This document shows, one piece after another, positions 1-64,000 of a DNA stretch of 64,000 nucleotides. Source of the DNA: Gracilinanus agilis (Eukaryota); the NCBI RefSeq assembly GCF_016433145.1, contig NC_058134.1:215265475-215329474 (forward strand), read 5' to 3'. Numbering within the stretch: the stretch's first letter is position 1; each line of letters begins with the position of its first letter. Made by a program: the position numbers and the translations under genes. The notes below the pieces were generated by a model. That model saw only the letters and a program-made list of their open reading frames with translations. It was not told where the DNA came from and made no database searches.

Positions 1-90
1 GGAGAGAGAGAGGAGAGGAGAAGAGAGGAGAGGAGAGGAGAGGAGAGGAGAGGAGAGGAGAGGAGAGGAGAGGAGAGGAGAGGAGAGGAG
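1..90. repeat. (GGAGA)n pentanucleotide microsatellite
   Basis: Tandem GAGAG/GGAGA units from the window start to ~90. Confidence 0.95.
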
Positions 91-299
91 GGCCAACACT
101 GGAAATAGTGGCATAGCAAATGAGATCACATGTGCAAAATGCTTTGCAAATTACAAAGTGCTCTACAAATGCTGTCTGTTATTATCATCAGTGTTAGAAA
201 GAACGACCAGCCCAGGAAGCCCCCTGACAGCATCTCCCCAAAAAGGGCATCTTGATTCCTTCTTAAGACCTTCAAAGACAAGGAATTGACTGCTTCCTG

Positions 300-870
300 A
301 AGTGGGGGTGGGAAGAGAGGGAACTGGATGTAGAAAAAGAGATTGGGGGGCGGGGAAGAGGAGGAAAGGAAGAAAAAGAGGGAGAGATATAGGGTAGGAG
401 AAGAAGGAAGGGAGAGAAGGAGGAGGAGGAGGAGGAAGAAAAGAGAGAGAGAGGGAAGGAAAGAGAAAGACAGAGACAGAACACCGAATAATCAGAGGAA
501 AAGGCCAAGAGAGAGACACATAGTGAGAATGAGAGACAGAGAAATCAAGAGGGACAAGGAGACAGTGACTTGAGAGGAAAAACACACACTTGAGAGGAAA
601 AACACATAACCCAGAAGGAGAGGGAGACAACCAAGAGGGAGACAATAAGAATGGGAGAGAGACTGAGAGAGAGAGATAGTCAGAGAGAAAAGCAGGAACA
701 AGGAGACAGAGGCAGACAGACAACTCAGAGGAAGACACAAAAGAGGAGACACAGAGAGAATGAGAGATCCTAAGGAAAGAGAGAGAGAGACAGAGTGGAA
801 CAAAGAGAGAGCCCAAGGCTCAAAAACATACAGAGAGAGACAGATACAGAAAAGAGGACAGAGGAAGATG
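300..870. repeat. GA-rich low-complexity polypurine tract
   Basis: + strand almost all A/G with degenerate GAGA/GACA units. This explains the spurious L/S/F-rich ORFs at 163-816. Confidence 0.85.
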
Positions 871-2571
871 GGAAAATGACAAGTGGATTGTGATTTTTTT
901 TTCTTGGTCCTTCTTAAAATACCCTTTTAGAATAATAAAAAAATTATAAATTATTTAAAAAAAAAGAAAACACACTTCAAAGACCTCGGTTGGCAGGAAT
1001 GAACAGGGTAAAGAAGAAAAGAGGACACAAAGGTAAAAGATTAATAATGAGAGAAAAAGACCCAGAAATAAGCCAGCAGCCCTCTGGCAGGGAGGGAAAA
1101 GCTGCCTGGAAGTTTCTTTTAGGCCTCCTCCACTGGGAGGTTGCCAGAGGCTCTGGAAGAGACAATGGGAGAGAGAAAGGATTGGCTTCCAGATGCCTCA
1201 AAGCCAGCCACTCCCCATTTCCCTTCTTGACACCCTGATCCCCATCCCAGGGGGGCCTCAGCCTCCCAGACCAGGACTTGAAAGAAATAAACCCCAGGCT
1301 AAAGACTAGAAAAGGACAAGCTGGCTTCTGCCTAAAGGGAAGTCAGTCCCAAAGGGCAGAGGCTATCCATTGGACATTATCTATGGCCCTGAGCTGTATC
1401 CTCATGCCTGTCTCTGGATGCCCAGGAGGCAAGCCTCAATAACTTGGGCAATCTCTCTAGGCCTCAGCATCCTCCATAATCAGTCAAAGGGGTTCAATCA
1501 GAAAAAGAATAACTCCCTTTTCAATAGTTCTTCACTGCTTACAAAGGACCCTGAACCTGGAACGAACCCCTTGCTAAAGACCCCTACTCATTTCTGATTA
1601 CCTCCCACTCTGCCAAGGCCTTTCTCTTTGTTCCTCGCCCATCCTCCTGAGCCTTAAGTTGTCAGGGTCTCTGTTGGTTGGCAGCCCCCAAAAAGATAAT
1701 GAATAGGTGCTATGGTCCAGACTCTGATCTCTCTTATCACACAGACCTGGGGCAAACTTAGAAAAATGGCAGCTCAGCGCTACATAGATAAACTCTGAAA
1801 GAGACAGACACCAAGAAAGAGGAAACAGGAAGTTGGTGATTTAGATGACATGGCCGCCATTATTCTATTCATGGAATGGTGAGACATTGACTAGCTGAGT
1901 GCTATTGGGCTCACTAAGACTCTACAAAATGAGAGGGTTGGAGTGGATGGCCTCTGGGTTGGCCAATCAATCAATAAGGGCTTCTTACTAAGCTCTGAGG
2001 GAACAAAGAAAAGCACCAATAATCCCTGCCCTCCAGGAGCTTGCAGTTTAATGGGGAAATAATGTAGATATTAGTTGAATATCTACTTAGTAGATTCATA
2101 GAAATAAAGTAGATAACTAGGCAGACTCAAGATACGGACCAAGTGGAAGTCAGGGAAGCCAAGAGACTGTGGTTGTTATTCTTTTGAGCATGAATAGATA
2201 CAGATGTTGGGGTGGGGGGTGTTCTTTAGAATCTGGACTCTATCAAGCTTCATTGTGCTAGAGCCAATGGATGTTGGGTGGGAGCCCTGGAAGGCAATAA
2301 AGCCTGAATTCATATCTTACTCCAGTCGCTTATTAGTATGATACTGTGTGATAGCTAATGTGATACTGGACAAGTCACTTATCTTCTCCCTGCCTCAGGT
2401 TCCTCACCAAAAAATGGGGAGAATATCAGATTATTTGACATCTCCGAGGGGAAAGAGAAGGGAGGGATAGAATTCGCGTCACAAAATATCAGAAAACAAA
2501 TGTCAAAAATTGTTTCTATGTGCAATTGGGTGACAAACAATAAAATATTACTGATAAGAATAAAAATAAGG

Positions 2572-2770
2572 GGGGGGTAGCTGGGTAGCTCAGTGGATTT
2601 AGAGATGGGAGGTCCTGGGTTCAAATCTGGCCTCAGATACTTCCCAGCTGTGTGACCCTGGACAAGTCACTTGACCCCCATTGCCTACCCTTAGCACTCT
2701 TCTGCCTTGGAGCCAATGCACAGTATTGACTCCAAGACAGAAAGTAAGGATTTAAAAAAAAAAAAAAAGA
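2572..2770 (+). mobile_element. SINE1_Mdo-like tRNA-derived SINE
   Basis: GGGTAGCTCAGTGG...GGGTTCAAATC (A/B boxes), core CTGTGTGACCCTGGACAAGTCACTT, CAGTATTGACTCCAAGACAGAAAGTAAGG tail and poly(A). Confidence 0.85.
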
Positions 2771-5419
2771 ATAAATAAATAAAATAGCCTCTGCCTCACA
2801 TTGCTGTTAGGAGGATCAGTGCTTGGCAATCCTTGAAGGATGATTTTGATGCTTCAGTGTAGCATGGATTAAAACCTCCAATATCCCAGTGACCTCCAGG
2901 GTTACTGCTGCCAGACAGGAAAAGAGAGATGGAGGAGAGACTGGCCCTGAGGAGGGGAAGGAGGAGCTCCCAGAGCAGTGCCCCATCCTCACCCTCAGCA
3001 AGCACCCTGGCCTGGCAATCAATAGATCACTAGGTGACCTTAGACAAGGGGACCTTAAACTCTTGTCCAGCCTCTATGTCCTTTCTGGAAAATAGTAAAC
3101 AAGTTGGGCTCTATCATCCCAGGTTTCAATACAACTGTTCTAAAGGATGTCCCAGCTCTGCCATTCCTGTTCTCAGGACCCTCCCATCTCTGAGTTCCTG
3201 TCTCTAACCTTGGACCTCCACATACTCATTCAGTGGCTTCATTGAACTGATGCTAGGGATAGCTAGGTAGCACAGTGGATAGAGGCTGGAGTCTGGAGGT
3301 CTTGGGTTCAAATCCAACCTCAGACACTTCCTAGCTGTGTGACCCTCTGCAAGTCATTTAACCTCAATCTCCTAGTCCTTGTCTGTCTCTTTTAGAGTTA
3401 TTACTAAAACAAAAGGTAAGAGTTTGTTGGTTGTTTTTTTAAACCAAATGATGCTAGTTAAGGAGAATTGTCTGAGCTAAGATGAAAAGTCTGTTGGAGC
3501 CATCCCATAGAGAGGAGCCTGAAAATGTATTTTATACACACACACTTTGGTTTAAAGTTGGTTAAAGGGCTCTCTCCTGTCTGAGACAGGATTCACACCC
3601 AGGTCCTCCTGACTCCGGGCTCAGGGCCCTAACCACCTCATCACGCTAACTCTCATATCCTATTTTACCGCTTCCTCTGCCTTACCAGCCCAAAGTGAAG
3701 GAATCTGTCCAGGTTTAGTGAAAATCAGCAAAATCTGAACTCACTTGCTGCCCCAGTGATAAAGAAAACCAGCCCTGCAGTGCCATCTAGTGGTCTGTGG
3801 CCTCACATGTGCCCACCAGTCATTCTGGGTTAATCATAATAGTCATAATTGCAATTTATTATTTGCAAAGCACTTTACAAATATTATTTCCTCTTTACAG
3901 CAGCCTGGGAGGGAGGGCTATTGTTTTCCCCATCACACAGATACAGGAGCTCTACTTCCCTGATCTCCCAGGTACCCATGACCCATCCTCTCCATTTATC
4001 TTAGATTGATTTGGGTGCAAGTTGCCTCCCCCAGGGAAAATGTAAGCTCCTTGAGGGCAAGGACAGTCTCATTTTGTACCCCCCCCCTCAACCCTCCTAG
4101 CACACAGTAAGTGTTTAATAATTAACTGACAGACAACTAGATGGCAAGATGGAGAGAGGATGGGACCTGGAGACAGGAAGACCTTGTTTTAAATCCTACC
4201 TCGGCCATTTATTAGCTGTGTCACTCTAAACTTGACCTAAGCTTGTCTCTCTACTTTCTCTGTCTCAGACCAGTCCTGAACTTCCATGCCCTCATTCATC
4301 CATTCATAGAATTGATGCTGGTAAAATAAAATGGCCTGAGATAAAGCTGGAAAGGTCTACTAGAGCTGACCTTTCAAGAGGAATCGTAAAAATGTCAAAC
4401 TGAGGAGCCAAGATTTTACCTGAGAGAAAAATAGGGAGATATTGAGAGATTTAGAGAGGGGAACTACAGGAAGCAGGAAGGTGAGTTAAAAGGTTGTTAA
4501 TGGCCTCTGACACTTCCTAGCTGTGTGACTTCTTGGTAAGTGGCTTCACCATTGCCCAGCCCTTACCATTCTTCTGCCGTGGAACCAATAGAAAGCATTG
4601 ATTCTAAGACAGAAAGTGAGGGTTTCATTTTTTTTTAAAAAGGATGTTACAGTGGTGTCTTGGTTAAGTAGGGAGAGACAAAGGTACAGGTGAGAATTTG
4701 CACAGGAGGAAATGTGGCAGCTCCCTGAATGTGAGAAGGGGGGGAAGAGTTAGGGATGACCCTGAAGATGTGACCCCAGGTCAGGAATCTGAAAGATGGT
4801 GGCTCCCTCAACCAGAATGGGGCAGTAAAGAGATGGGCTAGGATTGGGGGGAAGAGGATGAGCTCCAGATGACCACTTGTGGGGGAGTATGGGTAGATTA
4901 GATGGCTCCTGAGGTCCTTCAAGTCTCTGCATTTCTGTGATTCAATCAAGCAATCAATTAACATTAATTAAGTGTCTTTGTGAGCCAAGGACAGGACTTG
5001 ACCAGAGAGATTAAAGCTGAATTTAGGGATTTTGCACGTTGGGATGCAGAGCCCCAAGGAGCAGAGTGGAAAAAGTTAAGGAGCAGAGAGAGAAAGAGGC
5101 ACTGAGCCCACTCTCCTCAAGTTAAATGTCACTCCCTTTGGTAGAAGAGACAAGTGAATGGCCTTGAAGGACAGGAAGAATCTGGACAAGTTAGGAATTA
5201 AATGATGCAATGACAGCCGCTGTCATTGTAGAGCATTGTCCAGCCTGCTGATTGGAACCTCAGTTAGAATCCAACCTCTGCCCAGTAGTGCCTGTGTGAC
5301 TTTGGACCCTATATGGGCCTGTTTTCCCTTGTATGCCTGTATCCTCTCTCGAAATTATCTACAGCTCTCGACAGCCTGCCCTTTCCTGTCCACCCCTCTC
5401 CTGTTTAAGCCCTTCATTA

Positions 5420-5615
5420 ACCTGGGGCAACTGGGGGCGCAGTGAATGGAATCAAGAAGGCCTGGGTTCAAAACTGACCTCAGACGTTTATTAACTGTGT
5501 GACCCAATTTGCCTCAGTTTCCTCATCTGTCACATGAGCTGGAGAAGGAAATGGCAAAGCATTCCCTGTCTCTGCCAAGAACACCCGAAACGCAGGCTCA
5601 AAGAATCAGAAGCTA
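5420..5615 (+). mobile_element. MAR1-like CORE-SINE with RTE-derived tail
   Basis: MIR core followed by GAGCTGGAGAAGGAAATGGCAAAGCATTCC...TGCCAAGAA. Sits directly upstream of the RPS19BP1 promoter. Confidence 0.75.
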
Positions 5616-5639
5616 CTGAAATAACCGCAACTCCGATAG

Positions 5640-5788
5640 TCCTCTGCGCGTGCGTCTTAAAGAGCACTCGGTGGCGCTGCCTTCCCGGAACTCTCCGGGC
5701 CGGGACACGAGCTTCCGGCCGGGCGCTTTAGGAGTCGGCTCCGAGCGGAAGTGCTGTGGTAGATCACGTGGGCGGCGGCGGTGGCGGC
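5640..5788 (+). promoter_or_regulatory. RPS19BP1 CpG-island, TATA-less promoter
   Basis: CpG-rich. NRF1-like TGCGCGTGCG at 5645, TTCCCGGAA (ETS/STAT-type) at 5682-5690, CTTCCGG at ~5712, GCGGAAGTG at ~5744, E-box CACGTG at 5765-5770. Confidence 0.7.
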
Positions 5789-7656
5789 ATGTCGGCTTCG
5801 CTCCTGCGCAAAGGCCTGGAGCTCCTTGGAGAGCCTACCGGTGAGGCGGGGGGTTGGCGAGGGCGCGGCACGGCGCAGGGGAAAAACGGGGCTGAAGCCT
5901 CAGTTTGCGGGTCAGCGGAATGGGCTGGGAGGAAGCCCGGCCCTGACAGTACCCCCATCCTCTCCCAGGCTCCAGGACTGGACCCCAGAAGCGGTCCCCG
6001 GGGAAGCGGCCTCCCAGGAAGAACGGAGCAACGGTCAAGGGGAAGGTCACCAAGTCGGCTCTGGGTGAGATGCCGGGAAGTGGGGCGGGGGTTGGTGGCG
6101 CCCTCACCGCTACTGTCTCTTCCCTCTCCGAGCCTTTGCACCGGCCATGCCCACTTCCGGGAGCGTCCTCCCTTTCCGTTAACGTCTCCCAGAACAGAAT
6201 CCCTTGCTCAGAGCGCCCAGCGAGGCTCCCCCTTTACCTCAAATGAATTTCCAGGTCAGCCGGCATTTATTAGGCGCCAACTGTGTAGCGGGCCCTGTAA
6301 AGAAGTAGGGAGGGAAGCTCCCCTCCCCCTTTAGCTGCCCTCGTTCATTTGAGCTGAATTAGGCTGGATGTGGGGCTGGTCCCAGAGGAAGCCATTGAGG
6401 AGGCTTGCCCATGGTCACATACATGTTAGAGGCTGGATTTGAACCCCGGTCCTGGGGCTCCCCTTCCTTTGACCATCCCAGACCAAGTTGGTATGGTTGT
6501 GGGTTTGTTTCTAATGACTCTTTTGCCTCCCTTTAGAGGAGTTCCAGAAGCGGCAGAGTCAGGACCACCTGCAGGAGAACCTGAGATTCATGAAGCAGAA
6601 ACGAGTGGCTGCAGACCCGAAGATCACCTCAAAGGTCAGGGTGCAGCCCCACCCCCTTATCTAATTGCCTGGGAGTCTCCTGGGCTGGGGGAAGGGAACT
6701 TCTACTCTTGGGGTCATCTAGGAGTTGTTTCAGGTGACAGTAGTCTCAGCCTGTTTTCACCATCCCCAAGGCAGGATGCATCCTTCCACCCCCATCCCTA
6801 TAAGAGCTTCCCCATGGGTCTAGAGGGCAGGTAGTTCATCTCGTTCACCTAATTCTACCTGGAGGGGCCCTAGAGAAAGAAGAAAAGGCTCAACTGGGCA
6901 AGGGTGTGAGGGCAGGTGGGAGCCACGGCCTTGTTCTGTTTGGCCACAGGAGCCCTGACCAGGGGAGGGAATATCTGAGAGAATGAAAGGAAAGGGAGGA
7001 GAGACCTAATCTGGACCAGAGCTGGCTGGGTTGCCCTAGGAGGTAATGAGCTTCCCATCAGCAAGGGCTGCAAGGCAAAGGCTAGATCATAGTCAGAGTC
7101 AGAGGGAGCTTGGAGATGGCCTAGTCCAAAAATCCTCATTTCTCAGGTAAGTTGGCACTTGTTAGAGTGGAGAAGGAATTCTTCTGGTTGAGGAGAGGCT
7201 CTCTGGTTTTCTTAGAGGCAAACCTGAGGGTTTAAGCTTACCTCTTCAGCTTTCAGGCCTTTGTGACCCCAGAGTCCCAAGTGCCTTGTCAGTAGAGGCA
7301 AAGCAGGGGTCCTTTGGAGAAGGAGAGCAATTCTTTCCAGGCCAGATATAGACTGAGACACCGGCTCTCCTCCTTCCTAGCCTTCCTCATCTAACCCACT
7401 CACTCAAGCCAAGCCCAACCCCTCCCCTCCTCTCCGTGGGGAACCCTTGTCTACCTCCAGCATATCCCTTCCCTCCTCCTCCCCCATGACTTCTGGCCTC
7501 TGCCTCCTACAGATCCTTCTCCATAACCGAGGCAGGAAAGCCAGGGACCGACCAGCCACCAAGCCAGAGAAGGAGAAACCCCAGGGCACTGTGTTCACCG
7601 AGGAAGATTTCCAGAAGTTCCAGGAGGAATATTTTGGGAGTTCTGGAACCAAGTGA
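5789..7656 (+). CDS. RPS19BP1: Ribosomal protein S19 binding protein 1 (AROS), 129 aa, 4 exons
   Basis: Exons 5789-5840, 5969-6064, 6537-6634 and 7513-7656, all GT-AG and in frame (390 nt). Protein [14 protein letters not shown]...[28 protein letters not shown]...[14 protein letters not shown]...[19 protein letters not shown] matches AROS. Synteny with ATF4. Confidence 0.95.
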
Positions 7657-7974
7657 TGGAGAGGAAGGAGCCCCAAGACTGGACTGATGTGGTTTTGGCT
7701 CCCCAGAAGAAGCATTCACATGGGGACAAGGAGATCAAGATGGTCTTGGGCCAAGTCTCCTGGCTCCGAACAGGGCAGTGCCAGAGGGATTGTGGCAGAT
7801 AGAGGGAGGGCCTGGCTCCCTTCTCCCCACTCCCAGCTTCAGGAGTCCCCACCCTTGGGACTGCTGTTTGAGACTCAGCCACCAGAGGGCACTGCTGCCC
7901 CCACACAGAAGGGAGGGGAATGGGCCCTAGTGGGTAGTGGCTGGGCCAGGGCCTGAGGACAGCCCTGTCTCCTG

Positions 7975-7980
7975 AATAAA
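7975..7980 (+). terminator. RPS19BP1 polyadenylation signal AATAAA
   Basis: First AATAAA noted after the stop codon, about 320 nt downstream. Confidence 0.65.
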
Positions 7981-8487
7981 AATGAAAACTTCCCTGTTTG
8001 GGATTCCAGTGAGCCTAGGTCCCAGCCTGGGGCACCTTCCCACCCTAGACAGGCCCCCTAGAGACAGCAACAGTGGGTGAAGGGGTGGGGCTAACAGCCC
8101 TGGAGTCATATGGGGGAGATCTGGGGTCCGGGCTTTTGGAAGCTTGAGACTACCCTCAGTACAGACAAAGGCAGGAGATCTGAGGGAAAGGAAACCTGAT
8201 TTGGTAACAACAGGCCTGGGCGGTGATGTGGTTCAGCTTCCTGCTCTCCTACTTCCTCTCTAAAGCTCAGAACAAAGGCCTTTCACTTTTCTCTCCTGTG
8301 GAAAGCCATACAATGCCTGCCCTCCCCCCAGAGCACCTCCATGAAGGGCAAAATAGGAGCCTCTCTCTGACAGTTGGTCCACAGTTCAGAAAGCTCCTAC
8401 AGAGTCACTGGAATCAGAATGGGGCTATTCTTGTCCTCCCCTCCTGGCAACCAACGTGGATAATTCGAGCAGTTTGGGTGGGCTATT

Positions 8488-8691
8488 CTTTTTTTTAACC
8501 CCTTACCTTCCTTCTCCAAAACAAGACTGTGTATTGGTTCCAAGGCAGAAGTTTGCTAAGAGCTACTCAGCAGGGGGGGTTAAGTGACTTGCCCAGGGTC
8601 ACACAGCTAGGAAGTGTCTGAGGCCAGACTAGAACCCAGGACTTTCCATCTCTGGGTCTAGCTCTAACCACTGAGCCATCTTAACTGCCCC
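8488..8691 (-). mobile_element. SINE1_Mdo-like SINE
   Basis: Reverse complement of the full SINE with poly(T) at the left end. Confidence 0.85.
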
Positions 8692-9014
8692 CAGGAATGG
8701 GTTGTTCTAAAAAGATGGTTGTCTCTGTTCCCAGGTCCCCAGGAGGAGGTGATTAAAGGGTGAGTTGGGCTAAGGCCAAACAGGACATTTGAGAGAATGA
8801 TCTTGGTGCCTCTCCTTGCTCCCCTTCCTGCCTGATAAAACATTTCAGAAAGAGGCTTGCCAAAGTGAGCATTCTTACTCCATTGAAAGAAGCCACTTCT
8901 TCACTCCAGAGACCTCAGGAGCCAGGTGGAGGCTTGAAAAGCAAATCTAACTCCCTTGGTGCAGGGGAAAGGCCAGAGGTGACTTGGGACCTGTCTGTGG
9001 TCACAAATCCTGTA

Positions 9015-9200
9015 GATGGAGAGCCAGGCCTAGAGATGGGAGGTCCCAGGTTCAAATCCGGCCTCAGACACTTCCCAGCTGTGTTATCCTGGGCAGGTCT
9101 CTTACCCCCATTGCCTATCCCTCATCAATCTTCTGCCTTGGTACCAATACACAGTATTGATTCTAAGATGAAAGGTGAGGGTTTTAAAAAAAAAAAAAAA
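9015..9200 (+). mobile_element. SINE1_Mdo-like SINE
   Basis: GGAGAGCCAGGCCTAGAGATGGGAGGTCC...GATTCTAAGATGAAAGGTGAGG plus poly(A). Confidence 0.85.
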
Positions 9201-10419
9201 GCCTGCTGTGGATACTAGGGTCTTCCAGCTCTAGCTTTGGAGCTGCCCTAGGTAGAATTCTTGGGCACAAAGGGAAGTGGGGCCCCTCACCTTGGGGTAA
9301 GGCCTCTCCCTGGTTAGCCTCCAAGGTTAGAATCATGGGATGCTAGCATCAGAGGGGACTTGGGTGACTCCTGCTCCCAGCTCAGTGGTCTCCAGCTACA
9401 ACAATCCTAGAACGAGGAGATCCAAAGGCTCACTCTATGCCCCTTGTGGGGAGCTCTGTCAGAAACAATGCTACCTTATGTGGTGTCTCCCCCCAGTAGA
9501 GTGAGCTCCTGGGGAGAGCAGACTGCTTCAGTTTAACGTTTGTGTCCCCCACACAGACATTCCTTGGCACATAGTAAGCACTTAACTGCTTCAGTCACTG
9601 CTGTTTCCTCCCACTGCCCTTTGCCCTATTTCCCTTGACAGCTAGAAGGAGGGACTAAATCTCCCACTTCTTGCCTCCCAGTTGCCTGTCTGCTAACTAT
9701 GCTCCCTCCCCCTAGCATAGGTGAGAGCTATGAGTGCCAAACATCTCAGATGTTGTCAGAAGTGGTTCAGGTCCGTTTTGCTGAATAAAATTATTTCCTC
9801 TTTTCTTGACTACAAGAGCTGGCTCAATGGGAAGGGGATGGCAGCATCCAGCATTAGGAAATGGAAGTAATGTTAAAATGGAAGAGTAATCTGAATTTAA
9901 AACAATTTCAAAATAAGCTGACCTTCCCTCTGAAGTCCAGGGGTTATCCTTCCAAGATCCTTGGAAGGCAAAATTTTTAGGAAACACAAGTTTTTAACTT
10001 CTCCAAGTTCCCTGAGAGGCTGCTTCTGGGAACCGTCAGGGCTCCTGTGGGTCGGGATGAACTTTCATTCCGAATGGAAACACTCTTCAGCTTGGATCCA
10101 ATTCAGAGAAATTGGAAGCTAGACAAATGGTTTCCCTGTTGCTAGATTTTGGAGTCTGCTCAATTCTTGCCAGTTGGAGTTAGCCCTTGGACATTTGAGG
10201 TTCTCAGGGAATTGGAAAAAAACTTAGGTTCAAGTTAAAATCTGCTTCCTCCTATTCATTTCACTCTTGGCTCCTCATTCACAGAAGCAGAGTTTTCAGG
10301 TAGACAGAATGCTATCTAGATCATATCTGAAAAGGAATCCCCACAATTACAGTCACTGCGAGAGCTAGGAGTGAAGAGGGGAGGTCTCTCCCAAGATGGC
10401 CCATTCCATTTCTGAACAG

Positions 10420-11400
10420 CTGGTTACAGAAAAGCTTTACCTAAATTTATCTTCTGATTCTGACCCTCTGGGGCCAAACTAGGATAAGTGTAATCCCTCT
10501 TTCCCATTGATGAAGATAGCTGCTGGCTTTTTGTCTGCCCCCCACCCCCAAGTGTTCTCCAGGCTACACACTACACATCTGGTTGATTCATTGAACTTAA
10601 AAACCAGTAAAACTTCCTTAGCTCTTTTTTTTTTTGGACTATCCGATCATGCCTCCCTCATGTTAAAATTCAGCCCAGTGTTCTAGCCGCTTTTTGGAGG
10701 GTGAGTAGAGAATAGGGAGAAGCTTAATTGCAAAGTATTAGCACTTCCAGCTACCATCCCACGTATTCAAATCTTGGATAAAATTGTTAAATGGCACCAG
10801 GCCAAGGGAGAGCCCAGATCCCTGAAGGGTGCTACACTGGAGACCAGGTCCCAGTTGTGAGCTTTTAACTATTAATGGCTACTTTTTTTTTTTTTTAAAC
10901 CCTTACCTTTTATCTTAGAATCAATACTGTGTGTTGGTTATAAGGCAGAAGAGTGGTAAGGGTTACTTAAGTAACTTGCCCAGGGTCACACAGCTAGGAA
11001 GTGTCTGAGATCACATTTTAACCCAGGACCTCCCACCTCTTGGCAGCCCAGCTGCTCCCAATGACTGTTACTCTTGATCTAATCATTTACTCATTTCTAA
11101 ATCTATTAAATAATATTCTCATTTAAACCTAGATCTCACCATCTTATCAAATGTTTTGCTAAAATCTAAGATAATTCCATACCAGATCCCACTGTGATCA
11201 GCCCCTGGTTTGGTGAACCTGTTAAGAAAAAATATTCCAGTCTCTGGCCTAAATTTGCCTTCTCTTAGTAATATGTGCCCATTGTCCATGTTACATACTT
11301 GAAGCCAAATTAATTCCCATCCTTTTCCCTTTTTGGACCACTAGGACATTTGCCCTTCCTCTCATCTCTTATACTTGGTTCCTGTGTTTGTCTGCTTCAC
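10420..11400 (-). mobile_element. Degenerate CR1/L3 LINE fragments, interrupted by a SINE
   Basis: CTGGGGCCAAACTAGGATAAGTGTAATCCCTCTT and CAAATGTTTTGCTAAAATCTAAGAT resemble antisense L3 ORF2/3' sequence. Confidence 0.45.
10883..11058 (-). mobile_element. SINE1_Mdo-like SINE
   Basis: Poly(T) followed by the reverse-complement SINE body. Confidence 0.8.
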
Positions 11401-12703
11401 CAAGTCTCTTCAAGGTCTGGGGATGGAATTCATCTGGGCAGCAGAGTGCTCTCTTCATTGTGATGGACATTCTTAATTCTGATTATCGGTCCTCCCCATT
11501 AGCTATTTGCCTTCTGCACCCTTTCCCATAAAAAGCTTCTCTCCCTGCCAAGAATGGAACATCTCTGCTTCCACTGGGGTCAAGTCAGTTATCTTCCCAT
11601 CCACCCTCAACTTCTGCCTCCTGACTCCCTTTGAGTCAATACCTTTCACCCACTATCTTTTTTTAAAAAATTCGTTTAGTCCTGTTTTATACATGCTTAA
11701 GCGCCATTGCATCCTATAACCGCACATCTATGGATAAAAAAGCCTCACCTTTTCTCAACAGCTTCATCTCATTCTAAGGCTTAGGTCTCTTGAGACCAAT
11801 ATGTATTTGATGGCAGCCATCATAGGCTTCACAAATTCCCTTCTCCACTGACTCAGAAAAGCTATGTAACAGGGAGGTCCCTTGGCCACCAGAAGAGGGG
11901 ACTCCAGAGAATGGGCTCCCCCAGGAGACAAGTTCTAGGTTTTAGGGAAACTGGGTGCCAGGTCTGGAATCAGGAATTCATCTTCCTGCCTCAGTGTTGA
12001 CCCTGACTAGTCACTAGGCCTTATTTGCCTTGAATTCATCTGCAAAATGGGATTGAGAAGGAAATTACAAATCACTTATTATCACTGCCAAAAGATCTGG
12101 GTGAAAGGTGCAAATTCCCACAAGGCTTCAAAACCGTGGGTTTACCCTAATGCATAATAGGGCAGGTTGACAATTCTGACAGTTGAAAAGTTTTTTTTGT
12201 TGGATTACTACACAAAGGGCAAATTGCTCTTAAAAAGTACTTGGTTTTGCAGTGGAATTGTGCATTGGCTACCTCAGAGGTGAGTGGGAGGGGAAGAATG
12301 TAAATCATGTAACCATGGAAAAATGGTCAATTTTTCTCTTGAATTTTTTATAAAGTACTTAAGGTTTCAGATTTATGACTGAATTTTTTAGCCTCTACAC
12401 ATCAAGTACCACCTGTTACGTATGCTAATCCGTTTGCTCCTTTTAGAGCTTTACTTTCCTCACAAACCTGGAAGCCTTCCAGATACTCCATACTTTTGTG
12501 CTGGGGCTATTTGCAGAGGGATATAATAGATACATCTCTATTAAACCAGTTAGAAACCTTACACCCAGTCACACTACCCATGATTACACAGAATTGAGGA
12601 TTCCCAATTAGGATTTGTTCTTTTGGGGAAAGCAAGTTTTTACAACCCAACCCCATGGGCCTTATGAAACATGCACACAAGTTACACTTTTACTACAAAA
12701 TAA

Positions 12704-12709
12704 TTTATT
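12704..12709 (-). terminator. ATF4 polyadenylation signal AATAAA
   Basis: TTTATT on the + strand, ~64 nt past the ATF4 stop, consistent with the short mammalian ATF4 3'UTR. Confidence 0.8.
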
Positions 12710-12772
12710 GAATGAACACAGCACAAGACTCCTATATACACACAAAGACAAAGAATCTGACTACCCAACAAC

Positions 12773-13959
12773 TTAAGTGCTTTTCCTCTTCTCCTTAGCC
12801 TTCCGGACCTCTTCTATCAAGTCCTTCAAATACTGGATCTCCTTGCTTAGAGAATCTGCCTTCTCCTTCAGAGCCTCATTCTTCTGTTCTAGTTCTCTGC
12901 ACTCCCCAGATAATGCCTCCTGCTCTGCCCTTTTTTTCTGCCTATAACGTGTGGCAGCAGTCTTATTCTGCTCCATTTTCTTTAACTTTTTATCTACCTT
13001 TTTCTCTTTTTTGTCCTCAAGGGGGCGGTCGTATGGCTTAGGATGGGCAGAGAGAAACATGATGGGATCGGAACAGAGCTGACTCTCATTAGGAGAGCCC
13101 ATGGAAGTAGAGGGGCTATGCTGGGGAGAACTGAGATAAGACTCGGGGCTTGTGCAGATCCCAATTCCACTATCATTATCTGAAGGAGCTTCTTCTTCTT
13201 TGATACCCTTGGGCATCATCATATAAACAAGTTCTGGGTTTCTGTCTCCTTCCAAGACATCCACTTCACTACCTAGTTCTAAACTAAAAGAATGGTCTGG
13301 AGTGGAGGTCAGGGCCCTCAGAGAAAGGGGAAAAGACTGATGGGAGGGGAGGGGGGCAACATGATCAGCTTCAAGTGTAGTTTCTGGGAATTGGCCAATT
13401 GAATTTACTGTTAAAGGGGCCTCTTTATCATTAGTTGCCAAGGGGTCGAATAGATCACAAGAGTCTTCCAACGTGGCCATAAGCTCAGAGCAGGTGGATT
13501 CCAGGTCATCCATACCCAGGAGGGCATCGAAGTCAAACTCCTTCAGATCCATTTTCTCCACCATCCAATCCATGCCCGAGAAGGCATCCTCTGCAAAACA
13601 AATAACTTTGTGACCAAGCATCCTAGACTAGAATTCAGTCAGGTATCAATCATCACTATTTCCCTATGACCCATTTAATAGCCTCAGCCCCTTCCCCGCC
13701 AAAGTTTCCATCAAAAAACCCTCCATTTCTTACCCTTGCCAAAGTCTGTGGTAGTAACTAAACTGTCCACAGCCAGCCAATCAGAAGAGGCTGCCTTAGC
13801 CTTGTCGCTGGAGAACCCATGCGATTTGAAGGGCTTGGCCTCCTCCAGGTAGTCATCTAAGGGGCTCAGGCTTTCCTCAGCCCCCAAACCCGACTGGTTG
13901 AAGGGGGACAACAAGTCCCCCCACAACAAGTCGCTGTTGAGGAAGCTCATCTCGGTCAT
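12773..13959 (-). CDS. ATF4: Activating transcription factor 4 (bZIP), 347 aa, 2 coding exons
   Basis: Exon 13734-13959 (MTEMSFLNSD..., donor AAGG|GTAAGA) plus exon 12773-13590 (acceptor TTTTGCAG|AG). Contains DAFSGMDWMVEKMDLKEFDFDALL and the bZIP KKMEQNKTAATRYRQKKR...EIQYLKDLIEEV. Total 1044 nt. Confidence 0.98.
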
Positions 13960-14642
13960 GTTGTCGGACTTTCGTCAGTTTCAGGAGGGCAGAGTAGTCT
14001 TGGGTTTGTTTTTCTTGGATGACAGCAATGCTGCTGCTGAATGCCGTGAAAAACCTGGAAGAAATCCTGGGGCATGAGATCCATTTCTTCCCACCCACCC
14101 CCCATTTCTTCCCATATTCGAGGAATTCCAGGAAAGCAAGCTTTAATGGCCGAATTGGAGCAGGGATCACCGCTTAGGTTCTCTCCTCCTCCTCTTCCTT
14201 CTCATGCCCATATAAGGATCGTGGCCGAGGCTCCGCCCGCGGGGGGCCCGAAGGGGATGACTCATATCGAGGCCATCGCGGCCCCTTCGCGTCCCCAACC
14301 CCCACCCCACGGCGTCCGCCATTTTGTCTCCTTCCTTTTCTGCCACGTTGAGCGTGGGCAATGCGCCCGAACCGGCTCGGCTCTCCCTCTACAAAAGTGC
14401 CGCCCCTCTCGGACATTTTCAGAACTCGCTGGGGACCCTTGATCTCCCAAGAAAATCTCTAGGTCAGACAAGACAAATATGCTCTACTCTAGATCATAAT
14501 GTCATTGCCTTATCTGCAAAGCCCAGGAAATAGCCTAACACGTACACATATGCGATTACTAAAGGCCTGGGAGTCTAAATGCCTAGGCGCCCGCCCGCCA
14601 CCCCCCCCACCATCGCTACCATCCCTCTTCCACTCACGCCAT
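13877..14642 (-). CDS. ATF4 uORF2 (inhibitory, spliced, 60 aa, overlaps the ATF4 CDS out of frame by 83 nt)
   Basis: ATG at 14640-14642, ATGGC|GTGAGT donor at 14637, acceptor TTCTTCCAG|G at 14054. Translates MAFFTAFSSSIAV...QHDRDELPQQRLVVGGLVVPLQPVGFGG*, homologous to human uORF2. Confidence 0.92.
14055..14637 (-). other. ATF4 intron 1 (CpG-rich, in the 5' leader)
   Basis: GTGAGT donor and TTTCTTCCAG acceptor. Splicing restores the uORF2 homology. Confidence 0.88.
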
Positions 14643-14731
14643 GGCTTCGCCGCTGGAGTTTGCCGCTGCAGAGCCCGGAGCTGCTGCCGCCGCCGCTGCA
14701 AGGGCCGATGCTGCCGCGGACGCTGCCGCCT

Positions 14732-14743
14732 CTAGAACGCCAT
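14732..14743 (-). CDS. ATF4 uORF1 (Met-Ala-Phe-stop; reinitiation-permissive)
   Basis: CCCGCC-ATG GCG TTC TAG in a strong Kozak context, 89 nt upstream of the uORF2 ATG. Confidence 0.92.
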   Translation of the reverse strand: MAF

Positions 14744-14849
14744 GGCGGGCGCCGGGGGGGGGGGGGGGGTGCCTAAGGCGAGCCGAGCGTGGGGCCGGTG
14801 AGGACGGCAAGGAGAAGGACTGAATACACAATTCTCCAAATGCGGCAGA

Positions 14850-14960
14850 AGTGAAAATGGCGGCCGCAACGCCTCAAGCGACCTTCTTATAGTACGCTCA
14901 TACGTAACGCGGTATTCTTCCGCAGGCGTTAGGCATCCTTCCACCCGAAGCACGTGACCT
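14850..14960 (-). promoter_or_regulatory. ATF4 core promoter
   Basis: YY1/initiator GCCGCCATTTT at 14854-14864, TATAAG at 14886-14891, GTTACGTA (D-box/CRE-like) at 14901-14908, E-box CACGTG at 14951-14956. Confidence 0.75.
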
Positions 14961-15229
14961 CCCCTCCCCAATACGAGGTGTTTTATTCATTTCCATCCTG
15001 TTGTCTCATTGATCTCCGAGCACGATTTCTTGTTATCGACGAAACGAAGGAGGCGACTGCCTTGGGAAAATCTCCCGAAAAAAAGAATGAATGGCAGGGA
15101 CTACTTTTCCACAGCTTTACTTCCTGCTCGCGGAAAGATCTAAATCTCGTGTCATATCACTCCCGTATCCGGTCGCAAGGGAGGGGCCAGGAAGGGCGAG
15201 GGAGGCAGAGCAATAAAATCTCTTTTATC

Positions 15230-15660
15230 CTGGGATGGTTTGCGTCAATGTGGCGTCTGGAGGAAACTCGAAAATCGTGCGAGACTCCGTGATAGGGGCG
15301 GGGCTATGGCAAGAGAACAGTGTTGATTGGCTTCAACTGAATGACTCGCGCCTAGCTCAAGCTCTTATTGGGCCAGAACTAGAAGATTGTCCGAGGTGGT
15401 TCCTACCCGCCGGCGGGCAGCATTGTGGGCGAGGGTCCCGACTGGTGGCCGAGAAATTCTACTTTTCCCCCAATTCTCCATTGTCCCACCCCTGTTTTAG
15501 TCATGATTTTCCAGGTCCAAGGTTCTTCTCCCGCAGCCCCCCAATTCCGAGCCTGGTTGCCCATCCCCCGCCCCGCCCCTTCTAGACCGGAAACCAATGC
15601 CCCTGGGGTCTCTTTTTCACTGATTGGAAAAATTGATGAATCACGTGAGCTGAAATGGAT
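15230..15660. promoter_or_regulatory. ATF4 upstream regulatory module (CCAAT, GC boxes, E-box)
   Basis: CCAAT/ATTGG at 15326, 15367, 15541, 15594 and 15623. GC boxes at ~15295 and 15566-15579. TCACGTGA at 15641-15648. TTTGCGTCAAT at ~15239. Confidence 0.6.
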
Positions 15661-15837
15661 AAAGTGAAATTGAAGAGATCAATGTAAAGGCGTTCATTTA
15701 ACTCTTCAAGGACCATCAGCTGGAGGACCCGTGGCTGGACGGCAAACCCAATACTATACCGGGAGGGGGAGGGAGGGAGGGTTGGGGAACCCCTCAGTGA
15801 TTGAGGGAGCCAAAAAAAATCTAATTCATTCGAGGAT

Positions 15838-16025
15838 AGATAGTTGGTTCATTGGTTAGAGAGCCAGGCCTAGAGATAGGTCATCTTTGGTTCCAGTCTG
15901 ACCTCAGGCACTTCCTTGCTGTGTAACCCTGGGTGTCACTTAACCCCTATTGCCTGGCCCTTACTGCTCTCCTGCCCTGGAACCAATACACAGTATTGAT
16001 ATTAAGAGGGAAAGTAAATATTTTT
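15838..16025 (+). mobile_element. SINE1_Mdo-like SINE
   Basis: GAGAGCCAGGCCTAGAGATAGG...CAGTATTGAT...GTAAAT. Confidence 0.8.
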
Positions 16026-16497
16026 AAATGCCAATTCACTCCTAGGGTACAAATAAGTTGGGTGTAAAGAAAAGGGAAGGAGTGGTCCTACTGGGCGCCC
16101 CCCAACCCCCCCCCCCCCCAGTTTTCCAGAGAGCATCTAAAATGATGGTGTCCCAGGAGGGCCATCAAAGGGTTTGAAGTCAAGAAGAGCAAGTTCAGGA
16201 GGAACCCAGTTAAGTGTGTTCTTGGCCTGTTTTAGGAGATCTCAGATGATGCCTCTTGGGCAGAACTGAGAGTAATGGGAGATGAGGCTGATGGAAATTT
16301 CACCAAAAGTAGAAAGAGATGCTGCAGTGGGTGCAATCAAAAAGCATTGATTAACCACCACCAAGAATTAAAGAAAAACAGGACCAGGCCCTCAGGAGCT
16401 CACAGACTAATAGAGGGGAGATAGAAAAGGACAGACAAGGTTGCCCACTTTGTCATCCCTTGTAAGGTAGCTTCCTGTATAGGGCTGGCTTGGATTA

Positions 16498-16742
16498 TGT
16501 AGCTATAGATGGTTCCTTCCAACTCTTGAGAGTTGCTAGATGGATAGAATGCCAGGCCTGGAGCCAGGAAGACTCACCTTCTTTAGTTCAAATCCAGCCT
16601 CAGATACTTCCTAGCTGTCACTTAACTTTGCCTCAGTTCCTCATCTATAAAATGAGTTTTGAGAAGGAAATGGCAAACCACTCCAGGACCTTTGCCAAGG
16701 AAATCCCAAATGAGGTCACAAAGAGCCAGACTGAACAACTGG
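16498..16742 (+). mobile_element. MAR1-like CORE-SINE
   Basis: MIR core plus the GAGAAGGAAATGGCAAACCACTCCAG...GACTGAACAAC tail. Confidence 0.75.
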
Positions 16743-18231
16743 GAGATTATGATTCTGGAATTGTCACAAGGTTTTCTTTCAAATTGAGCAGACATATCAG
16801 CTTACCAACAATCTATTCGTGGCCCCTAGTTCTAACCTCTTTGATAGAACAAATCTGGTCCCTCTTCCATAGGAAAGCCCATTAAGGACAATCATGTCCC
16901 CTTCCTTTACCCTAACCCTCCTGCATCCTTTCTTCCTGGTTCCACCAACTGATCTTGGTTTGGCCTGTTTCTCAATCATCTCAACATCCTGGTCACTCTC
17001 TTCTGCCTATACTCCAGTTTGCCAAAGGCTCTTAAAAAAAGAAATGGGCCATCTAGGTGTGGGCTTGTCAGAAGGGAAGACATCAAGACAGTCCCTTCCC
17101 TGGTCCTAAACATGGTGCCTCCCTTAATGAATACACTCAGTTTACATGAGCTTTTTAAAGGCTGACATGTCTTACTGTTGACTCATGCTCACTAAATTGC
17201 CCAGATTGTTTTCACAGCAACTGCCTGGGCCCTGCCTCCTCCATCCTGTACTGTGCAGCTGTCCAAATGTAAGCCCTTCACTTTGATCCCATTTCACTAG
17301 AATTGGCCCACCATGGGAGGCTGTGGAGATCTTTGGGGACTTAGATTCTGTCCTTCTGCCTGTCAGCTTACTCCCAGTTTTCCCATCTGCAATTGTTAAA
17401 ATCACTACCTATTATCCAGGTCACAGATATAAATAATCAGTGTGGGGCCTAAAAAAAGGCCCGAGTTGAGCTTGGAAATATAACCCAAAGCTTTCTGGAT
17501 TTCCTCCAGAATCTGGGATACAGAAAATTATCTGTAAAATATTGTTATTCAAGTATTTATAGATGCCATATTAATGTGAGCTTTGCAAAAGGATATTCTT
17601 TAACAGAAACATCACATACCATCTCTGCAAACAACTTAGGAATCAAATTTCCTAAAAGGATCAATTCCTGTCAGAAGATGATTTCTGGGGACAAAATCTA
17701 TTGGCTAAGATATCCAAATGTTAATGTTTAATATCAGTTTCTATTGTACTAATTTTCTCTCTTTATATTCGGTGTTCTAGTTTTTGCCCCAGTCCTGGGT
17801 TCTATACTTCTGTCTTAGGGACAGAAGCTCCCCTTTGTGACCTGTCTGCCAGTCTAGGGAAACAGTCTGGTCTCTCAGCCTTCAGGACCTTGGCATTTGT
17901 TACAGAGATGCCCCTGAAGACCCTGTGCCCACAGCAACTCCTCCTCCTCTCAAGGATTCTACGCTCCTTATCAGTTTGAAGAAGCTACAGAAGATTGAAA
18001 CCATCATCCCTCTTCCCTTAGATATTTGGAGGAGGGGGGAGATGGCATGGGACATTGTGGGACATTGTACCCTGGAGATAGCATAGAACATTGCACCCCC
18101 ATAGTGAAAAAGGTTTTCAGGCAAATTATAGGCAGGAAAATTCCTTTGCTCATACTATGTACCCTTACCTGACATCAAGTCAAAGGTTTGACTCAGTTAC
18201 TAGTAGAGGGGAATTGAGGTAGAACAATGAG

Positions 18232-18420
18232 ACCCTAATTTCCACCATGCTGGGGCCCTTGGTGACCCTTCTTCTCCTTCTCACTATCAGCCCCTGAGTC
18301 CTAAACAGACTAGTGACCTTTGTCAAAGATCCTATCAACACCATACAGCTTATGGTCCTTCGGCAGCAATACCGGACTATCTCCCCTACACCTTCCATCT
18401 GTAATGACACAGGCATTTAA
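18232..18420 (+). pseudogene. Endogenous gammaretrovirus-like env TM C-terminus (membrane anchor, cytoplasmic tail, R-peptide region), degenerate
   Basis: Reads [46 protein letters not shown], aligning with MLV-type [46 protein letters not shown]. The conserved Cys codon has become TGA. Confidence 0.8.
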
Positions 18421-18446
18421 GAATGATTTCTTTATGATCCAACTCC

Positions 18447-19060
18447 AGAAGTGGGGAATGTGGAACCTGGAGGGTCAGAATTAAAAATCCAGACCCCTGT
18501 AAAACATTATAGTGAAACAGGCTTGTCTACAGGAATTTCAAACCTGCAGACCTTTGGTGTCCAGATCCTAACCCTTGCATGATAAAACAGCCTTATCTAC
18601 AGGAACTCATACCTCACAGACATCCCACCCCCCATCTACAGGAATTTCAACCTTGCAGACAGCCTGCCCCCACCCCCTGCTTATCCTTAAATATTCCACT
18701 CCAGCACAGCTCAAGGTCTAGGTGGACTTGAGTCATGAGTCCCTAGCCTTAAGCTAGACAAAAAGACCCTTTGCATTTTGAAAAAAAAAAAAAAAAAAAA
18801 AGGCCTAAGGACATTCCACCAGGAAGCTACCAACCTCCAATTTGACTTTTATCAGGCTTCCATTTCCAAATGGAAATATCCCAGTTATTGCCTTACAGCC
18901 CTTACATATCTCCATCTGGTCCACAAGGATTTTATGAACAACTGTCAACAGAAAAATAGAAAACAAACCTAAATGCCCAGACCCATCTCTTCTATAAAAA
19001 TCGTTAAGCTTTGCCAGAAACATGTCACGCTCACCAATCTAGTCTACAGGCCTATCTAAA
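18447..19060 (+). mobile_element. Polypurine tract and 3' LTR remnant
   Basis: PPT AGAAGTGGGGAA (18447-18458) immediately followed by TG at 18459. Three ~26-bp U3-like direct repeats and TATAAAA at 18993. The right boundary is uncertain. Confidence 0.55.
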
Positions 19061-21000
19061 CAGATTAAGAAACTAGAGTGGTAGAGAGTGGACAGGACTT
19101 GCCCAAGGTCAGAAGTGTTACAAGGTAGGGTGGGAACTCCCCTTGGATTTTGATATTTGCTTAACATTATTCTCCAGGACTTAGAGCCATCACTTCATTC
19201 CTTGGAAGCCCCAGATGATCTCTAAGGTCTCTGCATTCTGAAATTCTATGAATCCAACAACCCAGGTTCAGATAGCCATTCTTCCACTAGTTAGAGGCAA
19301 AATGAAATAGCAGAGAGAACTCCTTGCTGCCAACAGTGTGCCCTTAGCAAATCCCTTTCTTCCTCTGGGTCTGAGAGGGTGACCAGATAACCTCGTTAGT
19401 CCCTGCTAGCCCTAAATCCTTGACCTCTGGGGCTGTTTGCTCCTCTGTCCACTGAGGTGGGCCCTGAACATTCCAGTAAGGAATGAGGGGCCAGTTCTCT
19501 TCTAGCTCTAAATCCTACAAACTAACTTCGATCTAGAAAACCATATGGTACAAAAGAGTGGTAGAGACTCCAGGTTCAAATCCTGGCTTAGCCACATCAA
19601 TTCATTCTTTGGGCCTCCATTCCCTTAGATGTAAAATGAGCCCATTAGCCTAACTGAGGTCCCCTAATCTGTGATCTGAAAGGTTTGCTCTTTAAAAATC
19701 AAAACTCGGTTGGATTCATCTTATTCAGACAGAAAATGAACTCTATGAGTGGTGGTGGTTCTACAGCTGTAGCACACTATATATGATCCTATTTTTTTTC
19801 TGTATTGATCAGTTTTGGGGGGGGGGTAATTTGTTCTCTATGGGTAGCTCTTACAAAAGGAAAAAAGAGATATGGGGAAAATAAAACATATCAAAGTATT
19901 TTTAAAAAGAGAAAAGGGCATACTTAAATCGGAAGGTCTATCACATCCCATCTGCAAGAGATAATTACTTTTCCCGCTATATCCCTCCATTTTTATTGCC
20001 CTTACTTCCCCTAGGACTTGAGGCTCCTTGGCCCCATCATAGGATCTCTGATTTAAAGTTCTCCTCATATTAATACTTTTTTTTTTTTCTCTATGCCTTA
20101 ATAGACTAGGACTCCAGAAATGTGGATTCCAGTCTTGGCTGTGCCTTTATGGCAATAGAGGACTTTAGGTAAGCCTTCTCAGAGCCAGTCTCCACATCGA
20201 TAAAAGTCTAGGGTGGGGTACAGGGGGAAGGGCCAGAAAAAAAAGGAACATTGGGCTAGACTACCTCTAAGGTTCTTTCTAGTTCCAACAATATTAATAA
20301 ACGTCCATGAGTGAGTGGCCAATAAAAAAGAAAACTCAACAGCAAACCAACCTGCTGCTGGTCTCCAAACTTCTTGGTTCTTGGCCATTTATGGGGCCAA
20401 CTTGAAACCCTTCCAGCTTGGTAGCACCTATCAGAACTCACACTTCCCTGGGAAGGCCTCCAATAAGAAAGGGTCTTCTCCATGCTGCTGGGAGCCATCA
20501 GAATGGAAGGCTTAGTCTGTATAGCACTATATGAATTTGTACTGATTGTTTTACTTCATAAACAGAGGGGCTTGGAATGGCAGAGCATCTCTCAGAATTG
20601 AAAAGGTAGTGTCCATAGTGGATGAATAGAACTGGCCTCAGAACTTTGAAGTCTGTTTTCAAGTCCTGCTTCTGACATCTAGATAAGGGAATGAGAGGTG
20701 GCCTTAATCTAAGGTGCATGAACTTTTTTGTTAAAAAATATCAACTATATTTCAGTAAAATTTCTTTTTCTTTGTAATCCTGTGTATTTAATGTACATTA
20801 TAAACATGATTCTGAAATGAGGCCCATTTTGAACACAAGAACATGGCCAGCAAATCCATTTCCCAAGCAGCCTGGCACAGGATGCCTTATTGCTAGAGAT
20901 AGGGCACATTGCCCAAAGCTTTCAGGCTCAGATAAATGGAGCGGCCATCATCAGGAAAGTGGATGTGGGAAACTCTCCCAAGGGGAAAGGGGAAGAGGGG

Positions 21001-21186
21001 CAGATAGGTAGTATAGTGGATAGCATGCCAGGCTTAGAGTCAGCAGGATCTAGGTTCAAATCTGACCTGACACTTCCTGTGTAACCCTAGCCAAGTCACC
21101 TACCCCTTGCTAACTAGCAGCCCTTGCTGCTTTGTCTGTATTAGAACTGATACTAAGACAGAAGGTGTGGGTTAAAAAAAAAAAAT
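21001..21186 (+). mobile_element. SINE1_Mdo-like SINE
   Basis: CAGATAGGTAGTATAGTGGATAG...GACAGAAGGTGTGGG plus poly(A). Confidence 0.75.
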
Positions 21187-22130
21187 TAGGGAACAGGGTA
21201 GGCCTTAAAAATAGTAAAAGATGTAAAAGGCATGCTCAAAGCCTTTACACAAAAAAGAGGTTCCTAAAGAGGGTTCTACATCTCTAAATTTCTTTTGTTC
21301 CCAGACTGCCCAGACCATGACTTTCCCATTTCTTCCCAGATGTCAGCACCTGACAGAGGCAGCTTAGACTGTCTGGATGTGCTGGGAGTGACCAATTCAG
21401 AGTCCCTCCACTGAGGAGGAGGATCACTGGACCTTGCCATTTGTTGTACCATAGCACCTAAGGTCCTCTGGGCTGATCTGCCCAGCCCCTGCCTCTACAT
21501 TCCCCAGACCCTCCAAGGCACCCTCATTTTGCCTGTTAGTGCCCTCTAATATTCTTGGGGTTTTGCCTCACCCTATCAGATCCCCTAAAATTTGGGGGCC
21601 TTTCCCATCTGCTCTGCAGCTGAATTTTCCCAATTAGCAGAAGCTCCTGAAAGGCCTACTTTCCCATTCTTTTGCATCCCCAGCAAATGGCACATAGTAA
21701 GCATTTAATAACTGCTTTCTTACTCCTGCATTAACTTGAGGTATACAAAAAAATTAAAAAAAAAAAAAAGCCAGCAGTTGGTCTAATAGCCAAGTAAGCT
21801 TCTAGTGAACTAGGTCTTGGGTTCAAGTTCCACTTCTGAAGTACTGGCTTGTGACTGGGAAAGTCACTAAATTCTTCCGCGTCTCCAAGCCCACACAGCT
21901 GAGACAAGCAGGTACAAAGCTGTTGCTGACCTGCAGCAGGATTTGCCCTACAGCTTTCCACTTTCCTATTTCTCTAAAGCCAGACAATCCAGACCAACAA
22001 ACCAGAAATTTCCCTCTCCTCTTGGATAGCCAGAAAGTACTTCCATGACTTCCTCTAGTCTAAGAGCTCTGAACTTGGGGTCAGAATGTTTTTAAGTGTT
22101 TTGATATTTTAATATACCTGAGATTCTGGA

Positions 22131-22295
22131 AGGCAGCTAGGTAGTTTAGTGGATTGACCTAGGCCTAGAGGTGATAGGTCCAGGGTTCAAATCTGTCCTC
22201 AGGTGCTTTCTGTGTGACCCTGGGCAAGTCACTTAACCCTTATTGCCTAGCCACATCTGCTCTCTTCTGCCTTGGGACCAATACATAGTATTGGC
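22131..22295 (+). mobile_element. SINE1_Mdo-like SINE (3'-truncated)
   Basis: GGCAGCTAGGTAG...GGTTCAAATC...CCAATACATAGTATTG. Confidence 0.75.
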
Positions 22296-23404
22296 CCCCA
22301 AATTAGGTCCAACTCTTCCTTTTACAAATGAAGCAATCTTCCGTGGCTGCTGGCTTCCTTAAATTTCAGATCCTTGATCCTGGAATCAGAGGCACTCCAG
22401 ACTTATATCCGAGTGACCAGTCTATTTTGACATTGATGAATCCTTCTGATTCATGTGATAGTGCCAAGAAATTTTACTTTGGCTATATCCCAATCCATCA
22501 TGTGCCCTATCAATCTCTGCACATCTGGGGGTGTCACCTTCACCACCCATGCTTGGAAAGCATGCCGTCATCTCTGCTTTTCAGAATCTTTTTCTCTCAA
22601 GATTCAGCTCTGGGGTCACCCAGAAGCCTGACAAGAAGGCTTTACTAATTCTTCCCATTGCCCACGACTGAGAATTCTTTTTCTCCTGGAAGTGATCCAA
22701 GATGACTTGAGAGCATCATCTTCTCAACCAGGTTTTAATTTCTCTGCAGCAGACTGTTAGATTAACCCTAAGTGCAAGTATTTTTTCTTAAACTCCTGAA
22801 AGACCCAGTGCTTCTGGTTACTGTCATACTTCCCTAATGGCCTAATAACCCTATGGGTAGAAAGCCATGTCTACATTAACAATACAGTGGTTTGTTGTCT
22901 GTAAAAAGCCAGCAATAAGTCACCAATTGCCTCAAGAGTCCGCCTCTAATTCTAATTCTAATCTAGACCAAGACATGGTGCTGCTGTTTTCAGGAGGGCT
23001 GGGTGTTTAAAAAACATAGCAGCAGAGAATAATCATTCTGTGTATAGACACAAAAGACCCTGAAACATGAAAGCCCATGCCCACTTTGGGAACAGGAGCC
23101 ACAGAAAGCATGTGATCTTTGTGAATTACCATGAAAGCCCTAGAATAATCTAGGAGAAAAATGATCACTACAAATGGTCAAGTAAAGGCTTCTCTCCTTT
23201 AATTTCTCTACTTCCAGCCCTTGTTTCCAAGCCCATTTAAATTTAAAATGCAAAGGGCAAGACTAAGGTGAACCCAACATCACCTGCCTAGTCTTGGAGG
23301 CTTCAGTGAAGTATCTAACTCCTCCTGGGTGAAAGGTAAGCCCCTCAGAGGGGAGGCCCCAAGGAGCCCACACCACCCTACCCAGCAGCCTCCAAACAAA
23401 CAGC

Positions 23405-23915
23405 CCATTGGGGAATGGCTGAACAAATTGTGGTATCTGCTGGTGATGGAATACTATTGTGCTCAAAGGAATAATAAACTGGAGGAATTCCATGTGAACT
23501 GGAAAGACCTCCAGGAATTGATGCAGAGTGAAAGGAGCAGATCTAGGAGAACCTCAGAACAGAGATGGATACACTGTGGCACAATCGAACCTAATGGACT
23601 CCTCTACTAGCAGCAATGCAAGGATCCAGAGCAAGGCTGAGGGACTTATGAGAAGAAAAACTAGCCACATTCACAGGAAGAACTGTGGGAGGAGAAACAC
23701 AGAAGAAAAACAACTGCTTGAACAAATGGGCTGATGGGAATGTAGACACTAAATGATAACTCTAGCCCAACTATCAATAATATGGAATTAGGTCTTGATC
23801 AATGATACATGTAAAACCCAGTGGAATTGTGTTGGCTATTGGGGGGTGGGGGGGATGGACATGAAACGTGTAACTGGGGAAATATTCAAAATAAAAATTT
23901 TTTATTAAAAAAAAT
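23405..23915 (+). mobile_element. L1 (L1_Mdo-like) 3' end
   Basis: IGEWLNKLWYLLVMEYYCAQRNNKLEEFH (ORF2 C-terminus), the 3'UTR with a G-rich tract, and an A-rich tail. Confidence 0.9.
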
Positions 23916-24026
23916 TTGAGATCTGAGGGAAAAACAAACAAAAAACAGCCCAGTCCTCAGGGAAAGTAAATTTTATCTACACCAAACACAGAAGCCAAAG
24001 CTGGTGCAAAGATTTTTTGTTTTTTT

Positions 24027-24032
24027 TTTATT
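24027..24032 (-). terminator. Candidate distal MIEF1 poly(A) signal
   Basis: AATAAA on the - strand followed by GU-rich TTCTGTGTTTGGTGT. Would give a ~3.2-kb 3'UTR. Confidence 0.4.
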
Positions 24033-24980
24033 ATTATTTTATGTTCCCACTCTTTAAGTCACAGACTCCTTGGCTTCGATGTCTTAGGAGAGGAGAAAAG
24101 ACAGCAGGTAGGTCGTCCCAGTGCTTGTCCTGGGAAGGGTGCCTGGATCTGGAGTTCAGAACTGACCAGAACACTGAACCCAAGCACCTAGTCCCACCCT
24201 CAAGGCCTGCCCGGGTCACCTGTCCAGCTCAGAGTACATATGGATTCAATGACAACACGTGTAGCAAAGGGCAGCTTGGGAGCTTGGTCAGAACCCCTGC
24301 AAGTCCCAGATCAAATCAGCTTTCAGAGACAGGGAACAACAGGACAATCCCAGCCCCAATCCCTGCACTCCCAGGCCTTTGGTCAGCTATCACCACTAAA
24401 CTCTATGAGGCCTGTAACCCCACAGCACAGCAGTGATGGGAAGATGCTCCAAGCGGGGAAAGCCTGGCCTGATACATCCTGCTCCCAACTTTGGCTCTTA
24501 GGACAGAAAAGGCAGAGACTCTATAGACCAGGTTCAAGGCCAAGTCCAGAGCCTCAGGGGAGGCTTAATGGCTTTCTCCATAGGATCCATTCTATCTTTG
24601 CTCTTTAAAATGAAGCAGCAAATAAAAATTCTAATAGAGGCCTGGACTTAAAAAAACACCAGTCACTTCTTTCCTTTAATAATAAAAATGTCTCAATTAA
24701 ACATAGGGGTCAGGGGGAAATCCTAACTAATTTGTTGGGGGAACAAGGAGGAACCCCAAAACCCCAATAACCAGTTTGATTTCTGAGATACCAAGTCAGG
24801 CCACACACACTTTTAAAAGGTGTTTATGCCAGTAAAGACGTTCTCAGGATTTGATGTTAGTATAGTTCAATAAGTGAAGAGATGGCAGCACCTCATCTCT
24901 CCCCCCAAAAAGTTGGAATTCTGCTGCCCATCCCTTGCATGAGCAAAGGTTTGTGTCCAAAGGAGCCATAAACTTGGGCC

Positions 24981-25175
24981 ATTTTTTTTTTTTTAATCCT
25001 CACATTCCACCTTAGAATCAAAGTATTGGTTCCAAGGCAAAAGAGCAGTACAGACTAGGCAATGGGAGTTAAGTGACTTGCCCAGGGTCACACAGCTAGG
25101 AAGTATCTAATCCAGATTTGAACCCAAGACATTTCATCTTTAGGCCTGGCTCTCTATCCACTGAGCCACCTGCTG
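24981..25175 (-). mobile_element. SINE1_Mdo-like SINE
   Basis: Poly(T) followed by the reverse-complement SINE. Confidence 0.8.
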
Positions 25176-25424
25176 CCGCCTCTCATATTTCTTTTTGATT
25201 CTATGGACTGCTTCCTGTCTCCTCATAGTGTGGTAAGATCAGCCTGTTTGCCTGTTTGAATTTGAAGCTATTCTGGAATAATTCTTCCTAATTCAATTCA
25301 CTTTTCCCCTCTGAGAAATACGGTTACTTTTTTTTTTTTTTTAAAGCTCCATTGTTCAGGTTAAGAAGCTAAAGTATAGGGAGTTTGGAGAGCAAGATAG
25401 AGAAATTGCAGATTTTAAAACACC

Positions 25425-25430
25425 TTTATT
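25425..25430 (-). terminator. Candidate proximal MIEF1 poly(A) signal
   Basis: AATAAA on the - strand followed by U-rich sequence, ~1.8 kb after the stop. Confidence 0.4.
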
Positions 25431-27234
25431 GGGCAGACCTCCTCAGTCTCCTGCCAGAAGGCATGTTCTATGAGCAATCAGAATCCCATAGACACCCACC
25501 CACCAACAGCTCCCTCAACAGCAAGAAGAGGAAGAGGCAGGGATTCTATAAACTATACTCCACCCCCTACCCCCACCCCGGACTTCATTCCCCAGACTCT
25601 AAGGTGCCTCCTCCTAGAAATCCAGGAAGCTGAGGATCTGGTCTCCTTTCTGTTTCCTGTTTCCTGACTGTTTCACCATTGAAATCCAGGGAACAGTGAA
25701 TCTCATTGAGTGGGGAGGTAGAGAAAGCAGAAGCAAAATACTAAGATTTGGCGGTAGGAATACAAAATGCTGGGTAAGAAGGCCAGCGATAGGGCCATTG
25801 ACAGCCCCTTACCACAAACAGAAAAAGAAACACACAACAGTAAGACACATTGCCAATATGTATTAAACGCCTCCCTCCCCCTCAGGACAACTTTACATTG
25901 CAATAAATAGTGCATTTTTAACAGCGGGCAACAAGGACAAGGGGGAAGAGGGGGGAAATAGAGTAAGATTTCCTCTCTCACCCCCATCTTCCCTTTCAAG
26001 GCCCTTATTTCTCCCCAAGTGCTGATAGACACAGGACAAAGGGAAGGGATGTGCATGTTCTAGCAGCCTCTGGCAGATACAGGGTTAAAGCATCCTTTTG
26101 ACAATCCAATCCCCTTTTCCAAGGGCACTAAAGCTTCAAGGCAGGCTTGGCCCCTGCTGAAACAAGAAGCTATGAAGGGGACACAGCACAAACATGAAGC
26201 CAGGAGGGGGGCCCTTCAGTGCCATCAGCAAGCATTCTGGCCTCTCACCAGACACCCACCATTTGTTGTTGACCACAGCTAATTGCTATAGAAGGGTGGC
26301 TAGAAAAACACAGCAACCCCAGTGATGTGCGATACCTCAGGGGCCTATGACCCTCCTTCCTCTCCTGAATCACTTGGTCAAAGTTAACTCCAGAGCTGAT
26401 AGAGAGGAAGTGGCTACCACAAGCCTCCTGAGCACCAAGGCAGGATAGTCACTCTGTACCTCCAGTCTACTCCTCTGGGCACCTCCTCTACTCTCTCAGA
26501 GAAAGCCACAGAAGAGAACCTGGAACCCAGTTTCTAGTCATCCCTCCCAGAAGAGAGAACTTTCCATCTGAGATGCTCTCAGCCTTTCCCAATCTGCCTG
26601 ATCTTAGCTTTCCCTGGCCAGGTGAGGGAAGTGGTAGGTGGGGTAGGCCCCCATCCAACCCCCAAGAGCCTGCCTGCCTTCTGCCTTTGCAGACAGAACA
26701 TGGCCCTCGGGACAGCCCCAGCAGCCATCCCACAGATCCTGGATACTCACTCTCACCATGCAAAATGCATTTCATAAATATTCATTGCTACAGAGCAACA
26801 TTCACTTATGAGACAGTATCTTGGTCAAGCAGATGTGCTCCAGGGAAAGGAGCTAGATGGACAGAGGGGGCAACAGTAAAAGAAACAAAAAGTGTTTTAA
26901 AAGTAGGGCCAGGTGGGGCAGCTGAAGTCACCAAATGACTTAACAGCTTGCTCCCCACCTTTCCTGCTGCACTTTATGGAAGTTGGCCTTGCTAAAAAGG
27001 ACAGTGAAAAAAAAAGGGGGGGAGGCACAGTGTTTAGTGACAGAAAAAAAGGAGGGCAGGGCAAGAAAAGGCCATTCTAGTTGGCAGGTAGTGACCTGGG
27101 CTTGATGACCAGCAAGACTGGAGGCACCGAGGAACCCAGAGAGGCATTGCCTCGGCAGCAGAGTCCAGAGAGTGTTTCTGACAATCTCCAAGGCCCGACC
27201 ACCTAATACGCATCACAACTGGCTTTCCCCTCTA

Positions 27235-30050
<2,816 letters not shown>

Positions 30051-32026
30051 TGCTCCCCTAGGGGAAAGAACAAAAGAAGATATACAATGCTACCAATGAG
30101 TGACAACTTAACCAGTGAAGCCCTCACCCTCTCTAGAACTCCAGGTTGTTTCTGCTCACACCATCCCCACCACCCTTCTGACATCACGTCTCATACCTTC
30201 ACCAACCCATGGAGCCATCTGTCTCCTTCTTGCCTGTCCTTAGACTTCTGGATGGACAAATGCACTACACTGGGTACCAGCCAACCCAAGCCTCTTGCCT
30301 CACCCTGTATGCTTCAGAGGGAGATAACTGAGTCTTATGACACAGTTGGCAAGGTGAGAGTTGGGGGTAAGAATAAGTTCATTTATGATAGGAAGAAAAG
30401 CTCTTCCTTTTTTTATATAAAATTTCTTTAACTCAATGAACATCCTCTTGTCTCATGACGTATAGTCCAGCCGATTCCAATTCCCTGGCTGCATCTATAA
30501 AAATCTGCATGGCTACTTTGGGCTCCATTTCTCCTAAAGAAAGATAGCCCATTATACTGGCAGAGAAGGGTAATAACAAACTCAAATGTGGAAAAGACAA
30601 AACAGGCTGAAAATCCTTTTTGGGTACTCTTTTTGTAACTGTTGAGTTACAAGGTATTTGTTCTGGGAGATAAGTATGTAAATGAGAAAAATGAGAATAA
30701 ACATGTCTATCTAGGTCTGATAGTGATGAACAGAGTAAATACTTCCAGCAAGAGACATACTTGGAAAAGGAAAAAAAAATTCCATGCCATTCAGGTTCAG
30801 TCCCTCTCTCTCATCGAAGATGCCATCAGATTTGGTCTCCTATCTCTAGAGTCCTCAGGGTCACTAGGGATGTTCACTGGTCAGTCTGTATGGTCAATAC
30901 TTAGGTACAAGGATAATTCCCAAACAAGCTTGTATCCTGAATAGTCCCAAGATGGGATAAATTCAGGTCAGAATTATTCTTCATACTGCTGACCTATTTG
31001 CCAGCAATAAGATAAGGACAATCAGCATTACATACTGTGTAGGACCCTGGTCAGATCCCCCATTCCCAGAAGCTCATGGGTACTTAAGATTTTTTACTGC
31101 CTGCCACCAATATCTCCAAAAGCACTTTAACAAGCAATATTTGACCTTTGTTAATAATTCTGTTATGCAAGTTGGGCTGTGGCATTCTTGAACTTCAAGT
31201 TATTGCCTTTCCAGCTGCTGCACAGTCCTCTCCATTACATTAGAATATTAAGCTTCTTGAGGGCAGACACTAATTTGCTAGTCTGTGTATTCCCAGGGCT
31301 CAGCACAGGGCCTGGAACATAGTAACCACTTATAAATAAATGCTCTTGTTCACTTGAATTGCATTGAGTTGATTCCAGTTCTAAACAATGTTAACTTACT
31401 GTTCCATCATTTCAAAAACTCTGCTGTCATCAGTGTTGCCTTCTCCCAGTTTAAGGCTGGTAATATCCTCACATTCTGAGATTCGATCAGATGTCACAGA
31501 AAGAAAAAAGGGCCTTTATTCTTGCTTTCATTCTGCTGAATGTGGCAGGACTAAGCCTTGGGCTAGAGGTCTCAGAAGGCAGTCTCTAAGAGTGTGTGCA
31601 TTCTCGGCCAGATACTTAGGGAGACAAGCCAACTAGAGTTATTTTTACCTCACAGGTCAGGCAAGAATTTCCATGGTGTTACTCGGCTTCCAAGCCCTCC
31701 CCACCCATTATAAAGCTTGCCTAGACAACTCTAACACAGCTAAAATAAACATGATGATATGGCTCTGCTAGTTTTCAAGTCTGAATTTTCACTGCCTACA
31801 AACTATAGGAATCCCGCCCCCCTCCCAGAAACAAAACCCTTCATTTGTGAAATGGGTAAAAGAGCCCCAAAACACTAACAACCTGGGTCTTATCCTGGAA
31901 ATACAGATGGTATTGGGAGGGGGGGGGGCGGGTAATTACAAAGACACCTAGTGCTAGAGAAGCATTCTCCTGGTCTTAGTTCCTGTCACTGAGAAGGAAT
32001 GAGTCTCTGATAAGAACAACTTTCTA

Positions 32027-32907
32027 GCTTTAAAAGATTGCCTGCCCTTTGATCCAGCCATATCACTGCTAGGTTTGTACCCCAAAGAGATAAGGAAAAA
32101 TACGTAAACAAAAATATTTATAGCCACACTCTTTGTGGTGGCAAAAAATTGGAAAATGGGGGGCGGTGTCCATCAATTGGGGAATGGCTGAACAAATCGT
32201 GGTATCTGATGGTGATGGAATATTATTGTGCTGTAAGGAATGATGAACTGGAGGAATTCCATGTGAACTGGAAAGACCTTCAGGAACTGATGCAGAGTGA
32301 AAGGAGCAGAACCAGGAGAACATTATACAGAGACTATATATTAGTGATTCCCAAAGTGGGTGCCACCACCCCCTGGTGGGTGCTACAGCAATCCAGGGGC
32401 ACAGTGATAGCCACAGGTACATTTATCTTTCCTATTAATTGCTATTAAAATTTTAAAAAAATTAATTTCCAGAGGCCTAAGTAATATTTTTTCTGGAAAG
32501 GGGGCGGTAGGCCAAAAAAGTTTGGGAACCACTGCTATACATAATAGCATAATGGAATGTAAAAGACTTTTCTACTAGCAGCAATACCCAGGACAATCCA
32601 GAGAAACTTATAAGAAAGAACGCTATCAACATCCAGGAAAAAAAACTGTGGGAATAGAAACGAAGAAGAAAAACATATGATCAATCATGTGGTTCGATGG
32701 GGATATGATTGGGTTTTTGGTGTTAAATGATCACTCTATTGCAAATATGAATAATATGTAAATAGGTTTTGAACAATGATACATGTATAACCCAGTGGAA
32801 TTGCTTGTCAGATCTGGGGAGGGAAGAGGAATGGGAAAAATCATGAATCATGTAACCATAGAAAAATAGTCTAAATTAATTAATTTAAAAAAAAAAAAAA
32901 GAAAAGA
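32027..32907 (+). mobile_element. 5'-truncated L1 insertion with poly(A) and a 15-bp TSD
   Basis: ORF2 C-terminus, 3'UTR and poly(A) at 32887-32900. TSD AAGAACAAC(T/C)TTCTA at 32012-32026 and 32908-32922. Confidence 0.92.
32342..32534. mobile_element. hAT-type MITE, copy 1, nested in an L1
   Basis: TIRs (C/T)AGTGATTCCCAAA...TTTGGGAACCACTG and an 8-bp TSD CTATATAT/CTATACAT. Confidence 0.88.
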
Positions 32908-35859
32908 AAGAACAACCTTCTAATGTGAAAGAGTTAGCTTCCTGAGAGCCAATAGTCAGGATTTAGCCTCTAGGTTATATTTCTCTCTCCCCATCTCAAG
33001 TGAGAAGCCTCCTGATTCCTAGAATTCTAATGCAAACTTATCTTACAATCCAAAGAAAACAGATCAGGCCTGTGAAGAATTCTTCCTGCTTGAGGGCAAA
33101 ACATCCTTAACTTTGAGCTAGATAAGATTTCATATATCTAGTGACCTGGAGGAAGAAGCTTTAAAAGTACAACCTGAGAGCTGAAATGGCAAAAATGATT
33201 CATACTTTCCTAGTCAAGTTTGTCTTTTGTGAAGTAGAATTTATTCCTAATTATCCTGTGCTGTCTCAAATAATTTAAATGGAGGAAGCAGCTGGGCTGG
33301 CTGACCTTTGGATGCACCAATGACCTAAAACCTGAAAACACCAGATCTGAGGAAGAAAGGTTTGACCAAGCAAGTCATTAGAATTTTAGGCAAGTTACTT
33401 CACCTGTTTCTCCAGGTATAAAATAGGACTATGACTACTAGCCATACAGATGAAAGGGCTGAAAGCTGGGAAAGACTAAGCTGTAAGAGACAGCAAGGAA
33501 AGTGCAAATTTATTGATGAATAACATGTTATATGCCTTGAGAGCAGTCAACATGGCTGGCCTGACCACAAGTAGCCAACAATACCCTCCCCATCCTTCCA
33601 AGGTGTTAAGGAAGATCCAACAAGAAGTAGTCCAGACTAGAAACTTACCCATTACCCATTGCTTTCATCTAAATAAGGAAGGGGAGGGCACAGGGAACAG
33701 AGTAACAATAGGGGAATGGGGAGGACAGTTAAAACAAATACTGGGGAAGGATTTCTGCTTCTGTAGTGCGTTGAGGTTTATAAAGCCCCCTAAGAGGAAG
33801 TTGGGTTTTTTACACCTTAATTTCTGTGTTAAAAATCAATCAGTTCCAAAGCAGAAGAGAGGTATGGACTAGCAAGTGAGGTTAAGTGATTTGCCCATCA
33901 CACAGCTAGGAGTGAGTGAGGCTGGATTTGAACCTAGGTCCTCTAGACTCCTATCTATAGTGGAGTTCTATCCACTGTGCTATCAGTTGCCCATAGAGGG
34001 AGTTATTTTTAAAGCACTTTCTCCTTTACAATCCAGTAATAGAGGCAATTTAGCATTCTCCTCATTTTACAAATAGGCAAAGAAGTTCAGAGCCCTGTCC
34101 CATAGATAAGAAGTATCAGGCCTGACAGTCCAACCCTCTTACTGGTAACCAACTTAAGGAAGTGGGGAAGATTTGGGGTTTCATCACAGAGACAGGTAAA
34201 GAACTCTCTACTTTCAGGGCAGACACATGCACATACACTAATAACTCCTCAGAAGAGTCTTGCTGAGTTGGCCAAGGGGCACTGAGTTTAGACTTGGTGT
34301 AAATATCTGGATTCAAGTGCCTTTGGCACACAGTATCATAACTATGAGGCCCTGGGAAAGTCACTTATCCTTTCTTGATACCAAGCATCAAGCTAACTTG
34401 TCCACAAATACTAGTGTCCAGTGACAGAAGGCCCACATCATTAATTAACATTCCTTTGGACAGTGGCATCCTTCGGGGCTCACAATCTGGTCGGCAACAC
34501 ACTAATCCTGCTATAAGGAGGTTCTTCTAGCTAACTAGCTAATGAATGCTGTGTCCACCATGGTTCACACAGGTACCAAGAGAGGGACGATATTTACTCC
34601 TACTTTACTAGGTTTTTTTAAAAAATCCTTTCTTTGTTTTAGAATCAATATTGTACAGGGTCACACCACTAGGAGGTATCTGAGGCCAGATTTAACCCAG
34701 AACCTCCAGGCCTGGCTCTTAATCCATTGAGCTACCTAGCTGCTCCAGAGTATAGTCTTGATTTCTGGAGGGCCAACCTGTAGCTCTGGTCACTGCTGAC
34801 CTTACCTGTGCACATAATAAAATATACTGGATTAGGAAGGTGTATAAGTGTTTGGCAGAATAGGAAATGGAAACTGAGAAGTTAACTGTCTTGTCTAAAA
34901 CTTCACCCACAGTTAATCAGGTGGCACAAGCAGGCCAGTGTTCGTTCCTTCCACTAGGACATACTCCTATGAGCATGAGTTCTGGCTTTCCAGACACTGG
35001 TTACTGAAATGATTCTTCCACAGATTACCTAGCCACTACCTAGCCTATGGAAGGCATTCTTCCCTGCTTCCCCAATTTATGATAGTCCCATGAAAGCTCT
35101 AAGGTCACTCAAAGTGGTATAACTCTGAGCTCACTTGCATATAGCTCTCTTTGTTCATGTAAGGCAGAAAGCACATTATCCCCTATTTTATAGATAAGTG
35201 AAATTCAGGCCCACAAAGAAGAGATGTCCTTAGTTGGCCAAGTCCCAGGACATTTCGATATTGAGGTCCCAAGTCCAAGCCCAGGCCTTTCTCCCCCACC
35301 CACAGCCCCACTGTTGCCTTTCCATAGACTCTTCTGTCTTCAGCCATAGTGTATTCTTACCAGGGCTCATCTTGCTTCATTTCTTTAAAAAATGATTCAT
35401 TCTTGAAGGGTCAGTCCCATCTGTCCCTTACTCTTCACTCCAGAGAATACACTCTGGAGAATGTTTCTTTTCTCAATGAACAGCTTCTGGACTTGAGCTG
35501 TTTCAATTGTTCCAAGCACTGGTTTTTCCAGTATCCTCCCTTTGATTTTTAAAAATCTATTCTGTGTGTGAGATTGTTGTTTTGGTCACCATTAGAGAAG
35601 CCTGCCTCCCTTTGGGCCTCAAGTTCTGACTCTTTGACTGCAAAACTGGGAAGGTACAAAGGGCTTTCCTCTAGGAAGAGCAAAAGAAGTTCAGGAATAA
35701 TTAACCCATGTAGAGATGGTAAAAGAGCCACTTGGAGGAGAAGTGCCTTAGCCAAGATGACTGCACAGAAGTGGTACAAAATATAGACTTGGTGCCAGCT
35801 AGAATCCTTGTAAGCCAGGGCCCTCAACCTTTCTGTCTTGTCTACTAACAGTCTTGTCC

Positions 35860-36420
35860 ACCCTTTCTATTCCTGGACTTCTTGACCCTATTCTTTCCTG
35901 AACTCTCTCCTGGTTCTCCTCTTACCTGTCTGACCACTCCTCAATTCCTTTGTTGGATCATCAGCCATATGAAGGTCCTCACCCCACCCCAATGATATGT
36001 CTCCCAAACCTCTATCTTGGGCCCCCCTCCATTACTCTTCTCCCTCCCTTTAGGTGACTAGCTCCAAGGGTTGGATTATCACTTCTATGCTGATGACTCC
36101 CAAATCTATCATGACTGAACAGCAGCCCCCATATCATAAATTACCTTTGAAACATTCCAAACTGGACATCACCAAACTATCTCAAACTAACCCATGGATA
36201 GCACTCATTACTTTTTCCCAAAACAGCTGTCAAAGACACCATCAATGTTCAATCTGTCAGGGTCTCACTTTGGCACTATCCTCAAGTTCTCAATCATCCC
36301 AATCAGTGACCACATCTTGTTATTTCTACCTCTAAAGTCTTTCAAACTGCATCCCCTTCTCTCTATACAAAGGAATCACAGGCAATGCCTAAGCTACATC
36401 TTCTGATCATACACAGAATG
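35860..36420 (+). mobile_element. L2 LINE fragment
   Basis: CTTCTATGCTGATGACTCCCAAATCTAT (RT YADD-type motif, FYADDSQIY) and typical L2 pyrimidine-rich sequence. Confidence 0.7.
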
Positions 36421-36789
36421 CCATGTTTAACTGAGAAGAGAAGGTTGGCCAAATGGGAGGGTATGAGGGGAGCAGGAGGCAGAGGAACAAGGCAGAAAGG
36501 GAGCTAGAGAAGCCATGGCTGGCATGGGCTGGGCCCCTTTGGCATCATACAACCAAGATTCTTAATGTCAGCAGATGGGGTAACTTCCTCCACAGGTCTT
36601 CATCACATGGTCCATCACTTGGGATTTCTCCCCCCTTCTATAAAAGTCCCACTGTTAGAATACAATCTACTTGAAAACAGGCAGTATTTCTTTCAGTCTT
36701 TGTCTTTGTATCCCAGAGGAGTCTAACACAGGGCAAGCTTAAGCACACAGCTAGAGCTTAATAAATGCTTGAATTTCATCATGTATAAA

Positions 36790-37935
36790 AGGAGGACATC
36801 ATTTATAGGTCACACAATCAAACTGCCTTTTCTCAGTCTCCTAGACCAGATCCTCTTCCAGACCCTCAGGGTTTCAGTCTTGGGCCCTCTTCTCTTCTCC
36901 TTTGGTACCACTTCACTGGTGATGTATGTCATCAGTTCCCATGGATTCAATGACCATCTCTAAGCTAATGATTCTCAAATCTACCTCACCTGCCCCAACC
37001 TCTGACTGACCTCCAGTCTCTCATCTCCAAATGTCTCTTTTAGACAATTTGAACTGGATATCCAGCATATACCTTAAACTCAGGAAACCATCTTTCCCCC
37101 TACACCCTCCCTGATCCTAACTTCCCTAACTGTAAAAAGAACCACTGTGTTCCCAAGCTCTTAAGACTCACAAATGTAGTTATCCTGTATTCCTCACTCT
37201 CTCTCACCTCCCCCCACCCCCCAACCAAACTGTGGCCAAGGTCTATCAAGTTCACTTTTGCACTATTTCTTGATTATGCACCCTCCTCTCCTCTAAGACT
37301 ACTCCCACTTCACACTTGACTATTGCATTAGCCTGCTGGGGGGGTGGAGAAGGGAGGGGTGTTACCTGACTCTATAGTCAGTCCAATCCATCTTTCATTC
37401 AGCCACTAAAGTGATGTTCCTACAGTACAGGTCTGACCATACCATCCCTCCCCTCCCCCCCAATCAATAAACTCCAGTGGCTCACTATTGTCTCCTAAAT
37501 CAAACATAATACCCCATTTAGTGTTCAAACCCTTGATAACCTAACCCCCTCCTAACTTTCCAGGCTTCTTACACTTTACTACTACCATTCCCTTCCCATC
37601 TTATTCTTCATTCCAGTGACAATGGCCTCCTCATCTCTCAGCTCTGGGTATTTTCTGGCTTCCCTTCAAGTTCCAACTAAAATCTCATCTTTTACAGAAA
37701 GTCATTCCCAACCCTTAATTCTAGGGCCTTCGAACTTTAGTGATTTCCTCTTTTTCCTACTTGTTGCTTGTTTGTATATTATTGGTTTCCTTGTGATCTC
37801 TCCCATCAGTTTGTGAGCCCTTGGGGGCAGGAATGTCTTTTGTTCTTTTTTTGTTGTTTCCCCAATATTTAACCCAGAGCTGGTCACAATGCACATTAAG
37901 CACATGCAGTGCTTAATAAATATTTACTGACTACT
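36790..37935 (+). mobile_element. L2 LINE 3' portion
   Basis: L2 ORF2/3' signatures ending in GTGCTTAATAAATATTTACTGACT. Confidence 0.75.
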
Positions 37936-38967
37936 AAGACACAACAAGTAATGTCAGGCTTTTTAAAGGAAGGTGCTTCATAAACACTAACAGTGTTTTG
38001 TAAATGTGTTATCCCTGTCATTAAATCACTGCTCTGATTCTAAGAGGCCTGTGTACTAGAGTTAGAGTACTGAACTTAAGAGTCAAGAGCCTGGGCTTGA
38101 GTCTTAACTCCAATGATTTCTAGCTGGCCACATTCCTCATCTATTTTGTCATCTATAAAATGGGTACAATAATAATACCCAAGAGCAGCTAACTAGCTAG
38201 TGCACCAGGCCTAGAGTTGGAAATCAGATTTAAACACACACACAATAATAATAATGCCAAAATCTTAATAAGACCTGATATTTACATAGGATTCAATGTT
38301 TGAAGATGGATTTGTAAAAAATTATCTTCAGTAAGTCTACCTACCTCACAGGGTTGTAAGGGAAATCATTTGAAAATCTTAAAATGCCAGAAAAACAGAA
38401 GAGGTGTTACTTGCCTTTTACTCTCTTTCCTGCTCATCCCAGGGAATAAAGGAAATAAGAGTTTAGGTAAGTTAGTGCTGTGTAGCAGAAAAACCCCTGA
38501 ATAAAGGGCCAATCGAAGTGAATTTGAATCCTGGATCTCCTTGCACCTCCCCCAGCTGAGTGACCTTGGAAAACAAATGACTACATCATTTTAAGATTTA
38601 CAAAGTTCTTTCCCTAAGTAGCCTGTGAAGAGAGAGATTGTACAAGTACCACCTTGTCCATTTTATAGAATGGGCAGATTCTGTCAGGAGATGAAGTGAT
38701 CCATCTGCCAGTGAAGGGAAAAGCGAGGGTTTTCCAAAATTCTGGGGTGGTGACTCCAAATCCTGCTTTCTTTCCTGTGATCCATAGCTGTGGTCTTTCT
38801 TCACTTCTAAGCCCTCAAGTGCACAAACTCTTGGTTATTTCTAGGCAACTGGCTTCCTGGCCTTGTCTAAATGGTTTGGATGTGAGTTCTGATTATGGCT
38901 GTGTGACCTTTAACCAGTCCCTTCCCACCCCTGGGGCCCAGCAGCCCTCAGAAAGATTGGACAGGGA

Positions 38968-39368
38968 GCAGACAAGTGGCACAGTGGATAGATCACAATG
39001 CCTGGAGATGAGAGGTCCTGAAATCTAGCCTCTAGACCAGTGGTTCCCAAACTTTTTTGGCCTACTGTCCCCTTTCCAGAAAAAGTATTACTTAGCGCCC
39101 CCTGGAAATTATGAAATATTTATTGAACTCAGAATAGAATGTAATACAAAAAGCGTGGCAATCACCGATCCTCTTGGATCGCTGCAGCACCCACCAGGGG
39201 GCGGTAGCGCCCACTTTGGGAATCACTGCTCTAGATACTTCCTAGAGGTGTGACCTTGGGCAAGTCACTTATCTCCCACTGCCTACCCTTCCCCCTCTTC
39301 TGACTTCTAAATGCATTGATTTAGAAAAGCATTGATTCTAAGACAGAAGATAAGGGTTTAAGAAAAAA
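38968..39368 (+). mobile_element. SINE1_Mdo-like SINE split by a MITE
   Basis: 5' half at 38968-39037 and 3' half at 39229-39368. Confidence 0.8.
39038..39228. mobile_element. hAT-type MITE, copy 2 (different internal segment)
   Basis: TIRs CAGTGGTTCCCAAA...TTTGGGAATCACTG and TSD CTCTAGAC/CTCTAGAT (Charlie-type NTCTAGAN target). Confidence 0.9.
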
Positions 39369-39479
39369 AGTCCTGAGCAGAGCACACTTGGACCCCAATA
39401 AGTTGGCCTTCGAAACTGGAACAGATCTCTCAAATGTCCTAAAGACTCTAAAACAAAGGATCGGTTCCCGGGAAAGAAG

Positions 39480-40830
39480 GTGGGGGCTTTCTAAAGCGAA
39501 CAAACAAGCAGCCCTGATTAGCTGGCTTCAGGTAAGAGAATCCCAGGGCAGGCGAGGGGGTAGTGGAGGCTGTGGAGTGCATGCCTGCGGCCCCCAGAGG
39601 TTCCAGGTGGCCCAGCTCGGAGGTCCAGAAGCCAACCTAGGGGAAAACCGGGGAAGCAGCGATTCTGGCTGGCAGACTCCCCGAGAGAAGGAGCAGGACG
39701 CGAGCTGCGGGAGCAAGCACACAGCAGGCGCTTAATCCGTGCTTTTCTCTCCCTCTCCCCACCCCCCACCTCGGCGCACACAGAAAGCACTTAATCATTG
39801 CCCGCCCATGGCCGGACTTTTACCTACCCGAGCTCCTCAGCGCATTGTGGCCGGGCTCAAACAAGGCGGCCACGCTCCCCGCGCAGGAAGGCCCGGCCCT
39901 TGTCCAGCTGCCTCTGCACTGCCTCCGGGCCAACACCGGGAGGCAGCGGGCGGCGGAACTCACGGCGCACCGCCTCCACGTAGAAGTCACGGTCGGTGTA
40001 GCGCAGCCCGCGGGCCCGGCGCAGCAGGGCCCGGTACAAACCCAGTACCGCGCCGCGGCCGGGCTCGGCCATGAGGGTCCGGGGGGCCGGAGCCGCGCCT
40101 TAGCAAGCCGTCAGCGAGATGGGGAATAGGGCCGGAGTGGGGACGGGAAAGTAACCTCACAGGCCCGCTGCCTCTTCCTCCATGCCGCGGTCACCGGGCA
40201 ACATGGCTGATTTGCTTCCGGGGCAGGACCTCTGTTGAGGAGGATGGGGAACGTGCAGAGGACGAGAAATGGCCTTTGGGGGAGGGACTTCCTGTACTAG
40301 AGGCTACGCCTTCGGGAGACACTCCAGCTCGCTCGTTTGCAACCTTTCTTTCCCTCTAAGCCTCGACCGGAACGGAGTCGTTGGCTGTGGGCGGGGCTTC
40401 GTCTCCTGAATCCTCGATCTTTGAAGACAAGAATATGGGCGGAGCGGCATCACCTCCACTCAGCCCTCCTATTCCCCGTAGGCCCCTCCCTGAGAGGTGC
40501 CGTAAGTGGGTGGAGCTACACCTTACCCTTCACCTCCCCGAGCTCCGCCCGACAAGCTCCCCTCCTTAAACGCCCGGAGGAATGGGGTGGGGCTATGCGG
40601 CTCTCGCTCTATCTGTCGTTTCCTCCAGACACCGCCCCTAACCGTTACGTTGAGAGATGGAGCAGCCCTTTCCTCTCTCTCCCGTCCTATTCCGGTTGGA
40701 CCCCGCCTCCTCGGAGTTACTCGACATATCCTCTTCTTACAACCCTGCGTCCCCTTATCCTTCTGGGACGCGAGAGTAGGAGGGCCCACGCTACAGAGAA
40801 GCAAATGCTCCGGGAATAAATAATCCGAAG
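39480..40830. promoter_or_regulatory. MIEF1 CpG island / promoter
   Basis: High CpG density. On the - strand, CCGGAAG (ETS) at ~40214-40220 sits next to the YY1-like GCCATGTT at 40200-40207. GC boxes at ~40437 and ~40543. Confidence 0.8.
39857..40072 (-). CDS. MIEF1 upstream-ORF microprotein (AltMiD51 / MIEF1-MP / L0R8F8 orthologue), LYR-motif family, 71 aa
   Basis: [41 protein letters not shown]...[18 protein letters not shown] aligns with recalled human [41 protein letters not shown]...RQLEKGLVFLNGKLGRII. It lies on the MIEF1 strand in the leader, followed by a splice donor at 39823-39827. Confidence 0.95.
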   Translation of the reverse strand: [71 protein letters not shown]

Positions 40831-41014
40831 TAGTCTTTAACTAGATGGGTGACTCTTGGCAAGTCACTTCATTTCAGCCTCAGTTTCTTGATCTGTAAAA
40901 GGGGTATGATAACAGCACCTCTCTCCTGGGCTTGATGGGAGGTTCAAATGACATGACATCCGCTAGGTGCTTTGCAAGCCTTAAAGTGCAGTATAAATGC
41001 TAGATATTATTATT

Positions 41015-41275
41015 ATTAATAATGTTGTTCAGTTGTTTCAGCCATGTCTGACTCTTCATGACCAGATTTGGGGTCTTCCTGGCAAGGATACTGGAATGAT
41101 TTGCCATTTCTATCTCCAGCGTTTTATAAATGAGAAAACTGAGGCATACAGGGTTAAGTGCCCAGCCCAGGATCACACAGCTAAGCATCTGAAGCCAAAT
41201 CTGAATTCAGGAAGAGGAGTCTTCCTAACTCCAGGCTCACCCTCTATCCGCTATAACACATAGCTGTCCAATTAT
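41015..41275 (-). mobile_element. MAR1/MIR-like SINE sequence
   Basis: Reverse-complement RTE tail (TTGTTCAGTTGTTTCAGCCATGTCTGACTCTTCATGACC) and a MIR core. Confidence 0.7.
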
Positions 41276-41324
41276 TAATAATACCAATATTCATTATGCT
41301 AATATATAATACTAATATTAATTC

Positions 41325-41565
41325 AGGGGTAAAATTAGGTAACATAGTAGATAGAATGCCAGACCTAGAATCCAGAAGACTTGAGTTCAAATTTGACTTC
41401 AGCTATTTACTAGCTGTGGGCAAATCACTACTTAACACAGTTTTACCTGTTTCATTATCCATAAAATAAGACTGGAAAAGGAAATGGTACGCCACTCCAG
41501 TATCTTTGCCAGGAAAACTCCAAATGTGGTCATGAAGAGTCGAACACAATTGAAAACAACAAAAC
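41325..41565 (+). mobile_element. MAR1-like CORE-SINE
   Basis: Core plus the GGAAAAGGAAATGG...CCACTCCAGTATCTTTGCC...GAAGAGTCGAACAC tail. Confidence 0.75.
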
Positions 41566-42565
41566 TAGAATACCAATGTTAATTAGTTTTAATACTAAAA
41601 AATTCCCAAAACTCCAAGCTAGGGGGGCTTTGAGCACATTCCTCACCTGGGAGCCCCCTTGGCAATGGCACCAAGCTGGGAGAGGGACAGTTTCATGTGA
41701 GAAATAGCCATCAGACAACAGGAAGGGAGGATTCATGAAGAAAGGTGATAATGAAGTAGAGTTAGGAGTATGAGAAATAGTTTGACCCTTACTCTATTTT
41801 AGTAGACCCCTGCCTGTCCTAAATAATAATATTACCCCTATGATTAGTTCTAATCAGTATTATCTAGTTTAATATGATTCCATAGGAAAGGTAATTATTA
41901 ATAGGCAATAATCAGAAGTAACTAGGTATAGGTTATAGTTGAGTAGGTTGTTTCCTATAAGAATCTTTCCTCTCATGTTAAACATTAATTTGTCAACATA
42001 GCATGGAGGGGGCCTCTACCCACATGCCACAAGCTTTAGTTAAAAGTCCCCAGACATTTTAAGAGTCTCTTCACCCACTTCATTCACCATGACCCATACC
42101 ATGCAGGCCTGGGCAAGAGACTTTACTGAATCAGTGAATCATATCATTTTAGTGCCCGTTACTAAGGTGCCCAGGGCCTGGTGCTAAGAGTGGGTGTCTT
42201 GAGGATGGAGAGGCCGATGAGTTGGTTGCTATGTGTCCATCTTATTGTCTGGTAGCAGTGTGACTTAGAGGCATACAAAGAGTTTCGAGTCTACCAATGA
42301 GATATTGTGCTGATGCCTGGAGGATGGGGCTGGGCACTCTGGAGAAGGTGGGGGTCTCAGTAGGTGAGGAAGGTCTGGGATCCTATTTGTTAGAGGATGT
42401 GAGTTCCTCTAATAAAGTTATTGGCTCAGAGCTCTGCCTCAGTTGTTTTAGTTTAGACTGGACAAATTTCTGGTGTTACAGAAGCCAGACATGGGGGCTG
42501 GGGGGAATCTTCATTGCAAAGCTGAGAGCTAAGGATGTTGTATTTGATCCTGGAAGTGAGAGAGA

Positions 42566-44390
42566 GACCTCAAAAATTTTTGAATGTTGAACCATCCTTG
42601 CATTCCTGGTGTAAATCCCACCTGATCATGGTGGATGACCTTCTTAATTACTTGCTGGAGTCTCTTTGCTAATATTCTATTTAAGATTTTTGTATCTATG
42701 TTCATTAGGGAGATTGGTCTGTAGTTTTCTTTCTCTGTTTTTGGTCTACCTGGCTTTGGAATCAGTACCATATTTGTGTCATAAAAGGAATTTGGTAGGA
42801 CTCCTTCTTTGCTTATCATATCAAATAATTTGTATAGTATTGGGATTAGTTGCTCTTTGAATGTCTGATAGAATTCACTTGTGAATCCATCAGGTCCTGG
42901 TGATTTTTTCTTAGGGAGTTCTTTAATGGCTTGTTCAATTTCTATTTCTGATATGGGATTATTTAGGTATTCTATTTCTTCTGCTGTTAATCTAGGCAAT
43001 TTATATTTTTGTAAATATTCATCCATATCTCCTAAATTGTTATATTTGTTGCCATATAATTGGGCGAAATAGTTCTTAATGATTGCCTTAATTTCCCCTT
43101 CATTATAGGTGAAGTCTCCCTTTTCATCTCTAATACTGTCAATTTGGCTTTCTTCTTTCCTTTTTCTTATTAGATTGACTAGTACTTTGTCTATTTTATC
43201 TGTTTTTTCAAAATACCAGCTTCTAGTCTTATTTATTAATTCAATAGTTCTTTTACTTTCGATTTTATTAATTTCTCCCTTAATTTTTAGTATTTCTAAT
43301 TTAGTTTTCATCTGGGGGTTTTTTATTTGCTCGCTTTCTAATTTTTTGAGTTGCATGCCCAATTCATTAATCTCTGCCCTCCTTAATTTGTTAATATATG
43401 CACTCAAGGATATAAATTTCCCCCTGAGTACTGCCTTGGCTGCATCCCACATAGTTTGGTAGGATGTCTCATCATTGTCATTCTCTTCAATGTAATTGTT
43501 GATTGTTTCTATGATTTCTTCTTTGACAATTTGGTTTTGGAGAATCATATTATTTAAATTCCAATTGGTTTTTGATTTGCCTGTCCAGGTGCCCTTACTG
43601 ATTATTATTTTTATCGCATTATGATCTGAGAAGGTTACATTTATTATATCTGCTCTTTTGCATTTGTTTGCCATGATTCTATGCCCTATTACATGGTCAA
43701 TCTTTGTAGATGTACCATGTGCAGCTGAAAAGAAGGTGTATTCCTTTTTGTCCCTATTCATTTTTCTCCACATATCAATTAAATCTAATTTTTCTAGGAC
43801 TTCATTCATCTCTCTTACCTCTTTCTTATTTATTTTTTGGTTTGATTTATCTAGATCTGAAAGAGGAATATTTAGATCTCCCACTATTATGGTTTTACTA
43901 TCTATTTCCTTCTTGAGCTCTGCCAGTTTCTCCTTTATGAATTTGGATGCTATACCACTTGGTGCATATATATTGAGCAGTGTTATTTCCTCATTGTTTA
44001 TACTGCCTTTAATCAGGATGTAATGACCTTCCCTGTCTTTTTTAATCATATCTATTTTTACTTTGGCTTTGTCAGAGATCACGATAGCCACTCCTGCCTT
44101 CTTTTTCTCATTTGATGCTCAAAAGATTTTGCTCATACCCTTAACCTTGAACTTGTGTGTGTCTACCCGCCTCATATGTGTTTCTTGTAGACAACCTATG
44201 GTAGGATTTTGGTTTCTGATCCACTCTGCTATTTGCTTCCGTTTTATGAGCGAGTTCATCCCGTTCACATTCAGAGTTACAATTGTTAGTTGTGTATTCA
44301 CTGACATTTTTGTATCTTCCCCTAGACCCACTCCTTCTTATTACACTATTTTCTTTTACACCAGTGGTTTGCTTTGAGCCAGTATCCCTT
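42566..44390 (-). mobile_element. L1 internal fragment: ORF2 endonuclease, Z-domain and start of RT
   Basis: ORF2 from ~44307 ([56 protein letters not shown]). One in-frame TGA at 44119-44121. Ends abruptly after QGWFNI. Confidence 0.95.
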
Positions 44391-44429
44391 ATTAAACCCT
44401 AACCCTGTTAAATCTCATTTTATTAGCTT

Positions 44430-44880
44430 CTGCCCAGTGTTCAAACCAGCCCACAGTTCTGTGATCCAGTGTCCTAGTGATCCTGATTGGCTTTAAGCCA
44501 TCAAAAATTTGACAAACATGTCATCTTTGCCTTCAAGCAAATCACCAGTAGAAATTATGTGCAAACCAGGGTCAAAGGCAGAGTCCTGCACCATTCTACT
44601 AGAGACCTCTCCCTCCAAACTGACAGTGATTCATTAATCACTCTTCTTTGGATCAGGTTATCCAAAAAATTTTTAATCTACCCAACTGTGCTATCATTCA
44701 ACTCAATTCAATTTACATTTATTAAATGGCCACTGTGTTCAAGGTCCTTTGCAGCCAGCCCACATCTCTCTATCTTATCTTCAAAGATATTACAAGAAAT
44801 AAATTTTGTGAAATGTTTTACTAAAACCCAGATATACTATGCCATACTATACTATGGTATTCCTCTGATCCAACAAGGAT
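44430..44880 (-). mobile_element. CR1/L3 LINE fragment
   Basis: CAGGGTCAAAGGCAGAGTCCTGCACC...CTAGAGACCTCTCCCTCC resembles antisense L3 RT sequence. Confidence 0.55.
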
Positions 44881-44884
44881 AAAG

Positions 44885-45112
44885 AGATAGCTAGGTGGTT
44901 CAGTAGATAGAGCACTAGGCCTGGAGTCAGGAAGACCGCAGTTTAAATTTAGCTTCAGACACTGAGCCATGTGACCTTGGGCAAGTCATTTAATCTCTGT
45001 TCACCTTAATTCACTGGAGAAAGAAATGGCAAAACTAGTCCAGTATCTTTGCCAAGAAACCCCCAGTACAGTCATGAAGAGTTGAAGAATTAGACAGGAC
45101 TGAAACACAACA
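44885..45112 (+). mobile_element. MAR1-like CORE-SINE
   Basis: tRNA-derived head, core, and CTGGAGAAAGAAATGGCAAAAC...CAGTATCTTTGCCAAGAAAC tail. Confidence 0.75.
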
Positions 45113-45589
45113 AAAGAGGATGGTAACTGACCAATAAAAAATGAGGTTAGCCTTAATGGATCCTTGCTATCTCTCAGTAATCATTACTTCCCTTTAAAAT
45201 GATTTACAAACCATTATTTCAGAACCCAAATTAGTACAAACACATTAGATGCACGTCCTGCCTTCAGAGAGCATCCATCTAAGCTTGGGGAGGAGACTAG
45301 GAGGATTAAAAACTTCTAAGAAAGTCCCAGAGGCCAGGGTTATAAATGTTCCAAAGGATGTTGGATGGGAATGAGGGGCGAGGTAGAGGTCTGGGTTGAG
45401 GAGGCAGAAGGAGCCTAAATTATTTCTCTTCCCTTTAGCTTAGAGGGCAATCAGAGATGGAGAACTCTAGAATTGGACTAGGTGATCTCAAAGAACCTGG
45501 AGAGTCCCCAGAGGAAAGCCCCCCAGATGATAGAGCAAGACCATGCTCTTTGAGGAATAACTGAAGGATTGGGTTGAGCCCAGAAGAGT

Positions 45590-45905
45590 TGGGTGGGGGG
45601 AGTTTATGGAGAGAACATGGCAACTAATGTAGGGTTGTCCCATGGAAGAAGAATTAGCATTGTTCTGCTTGGACCCAAAAGGCATAATGAAAGACAATGG
45701 ATGGATGGTGAAAAGGAACAGATTTCAGCTCCACTGAATATTAGAACAATCTAATAATGAAATGGGCCACCTCAGACATTGAGAATCCCTAAATATGAGC
45801 TTCAAATAACACTGGCTAGAGAGGCTATAGTGGAGATCTTTGTTCAGGTACAGGCCAACTCTGATGGCCTCTGAGACCCCTTTCAGCTTGAAGTTTCTGG
45901 GATTC
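45590..45905 (+). mobile_element. CR1/L3-like 3' end
   Basis: TTGTTCTGCTTGGACCCAAAAGGCA...CAGATTTCAGCTC pattern. Confidence 0.5.
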
Positions 45906-46575
45906 TAGAACATCATATTACATGATGATAAAAGTTTTTTGGGGCCCATGATGAGTGTGCTAGACTATACAATATACAGTAAAGTAGCACGTTCCATGAA
46001 ATTTAGACCTAGCTGTCACCAAATTGGCCTGTTCATCAAGCATTCCCACCCACTCTTTCCTCCAGGCCCACATTCCACACATTTGGTCAGATCTTCTATA
46101 TCCTGCAACATCCACACAGCCATCTGGTGTATACAATCCTTAAGGGGTAGAAAGGGGAGGAATGGGAAACATTGGAATGAAGGCTAGCCAGGAACAGATA
46201 GCTCTGGGCCACCTCTCTAAAGAAGGGAAAATAAGATGTGATAAATTTGAAGACCACATGGGAATATGGAAAGATTATTGACTCACAGATATAGAAGTGG
46301 ACCTCAGTGGTCATTAATCTTCTTACTTGACAGATGAGGAAACTGAGCTCAGAGAATTTAAGTTGCCTAGGATTACCCAATTCACTAAACTATGCCATCC
46401 ATCTCTGAGATGGTGATGCCAAAGGAAGAAACTAGTCAGAACAGCAAGATCCTCTCAAAATCACTATGTTCTCTCCCTTCTCAAATTTTTCCCATAGTTC
46501 CTTGCCTGGATTTCTCCTTTGCCTGCTTCGCCCCCAAATTTTTGTCATCCTTATCCAGTTGATGTCACATTTTTT

Positions 46576-47513
46576 TCCTCCTTTTTTTTTTTTAATTTAG
46601 AATATTTTCCCACAGTTACATGATTCATGATCCTCTTTCCCCCCTACTCTTTCCTCCCCCCCTCCCAAATCCAATAAGCAGTTCCACTGGGTTATACTTG
46701 TATCATTGTTCAAAGCCTATTTCCGTGTTATTCATATCTGCAGTAGAGCTATCCTTTAACTCCATTCATATCCCTATTGCATTATGTGATCAATCACATA
46801 TTTTTCTTATGTATTTCCATTTCCACAGTTCCTTCTCTGGATGTGGACAGCGTTCTTTCTCCTAAGTCCTTCAGAATTGTCCTGGATCATTGCATTGCTG
46901 TTAGTAGAAAAGTCCATTACATTCGATTGTGCCACAGTGTATCTGTCTCTGTGTACAATGTTCTCCTGGTTCTGTTCCTTTCACTCTGCATAAATTCCTG
47001 GTTCACATGGAATTCCTCCAGTTTATTATTCCTTTGAGCGCAATAGTATTCCATCACCAGCATATACCACAATTTGTTCAGCCATTCCCCAATTGAAGGG
47101 TATCCCCTCATTTTCCAATTTTTTGCCACCACAAAAAGCATGGCTATAAATATTTTTGTACCAGTTTTTTTCCTTATCTCTTTGGGGTACAAACCCAGCA
47201 GTGGTGTGGCTAGATCAAAGGGTAGGCATTCATTTAAAGGCCTTTGTGCATAGCCCCAAATTGCCCTCCAGAATGGTTGGACCAATTCACAACTCCACCA
47301 GCAGTGTATTAGAGTTCCAGTTTTGCCACATCCCCCCAACACTTATCACTTTCCTTTGCTGCCATATTGGCCAGTCTGCTAGGTGTAAGGTGATACCTCA
47401 TAATTGTTTTAATTTGCATTTCTCTAATCAGGAAGAATTTAGAACACTTTTTCATGTGCTTATTGATAGTTTTGATTTCATCATGTGAAAACTGTCTATT
47501 CATGTCCCTTGCC
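46576..47513 (-). mobile_element. 5'-truncated L1 insertion with a ~14-bp TSD
   Basis: CGKTGTLIHCWW...PFDLATPLLGLYPK (ORF2 C-terminus), 3'UTR and poly(T). TSD ATGTCACAT(T/G)TTTT at 46562-46575 and 47514-47527. Confidence 0.92.
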
Positions 47514-50429
47514 ATGTCACATGTTTTATGCTTATTGGTGTCTCCTACTCCTAGAAAGCTCTAGGAATTCTTCAATGTGTCCTCACCCTTCACCAATATA
47601 GATCTATATTCCTCTATGCCTCAGTTGACCTCTTTTATAGGACAAAAGGCATACAATCTCTCATCAGGTCAACAAAAACTAGAAAAACAGTAATAGCAAC
47701 AGAATTAAAGAGGGGTGATGTAACAGAAAAAGAGAGTCACCAGCTAGCCTCTGCTCCCTTGGACTGCTCTCCCACATCTTGCACACCTCTGCCTCTTCCT
47801 TTCCCTGGCTTCCTTCAAGATTCCAATCCTACCTTCTGTAAGTCTTCCCCATTGCCTTCCAGTTGCCAATGCCTTCTGTGATTACCTGTACATATTGTGT
47901 ATGTATCTAGTTATTTACACATGGTCTCTCTCTCCCATTGGATTTTGAGCTTCTTGAGGGTAGGGTCTATCTTTTCTCTGCACGTACCATGATGCTTGAC
48001 ACATAGTAGGAACTTAATAAACGTTTGGTGATCTACTGACAGACCAGAAGGAAACATGGAAATAAACAGGATGTTTTCTATTATTAAAAACACATATTGT
48101 AATAAGTTATAAATACTTTATGGCATTTGTAGTTCTTATGCAATCATTGTTTATTTGAACATTTATTTTGACTGATGGTTACTATGTTTCTAAATTTTTA
48201 AAAAGCATCTTGGGAGAATGTCCTATGGGAGGGTTATTTATATTTAAGCTTTTTCTAACCCAGAAAAGGGCCACTGAGTCCCTGCCTGACACTGGGGACA
48301 GGCTCAGTTACCTTTTAGGACCCTCTGACCCAGTTTCAGGGATCTGTGAAACCTGCAGTAATGGAAAACCTTCAGGTGATTCAGCTTTTAGGAATTTAGT
48401 TAGATCCAACACCAGGAAATAGCTCTCCAATCTGCACTGCCCTTCATGAAATCATGGAGTGGAGAAGGCAGGGAAGCTTCTTGTTAGCTTGTTATTTATC
48501 TTTGTTTTCTGAGAGGACCAATGACATCAAGGGGAGATGTCTTCATTTGCTCATGAATTGGTTTTTCAGTGAGGCAAAGTTGCCAAAGTCCTTAGCCTCA
48601 ACCTCTTCCAGTCATCCAAGTTCAGTAGCAAGACAGAAGTCAGCACAACTGATGATGGCCCTTGGCATCTTCTTCAATATCTGACCCAAGCTTTAAGCAC
48701 TCCACAACTGCTTTCATGGCCTTTGGAACAAATTGTTCTCATCCACCCATTCTTCCAGGGGACATTTCTTGTGTTTGGAGTTGACATCTCCCTAACTCAG
48801 CAGTGAGTTTTGAAGTCTGTTACTTATCTTCAACCTGGTTTAGCCAGCCTTCCAAGACAGTTTTACCTGGGTATAGCCCCTGTGCATGCAACAGCTTCTT
48901 AGAGCCACAGGTGAGAGGTAACTTGTGGACATGTTAGTTGGATAAGCAACCCCAAAAAGGATTTGGCAAGCGCTCATATTAGAGGTACTAGTCCTCCCTG
49001 AACACTTCATATGCCCCAAGGGCTTCAGATAGAATACTTCTGAAAAGTACTTCATGCATTAAAATTTGAAGCATGGATCACCTACCTGATCTGGAAACCC
49101 GAGTTCTCCATGATACATTATGCTTATTACTGTAAAAACATTTAAAAAATAATTTCTCCCATTTATATTGTATTTTAAGTAATTACAAACATCTTTCCTT
49201 ACCACAGTTCTCTGACATAGACCTTGAAAAGACTGGTGTCTCCATTTGACAGGTAAGAAAACTGAGGCTTAAAAAGATTAGGTAATGACTTATTATTTCT
49301 TAGGACTTTGAGCTAAAAGGCAACATAGAGGTCATGAGGTCCAATCCCCTCATTTTTTTTTACTAATGAGAAAATGGAGGCTAAGAAAGAGGAAATAATT
49401 TGCCCAAGACCACACAAAGAGGGAGAACCATAACTGAGACTGAAGCTCAGGCTTTCTGACCCCAGGGCACCACAAGAGTATGGGAGGTGTGTAGGTATTA
49501 AGGGATTCCCTCGTTCCAGCTAACTGTGACTCCATTGCAGAATCCCCTTTGTTTCTGGGATGCTGGGTCTCTCTTGGCTAAGTATGGTTTCATCTAGTGT
49601 TCCATGATGTCCTCTCCAGGACTGTCCTTCCTTGAACTTTCTTTCTATATTTCACTTTGAGCCTGGATTTGGTACTGGGAAGGGAAAGAGGAAGACCCAG
49701 ATATGTGACCTGCCCCTAGCCTCCCATGACATTGGTGGTGAAGAGGGGAAGGGAAGACTGTTCCCTTCCTCCAAACCCCAGACATGTTCTGGAAATCTAG
49801 CAGGTGCATTATATACTGAGAGAGCTAACTTCATGCAGTAAAGAGAGCACACTAATCTAGAAACCAGGACACCTGGTCATGAACTCCAGACCCTCAAGTG
49901 AACTAGCTATGTGACCTTAGGCAAATTATTTGCCTTCTCTAGTCTTTGGTTTCATCATCTGGAAAATGAGAGGGTTGAACAGTTTCTATTCTATGGTCTG
50001 ACATTACAGACCTAACATTGTTCATCCTAAAAATCCCTCCCATTCTGACAATCTACGAGAGTAAAAGAAACTCTGATTTTCATTCTCTGTAGACCCCTGC
50101 TCTACCCAGAAAGAATTTAAACTATCCTACTCCCAAACAGCATCAAAGAGCAGATAGAAAAGTATTTTCAAAGGTCCAAGCAACCAGGGAGAAATCCTAC
50201 AAAATTTTATTAGGTCCCTATTGGGAACCCCCTCTGCTCATGAGCTGTCTGACTTCAAACTAGCCTTTGATAACAGAATTTAGGAAAGACCAGTCTGACT
50301 TATGTGTTGGTTTCCAGGGAAACCAACTGAATGAATGGAGCAGCAGAGTACAAAATAAGAAATCAAAGGCACTTACCAAGCTAAGAATAAGGAGTGGAAG
50401 GGCAGAGAAAAAAGAGAATCAGGGTCCCA

Positions 50430-50950
50430 CCCAAATGTTAGTTACAGAAATTTGCAGATGCTATGATAATCTACTTAGAAAACCCTAAAGAGTCAACCAA
50501 AAATTAATTGAAACTGAGAGAGCTCCTCATATATTTATATAACTCATTGGTTATTTCCAATAAAACTCAGGAGGAAGAGCTAGGAAAATAAATTCCATTC
50601 AAAATAACTACAGAAGTCATAAAATATTAGGGAATGTATCTACCAAGATACAACCCAGGAGGTTTATGGATCCAATTATTTTAAAATACACACACATACA
50701 CACACACAGACAGAGACAGACAGACACACACACACAAAAAAAAAAAAACACACACACATACACAGAAACACAGACTTAAATAATTGAAGAAATGTTAATT
50801 GCCCATTAGTAGGTTGAGCCAATGTAATCAAAATGGCAATATTTGCTAAATTACTTATTCAGTACCTTACTAATCAAATTGCTAAAGGAATATATTATAG
50901 AGTTAGGAAGAATAATCAGGAAATTCATATGGAGAAACAAAAGATTAAGA
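50430..50950 (+). mobile_element. Old L1 ORF2 RT fragment containing a CA microsatellite
   Basis: ATTTGCAGATGCTATGATAATCTACTTAGAAAACCC (FADDMIIYLENP-like), degenerate. Confidence 0.7.
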
Positions 50951-51249
50951 ATCTTCAGGATAATGATGAAAAATAGGGAGGAGTAGACCCCAGCAAAAAA
51001 ATACATTGGGAAATTAAGTTCCTACAGGAGGAGACAGTCAGTCTGAGTTAAGGGTCTGAGAGAAGATTACACAGAGATAGTTTATAACTGCATTAGCTGT
51101 GATGACTCTTAGAGATGCAGACTGGAAAGCAAACATATTCTTAACATATTCCCAGGGAACTCCAGATACAATTATCCAAAGAGCTAGAGGTAAGTCTGAC
51201 CCTATATATTAGCTCTGTAGCTAAAAAGAATTTGTGATTGTGCATATAA

Positions 51250-51470
51250 TAAAGTGCTCAAGCTGAAGTCAGAAAGAATCATCTTTCTGAGTTCAAATCT
51301 GACCTCAGATACTTACTAGATGAGCAAATCACTACTTAATCCTGTTGCCTCAGTTTTCTCACCTGTAAAATGAGCTGGAAAAGGAAATGGCAAACCACTC
51401 CAGTATCTTTACCAAGAAAATCCCAAATGGGGTCACAGAGTCAGACATGAAACAACTGAACAACAATAAA
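51250..51470 (+). mobile_element. MAR1-like CORE-SINE
   Basis: GAGCTGGAAAAGGAAATGGCAAACCACTCCAGTATCTTTACC...GACATGAAACAACTGAAC. Confidence 0.8.
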
Positions 51471-52715
51471 AATAAATGCAGTATACCTAAAAGTTTAGAG
51501 ATTGTTTTAAAGTCAAGGAAAAGAAGATTCTCCTTTATTAAGGAGATTATTAAGATTAAGTCTGGTACTTAGACCAAAGATAGGTTTACTGATGCCTACA
51601 ACTGGTCAAGAAAATTTAGAAGGCTGGGTGGGCTAAGTGTTCTTTCCTCTCCATCCTAACATACAGCACCAGCTGGTTTCCATATTTTCTTACTGAATAT
51701 ATGTATCCACCTGTCTGTATAGAGAAAAGAAGGAAAGAATATGATCCCTCTTGTTGGCCAAGGGATTATTTCATGTTGTTCACAGGCTTAAAAAAGAGTC
51801 AGCCCAAAGGCATCCATTTTAAGACTGGGGGCTCCTGGGAGATTCACCAATTAACATCCAGTGATCTGGACTCATTGATAATACTTTTGAGGATACTTCT
51901 TCCAGGAAAAGTGGCCCAGTGAATAGAGCACTGGGACTAGTCAAGAAGACCTTAGTTCAAATCTAGCTTCAGTCACTAACTAGCTATGGGACCTTGAGCA
52001 AGTCACCTAACCTGTCTGTCCCAGTTTTTTCATCTGTAAAACGGGAATAAAAATGGTACTTACCTCCCACTGGTTGTTTGTGAGGATCAAATGAGATAAT
52101 ATCTGCCAGGCACATACTGGGTACTTAATAAATGCTTCTTCCCTCCTTCTAGCAAAAATACCAAAGGAGCAGGCAATAAAGGATGGTGGCCTACTCAAAA
52201 CTTACCTCTAGTTTGGGAGTTATGAGACACCCAATTTGGTTGGACGAGTCTGCCACTGTTTGCCCCACCTCCCTCACCCTCCACCTCCACTCAAGGCTTA
52301 AACATCCTGCTGCCCACGGGTGAGCAAAAGAGTTCCTCTTTCTTCCATCTACATTTAATGATTCAACCCTTGGAGTAAACATGTAAAACACTTCCCCAAA
52401 CCTTGGAAGAAAGTAAACACTGGGACATACCATACATAGATTACTGAATGTAAGAGCTGGGGGTGGGAGCTGAGCCCAATCCTTCTTACTGCCCCCCCTT
52501 CCCCCAGTTTATTGCCAAGGCCAGACATAATATCTATAGTATATACTCTCTTCTGTCCTTTGACATTGCTACTCTCTAATGCAGACCCTCCTCACCTCAT
52601 GCCTGGATTATTGAAATAGCTGCTGGAAGGGAGTGTCTCCATGCCTCAAATGTCTCCCCACTCTAGTCCAGCCTCTACTCAGTTGTCAAGGAGATGTTTC
52701 TAAAATGAAGTTCTG

Positions 52716-52958
52716 GGGGGCAGCTGGGTAGCTCAGTGGATTGAGAGGCAGGCCCAGAGTCAGGAGGTCCTGAGTTAAAATTTGGCCTCAGATACTTCCT
52801 AGTTGTGTGACCCTGGGCAAGTCACTTAACCCCTATTGCCTAGCCCTTACCACTCTTCTGCCTTAGAACCACTATCCAGTATTGATTCTAAGATGTAAGT
52901 TAAGGTCTTAATAAATAAACAAACAAACAAATGAATGAATGAATGAATGAATGAATTG
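52716..52958 (+). mobile_element. SINE1_Mdo-like SINE with an (AAAC)(GAAT)n tail, inserted in L2 sequence
   Basis: Full head, core and tail. Confidence 0.85.
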
Positions 52959-53260
52959 AAGTTCTGACTATTTCACCCTCTTACTCAATAAACTTCCTGT
53001 TTGTTTTTTCAGGATCAAATATAAAAGCTTCTAGGATCTCCCTACCAATATGTTTTCCCCTACCTTTCCATATTTTTTTAAATAACCCTTAAAATCTGTC
53101 TTGGAATCAATACTAAATATTAATTCTAAGGTAGAAGAATGGTAAGGACTAGGCAACTGGGATTAAATGACTTGCCCAAGGTCATACACCTAGGAAGTGT
53201 TGGATTTGGACCTAGGAATCCAGTAACCAGTATCTAGGCCTGGCTTTCTATCCATTAAGC

Positions 53261-53455
53261 CAGTGATTCCCAAAGTGGGCGCCACCACCCCCTGGTGGGT
53301 GCTACAGCGATCCAGAGGAGGCAGTGATGGCCACAGGTGCATTTATCTTTCCTATTAATTGCTATTAAAATTTTTTAAAAATTAATTTCCAGGGGGCTAA
53401 GTAATATTTTTTTCTGGAAAGGGGGCAGTAGGCCAAAAAAGTTTGGGAACCACTA
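53261..53455. mobile_element. hAT-type MITE, copy 3, nested in an antisense SINE
   Basis: TIRs CAGTGATTCCCAAA...TTTGGGAACCACT(A). Near-identical to copy 1. Degenerate TSD CATTAAGC/CTCTAAGC. Confidence 0.88.
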
Positions 53456-53912
53456 CTCTAAGCCAACAAATAGCCTATGTACAAATAATTTCCTCCCACA
53501 TACTTTTCCATCCACCGCTGGACTCTTCACTGTTCCTCTGGACATTTTTACATGTATAGAATGTTCTACTTCCTTATCTTCTCCTTCAGACTTCGTTCAA
53601 GTCCCAGTTAAAATCTCACCTTCTACTGGAAGCCTTTTCCCAATCCTTCCTTTTAGTGCCTTCCTCCTTTTAATTATGTCTAATTTATTTGGAAATCTAA
53701 TAAGATTATTTCTAAGATCCTGCTTGTATCTTCTTTAAACTTGGGTGTTTGTATGTTTGTATGCCCATTAGACTGTGAGCTCCTCGAGGGCAGGGCTTGT
53801 CTTTTACCTTTTTTGAATGCTCAAGTGAGAGGCACTTAGTAAGTGCTTAATAAATGGCTAACTGATCAACTGAATATTAGAAACAGGAGAGACTTTAGAA
53901 AAGATATTGTCC

Positions 53913-54090
53913 AGGCAGCTAGGTAGTTCAATAGATACAGAGCCAGGTCTGGAGTTGAGAGGACCCAGGGTTCAAATCTGTCCTCAGATACATTCTAGTT
54001 GTGTTACCCTGGATAAGTCACTTGCCTCTAATTGCCTGACCTTTATTACTCTTTTGCCTTAGAACCAATACTTATTATCCATTCAAAGAT
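53913..54090 (+). mobile_element. SINE1_Mdo-like SINE
   Basis: GGCAGCTAGGTAG...GAACCAATAC. Confidence 0.75.
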
Positions 54091-54458
54091 GGGGGGAGGA
54101 GTGTTTTTGTTTTTTGTTTTTCAAATAAAAGAAAATGTCAGAGCTAGAAGGGATCTTAGAACATAGAATGTTAGAACCATTCTTGAGATGCCACCAAGCA
54201 TAAGTATGGTGGAAAGAGCAAAGAGCTGGATATCTAGTCTTGTTTCTACTACCTGCTATCTAAATGGCCTCCACCAAATCACTTTCAATTTCTGGGTTTC
54301 CAGTTTCTCATCTGTAAAATATAAGAAGTGGATTAAATGTTGAATTTGAAAGTGCTCTGGAATGCTAAAGCTCTGGGGGGATAGAAACTATTGTTGTTAT
54401 ATGAATTTCATTATTCATAAAAAATAGGGTCTGACAGAGAGCTTAAGTCCCTTTGAGG

Positions 54459-54654
54459 CAGTGGTGTGCTGCTAAATGTTTAACAACCAGATCTCTTAGG
54501 GGAAATGGGCAGGTAAGACAACTTTTAAGTTGAATCTGCATTGTTAGCATATTTTCCAACCTAAAGTCTGACAATCAATAAAACAGTAAATCAGGCCCTG
54601 ATCTGTAAATGCACCCCCTGAAAACTGAACAATTAGCTCTCCAGCATACTCCTG
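54459..54654. mobile_element. Ancient hAT/Tip100-like (ORSL-type) non-autonomous DNA transposon
   Basis: Left end CAGTGGTGTGCTGCTAAATGTTTAACAACC and right end CAGCATACTCCTG form imperfect TIRs. Family assignment is from memory. Confidence 0.45.
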
Positions 54655-56618
54655 CATTTGAAGTCACTAAGACTCTCTGTGCCCAAACTGGAACTGCAGT
54701 GCAGAAATAGGCAAGGGGAGATCTTTGAGCCTATCTTATCCAACCTGATTTTCACGTTCATTTTTGAAAATGGTGGAAGCCATTCCTGGAAGTTAGAGGA
54801 GCTACTTCCATGTCCCTCACATTGGGCATCCTTTCCTCCTATTCGGTCAGGTCCCCTACCCATCTCCTCCAGGCAAATGGCCACCGCCCTTCTCTAGGTC
54901 ATCCTCGGCCAGGCTCTGGGCAGCAGCCCAGAGGAATCAAGAATGAAGCACCCTTGCCCTCTGCTGGTTATTATGGGTATTTTCACAACAAAACCAATCC
55001 CGGACCACTCCAAGTACCTAGAATTTCAGAGCATGGGGCACAGGGGATGGACAGTGAGCCTGGGATCCATGAAAACTTGTGTTCAGGTTCAGCCCCAGAC
55101 ACCTGGGGTCGTAGGCACGTGAGGCTCTGCACCGCAGGGAGTCCCTAACTTCTTTCAAGTCCCAGCTCAACCTCCGTGATGTGCAGATCTTTCCCTGCTA
55201 CCCCCCACCCCGAAGTTATCTTCCATCTACTCTGTGTGGGCACACGTGCGCGCACACACACACATACACATATACACGTACACACGGTAGGCTCAGCTGT
55301 CTGCGTGTTTTGCCTCCAAAAAGGCTGCGAGTTCCCTGAGGACAACTGTTTTTCCATTTCCTTGTAGCCCCTGAACTCAGCACAGTGCCTGGCCCACAGG
55401 CTTAATGAATGCTCATTGATTGACTGACTTCTTGCGAGGAGGTAGAGAAGGAAGAGGAGGTCTTCCTCTGTGGACCCATCTAAGAAGCTAGAGATCTCCT
55501 TGCTGGGGGCGGTGGAGGGTAGATTTCTCTTCATGGGAGGGAACCTGGGACTCTTTCCCAACTCCCTTCTATCGATGGTCAGAGAGGTTAAGCTACTTGC
55601 CCAAAGTCACACAGGCTCCAGTGCCCTGGGTTCCCTATTGATTTCTATTCCCAGTAAATCTGTATTAACATTCTACCCACTATAGTGGGCTCCCTCTTTA
55701 ACCTCTAATTAAGATTCTGTCCCCTCTCTCCCTATAGTTTGGGGAAGGACAGTGCACAGAGAGGCTTCTTTTTGTGTTTGGGAGCTGATTCTAAATCCCC
55801 AGCCACTGTGTCCCACTGGTCAGCTGTCAGAGAGAGGGCACTACAGGACTGTTGAATCCTGAATGATGAGTACATATGTGGGTCCATGTGTGGCTATGAA
55901 GTTCAGGAATATTAGATACAAAGACAGGCCTGTGAATGTTCTAAGGAGCTCCTTATGGTAGAAACCCAGCTAGAATATGGAGGTGGGAGACCTGGCTGAT
56001 ACCTTCAGGCTGTATGATTCTGGCAAGTGGCAAGTTCTTTGGGCCTCAGTTTTCTCTTCTGTTCAGAGAGTCGACCATGGGATTGGGGCTAGAGAAGGAG
56101 CGAGGTGGACAGACTTCAGACCAGACCAGAGAGGCAGAATCCAGCCAGCCGATGCCTTCAGGTACAGCCTGAAAGAGGGGTTCAAATTGCTTTCCTTATC
56201 ACTGCTTCTCTTATTCAATTCTTGAGGTTATTATTGCAGGTTTCTAGATATATTTTCACTTAAGAAGGGTTTCGGTGTTAGAACTGTAGGAGACAATTCA
56301 ACCAGACATGCTTGTGCTGGGGGTGGGGATAGTCCAACTACATCCACTCCCCAGGTAGCTTCTCTGGGCCAAACCTTCATACACCCCCCAGTTAGTTGGA
56401 ATTCAAATTATCCCTTTTTCACGAACAAGAAAACTGAGACCCACACAGGGGATGTGACTTGCCCAGGGTCACAAAAGTATTATTTGGACTAGGGCAGCCA
56501 CATTTAAGGCCCCCTAGCCTCCAGCCATCCCTCCACCTTATATAATCAGAAATCCCAGCCCCCTCCTCAAAACACACACATAAACTTGCTTCTTTTCAGG
56601 CTTTGTAGCTCTGTTTTT

Positions 56619-56624
56619 TTTAAT
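56619..56624 (-). terminator. Candidate MGAT3 poly(A) signal ATTAAA
   Basis: Preceded by AU-rich sequence and followed by GU-rich TTTATGTGTGTGTTTTG on the - strand. Would imply a ~5-kb 3'UTR. Confidence 0.3.
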
Positions 56625-59600
56625 TATTAATATTATCTTCTCCTTTAAACATCCCTTTAAGGGTGAAATGAAATCCAACCATTTACAGAGAAAATGATTT
56701 CAGAGTGTACATTTGGATTCATCCTTACAAAAAAAAATATTACTATTATTCCCCTCATCATTATTATTGGTCTCCTTAGTTTTCAGGGCTCAGCTCCCTC
56801 TCCTCCTCCCACCACTCCCAGAGGTCCCTTGTACCCAGCCCCCTCAGGAGAACAGAAGGGTATTGAGCAGGTCACTGGGGTTTGGGGAAGACCCAAGGGC
56901 TTCAATTCAAAAGTCTGACTTCCCTTCAGATTATTTAGGAGTTGGGAGAAGGCATCTTCTCCACCAGCCCCCTAATCAGTGTATGTATATTGCATGTGAA
57001 TCTCCTCTTTCCCAGGTGCCTCTCTCCCCTCAGTTCCCATCCCAGGGACTGAAAGGATGGGACAAAGGATGGGGAACTCAGAACAGAAGCCCAGGGAGCA
57101 GAAAGGGCTCCCCTAACCAGTGTATTCTAAAACCAGGATTCCTTGCCATGGGGTATCCAATCCCCTAGGAGTGCATTCCTGTAGCAGCTATGGGTATATG
57201 TAAGGAGTAACTGGCAGGAGGGTCCTGGGGTTCCAAAATGAGGAGGGAGCCAGGCTTAAGCTTGGATAGCTGCCTAGTTCTCCAAGTTTTCACAGGACCC
57301 TAAAATCATAGGGTTTAGATCAGAGAAGAGCCACCTTAGGCTAATCCCTTCCTAAGGGAATTGCAACTCTGAATGAAAGCCCTTTGAAGGGTGAAGACTG
57401 TTTCTATTTTGTCACTGTATCCCCAGAGCCTAGCACAGAGCCTGGAACACACTAAAACAGTGTTTGCTTGTTTTCCAACAGCTGTGGGTGACCTCAGGAC
57501 ATTCAATCAAGAAGCACCCTCTTCCTGGGGTGGGGAGCTGGCCCCTCCCAGGGGTCTAACTTAGTAGAATCGCCCTCTACCCTTGTCCTCCCCCTTCTCC
57601 CATCAAACATTGGGGTTCAGAGCAGAGGCCTGGGTCCCAGTTTCCATTTTTATCTAGGACACTGAGAGGGCTCTCCCAATAGGAAGGACAGTGGCATTCA
57701 AGACCCTCCTACCCCTTCATTTCCCCTCGTAGCAACCTGGGATGGGGGCTGAGTAAGGAGGCAAATAGGAGGTAGGGCCAATGATTATAGGACTAGAGAG
57801 CAGCCCAATTCCTCCATTCCCCCCATCACCACATATTGAGTTGGAAGAGATCTTACAGGTTAGTTATTCTGACCTTTATTTTAAGATAAACTAAGGCCCA
57901 GAGGTTCAGTGACTTGTCCAAAGTCACACAGGTTAGAAGTTGCAAAGCTAGGATTCAATCCAGGTCCTATGACCCCCACCCCCAAAACAATCCAGGGTTC
58001 TTTCTATTGTTCCATGCTGCTCTCCTAAGCAGGAAGCATGAGTCTTCCAGTTAAAACCTTACCAAAAGCCAAGCCTCAGCTGAAGGTTGGGAAAAGGGGC
58101 AGAAGTGACACAAAGAAATCATAGGATCCTAGATTTGGAGCTCAAAGGGCCCTTAGAGGTCACGTGGACCAAACCCCTTGTTTTACAGGGAAGGAAACCG
58201 AGGACCAAAGAAAAGGAAAGTAGATTGCCCTCCTGCTTACACAGGGAACAGAGGGAGGATTCTGAAGCAGGTCTTCTGACTCCATCCCAGAAGGCTTTTG
58301 ACTGTCCCCTGACTCTTGTATTCAGGGGAGAGGATATTCAGTTAAGGAGAGGGAAGTCAAAAGGAGAGGTGACGGGGTTTACATTGGAGGGAGGTGAGGA
58401 GATGGCATGCCCCAAGAAACAAAGAGAGGTCAACTGGAACATTTTGGACAAAAGACCTCTGCTCATTCTCCCTCACATAAAACACAGGAAGTCAGAGCCT
58501 CGGGACCTTTCTCTACAGAACATAAGCTCGTGGAAGCAAAGAACTATTTGGACTACATGGATCCCTAGCATCTAGCACAGTCCCTGCCAGTGATAGCTCA
58601 ATAGATACTGGATTGATTGATTTTAGCCCAACCCTCTCATTTGACAGAGAGGAAACAGATTCAGAAAGTGATTTACCCAAGGCCACAGACCAAGGGAACC
58701 AAGCCAGGACTAGACTCCAAGTCTCCTGATCCCAGACTGGCCTAGATAGGGACACACACACCCACCATAATACACGAGTGTGGCAGGACATCACGAAAAG
58801 ATCATCAGACTGGATGTTAGGAAGACCCGAGTTCAAATCTTGCCTTACATATTCACTAGCTGTGGACCTTCACAAGCCATTTAACCACCATCTGCCTCAG
58901 TTCCCCTATCTGTAAAACGAGGACAATGACCACCTACCTCCTAAGGTTGTTATAAGGATCAGATCGGATCAGATAGGATCAGATATGTGTAAAGTGCTTG
59001 GCAAACTCTCCAGTGGATTGAAATGTGAATGATTCCTTTCTTACAAAAGCAGCGGGATGGACTCCATGACCTGGGAAGTCTTTTCCAGCTCTAAACCTAG
59101 GTTCCTGAATACACATGTAAACAAACATGCATCCTCAGACACATTTTTAAAGGGCTAACTCGGAGCAGGGCTGGAGCACTTACTCTAGGACTTTCACACA
59201 GATACAAACTTGCTGGGAGTTAGAATGGGGGTGGCACGGAGTTAGGGAGGAGAAAGGCTGGTTTTTATCTCCCAAAGGAGAGGAGACTTTCCCAGGCTCT
59301 CCCCCCACAGAGAGAGTGATTTAGGCCCAGCTGGGAGGCCTGGCTTGGGGGACGGGCTTGCCTGGAATGAAAGGAGTCTGGATGAGAGGATTGGTTTCAT
59401 TCTTTACTCTCCCCAGCCTGGAGCCTCCTGCCTGGCCTCTCCTCTCATTCCCCAACCACCCACTGGGGGTTAGAAATCCTTCATCCTCAAGAGCTACTTT
59501 GTTCTCTTCTATCCCCCACAATGTGCATCTGAAGGATATGAAGAAAGAAGTCTCTTCTTCAAGGTGATTTCCTACCCTCAGAGAATGAACTTTGGGGATC

Positions 59601-60011
59601 CCCAAAAGGATTATCTTCTGATCTGGGGGTAAGAACTGAGAGAGAAGGGGATGAAAGAAGAGGACAAAAGGGAGCCTCATGGGGAAGGAAGGAAGCAGAG
59701 AAGAATTACACAAGTTCAGAGACTTGGGGAACCTCAGTGGCGCCTAGGCCAGCCCATAGCTAAAGAAGAAGCTCTCTTCCAACATACTGATAAGAAGCCA
59801 TCCAGTTTTTGTTTGGAGATGGGGGCAGTGGGAGGGGCAACCCATTCCACTCTGGGCTAGTTTGAGGCTACTGTGGAAAGAGAATGGCATTTAGAAGCAA
59901 AAGTCCTGAGTTCAGATCCCAGTTCTGCTGCTAAATTCCTGGGTGACCTTGGAAAATCAGTCAAGGTGTCTCTGTCCCAATTTTTTTCATCCGTGAAATA
60001 AGAATAGCTGA

Positions 60012-60182
60012 GTTGGGAGTTCTTAAACTTGGGGTCCATGAACTTAAAAATAGATATTTTGGTAATAGCATTTCCATATAATTCGTTTATGCATTTAAAA
60101 ACATGATTCTGAGAAGGGTCCATTGGCTTCAGAAGACCAACAGCCTGGTCCAGGGTCTGGGACCCAAAGTTCAAGAAGCAGA
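60012..60182. mobile_element. Ancient hAT-Charlie-like MER fragment
   Basis: GTTCTTAAACTTGGGGTCCATGAAC...ATGCATTTAAAAACATGATTCTGAGAAGGGTCCAT. A related copy lies at ~20712-20830. Confidence 0.45.
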
Positions 60183-61663
60183 ACAAGATGCTTTAAGGTC
60201 CTTTTCCATCCTAAATCTGTGAAACTTAAATTTGCTTCTCTGCCACTTCCCTCCATTGCTTTTTCCTCTGTTCCCTGGGGCCAAGTGTGCAAAAGGAAAA
60301 TCTGCCTTTCTGTGGATGGCCCTTCAGGCCTCAAAGATGGGAACAGTGTGCCTTGGCCCTCTGACTAATATTTAAGATAGCCAATGGATAGCATGCTAGG
60401 GCTGGGATTCCACCAATCAATTCCTCCAACCTCCTTGTTCAGCAGATGAGGAAATGGAAGTTCAGAGAAAAGAACTGACCAGACTACATGTCATTGACCA
60501 CTCTCTGGGAGAGCAGGCTCTGGCCCTAGCATGATTTTGGGAGTGGGGAAAGACAGGAGCCTGCTATATACAGGCTAGTTTGCTGTCTTTCCCTCCCCGG
60601 GTGAGTTAAAGGGAAAGGAAGCTCTTGTTGCATCCTGCCCCACCCCTGCTCCAAGTTCCTATCTGACCTTGTTCTTCTACCGACAGACAAACAAATGGGT
60701 GATGGGATTCCCTCCATTTCCTAAGGGCTACAATGTCTCCTCCCACGGCCATTCCATATGGGGCTCCTGAGAAGGAAGACCACAGAATAAATTAAGAAGA
60801 ATAAAAAGCCACAACAGGACTATGGTCCAGGAGCTGGAGGATTCCCAAGATCTCTCCAAGAGACCCTAGGGATGAGGAATGAGCCCAGAGCCCTATCTCC
60901 TCCTCCTATAGTTCCACATATCCCTGCCCACCCTTCCTTTTGGCAAGATACATCTCCCCCACCCCCTACTCCTATTCCCCTTTCATACCTCTATCCTAAG
61001 TCTCCCTCCCTTCCCTGGTCCCCACAACGTTTCTAAAGCATCTGGTCTCTCTTTCTCCCACACCTACTTGACCTCAGTCAAAAGATTTCCCTCGGGGAAC
61101 TAAGAGCCACTCATGCTTTCTAGACATCTGTTCTTAGGAGCAAGTAAAGAACTATTTCCCATCGTTGAGGATGTAAAAAGACATCCCAGGTCAGCTGCTC
61201 CCCTGCAAACCCTTCCTGCCCATCCATTACCAAGTATTCAGCCCCTTCTCTCCCCCTGGTCCCTATACCTGCCTTGCCACTGCCACCACAAAATGTGATT
61301 GGAGGCTAAGGATATGAAGTTGCAGACAAGAAAATTTACTCCTCTCCATCCTCCAGGAAAAGGCTTTATGTGCAAGACAGAGAAAGAAATGAAAAGATAC
61401 CCTTGGACATAATCTCAAGAGAAGGGCATCTCTGTGGGCTCACCTGGGGTTGGTAATGGGGACATTCTGGGGGTCTACAGTCTGCTCACCCCCTGCCCCT
61501 CTTCCTAAGTTCTGATCATGCGGGGTTCCCTCTTTGAGAAGAGAGAGAGGTTAAGACAACAATTAGCCCCACCGGCCAACTGTAGCACCCTCATGGCCTC
61601 CCCCGCTTCCCTTCCCCAGCCCTCCCCCCAAAATGAAAATCTGCATGCAGCCTTATGATGCCG

Positions 61664-63301
61664 TCAGATTTCCCCTGCCTGTGCTGCCCTAGCCACGGCA
61701 CCCTCAGGGCCAAGCCCACCCCCCTCGATCCCCTTCACACCATCCTTAGCACCCACTGTCCCCTCAGCTTGACGGTAAGGATTTTCCAGCAAGTAGTGGA
61801 ATCGTGGGTAATTTCTCAGTAGATATTTGGGGGCATACATATGTTCGCTGGGGTCGGCAGGAGGGTATACCTGCCGAGTACCATCAAACCAGCCACCTGT
61901 ACGGATCAGTTCCCTTATGTAATTCAGGTCCCGCTTGTCTTCATAGTCACCCCAACGGGGGAAGTCACCATTCTGGGCTGATACCATCTTGAAGTAGATG
62001 CCCTCTGGGGTAAAACACCAGGAACAATGCCAGCCTGCAAAGTGGAGTGGGCTGCCCAAGGACCACTGAACCAGGATGTGGCCTGTGCGGTTCTCATACT
62101 GACGGAAGCCAGGCATGGTGTAGTATTGCCGTCGCCTCAGAAGGATCCCGTCTGTGCCATAGACGGTCAACAGCATGTCTATTGTGCAGCCTGACACTAC
62201 TTCGAGGGTGCCAGGTTGTTTCCAAAAGAAACCATAGAGTGATTTGCGCATATGGAAAGCAAAGGGCTCTGTCCAGCCATCATAGAGCTTGAGGAAGAGG
62301 ACTCCATCCCGGGCAGGGATCTCATCCGCATCATCAATGATGAAGACATCATCTGGCCGAAGGTTGCGCAAGCGGGATATGCCATCCTGGGTCAGGAAGG
62401 TCCGCAGATAGTCGTCAGCAATCCATCCATCTTGACGACCCCCTGGCGGAAAATGGTCCAAAAACACATAGAGGACCTTGTGGCGGATGTACTCAAAGCT
62501 GCCATTCCGAAGCATCTCACGGAATTTGAGAGGCCGAGGTTCTCCATAGGCAGTGAAGTTGGATTCGCAAACCACAAAGGCATCGACTACATCACCCAAC
62601 TCATGGAACCGCACATCCAGCAGGTCAAACTCATGGTTGACATTGATGGCATTGATGATCCGCCGTGGGGTCTCCCGGGGCACTAGGCGCTCCTTGGTGG
62701 GCAGGTTTGAGTACTGAACCACAGTGGGCACCCCACAGCTTGGCCCATGCCAGCCAGGCAGACACACACATTCCACCCACTTCCGACGTTTCATCCCCTT
62801 AGACTTCCCATTGGCCAGCCAGTTTCCAATTGTTAGTGGGCGGCGGGCTGTTCCCCCAGAGTTAGGGCCATCTACAGTCTCAAGTGTTTCCTCTGTCTGT
62901 CCTGCTGTGGGTTTCTCCAACATCTTGGTACCTGGCTTGAAGCAGACCCCGCCAGCTTTGGTGCGGACAAAATACTCTGCCCTGTCCTCAGGCAGCACAA
63001 ATTCCAGCCGATGGAGTTCCTCAGTGGCCCCCATCGGGGGCAGGGGCTGCAGCAAGGGAGAATGAGAATAGAGTGGAGTTCGTAGCAGCTCAGGGCCCAC
63101 TGCTCCCCCAGGTTCTGGGCTGGCTTGAGGTGTAATTGGGGCATTGTTCCACAAGAAATTGGCTACCAGATTGGGACTTAGGGAGGCCAGTTCCCGGGGA
63201 AAGGTGACATAGGACAGGGCCTTAAGGAAGTGCAGGAAGGAGATGAGGCACAGGCCAGCCATACAGAGAGTCAAAAAGAGTTTATGACGTCTCATCTTCA
63301 T
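61664..63301 (-). CDS. MGAT3: Beta-1,4-mannosyl-glycoprotein 4-beta-N-acetylglucosaminyltransferase (GnT-III, GT17), 545 aa, single coding exon
   Basis: MKMRRHKLFLTLCMAGLCLISFLHF type-II anchor, CVCLPGWHGPSCGVP, DxD-type IIDDADEIP, and AGWHCSWCF. Acceptor TTGATTGCAG|G one nt before the ATG. Confidence 0.98.
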   Translation of the reverse strand: MKMRRHKLFLTLCMAGLCLISFLHFLKALSYVTFPRELASLSPNLVANFLWNNAPITPQASPEPGGAVGPELLRTPLYSHSPLLQPLPPMGATEELHRLEFVLPEDRAEYFVRTKAGGVCFKPGTKMLEKPTAGQTEETLETVDGPNSGGTARRPLTIGNWLANGKSKGMKRRKWVECVCLPGWHGPSCGVPTVVQYSNLPTKERLVPRETPRRIINAINVNHEFDLLDVRFHELGDVVDAFVVCESNFTAYGEPRPLKFREMLRNGSFEYIRHKVLYVFLDHFPPGGRQDGWIADDYLRTFLTQDGISRLRNLRPDDVFIIDDADEIPARDGVLFLKLYDGWTEPFAFHMRKSLYGFFWKQPGTLEVVSGCTIDMLLTVYGTDGILLRRRQYYTMPGFRQYENRTGHILVQWSLGSPLHFAGWHCSWCFTPEGIYFKMVSAQNGDFPRWGDYEDKRDLNYIRELIRTGGWFDGTRQVYPPADPSEHMYAPKYLLRNYPRFHYLLENPYRQAEGTVGAKDGVKGIEGGGLGPEGAVARAAQAGEI

Positions 63302-63707
63302 CCTGCAATCAAGAAGGGAAAAAAAGAAATGGGATTTAGGAGATCAAACAAAACTGGGCAAGGGAGCTTAGGTGGGGGGTGCATAGCCCTGAGATGAGGA
63401 GAATAAGGAGAACAGAATCCTGAGCCCTACTCTAGCATAGGTAGAGAAATGACCATTCTTTTTAGAATAGGTCTGAGAATGGCATTCTCCCAGGCTCAAG
63501 GTATCTCAGAAGCCACCAAGTATCATTTGGTATAAAGTGCTCCATACATTTATGGAGTCCAACCCCTACTTGGAGAGGAATGTTTTCTGATTTCTACCAC
63601 TCCCAATAAACAACCAAAGACTCCTTTGATGGAAGGGCTCTAGGATTAAGAAAGTCACTATATCCAGAGGAAGCTCATTCTACTTTGGGACAGAAGGGCC
63701 TCTCCCT

Positions 63708-63709
<2 letters not shown>

Positions 63710-63753
<44 letters not shown>

Positions 63754-63762
63754 ACACACACA
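63710..63762. repeat. (CA)n microsatellite in the MGAT3 intron
   Basis: Direct tandem CA units. Confidence 0.95.
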
Positions 63763-64000
63763 ATTTAGAAGCCAGATGGTCCACTCATTTTATAGATGAG
63801 GAAACTGAGGCTTATTGACTTCTTCAAGGTTATCTGGGTAGTTTTCTTCCCTCTTTGCTATTCAACTTTGCCAGACAGTCTGATGTTCTGGGAAACTGAC
63901 CAGTCCAGGCTGCTTCCAGGAGCGCATCTGACTGCCTCCCCAACTGCCCTTCTTATCTCTTATGGCTAGTACCCAGACTCCAGATTCAGTACTTAACCTA

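What the first reader, a model, noticed from the sequence alone, without database searches (positions are those of the whole stretch)
39857..40072. Bicistronic MIEF1: a 71-aa LYR microprotein in the 5' leader, ~9.8 kb upstream of the MiD51 start
Seen: an intact ATG-TGA ORF inside the MIEF1 CpG island, on the MIEF1 strand, with LYR (LYRALLR), YTDRDFY and REFR motifs, and a splice donor ~30 nt after the stop that can join the exon at 30057. Known: in human this is AltMiD51/L0R8F8, an LYRM protein that binds mitochondrial acyl-carrier protein and MALSU1 on late mitoribosomal large-subunit intermediates. Inference: one marsupial mRNA encodes both a mitoribosome assembly factor and a fission receptor, and this arrangement dates to the therian ancestor. 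The system is known in human but easily missed in marsupial annotations.
Basis: partly seen in the sequence, partly recalled or inferred. Interest (0 to 1): 0.85.

Follow-up and report, generated by a model that had tools for sequence, protein, structure and literature searches.

The report
Opossum copy of MIEF1 leader microprotein
This is the opossum version of a well-studied small mitochondrial protein (AltMIEF1/L0R8F8) encoded ahead of the MiD51 fission-receptor coding sequence in the same gene; it is real and under selection, but it is already described across vertebrates and already annotated in marsupial genomes.

Summary
An intact 71-codon ATG-TGA ORF lies at 39857..40072 on the minus strand, inside a CpG island. 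It passes the Pfam Complex1_LYR gathering score. It matches the human and mouse MIEF1 upstream-ORF protein chains seen in mitoribosome assembly intermediates (E 5e-18 and 1e-15). The model is a three-helix LYR bundle.

MiD51 coding exons follow on the same strand, with the ATG at 30050. MGAT3 and ATF4 flank the gene as in human. A wallaby cDNA-type contig carries the orthologous ORF spliced directly onto the MiD51 start exon, and it maps collinearly on this window. Opossum-wallaby dN/dS is 0.24 (P=0.001), with no indels in the ORF.

Two side claims are not:
- The arrangement is far older than therians. It is seen in birds and turtles here, and the literature reports it from human to zebrafish.
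- It is not missed in marsupial annotation. RefSeq names it in three marsupials, and gene models with exactly this product exist for two opossum assemblies.

The 39828|30057 splice was not shown directly in this species.

Minor extras are a long, GC-driven marsupial stem branch, a short 36-43 nt spacer with a conserved AUG-CGC-UGA minicistron, and a retained mini-intron upstream. Verdict: already known, low interest.

The parts
39857..40072 (-). AltMIEF1 (MIEF1 upstream ORF, LYR-family microprotein) coding sequence, 71 codons plus TGA
   Evidence: ORF. Pfam PF05347 scores 28.4 bits against a cut-off of 24.8. Human 5ool_v E 5e-18 and mouse 9e9c_v E 1.4e-15. Marsupial orthologues are 89-92% identical. 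dN/dS is 0.24.
39828..40184 (-). Leader exon carrying the ORF (minimum extent; the 5' end is provisional)
   Evidence: The X20 contig is identical to the genome over 40001-40184. Wallaby cDNA contig L001 starts at the homologous position and aligns up to the donor.
39822..39830 (-). Splice donor CGG|GTAGGT (exon ends at 39828); an alternative GT lies 4 nt further on
   Evidence: Sequence. The wallaby cDNA junction falls at the homologous place. A GTAGGT donor 12 nt after the stop is also present in sauropsid contig L006.
30058..39827 (-). Intron between the leader exon and the MiD51 start exon (about 9.8 kb)
   Evidence: Inferred from collinear mapping of the wallaby cDNA. It was not shown by reads of this species.
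29901..30057 (-). MiD51 start exon (ATG at 30050, context GGAGCAATGG)
   Evidence: An annotated MID51-like product starts 10,022 nt after the uORF ATG in assembly GCA_016433145.1, which equals window 30050.
29074..29251 (-). MiD51 coding exon
   Evidence: Wallaby cDNA mapping with AG/GT borders. The spliced translation is 93% identical to wallaby without gaps.
28693..28955 (-). MiD51 coding exon
27235..28041 (-). MiD51 last coding exon (MID51-like_C and Mab-21_C domains; stop at 27237-27235)
39838..39846 (-). AUG-CGC-UGA minicistron in the intercistronic spacer
   Evidence: Present in opossum and wallaby and absent in the bird contigs. Its function is not tested.
40157..40204 (-). Short upstream ORF (ATG at 40204 and in-frame ATG at 40183; TGA at 40159-40157) overlapping a GTGAGG donor
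   Evidence: Both marsupial contigs begin at about 40184/5, so it may lie at or before the transcript's 5' end.
40099..40160 (-). Candidate 62-nt mini-intron (GTGAGG...CTGAC...AG), homologous to a roughly 61-nt mini-intron in bird contigs; retained in the marsupial contigs seen
39600..40800 (.). CpG island / promoter region
   Evidence: GC 0.635, CpG o/e 0.78.

Best explanation
The ORF is the didelphid orthologue of AltMIEF1 (altMiD51, MIEF1-MP, L0R8F8), a LYR-motif three-helix microprotein encoded in the 5' leader of the MIEF1 gene.

Shown here:
- The ORF, its family membership and its specific similarity to L0R8F8.
- Its position on the MiD51 strand, about 9.8 kb upstream of the MiD51 ATG exon.
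- Purifying selection on the protein frame.
- In wallaby, a spliced mRNA-type sequence carrying both ORFs.

Inferred for this species:
- The leader exon (about 40184-39828) is spliced at 39828 onto 30057. This gives an mRNA in which the LYR ORF is followed after 36 nt by the MiD51 AUG.
- Scanning ribosomes meet the LYR AUG first. Its context is ACCCUCAUGG, with C at -3 and G at +4, which is intermediate. Most therefore make the microprotein.
- A fraction leak past. The ORF has no other AUG in any frame. These ribosomes reach the strong MiD51 AUG (GGAGCAAUGG), possibly via the 2-codon AUG-CGC-UGA minicistron.
- Reinitiation after 71 codons with a 36-nt spacer should be inefficient.

By homology with the solved human and mouse complexes, the protein enters mitochondria. 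There it binds acylated mitochondrial ACP through the LYR bundle and binds MALSU1 on the late large-subunit mitoribosome intermediate.
For: - Family and orthology: Pfam Complex1_LYR is above the gathering score. phmmer against the PDB gives the MIEF1 upstream ORF protein in human (E 5e-18) and mouse (E 1.4e-15), against LYRM4 at only 0.022.
- Fold: the AF2 model has three helices (4-20, 25-39, 49-64). The top Foldseek hits are L0R8F8 chains 7o9k_v and 9hcd_v (TM 0.64-0.71), then ISD11-ACP.
- Conserved residues: L12, Y13, R14, F39 and 29 further columns are invariant across 13 amniote sequences.
- Genomic context: MiD51 exons lie on the same strand. The order MGAT3-MIEF1-ATF4 is kept.
- Transcript in wallaby: contig L001 has the ORF at 137-352 and the MiD51 ATG at 396, spliced across at least 3 junctions, and it is collinear with the window.
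- Selection: opossum-wallaby shows 23 differences, 15 at third positions, dN/dS 0.24, Fisher P 0.001, and no indel in 216 nt. There are 4 indel events in the upstream leader and 2 in the spacer.
- Sister opossum: 1 third-position difference in 91 nt of ORF against about 20 in 284 nt upstream. The protein is identical in two opossum assemblies.
- Own species: a contig covers 40001-40184 exactly.
- Leader AUG inventory.
- Human biology: PMC5703645, PMC6283296, PMC11293456.
Against: - No read or contig of this species spans the 39828 donor or the 39828|30057 junction. The one read-laying run allowed could not cover both sides.
- The library type of X20 is not on record. The X7 contig of the sister species extends upstream to 40356, so the 5' end is uncertain.
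- No Ribo-seq or mass-spectrometry data were available, so translation in marsupials is inferred.
- The AF2 model is only moderately confident (pLDDT 74.8) and the Foldseek E-values are weak (1e-3), as expected for 71 residues.
- Absence of internal AUGs is not significant in any single sequence (P 0.07-0.36).
- Marsupial dN/dS (0.24) is higher than in sauropsids (0-0.14) and in MiD51 (0.08), so constraint may be somewhat relaxed.
Confidence: 0.9

Rival explanations
1. The LYR ORF and MiD51 are made from separate transcripts in opossums. The leader exon would belong to a short monocistronic mRNA, and MiD51 mRNAs would start elsewhere, so the gene would not be functionally bicistronic in this species.
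For: No contig of this species or its sister bridges the donor. In the second opossum assembly no MiD51 gene model starts within 10 kb downstream of the ORF.
Against: The wallaby cDNA contig joins the two ORFs. A consensus-like donor and acceptor sit at the homologous sites. In the first assembly the MID51 model starts exactly at window 30050. Human co-expression from one transcript is shown experimentally (PMC5703645).
Confidence: 0.06
2. The ORF is kept only as a translational brake on MiD51, as a regulatory uORF. Its peptide would have no function of its own in marsupials.
For: In human cells, disrupting the uORF raises MiD51 (PMC6283296), so a regulatory role exists. Marsupial sequences diverged strongly from other amniotes.
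Against: Amino-acid-level constraint holds: dN/dS is 0.24, the LYR, TDRDFY and REFR blocks are invariant, there are no indels, and the LYR fold is retained. A purely regulatory uORF does not need a conserved LYR domain.
Confidence: 0.03
3. It is a chance ORF in a GC-rich, stop-poor CpG island.
For: Many ORFs of similar or greater length overlap the island on both strands.
Against: Only this frame has a family hit, full-length orthologues from marsupials to birds, and third-position-biased substitution.
Confidence: 0.01

Closest known systems
Human AltMIEF1 / altMiD51 / MIEF1-MP (UniProt L0R8F8; PDB 5OOL chain v and 28 further entries)
   Same: The two are orthologous. Length is 70-71 aa, and the [10 protein letters not shown] and REFR blocks are shared. 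The alignment is full-length (E 5e-18) and the fold is the same. Both ORFs lie in the MIEF1 leader in the exon spliced directly onto the MiD51 ATG exon.
   Different: - About 57% identity only. Marsupials have one extra residue in a Pro/Gly-rich helix 2-3 loop, and Lys is almost entirely replaced by Arg.
- The spacer is 36 nt (predicted) in opossum and 43 nt in wallaby, against 98 nt in human.
- The human ORF is in exon 2. The marsupial contigs seen run unspliced through the homologous mini-intron.
RefSeq marsupial entries 'mitochondrial ribosome and complex I assembly factor AltMIEF1' (Macrotis lagotis, Notamacropus eugenii) and 'MIEF1 upstream open reading frame protein-like' (Antechinus flavipes)
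   Same: All are 71 aa, 89-92% identical, with the same loop insertion. In the wallaby assembly a 465-aa MID51 product starts 7.7 kb downstream.
   Different: There are a few substitutions, for example Y25 in opossum against L or F in the others.
LYRM4 / ISD11 and other LYRM proteins (Complex1_LYR, PF05347)
   Same: They share the three-helix LYR fold that binds acyl-ACP. Foldseek TM is 0.70-0.72 to ISD11 in ISD11-ACP complexes.
   Different: They are distant paralogues (E 0.02, about 31% identity), have different client proteins, and are stand-alone genes rather than leader ORFs.

Membership tests
LYRM superfamily (Pfam Complex1_LYR, PF05347) | Profile match above the curated gathering score | tested here: met
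   28.4 bits against a cut-off of 24.8, residues 8-59. PF13232 is also above its cut-off.
LYRM superfamily (Pfam Complex1_LYR, PF05347) | L-Y-R/K tripeptide in helix 1 and a conserved downstream Phe in helix 2 | tested here: met
   L12-Y13-R14 and F39 are invariant in 13 sequences. They lie in predicted helices 4-20 and 25-39. That these residues define the family is from my own knowledge of the LYRM literature; PMC5703645 reports that a LYR-to-AAA mutant loses activity.
LYRM superfamily (Pfam Complex1_LYR, PF05347) | Three-helix bundle fold | tested here: met
   The AF2 model has pLDDT 74.8 and three helices. The best PDB matches are all LYR proteins.
AltMIEF1 / L0R8F8 orthologue group | Closest to L0R8F8 rather than to other LYRM paralogues, over the full length | tested here: met
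   E 5e-18 over residues 2-71, against 0.022 for LYRM4. Named orthologues appear.
AltMIEF1 / L0R8F8 orthologue group | Encoded upstream of, and on the same strand as, the MiD51 coding exons of MIEF1 | tested here: met
   Flanking MGAT3 and ATF4 are as in human; the synteny comparison is from my own knowledge.
AltMIEF1 / L0R8F8 orthologue group | Present on the same mature mRNA as the MiD51 CDS (bicistronic) | tested here: inconclusive
   This is met in wallaby contig L001. It is not shown for this species, because no contig spans the donor.
AltMIEF1 / L0R8F8 orthologue group | Translated; binds mitochondrial ACP and MALSU1 on the mt-LSU intermediate | not testable with these tools
   This is known only for human and mouse structures.

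The most novel reading that the evidence does not exclude
Marsupials may have rewired the MIEF1 leader in three ways. The mini-intron upstream of the ORF is retained, putting the LYR ORF in the first exon inside the CpG island. The intercistronic spacer shrank from 98 nt to 36-43 nt and gained a conserved AUG-CGC-UGA minicistron that sets how many ribosomes reach the MiD51 AUG. GC-biased substitution remodelled the microprotein (Lys to Arg, a Pro/Gly loop with one extra residue) along a long marsupial stem branch while keeping the ACP/MALSU1-binding core. If so, the ratio of microprotein to MiD51 would be set differently in marsupials than in eutherians.
Probability: 0.12. Interest if true: 0.35.

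Novelty: already known. Interest (0 to 1): 0.15.

Why it matters
It confirms that the dual-coding design of MIEF1 is intact in didelphid marsupials. In this design a mitoribosome assembly microprotein and a mitochondrial fission receptor are made from one gene. The result gives exact coordinates for the ORF, the donor and acceptor, and the MiD51 exons. It adds nothing categorically new: the system is characterised structurally and functionally in human and mouse, is reported as conserved across vertebrates, and is already in marsupial RefSeq annotation. The marsupial-specific leader features and the GC-driven divergence of the protein are small comparative points that could inform work on how uORF-encoded proteins and their downstream CDS are balanced.

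Tried and rejected
- Read laying on 39450-40450 with two runs of the window's species and two of a sister species. Only short contigs lay on the 5' half of the exon. There were no joints and no loose ends at 39828, so the splice could not be shown. The single call allowed and the 6,000-letter limit ruled out covering both 39828 and 30057.
- The look-up of encoding contigs for the exact 71-aa product. It returned only two chromosome-scale NCBI records without DNA, and no transcriptome contig of this species.
- Contigs L006/L007 and L008 carry the ORF but no MID51 exon within reach. The 246-aa and 195-aa upstream 'genes' called on L008 and L002 have no Pfam hit and look like gene-caller artefacts in GC-rich DNA.
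- AUG depletion inside the ORF as a leaky-scanning signature. There are zero internal AUGs in all five sequences, but each test is non-significant.
- The bacterial promoter/terminator scan does not apply to a eukaryotic CpG-island promoter and found nothing.
- Chance-ORF reading: rejected.
- Naming the species. From memory, GCA_016433145.1 is the agile gracile opossum assembly and GCA_027887165.1 is a Monodelphis domestica assembly. The 10,022-nt spacing matches the former. I could not verify this with the tools.

Full report
**Observation.** On the minus strand an ATG at 40072-40070 opens a 71-codon frame that closes with TGA at 39859-39857. An in-frame TAA lies 30 nt upstream of the ATG, so the frame cannot be much longer. 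After the stop, 29 nt lead to CGG|GTAGGT, so the exon would end at 39828. The sequence ...cccctAG|GGGAGCAATGG puts an acceptor at 30057 and an ATG at 30050. Positions 39600-40800 have GC 0.635 and CpG o/e 0.78. ORF length is not informative in this stop-poor DNA: 15 ORFs of 40 aa or more overlap 39600-40400, some longer than this one. Four of these alternatives gave no Pfam hit.

**What it is.**
- The product scores 28.4 bits on Pfam Complex1_LYR, where the gathering score is 24.8.
- Against all PDB chains the best matches are the 'MIEF1 upstream open reading frame protein / AltMIEF1' of human (5ool_v and 28 more entries, E 5e-18, residues 2-71) and its mouse counterpart (E 1.4e-15). The next LYR protein, LYRM4, is at E 0.022.
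- A search of 5.8 billion proteins returned 71-aa marsupial orthologues at 89-92% identity. They are named AltMIEF1 or 'MIEF1 upstream ORF protein-like' in Antechinus, Macrotis and Notamacropus. It also returned 70-aa orthologues in a pangolin, turtles and many birds.
- In a 13-sequence alignment 33 columns are invariant, including L12-Y13-R14 and F39.
- An AlphaFold2 model (pLDDT 74.8) has three helices. Its best structural matches are the L0R8F8 chains in human and mouse large-subunit mitoribosome assembly intermediates, then ISD11 in ISD11-ACP complexes, then complex I LYR subunits.

**Context.** On the same strand downstream lie the MiD51 coding exons: 30057-29901 (ATG at 30050), 29251-29074, 28955-28693 and 28041-27235. 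All have AG/GT borders, and the last carries the MID51-like_C and Mab-21_C domains. Spliced together they give 465 codons. The first 204 are 93% identical to wallaby MiD51 without gaps. A GT17 glycosyltransferase ORF (MGAT3-like) lies upstream at 61664-63301, and a bZIP ORF with ATF4-like layout lies downstream at 12773-13959. From my own knowledge, this is the human 22q13.1 gene order.

**Transcript evidence.**
- A Logan contig (L001, 1,009 nt) encodes a product identical to the Notamacropus eugenii protein at 137-352. Forty-three nt later it reaches an ATG opening 204 codons of MiD51 that run off the contig end.
- L001 maps on this window in four collinear blocks with the introns removed. 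The block ending at 39832 abuts the block beginning at the 30057 acceptor. The opossum mRNA predicted from a 39828|30057 join aligns straight through the wallaby junction.
- L001 is therefore either cDNA or, less likely, a retrocopy. The annotated wallaby locus has the MID51 product starting 7.7 kb downstream of the ORF.
- For the window's own species, the single read-laying run showed one 184-nt contig of a small run (X20, library type not on record). It is identical to 40001-40184 and so covers the ORF start and 112 nt of leader. The DNA run X19 covers everything and is probably the assembly's source.
- No contig reached the donor, so the splice in this species is inferred, not shown.
- Gene models with exactly this 71-aa product are on record for two NCBI assemblies. 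In one, a MID51-like product begins 10,022 nt after the ORF's ATG, which is window 30050.

**Selection.**

| Comparison | Result |
|---|---|
| Opossum vs wallaby, LYR ORF | 23 differences in 216 nt (3/5/15 by codon position); Sd 14 of S 63, Nd 9 of N 150; dN/dS 0.24; Fisher P 0.001 |
| Opossum vs wallaby, indels | none in the ORF; 4 events in the ~112-nt upstream leader; 2 in the 29-nt spacer |
| Sister opossum contig | 1 third-position, synonymous change in 91 nt of ORF; about 20 differences plus a 4-nt deletion in 284 nt upstream |
| Two opossum assemblies | the 71-aa protein is identical |
| Sauropsid pairs, LYR ORF | dN/dS 0.13-0.14; two bird sequences have 8 synonymous and 0 non-synonymous changes |
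| Opossum vs wallaby, MiD51 N-terminus | dN/dS 0.08 |

The protein frame is under purifying selection in marsupials, perhaps a little less strictly than in sauropsids or in MiD51.

**How it most likely works.** The function is taken from the solved human and mouse complexes and the literature. The LYR bundle binds acylated mitochondrial ACP and MALSU1 on the late mt-LSU, probably preventing premature subunit joining. In human cells the microprotein is 2-6 times more abundant than MiD51, and shortening the uORF raises MiD51 (PMC6283296).

For the marsupial mRNA the following steps are inferred from sequence:
- Both marsupials have the same context at the LYR AUG, ACCCUCAUGG (C at -3, G at +4). 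This context is intermediate.
- There is no further AUG in any frame until an AUG-CGC-UGA minicistron, which has A at -3.
- The MiD51 AUG follows in a strong context, GGAGCAAUGG.
- The spacer is 36 nt (predicted) in opossum and 43 nt in wallaby, against 98 nt in human.
- After a 71-codon ORF and so short a spacer, reinitiation should be poor. Leaky scanning past the LYR AUG is therefore the likelier route to MiD51, with the ORF acting as both a coding sequence and a brake.

The identification, the donor and acceptor, and the bicistronic logic are supported. The age is understated. Bird genomic contig L002 carries the ORF, identical to the Harpia protein, about 4 kb upstream of MID51 exons on the same strand. 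PMC5703645 reports conservation with MiD51 from human to zebrafish. The claim that it is easily missed in marsupial annotation is not borne out. The scan's notes hold no earlier record of this system on other DNA. One neighbouring note on this window (s1-153939) concerns the short ORF upstream.

**Marsupial peculiarities (minor, partly followed up).**
1. Marsupial proteins are 54-64% identical to both eutherian and sauropsid orthologues, which are 69-80% identical to each other. Gly+Ala+Arg+Pro make up 35-39 of 71 residues against 21-27 of 70, and there is one Lys against 2-5. ORF GC is 0.74-0.78. This is a long, GC-driven stem branch.
2. Birds have a clear roughly 61-nt mini-intron ending 30 nt before the ATG, which agrees with 'exon 2' in human. 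The homologous 62-nt GTGAGG...CTGAC...AG segment (40160-40099) is retained in both marsupial contigs. Both contigs begin at the homologous gCATG, about window 40184.
3. The AUG-CGC-UGA minicistron is shared by opossum and wallaby but absent in birds.

**Verdict.** This is a correct reading of a known system. The ORF is real, it is an orthologue, and it is constrained. Novelty: already known. Interest: low.

Noticed in passing
window 40099-40204 (-): A short upstream ORF (ATG at 40204, in-frame ATG at 40183) ends at a TGA (40159-40157) that overlaps a GTGAGG donor. A 62-nt GT...CTGAC...AG segment follows, homologous to a roughly 61-nt mini-intron in bird contigs L002/L008. If it were spliced out, the short ORF would lose its stop and run in another frame across the LYR ATG to the TGA at 39989-39987. 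Both marsupial contigs retain the segment and start at about 40184, so the short ORF's AUG may be at or before the cap. This is the subject of note s1-153939.
   Followed up: partly
window 39838-39846 (-); L001 370-378: An AUG-CGC-UGA two-codon minicistron (A at -3) lies between the LYR stop and the donor. It is conserved between opossum and wallaby and absent in the bird and sauropsid contigs, where only 9-12 nt separate the stop and the donor.
   Followed up: partly
window 39857-40072 (-) compared with alignment A1: The marsupial AltMIEF1 clade sits on a long branch: 54-64% identity to eutherian and sauropsid orthologues, which are 69-80% identical to each other. There is a strong shift to Gly/Ala/Arg/Pro, near-total Lys-to-Arg replacement and a one-residue loop insertion. 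GC3 is 0.83-0.92.
   Followed up: partly
window 12773-13959 (-): ATF4-like gene: a bZIP ORF of 282 aa with an 82-aa ORF just upstream on the same strand. It lies downstream of MIEF1 as in human and has its own GC-rich island at about 14-15 kb.
   Followed up: no
window 61664-63301 (-): An intact 545-aa single-exon ORF with a Glyco_transf_17 domain (MGAT3-like), upstream of MIEF1.
   Followed up: no
window 42529-44091 (-): A 520-aa ORF with endonuclease and reverse-transcriptase domains in AT-rich DNA. It is a LINE fragment just upstream of the MIEF1 CpG island.
   Followed up: no
window 40185-40356: A contig of the sister species' RNA-labelled run (X7) continues about 170 nt upstream of where the other contigs start. 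Possible causes are an upstream or divergent (bidirectional-promoter) transcript, or DNA carry-over. ETS-like CCGGAAG/CAGGAAGT motifs lie at about 40215-40295 on the minus strand.
   Followed up: no
second assembly record: In GCA_027887165.1 no MID51 gene model starts within 10 kb downstream of the identical 71-aa ORF, unlike in GCA_016433145.1. The first intron is longer there, or the models are arranged differently.
   Followed up: no

What the first reader, a model, noticed from the sequence alone, without database searches (positions are those of the whole stretch)
39987..40204. ATF4-like, splice-switchable uORF upstream of the microprotein
Seen on the - strand: two in-frame ATGs at 40204 and 40183. 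Unspliced, they read MLPGDRGMEEEAAGL* (stop 40157-40159), ending 84 nt before the microprotein ATG, which would permit reinitiation. A GTGAGG donor at 40160 and a pyrimidine-rich intron with its first AG at 40099-40100 define a 62-nt candidate intron. Splicing removes that stop and turns the uORF into an out-of-frame ORF overlapping the microprotein until TGA at 39987-39989. Inference: splicing could toggle a permissive uORF into an inhibitory one, like ATF4 uORF1 versus uORF2.
Basis: partly seen in the sequence, partly recalled or inferred. Interest (0 to 1): 0.7.

Follow-up and report, generated by a model that had tools for sequence, protein, structure and literature searches.

The report
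Conserved short uORF before AltMIEF1
A short upstream reading frame really does sit in front of the MIEF1 microprotein gene of this opossum and is conserved across marsupials. The proposed 62-base intron that would "switch" it is not removed in the messenger RNAs of two related marsupials, so this is most likely an ordinary, constant upstream ORF.

Summary
The "microprotein" is the AltMIEF1/MIEF1-MP LYR protein. It lies in exon 1 of MIEF1 in a didelphid marsupial assembly, GCA_016433145.1.

The uORF is conserved:
- The first ATG and the TGA stop are present in 6 of 6 marsupial genomes.
- The uORF is 14-17 codons long and always ends 80-110 nt before the microprotein ATG.
- The first ATG also lies in exon 1 of a pangolin cDNA.
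- That ATG sits inside a GCCATGTTG (YY1-type) motif, 8 nt after a CCGGAAG (ETS-type) motif. So part of the conservation may reflect the promoter.

The splice switch is not supported:
- cDNA contigs from the sister didelphid and a wallaby are spliced to the MiD51 exons, yet run unspliced through the homologous GT..AG interval.
- The AG is deleted in the sister species and is GAG in Australian marsupials.
- The hypothetical spliced frame differs between species.
- The acceptor is poor.

The interval does lie where placental MIEF1 has intron 1. Short uORFs upstream of AltMIEF1 are already recorded in human (PMC9825577).

The parts
40215..40221 (-). CCGGAAG, an ETS-type motif 8 nt upstream of the GCCATGTTG motif
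   Evidence: Read directly. Invariant in six marsupials and in pangolin exon 1. The motif assignment rests on my own knowledge.
40199..40207 (-). GCCATGTTG, which matches the YY1-type consensus GCCATNTTG and contains the first uORF ATG
   Evidence: 6 matches in the window against 2.5 expected. Conserved in 6/6 marsupials and in pangolin.
40157..40204 (-). uORF1: 15 codons plus TGA (MLPGDRGMEEEAAGL*). It is in the same frame as the microprotein but closed by TGA, and again by TAA at 40101-40099.
   Evidence: Orthologous ORFs of 14-17 codons occur in all six marsupials. Pangolin has a 19-codon ORF that starts MLVGD.
40181..40183 (-). Second in-frame ATG in a strong context (GGCATGG). It starts an 8-codon version of the uORF.
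   Evidence: It is ATG in the window species, its sister, wallaby and koala, but GTG in Antechinus and Macrotis. It lies inside the cDNA contigs L007 and L004.
40155..40160 (-). GTGAGG: a donor look-alike that contains the uORF stop codon
   Evidence: Invariant in six marsupials. The pangolin exon-1 donor GTGAGTGAGG lies within about 30 nt of the aligned position. It is read through in the marsupial cDNAs.
40099..40160 (-). 62-nt GT..AG interval, the candidate intron. It most likely stays in the mRNA as part of exon 1.
   Evidence: Its homologous intervals are unspliced in cDNA contigs L004 (wallaby) and L007 (sister species). Interior conservation is low, with indels. The acceptor is weak.
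40099..40100 (-). Candidate acceptor AG (context GCTAAG|G)
   Evidence: Deleted in the sister species. It reads GAG in the Australian marsupials.
39857..40072 (-). AltMIEF1 / MIEF1-MP ORF (71 codons plus stop). Its start context is CTCATGG, with a weak -3 position.
   Evidence: Pfam Complex1_LYR, E=1.6e-6. PDB 5ool chain v, 'MIEF1 upstream open reading frame protein', E=5e-18.
39837..39845 (-). Two-codon mini-uORF ATGCGCTGA, between the microprotein stop and the exon-1 donor
   Evidence: Present in the wallaby and sister-species cDNAs. Pangolin has ATGCAGTAA about 22 nt before the MiD51 ATG.
39826..39827 (-). GT of the real exon-1 donor (CGG|GTAGGT). The intron runs about 9.8 kb to exon 2.
   Evidence: Alignment of the sister-species cDNA to the window; sequence.
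29898..30058 (-). MIEF1 exon 2, with the MiD51 start codon at 30050 and a strong acceptor (19/20 pyrimidines, TAG)
   Evidence: tblastn and blastn of L007 against the window; sequence.

Best explanation
This is the marsupial form of the MIEF1 5' leader. Exon 1 runs unspliced from a CpG-island core promoter through a short uORF, an 84-nt spacer, the 71-codon AltMIEF1 ORF and a two-codon mini-uORF, to the real donor at 39828/39827. That donor splices 9.8 kb downstream to the MiD51 start exon.

The 14-17-codon uORF is a constant feature of the leader, not a switchable one. Ribosomes that translate it terminate at the conserved TGA. They can then resume scanning over 80-110 nt and reinitiate at the AltMIEF1 AUG, or pass it. 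The AltMIEF1 AUG has a conserved weak -3 context, so some ribosomes also leak through to MiD51.

The GT..AG interval sits where placental MIEF1 has intron 1, but in marsupials it stays in the mature mRNA.

Shown: the sequence features, their conservation, and the unspliced cDNAs in two relatives. Inferred: that the window species behaves like its relatives, that the uORF is translated, and the reinitiation step.
For: - Identity of the microprotein.
- Gene map.
- uORF conservation: the first ATG and the TGA are present in 6/6 marsupials. The uORF is 14-17 codons with an 80-110 nt spacer. Block 40208-40179 is 18/20 invariant.
- Sister-species cDNA L007 is 100% collinear with its genome at L002 2885-3246. 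It starts at window-equivalent 40192 and contains the second ATG and the whole GT.. interval.
- Wallaby cDNA L004 is collinear with L003 2865-3253 and is likewise unspliced.
- Pangolin cDNA L014 begins 30 nt upstream of the homologous first ATG. It carries a 19-codon uORF in exon 1 and removes a 1.7-kb intron ending 29 nt before the microprotein ATG.
- Human literature: the AltMiD51 ORF is in exon 2 (PMC6283296). Two ATG uORFs upstream of it carry ribosome footprints (PMC9825577). The microprotein ORF is called 'long uORF2' (PMC7619398).
- The leader is not unusually structured (z = +1.5).
Against:
- The two marsupial cDNA contigs begin 12 and 19 nt downstream of the first ATG. Whether that ATG is transcribed in marsupials is therefore unproven. 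If the true start is that close, the second ATG would be too near the cap to be used well.
- The invariant block covers synonymous positions and coincides with ETS- and YY1-type motifs. Its conservation may be transcriptional rather than translational.
- Indels inside the uORF are multiples of 3, but they lie in a GGC/GCG triplet repeat, where that is expected anyway.
- Logan contigs drop rare variants, so a minor spliced isoform is not excluded.
Confidence: 0.6

Rival explanations
1. Promoter element only. The conserved block is an ETS + YY1 type core promoter or transcription start region. The ATGs and the short ORF are by-products. They lie upstream of, or within a few bases of, the cap and are hardly translated.
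For: - The first ATG lies inside a perfect GCCATNTTG match, 8 nt after CCGGAAG.
- The block is invariant at synonymous positions too.
- Both marsupial cDNA contigs start just downstream of the first ATG, at window-equivalents 40192 and 40185.
- The second ATG is GTG in two marsupials.
- The peptide is not conserved in pangolin beyond ML.GD.G.
Against: - The pangolin cDNA starts 30 nt upstream of the first ATG, so there it is transcribed.
- Ends of assembled RNA contigs usually fall short of the true start.
- The in-frame TGA is kept in 6/6 marsupials.
- Upstream ATG uORFs of human MIEF1 carry ribosome footprints (PMC9825577).
Confidence: 0.25
2. A 62-nt intron (40160-40099) is alternatively removed. 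This turns the short permissive uORF into a 51-codon ORF that overlaps the AltMIEF1 start out of frame and represses it.
For: - The GT and AG are present and the arithmetic is right.
- GTGAGG is invariant in marsupials.
- The interval lies where placentals have intron 1 (PMC6283296).
- The interior is variable in sequence and length, as an intron's would be.
- The window species still has an AG.
Against: - The homologous intervals are unspliced in two marsupial cDNAs.
- The AG is deleted in the sister species.
- The acceptors read GAG/AAG and have a poor pyrimidine tract.
- The donor has CT at -2/-1.
- The frame outcome differs between species.
- The interval is very short.
Confidence: 0.06
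3. The conserved GTGAGG is a real but minor donor that pairs with the strong exon-2 acceptor at 30059/30058. This would give a MiD51 mRNA that lacks the microprotein ORF.
For: - GTGAGG is invariant across roughly 80 My of marsupial divergence (divergence time from my own knowledge; sequence).
- The exon-2 acceptor is strong.
- Human MIEF1 has a transcript variant without the microprotein uORF (PMC9825577).
Against: - No such contig was seen. The only marsupial cDNAs found carry the microprotein ORF.
- The conservation of GTGAGG is equally explained by the TGA stop inside it.
- The exonic side of the donor is weak.
Confidence: 0.05

Closest known systems
Human MIEF1 5' leader: short ATG uORFs (uORFdb NM_019008.6 ATG.1 and ATG.2) upstream of the AltMIEF1 ORF (ATG.3, 'long uORF2')
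   Same: - Same gene and same order: short uORF(s), then the LYR microprotein ORF, then MiD51.
- The upstream uORFs lie in the first exon, and ribosome footprints on them are reported (PMC9825577, PMC7619398).
- The pangolin cDNA shows the homologous ATG in exon 1.
   Different: - In human and pangolin an intron separates the uORF exon from the microprotein exon (PMC6283296). In the marsupial cDNAs the two are one continuous exon.
- No human sequence was fetched, so orthology of the marsupial ATG to human ATG.1 or ATG.2 is inferred through pangolin only.
ATF4 / GCN4 delayed-reinitiation leaders
   Same: - A short 5'-proximal uORF is followed, after a spacer long enough for reinitiation, by a longer ORF that competes with the main coding sequence.
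- MIEF1 main-ORF translation is reported to be partly resistant to eIF2 inhibition (PMC4383229).
   Different: - In the unspliced mRNA nothing overlaps anything. uORF1 ends 84 nt before AltMIEF1, and AltMIEF1 ends before the MiD51 ATG.
- The second ORF encodes a functional protein rather than a purely inhibitory uORF.
- The overlap needed for the ATF4 analogy appears only after a splice for which there is no evidence.
- The true ATF4 gene lies about 13 kb away in this same window.
Leaders whose uORF content is changed by alternative 5'UTR splicing or promoter use (for example MDM2 long/short leaders and thrombopoietin 5'UTR variants; named from my own knowledge)
   Same: The idea that removing or keeping a 5'UTR segment changes which uORFs precede the coding sequence. 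Human MIEF1 variants with different upstream uORF sets are noted in PMC9825577.
   Different: Here no alternative isoform has been observed. The two available marsupial cDNAs show one form only.

Membership tests
ATF4/GCN4-type delayed-reinitiation leader | Short 5'-proximal uORF followed by a spacer that permits reinitiation | tested here: met
   The uORF is 8-15 codons with an 84-nt spacer in the window, and 14-17 codons with 80-110 nt in six marsupials. This is sequence evidence only.
ATF4/GCN4-type delayed-reinitiation leader | Downstream inhibitory uORF that overlaps the regulated ORF out of frame | tested here: not met
   In the unspliced mRNA seen in relatives, uORF1 ends before AltMIEF1 and AltMIEF1 ends before the MiD51 ATG. 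An overlap arises only in the hypothetical spliced form.
ATF4/GCN4-type delayed-reinitiation leader | Response to eIF2-alpha phosphorylation | not testable with these tools
   There is only a human literature hint: MIEF1 translation-efficiency Z-score 2.88 under arsenite (PMC4383229).
Alternatively spliced 5'UTR intron | Both spliced and unspliced RNA forms exist | tested here: not met
   Only the unspliced form is found in wallaby (L004) and sister-species (L007) cDNA contigs.
Alternatively spliced 5'UTR intron | Competent and conserved splice signals | tested here: not met
   - Donor: CCT|GTGAGG.
- Acceptor: AAG with 12/20 pyrimidines, against 19/20 at the real exon-2 acceptor.
- The AG is deleted in the sister species and reads GAG elsewhere.
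Alternatively spliced 5'UTR intron | Conserved reading-frame consequence of splicing | tested here: not met
   The frame relative to the microprotein would be 1, 2, 1 and 0 in the window species, wallaby, koala and Macrotis.
MIEF1 exon-1 uORF (therian) | ATG upstream of AltMIEF1 conserved across species and closed before the microprotein ATG | tested here: met
   Met in 6/6 marsupials and in pangolin.
MIEF1 exon-1 uORF (therian) | ATG lies within the mature mRNA | tested here: inconclusive
   - First ATG: inside the pangolin cDNA, but 12-19 nt upstream of the ends of the marsupial cDNA contigs.
- Second ATG: inside both marsupial cDNAs.
MIEF1 exon-1 uORF (therian) | Ribosome occupancy | not testable with these tools
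   Footprints are reported for human ATG.1 and ATG.2 only (PMC9825577).
ETS + YY1 type core promoter | Motif matches CCGGAAG and GCCATNTTG, conserved | tested here: met
   The motif names come from my own knowledge.
ETS + YY1 type core promoter | Motifs positioned at or just downstream of the transcription start | tested here: inconclusive
   cDNA contig ends lie at -30 (pangolin) and at +12 and +19 (marsupials) relative to the first ATG. No CAGE data were available.

The most novel reading that the evidence does not exclude
The 62-nt GT..AG interval is the shrunken remnant of the intron that separates exon 1 from the microprotein exon in placental MIEF1. The window species, unlike its sister, still keeps an AG. 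A minor or condition-dependent splice could therefore survive there. It would fuse the uORF to a 51-codon frame overlapping the AltMIEF1 start, giving a lineage-specific splice-controlled brake on a mitoribosome assembly factor.
Probability: 0.07. Interest if true: 0.6.

Novelty: new member of a known kind. Interest (0 to 1): 0.25.

Why it matters
MIEF1 is the textbook bicistronic human gene. Its leader ORF makes a mitoribosome and complex I assembly factor that is more abundant than the annotated protein.

This window shows that the short uORF in front of that microprotein is conserved across marsupials and shared with a placental. The microprotein start keeps a weak context. Marsupials carry the whole leader as one exon where placentals have an intron. 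Together these give a natural comparison for testing how uORF1, the microprotein ORF and MiD51 share ribosomes.

It does not reveal a new regulatory principle. The splice-switch idea, which would have been the novel part, is contradicted by the available cDNAs.

Tried and rejected
- No junction or start-site reads exist for this species.
- **Exact look-up of the microprotein** returned only two genome assemblies and no RNA contig of the window species.
- **Look-up of the sister-species MiD51 protein** gave no further cDNA contigs.
- **Sauropsid contigs** are genomic, not cDNA. Whether the intron position is ancestral stays open. The alignment of the sauropsid branch-point / pyrimidine tract / AG look-alike to the marsupial AG is ambiguous.
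- **Homology of the marsupial GTGAGG to the pangolin donor** is ambiguous. MAFFT instead aligns it to an exonic GCGAGG 30 nt upstream of the pangolin donor.
- **RNA structure in the leader:** none beyond shuffles (z = +1.5).
- **Rfam:** no match in 39000-41500.
- **Bacterial-type promoter/terminator scan:** empty and not relevant.
- **Alternative donor at 40527:** not conserved even in the sister species.
- The joins were local arithmetic only.
- **Human sequence:** none was fetched or compared. Statements about human come from papers.
- **Species names.** The species behind the two didelphid assemblies are my recollection only: I believe GCA_016433145.1 is Gracilinanus agilis and GCA_027887165.1 is Monodelphis domestica. 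I did not check this.

Full report
**1. The observation**

All positions below are on the minus strand.
- ATG at 40204 and an in-frame ATG at 40183.
- Peptide MLPGDRGMEEEAAGL, stop TGA at 40159-40157.
- 84 nt from the stop to the ATG at 40072.
- GTGAGG at 40160-40155, and the first AG at 40100-40099, so the interval is 62 nt.
- Joining 40161 to 40098 gives a 51-codon ORF, +1 relative to the downstream ORF, ending at TGA 39989-39987.

The hexamer GTGAGG is at chance frequency in the window: 41 copies against 38.5 expected.

**2. What the locus is**

The downstream 71-codon ORF (40072-39857) is the LYR-family microprotein AltMIEF1 / MIEF1-MP.
- Pfam Complex1_LYR, E = 1.6e-6.
- PDB 5ool chain v, "MIEF1 upstream open reading frame protein", E = 5e-18.

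An exact-sequence look-up places the window on CM028239.1 of assembly GCA_016433145.1 (L001, identical). A second assembly, GCA_027887165.1 (L002), encodes the same microprotein. Its flanks are 94% identical to the window. I believe both are didelphid opossums, but this is from memory and unchecked.

Aligning a sister-species cDNA to the window gives the gene map:

| Feature | Window coordinates (minus strand) |
|---|---|
| Exon 1 | at least 40192 down to 39828, donor CGG\|GTAGGT |
| Intron | about 9.8 kb |
| Exon 2 | from 30058, with the MiD51 ATG at 30050 |
| Three further exons | down to about 26718 |

The same window also holds ATF4 (bZIP exon 12773-13621; PDB 1ci6, E = 8e-28). It also holds a GT17 glycosyltransferase gene at 61664-63301.

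**3. Conservation**

I fetched orthologous loci from wallaby, koala, Antechinus and Macrotis and from pangolin.

In all six marsupial genomes:
- The first ATG is present.
- The ORF is 14-17 codons long.
- It ends at a TGA embedded in an invariant GTGAGG.
- The stop lies 80-110 nt before the microprotein ATG.

The second ATG is GTG in Antechinus and Macrotis.

A sliding count of invariant columns gives:
- 18/20 for 40208-40179, equal to the microprotein coding sequence;
- 0-6/20, with length variation, inside the candidate intron;
- a rise again over the last 30 nt before the microprotein ATG.

The invariant block includes synonymous positions. It consists of CCGGAAG, 8 nt, then GCCATGTTG. I recognise these as ETS-type and YY1-type (GCCATNTTG) promoter motifs. 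The second motif has 6 matches in the window against 2.5 expected. The region is a CpG island.

The length differences inside the uORF are multiples of three. They lie in a GGC/GCG repeat, so this is weak evidence for coding constraint.

**4. RNA evidence from relatives**

*Sister didelphid, Logan contig L007.* The contig holds the microprotein ORF and the complete 465-aa MiD51 coding sequence, so it is a spliced mRNA. Its first 362 nt are 100% collinear with the genome at L002 2885-3246.
- It starts at window-equivalent 40192.
- It contains the second ATG.
- It runs straight through the GTGAGG and the rest of the interval.

*Wallaby, contig L004.* This is also joined to the MiD51 exons. It is collinear with L003 2865-3253. 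It starts 2 nt before the second ATG and is likewise unspliced, although the wallaby has an AG at the homologous place.

*Pangolin, cDNA L014.* This one is spliced.
- Exon 1 (L011 1165-1270) begins 30 nt upstream of the homologous GCCATGTTG.
- It carries a 19-codon uORF starting MLVGD and ends at CGG|GTGAGTGAGG.
- A 1.7-kb intron follows.
- Exon 2 begins 29 nt before the microprotein ATG.

This agrees with the human literature, where the AltMiD51 ORF is in exon 2 (PMC6283296).

In the two marsupial mRNAs available it is retained as exon.

**5. Why the splice switch is unlikely**

- The candidate AG is removed by a 4-bp deletion in the sister species. It is GAG in the four Australian marsupials.
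- The 20 nt before it hold 12 pyrimidines and the acceptor reads AAG. The real exon-2 acceptor has 19/20 pyrimidines and TAG.
- All four real donors of this gene have G at -1. The candidate has CT at -2/-1.
- The CTGAC branch-like site is only 12 nt from the AG.
- If the homologous sites were spliced, the uORF would fall in frame 1, 2, 1 or 0 relative to the microprotein, depending on species. Selection cannot be maintaining the proposed out-of-frame overlap.
- The alternative donor at 40527 is destroyed in the sister species and lies in a non-conserved stretch.

**6. Most likely mechanism**

The uORF is a constant element of an unspliced leader. The start contexts are:

| Start codon | Context | Strength |
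|---|---|---|
| First uORF ATG | GCCATGT | adequate |
| Second uORF ATG | GGCATGG | strong |
| AltMIEF1 ATG | CTCATGG | weak -3 position |

The weak AltMIEF1 context recurs as CCCATGG in pangolin and sauropsids.

I infer the following sequence of events:
1. Some scanning ribosomes translate the short uORF and terminate at the TGA.
2. They resume scanning and reinitiate at AltMIEF1 after 84 nt.
3. Ribosomes that leak past or bypass AltMIEF1 reach MiD51.
4. On the way they meet a conserved two-codon mini-uORF, ATGCGCTGA at 39845-39837.

The leader is not unusually folded and matches no Rfam family.

This layout could by itself give some eIF2-dependent shift between the microprotein and MiD51, as reported for human MIEF1 (PMC4383229). 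It lacks the overlapping inhibitory uORF that defines the ATF4 mechanism.

The main uncertainty is the transcription start. The marsupial contig ends fall just after the first ATG. A promoter-only reading of the conservation therefore keeps about a quarter of the probability.

**7. Novelty**

Short ATG uORFs upstream of AltMIEF1 are already on record for human. Ribosome footprints on them are reported, and transcript variants differ in their upstream uORF sets (PMC9825577). The microprotein ORF is called "long uORF2" in PMC7619398.

The marsupial uORF is therefore a new member of a known arrangement. The mildly new point is structural: marsupials have one continuous exon where placentals have an intron.

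**8. Limits**

Nothing here comes from RNA of the window species.
- I fetched no human sequence.

Noticed in passing
window 12773-13621 (-): The true ATF4 gene (bZIP exon; PDB 1ci6, E = 8e-28) lies about 13 kb downstream of the last MIEF1 exon on the same strand. A GT17 glycosyltransferase (MGAT3-like) ORF lies at 61664-63301 (-). The order MGAT3, MIEF1, ATF4 matches my recollection of the human locus.
   Followed up: partly
window 39837-39845 (-): A two-codon mini-uORF, ATGCGCTGA, sits between the microprotein stop and the exon-1 donor, about 25 nt before the MiD51 ATG in the spliced mRNA. It is present in the wallaby and sister-species cDNAs. Pangolin has ATGCAGTAA about 22 nt before its MiD51 ATG.
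   Followed up: partly
window 40070-40075 (-); L011, L020, L025, L026: The AltMIEF1 start keeps a pyrimidine at -3 (CTCATGG in marsupials, CCCATGG in pangolin and three sauropsid loci). This is a conserved weak context that would allow leaky scanning to MiD51.
   Followed up: partly
L002 about 2970; L007 33-332: The 4-bp deletion in the sister species puts the stretch from GTGAGG onward in frame with the microprotein. A gene caller therefore reported a 99-aa GTG-initiated product (P0028). This is probably a calling artefact, not a real isoform.
   Followed up: partly
L020 690-1022; L025 1131-1454: In two sauropsid genomic contigs the frame is open from a GGC(A/G)TGGAGG block into the microprotein. 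This gives 107-110-aa ORF calls that start at ATG in L025 and GTG in L020. The block resembles the marsupial second-ATG region. A branch-point, pyrimidine tract and AG look-alike lies 30-39 nt before the microprotein ATG. No RNA evidence was available.
   Followed up: partly
window 40425-40445 and 40310-40325 (-); L003, L005, L006: Australian marsupials carry TGACGTCA (CRE-like) and TCTCGCGAG motifs in the MIEF1 upstream region. Both are degenerate in the two didelphids.
   Followed up: no
window 42529-44091 (-): A 520-aa ORF with endonuclease and reverse-transcriptase domains (LINE-type retroelement fragment) lies about 2.3 kb upstream of the MIEF1 promoter.
   Followed up: no
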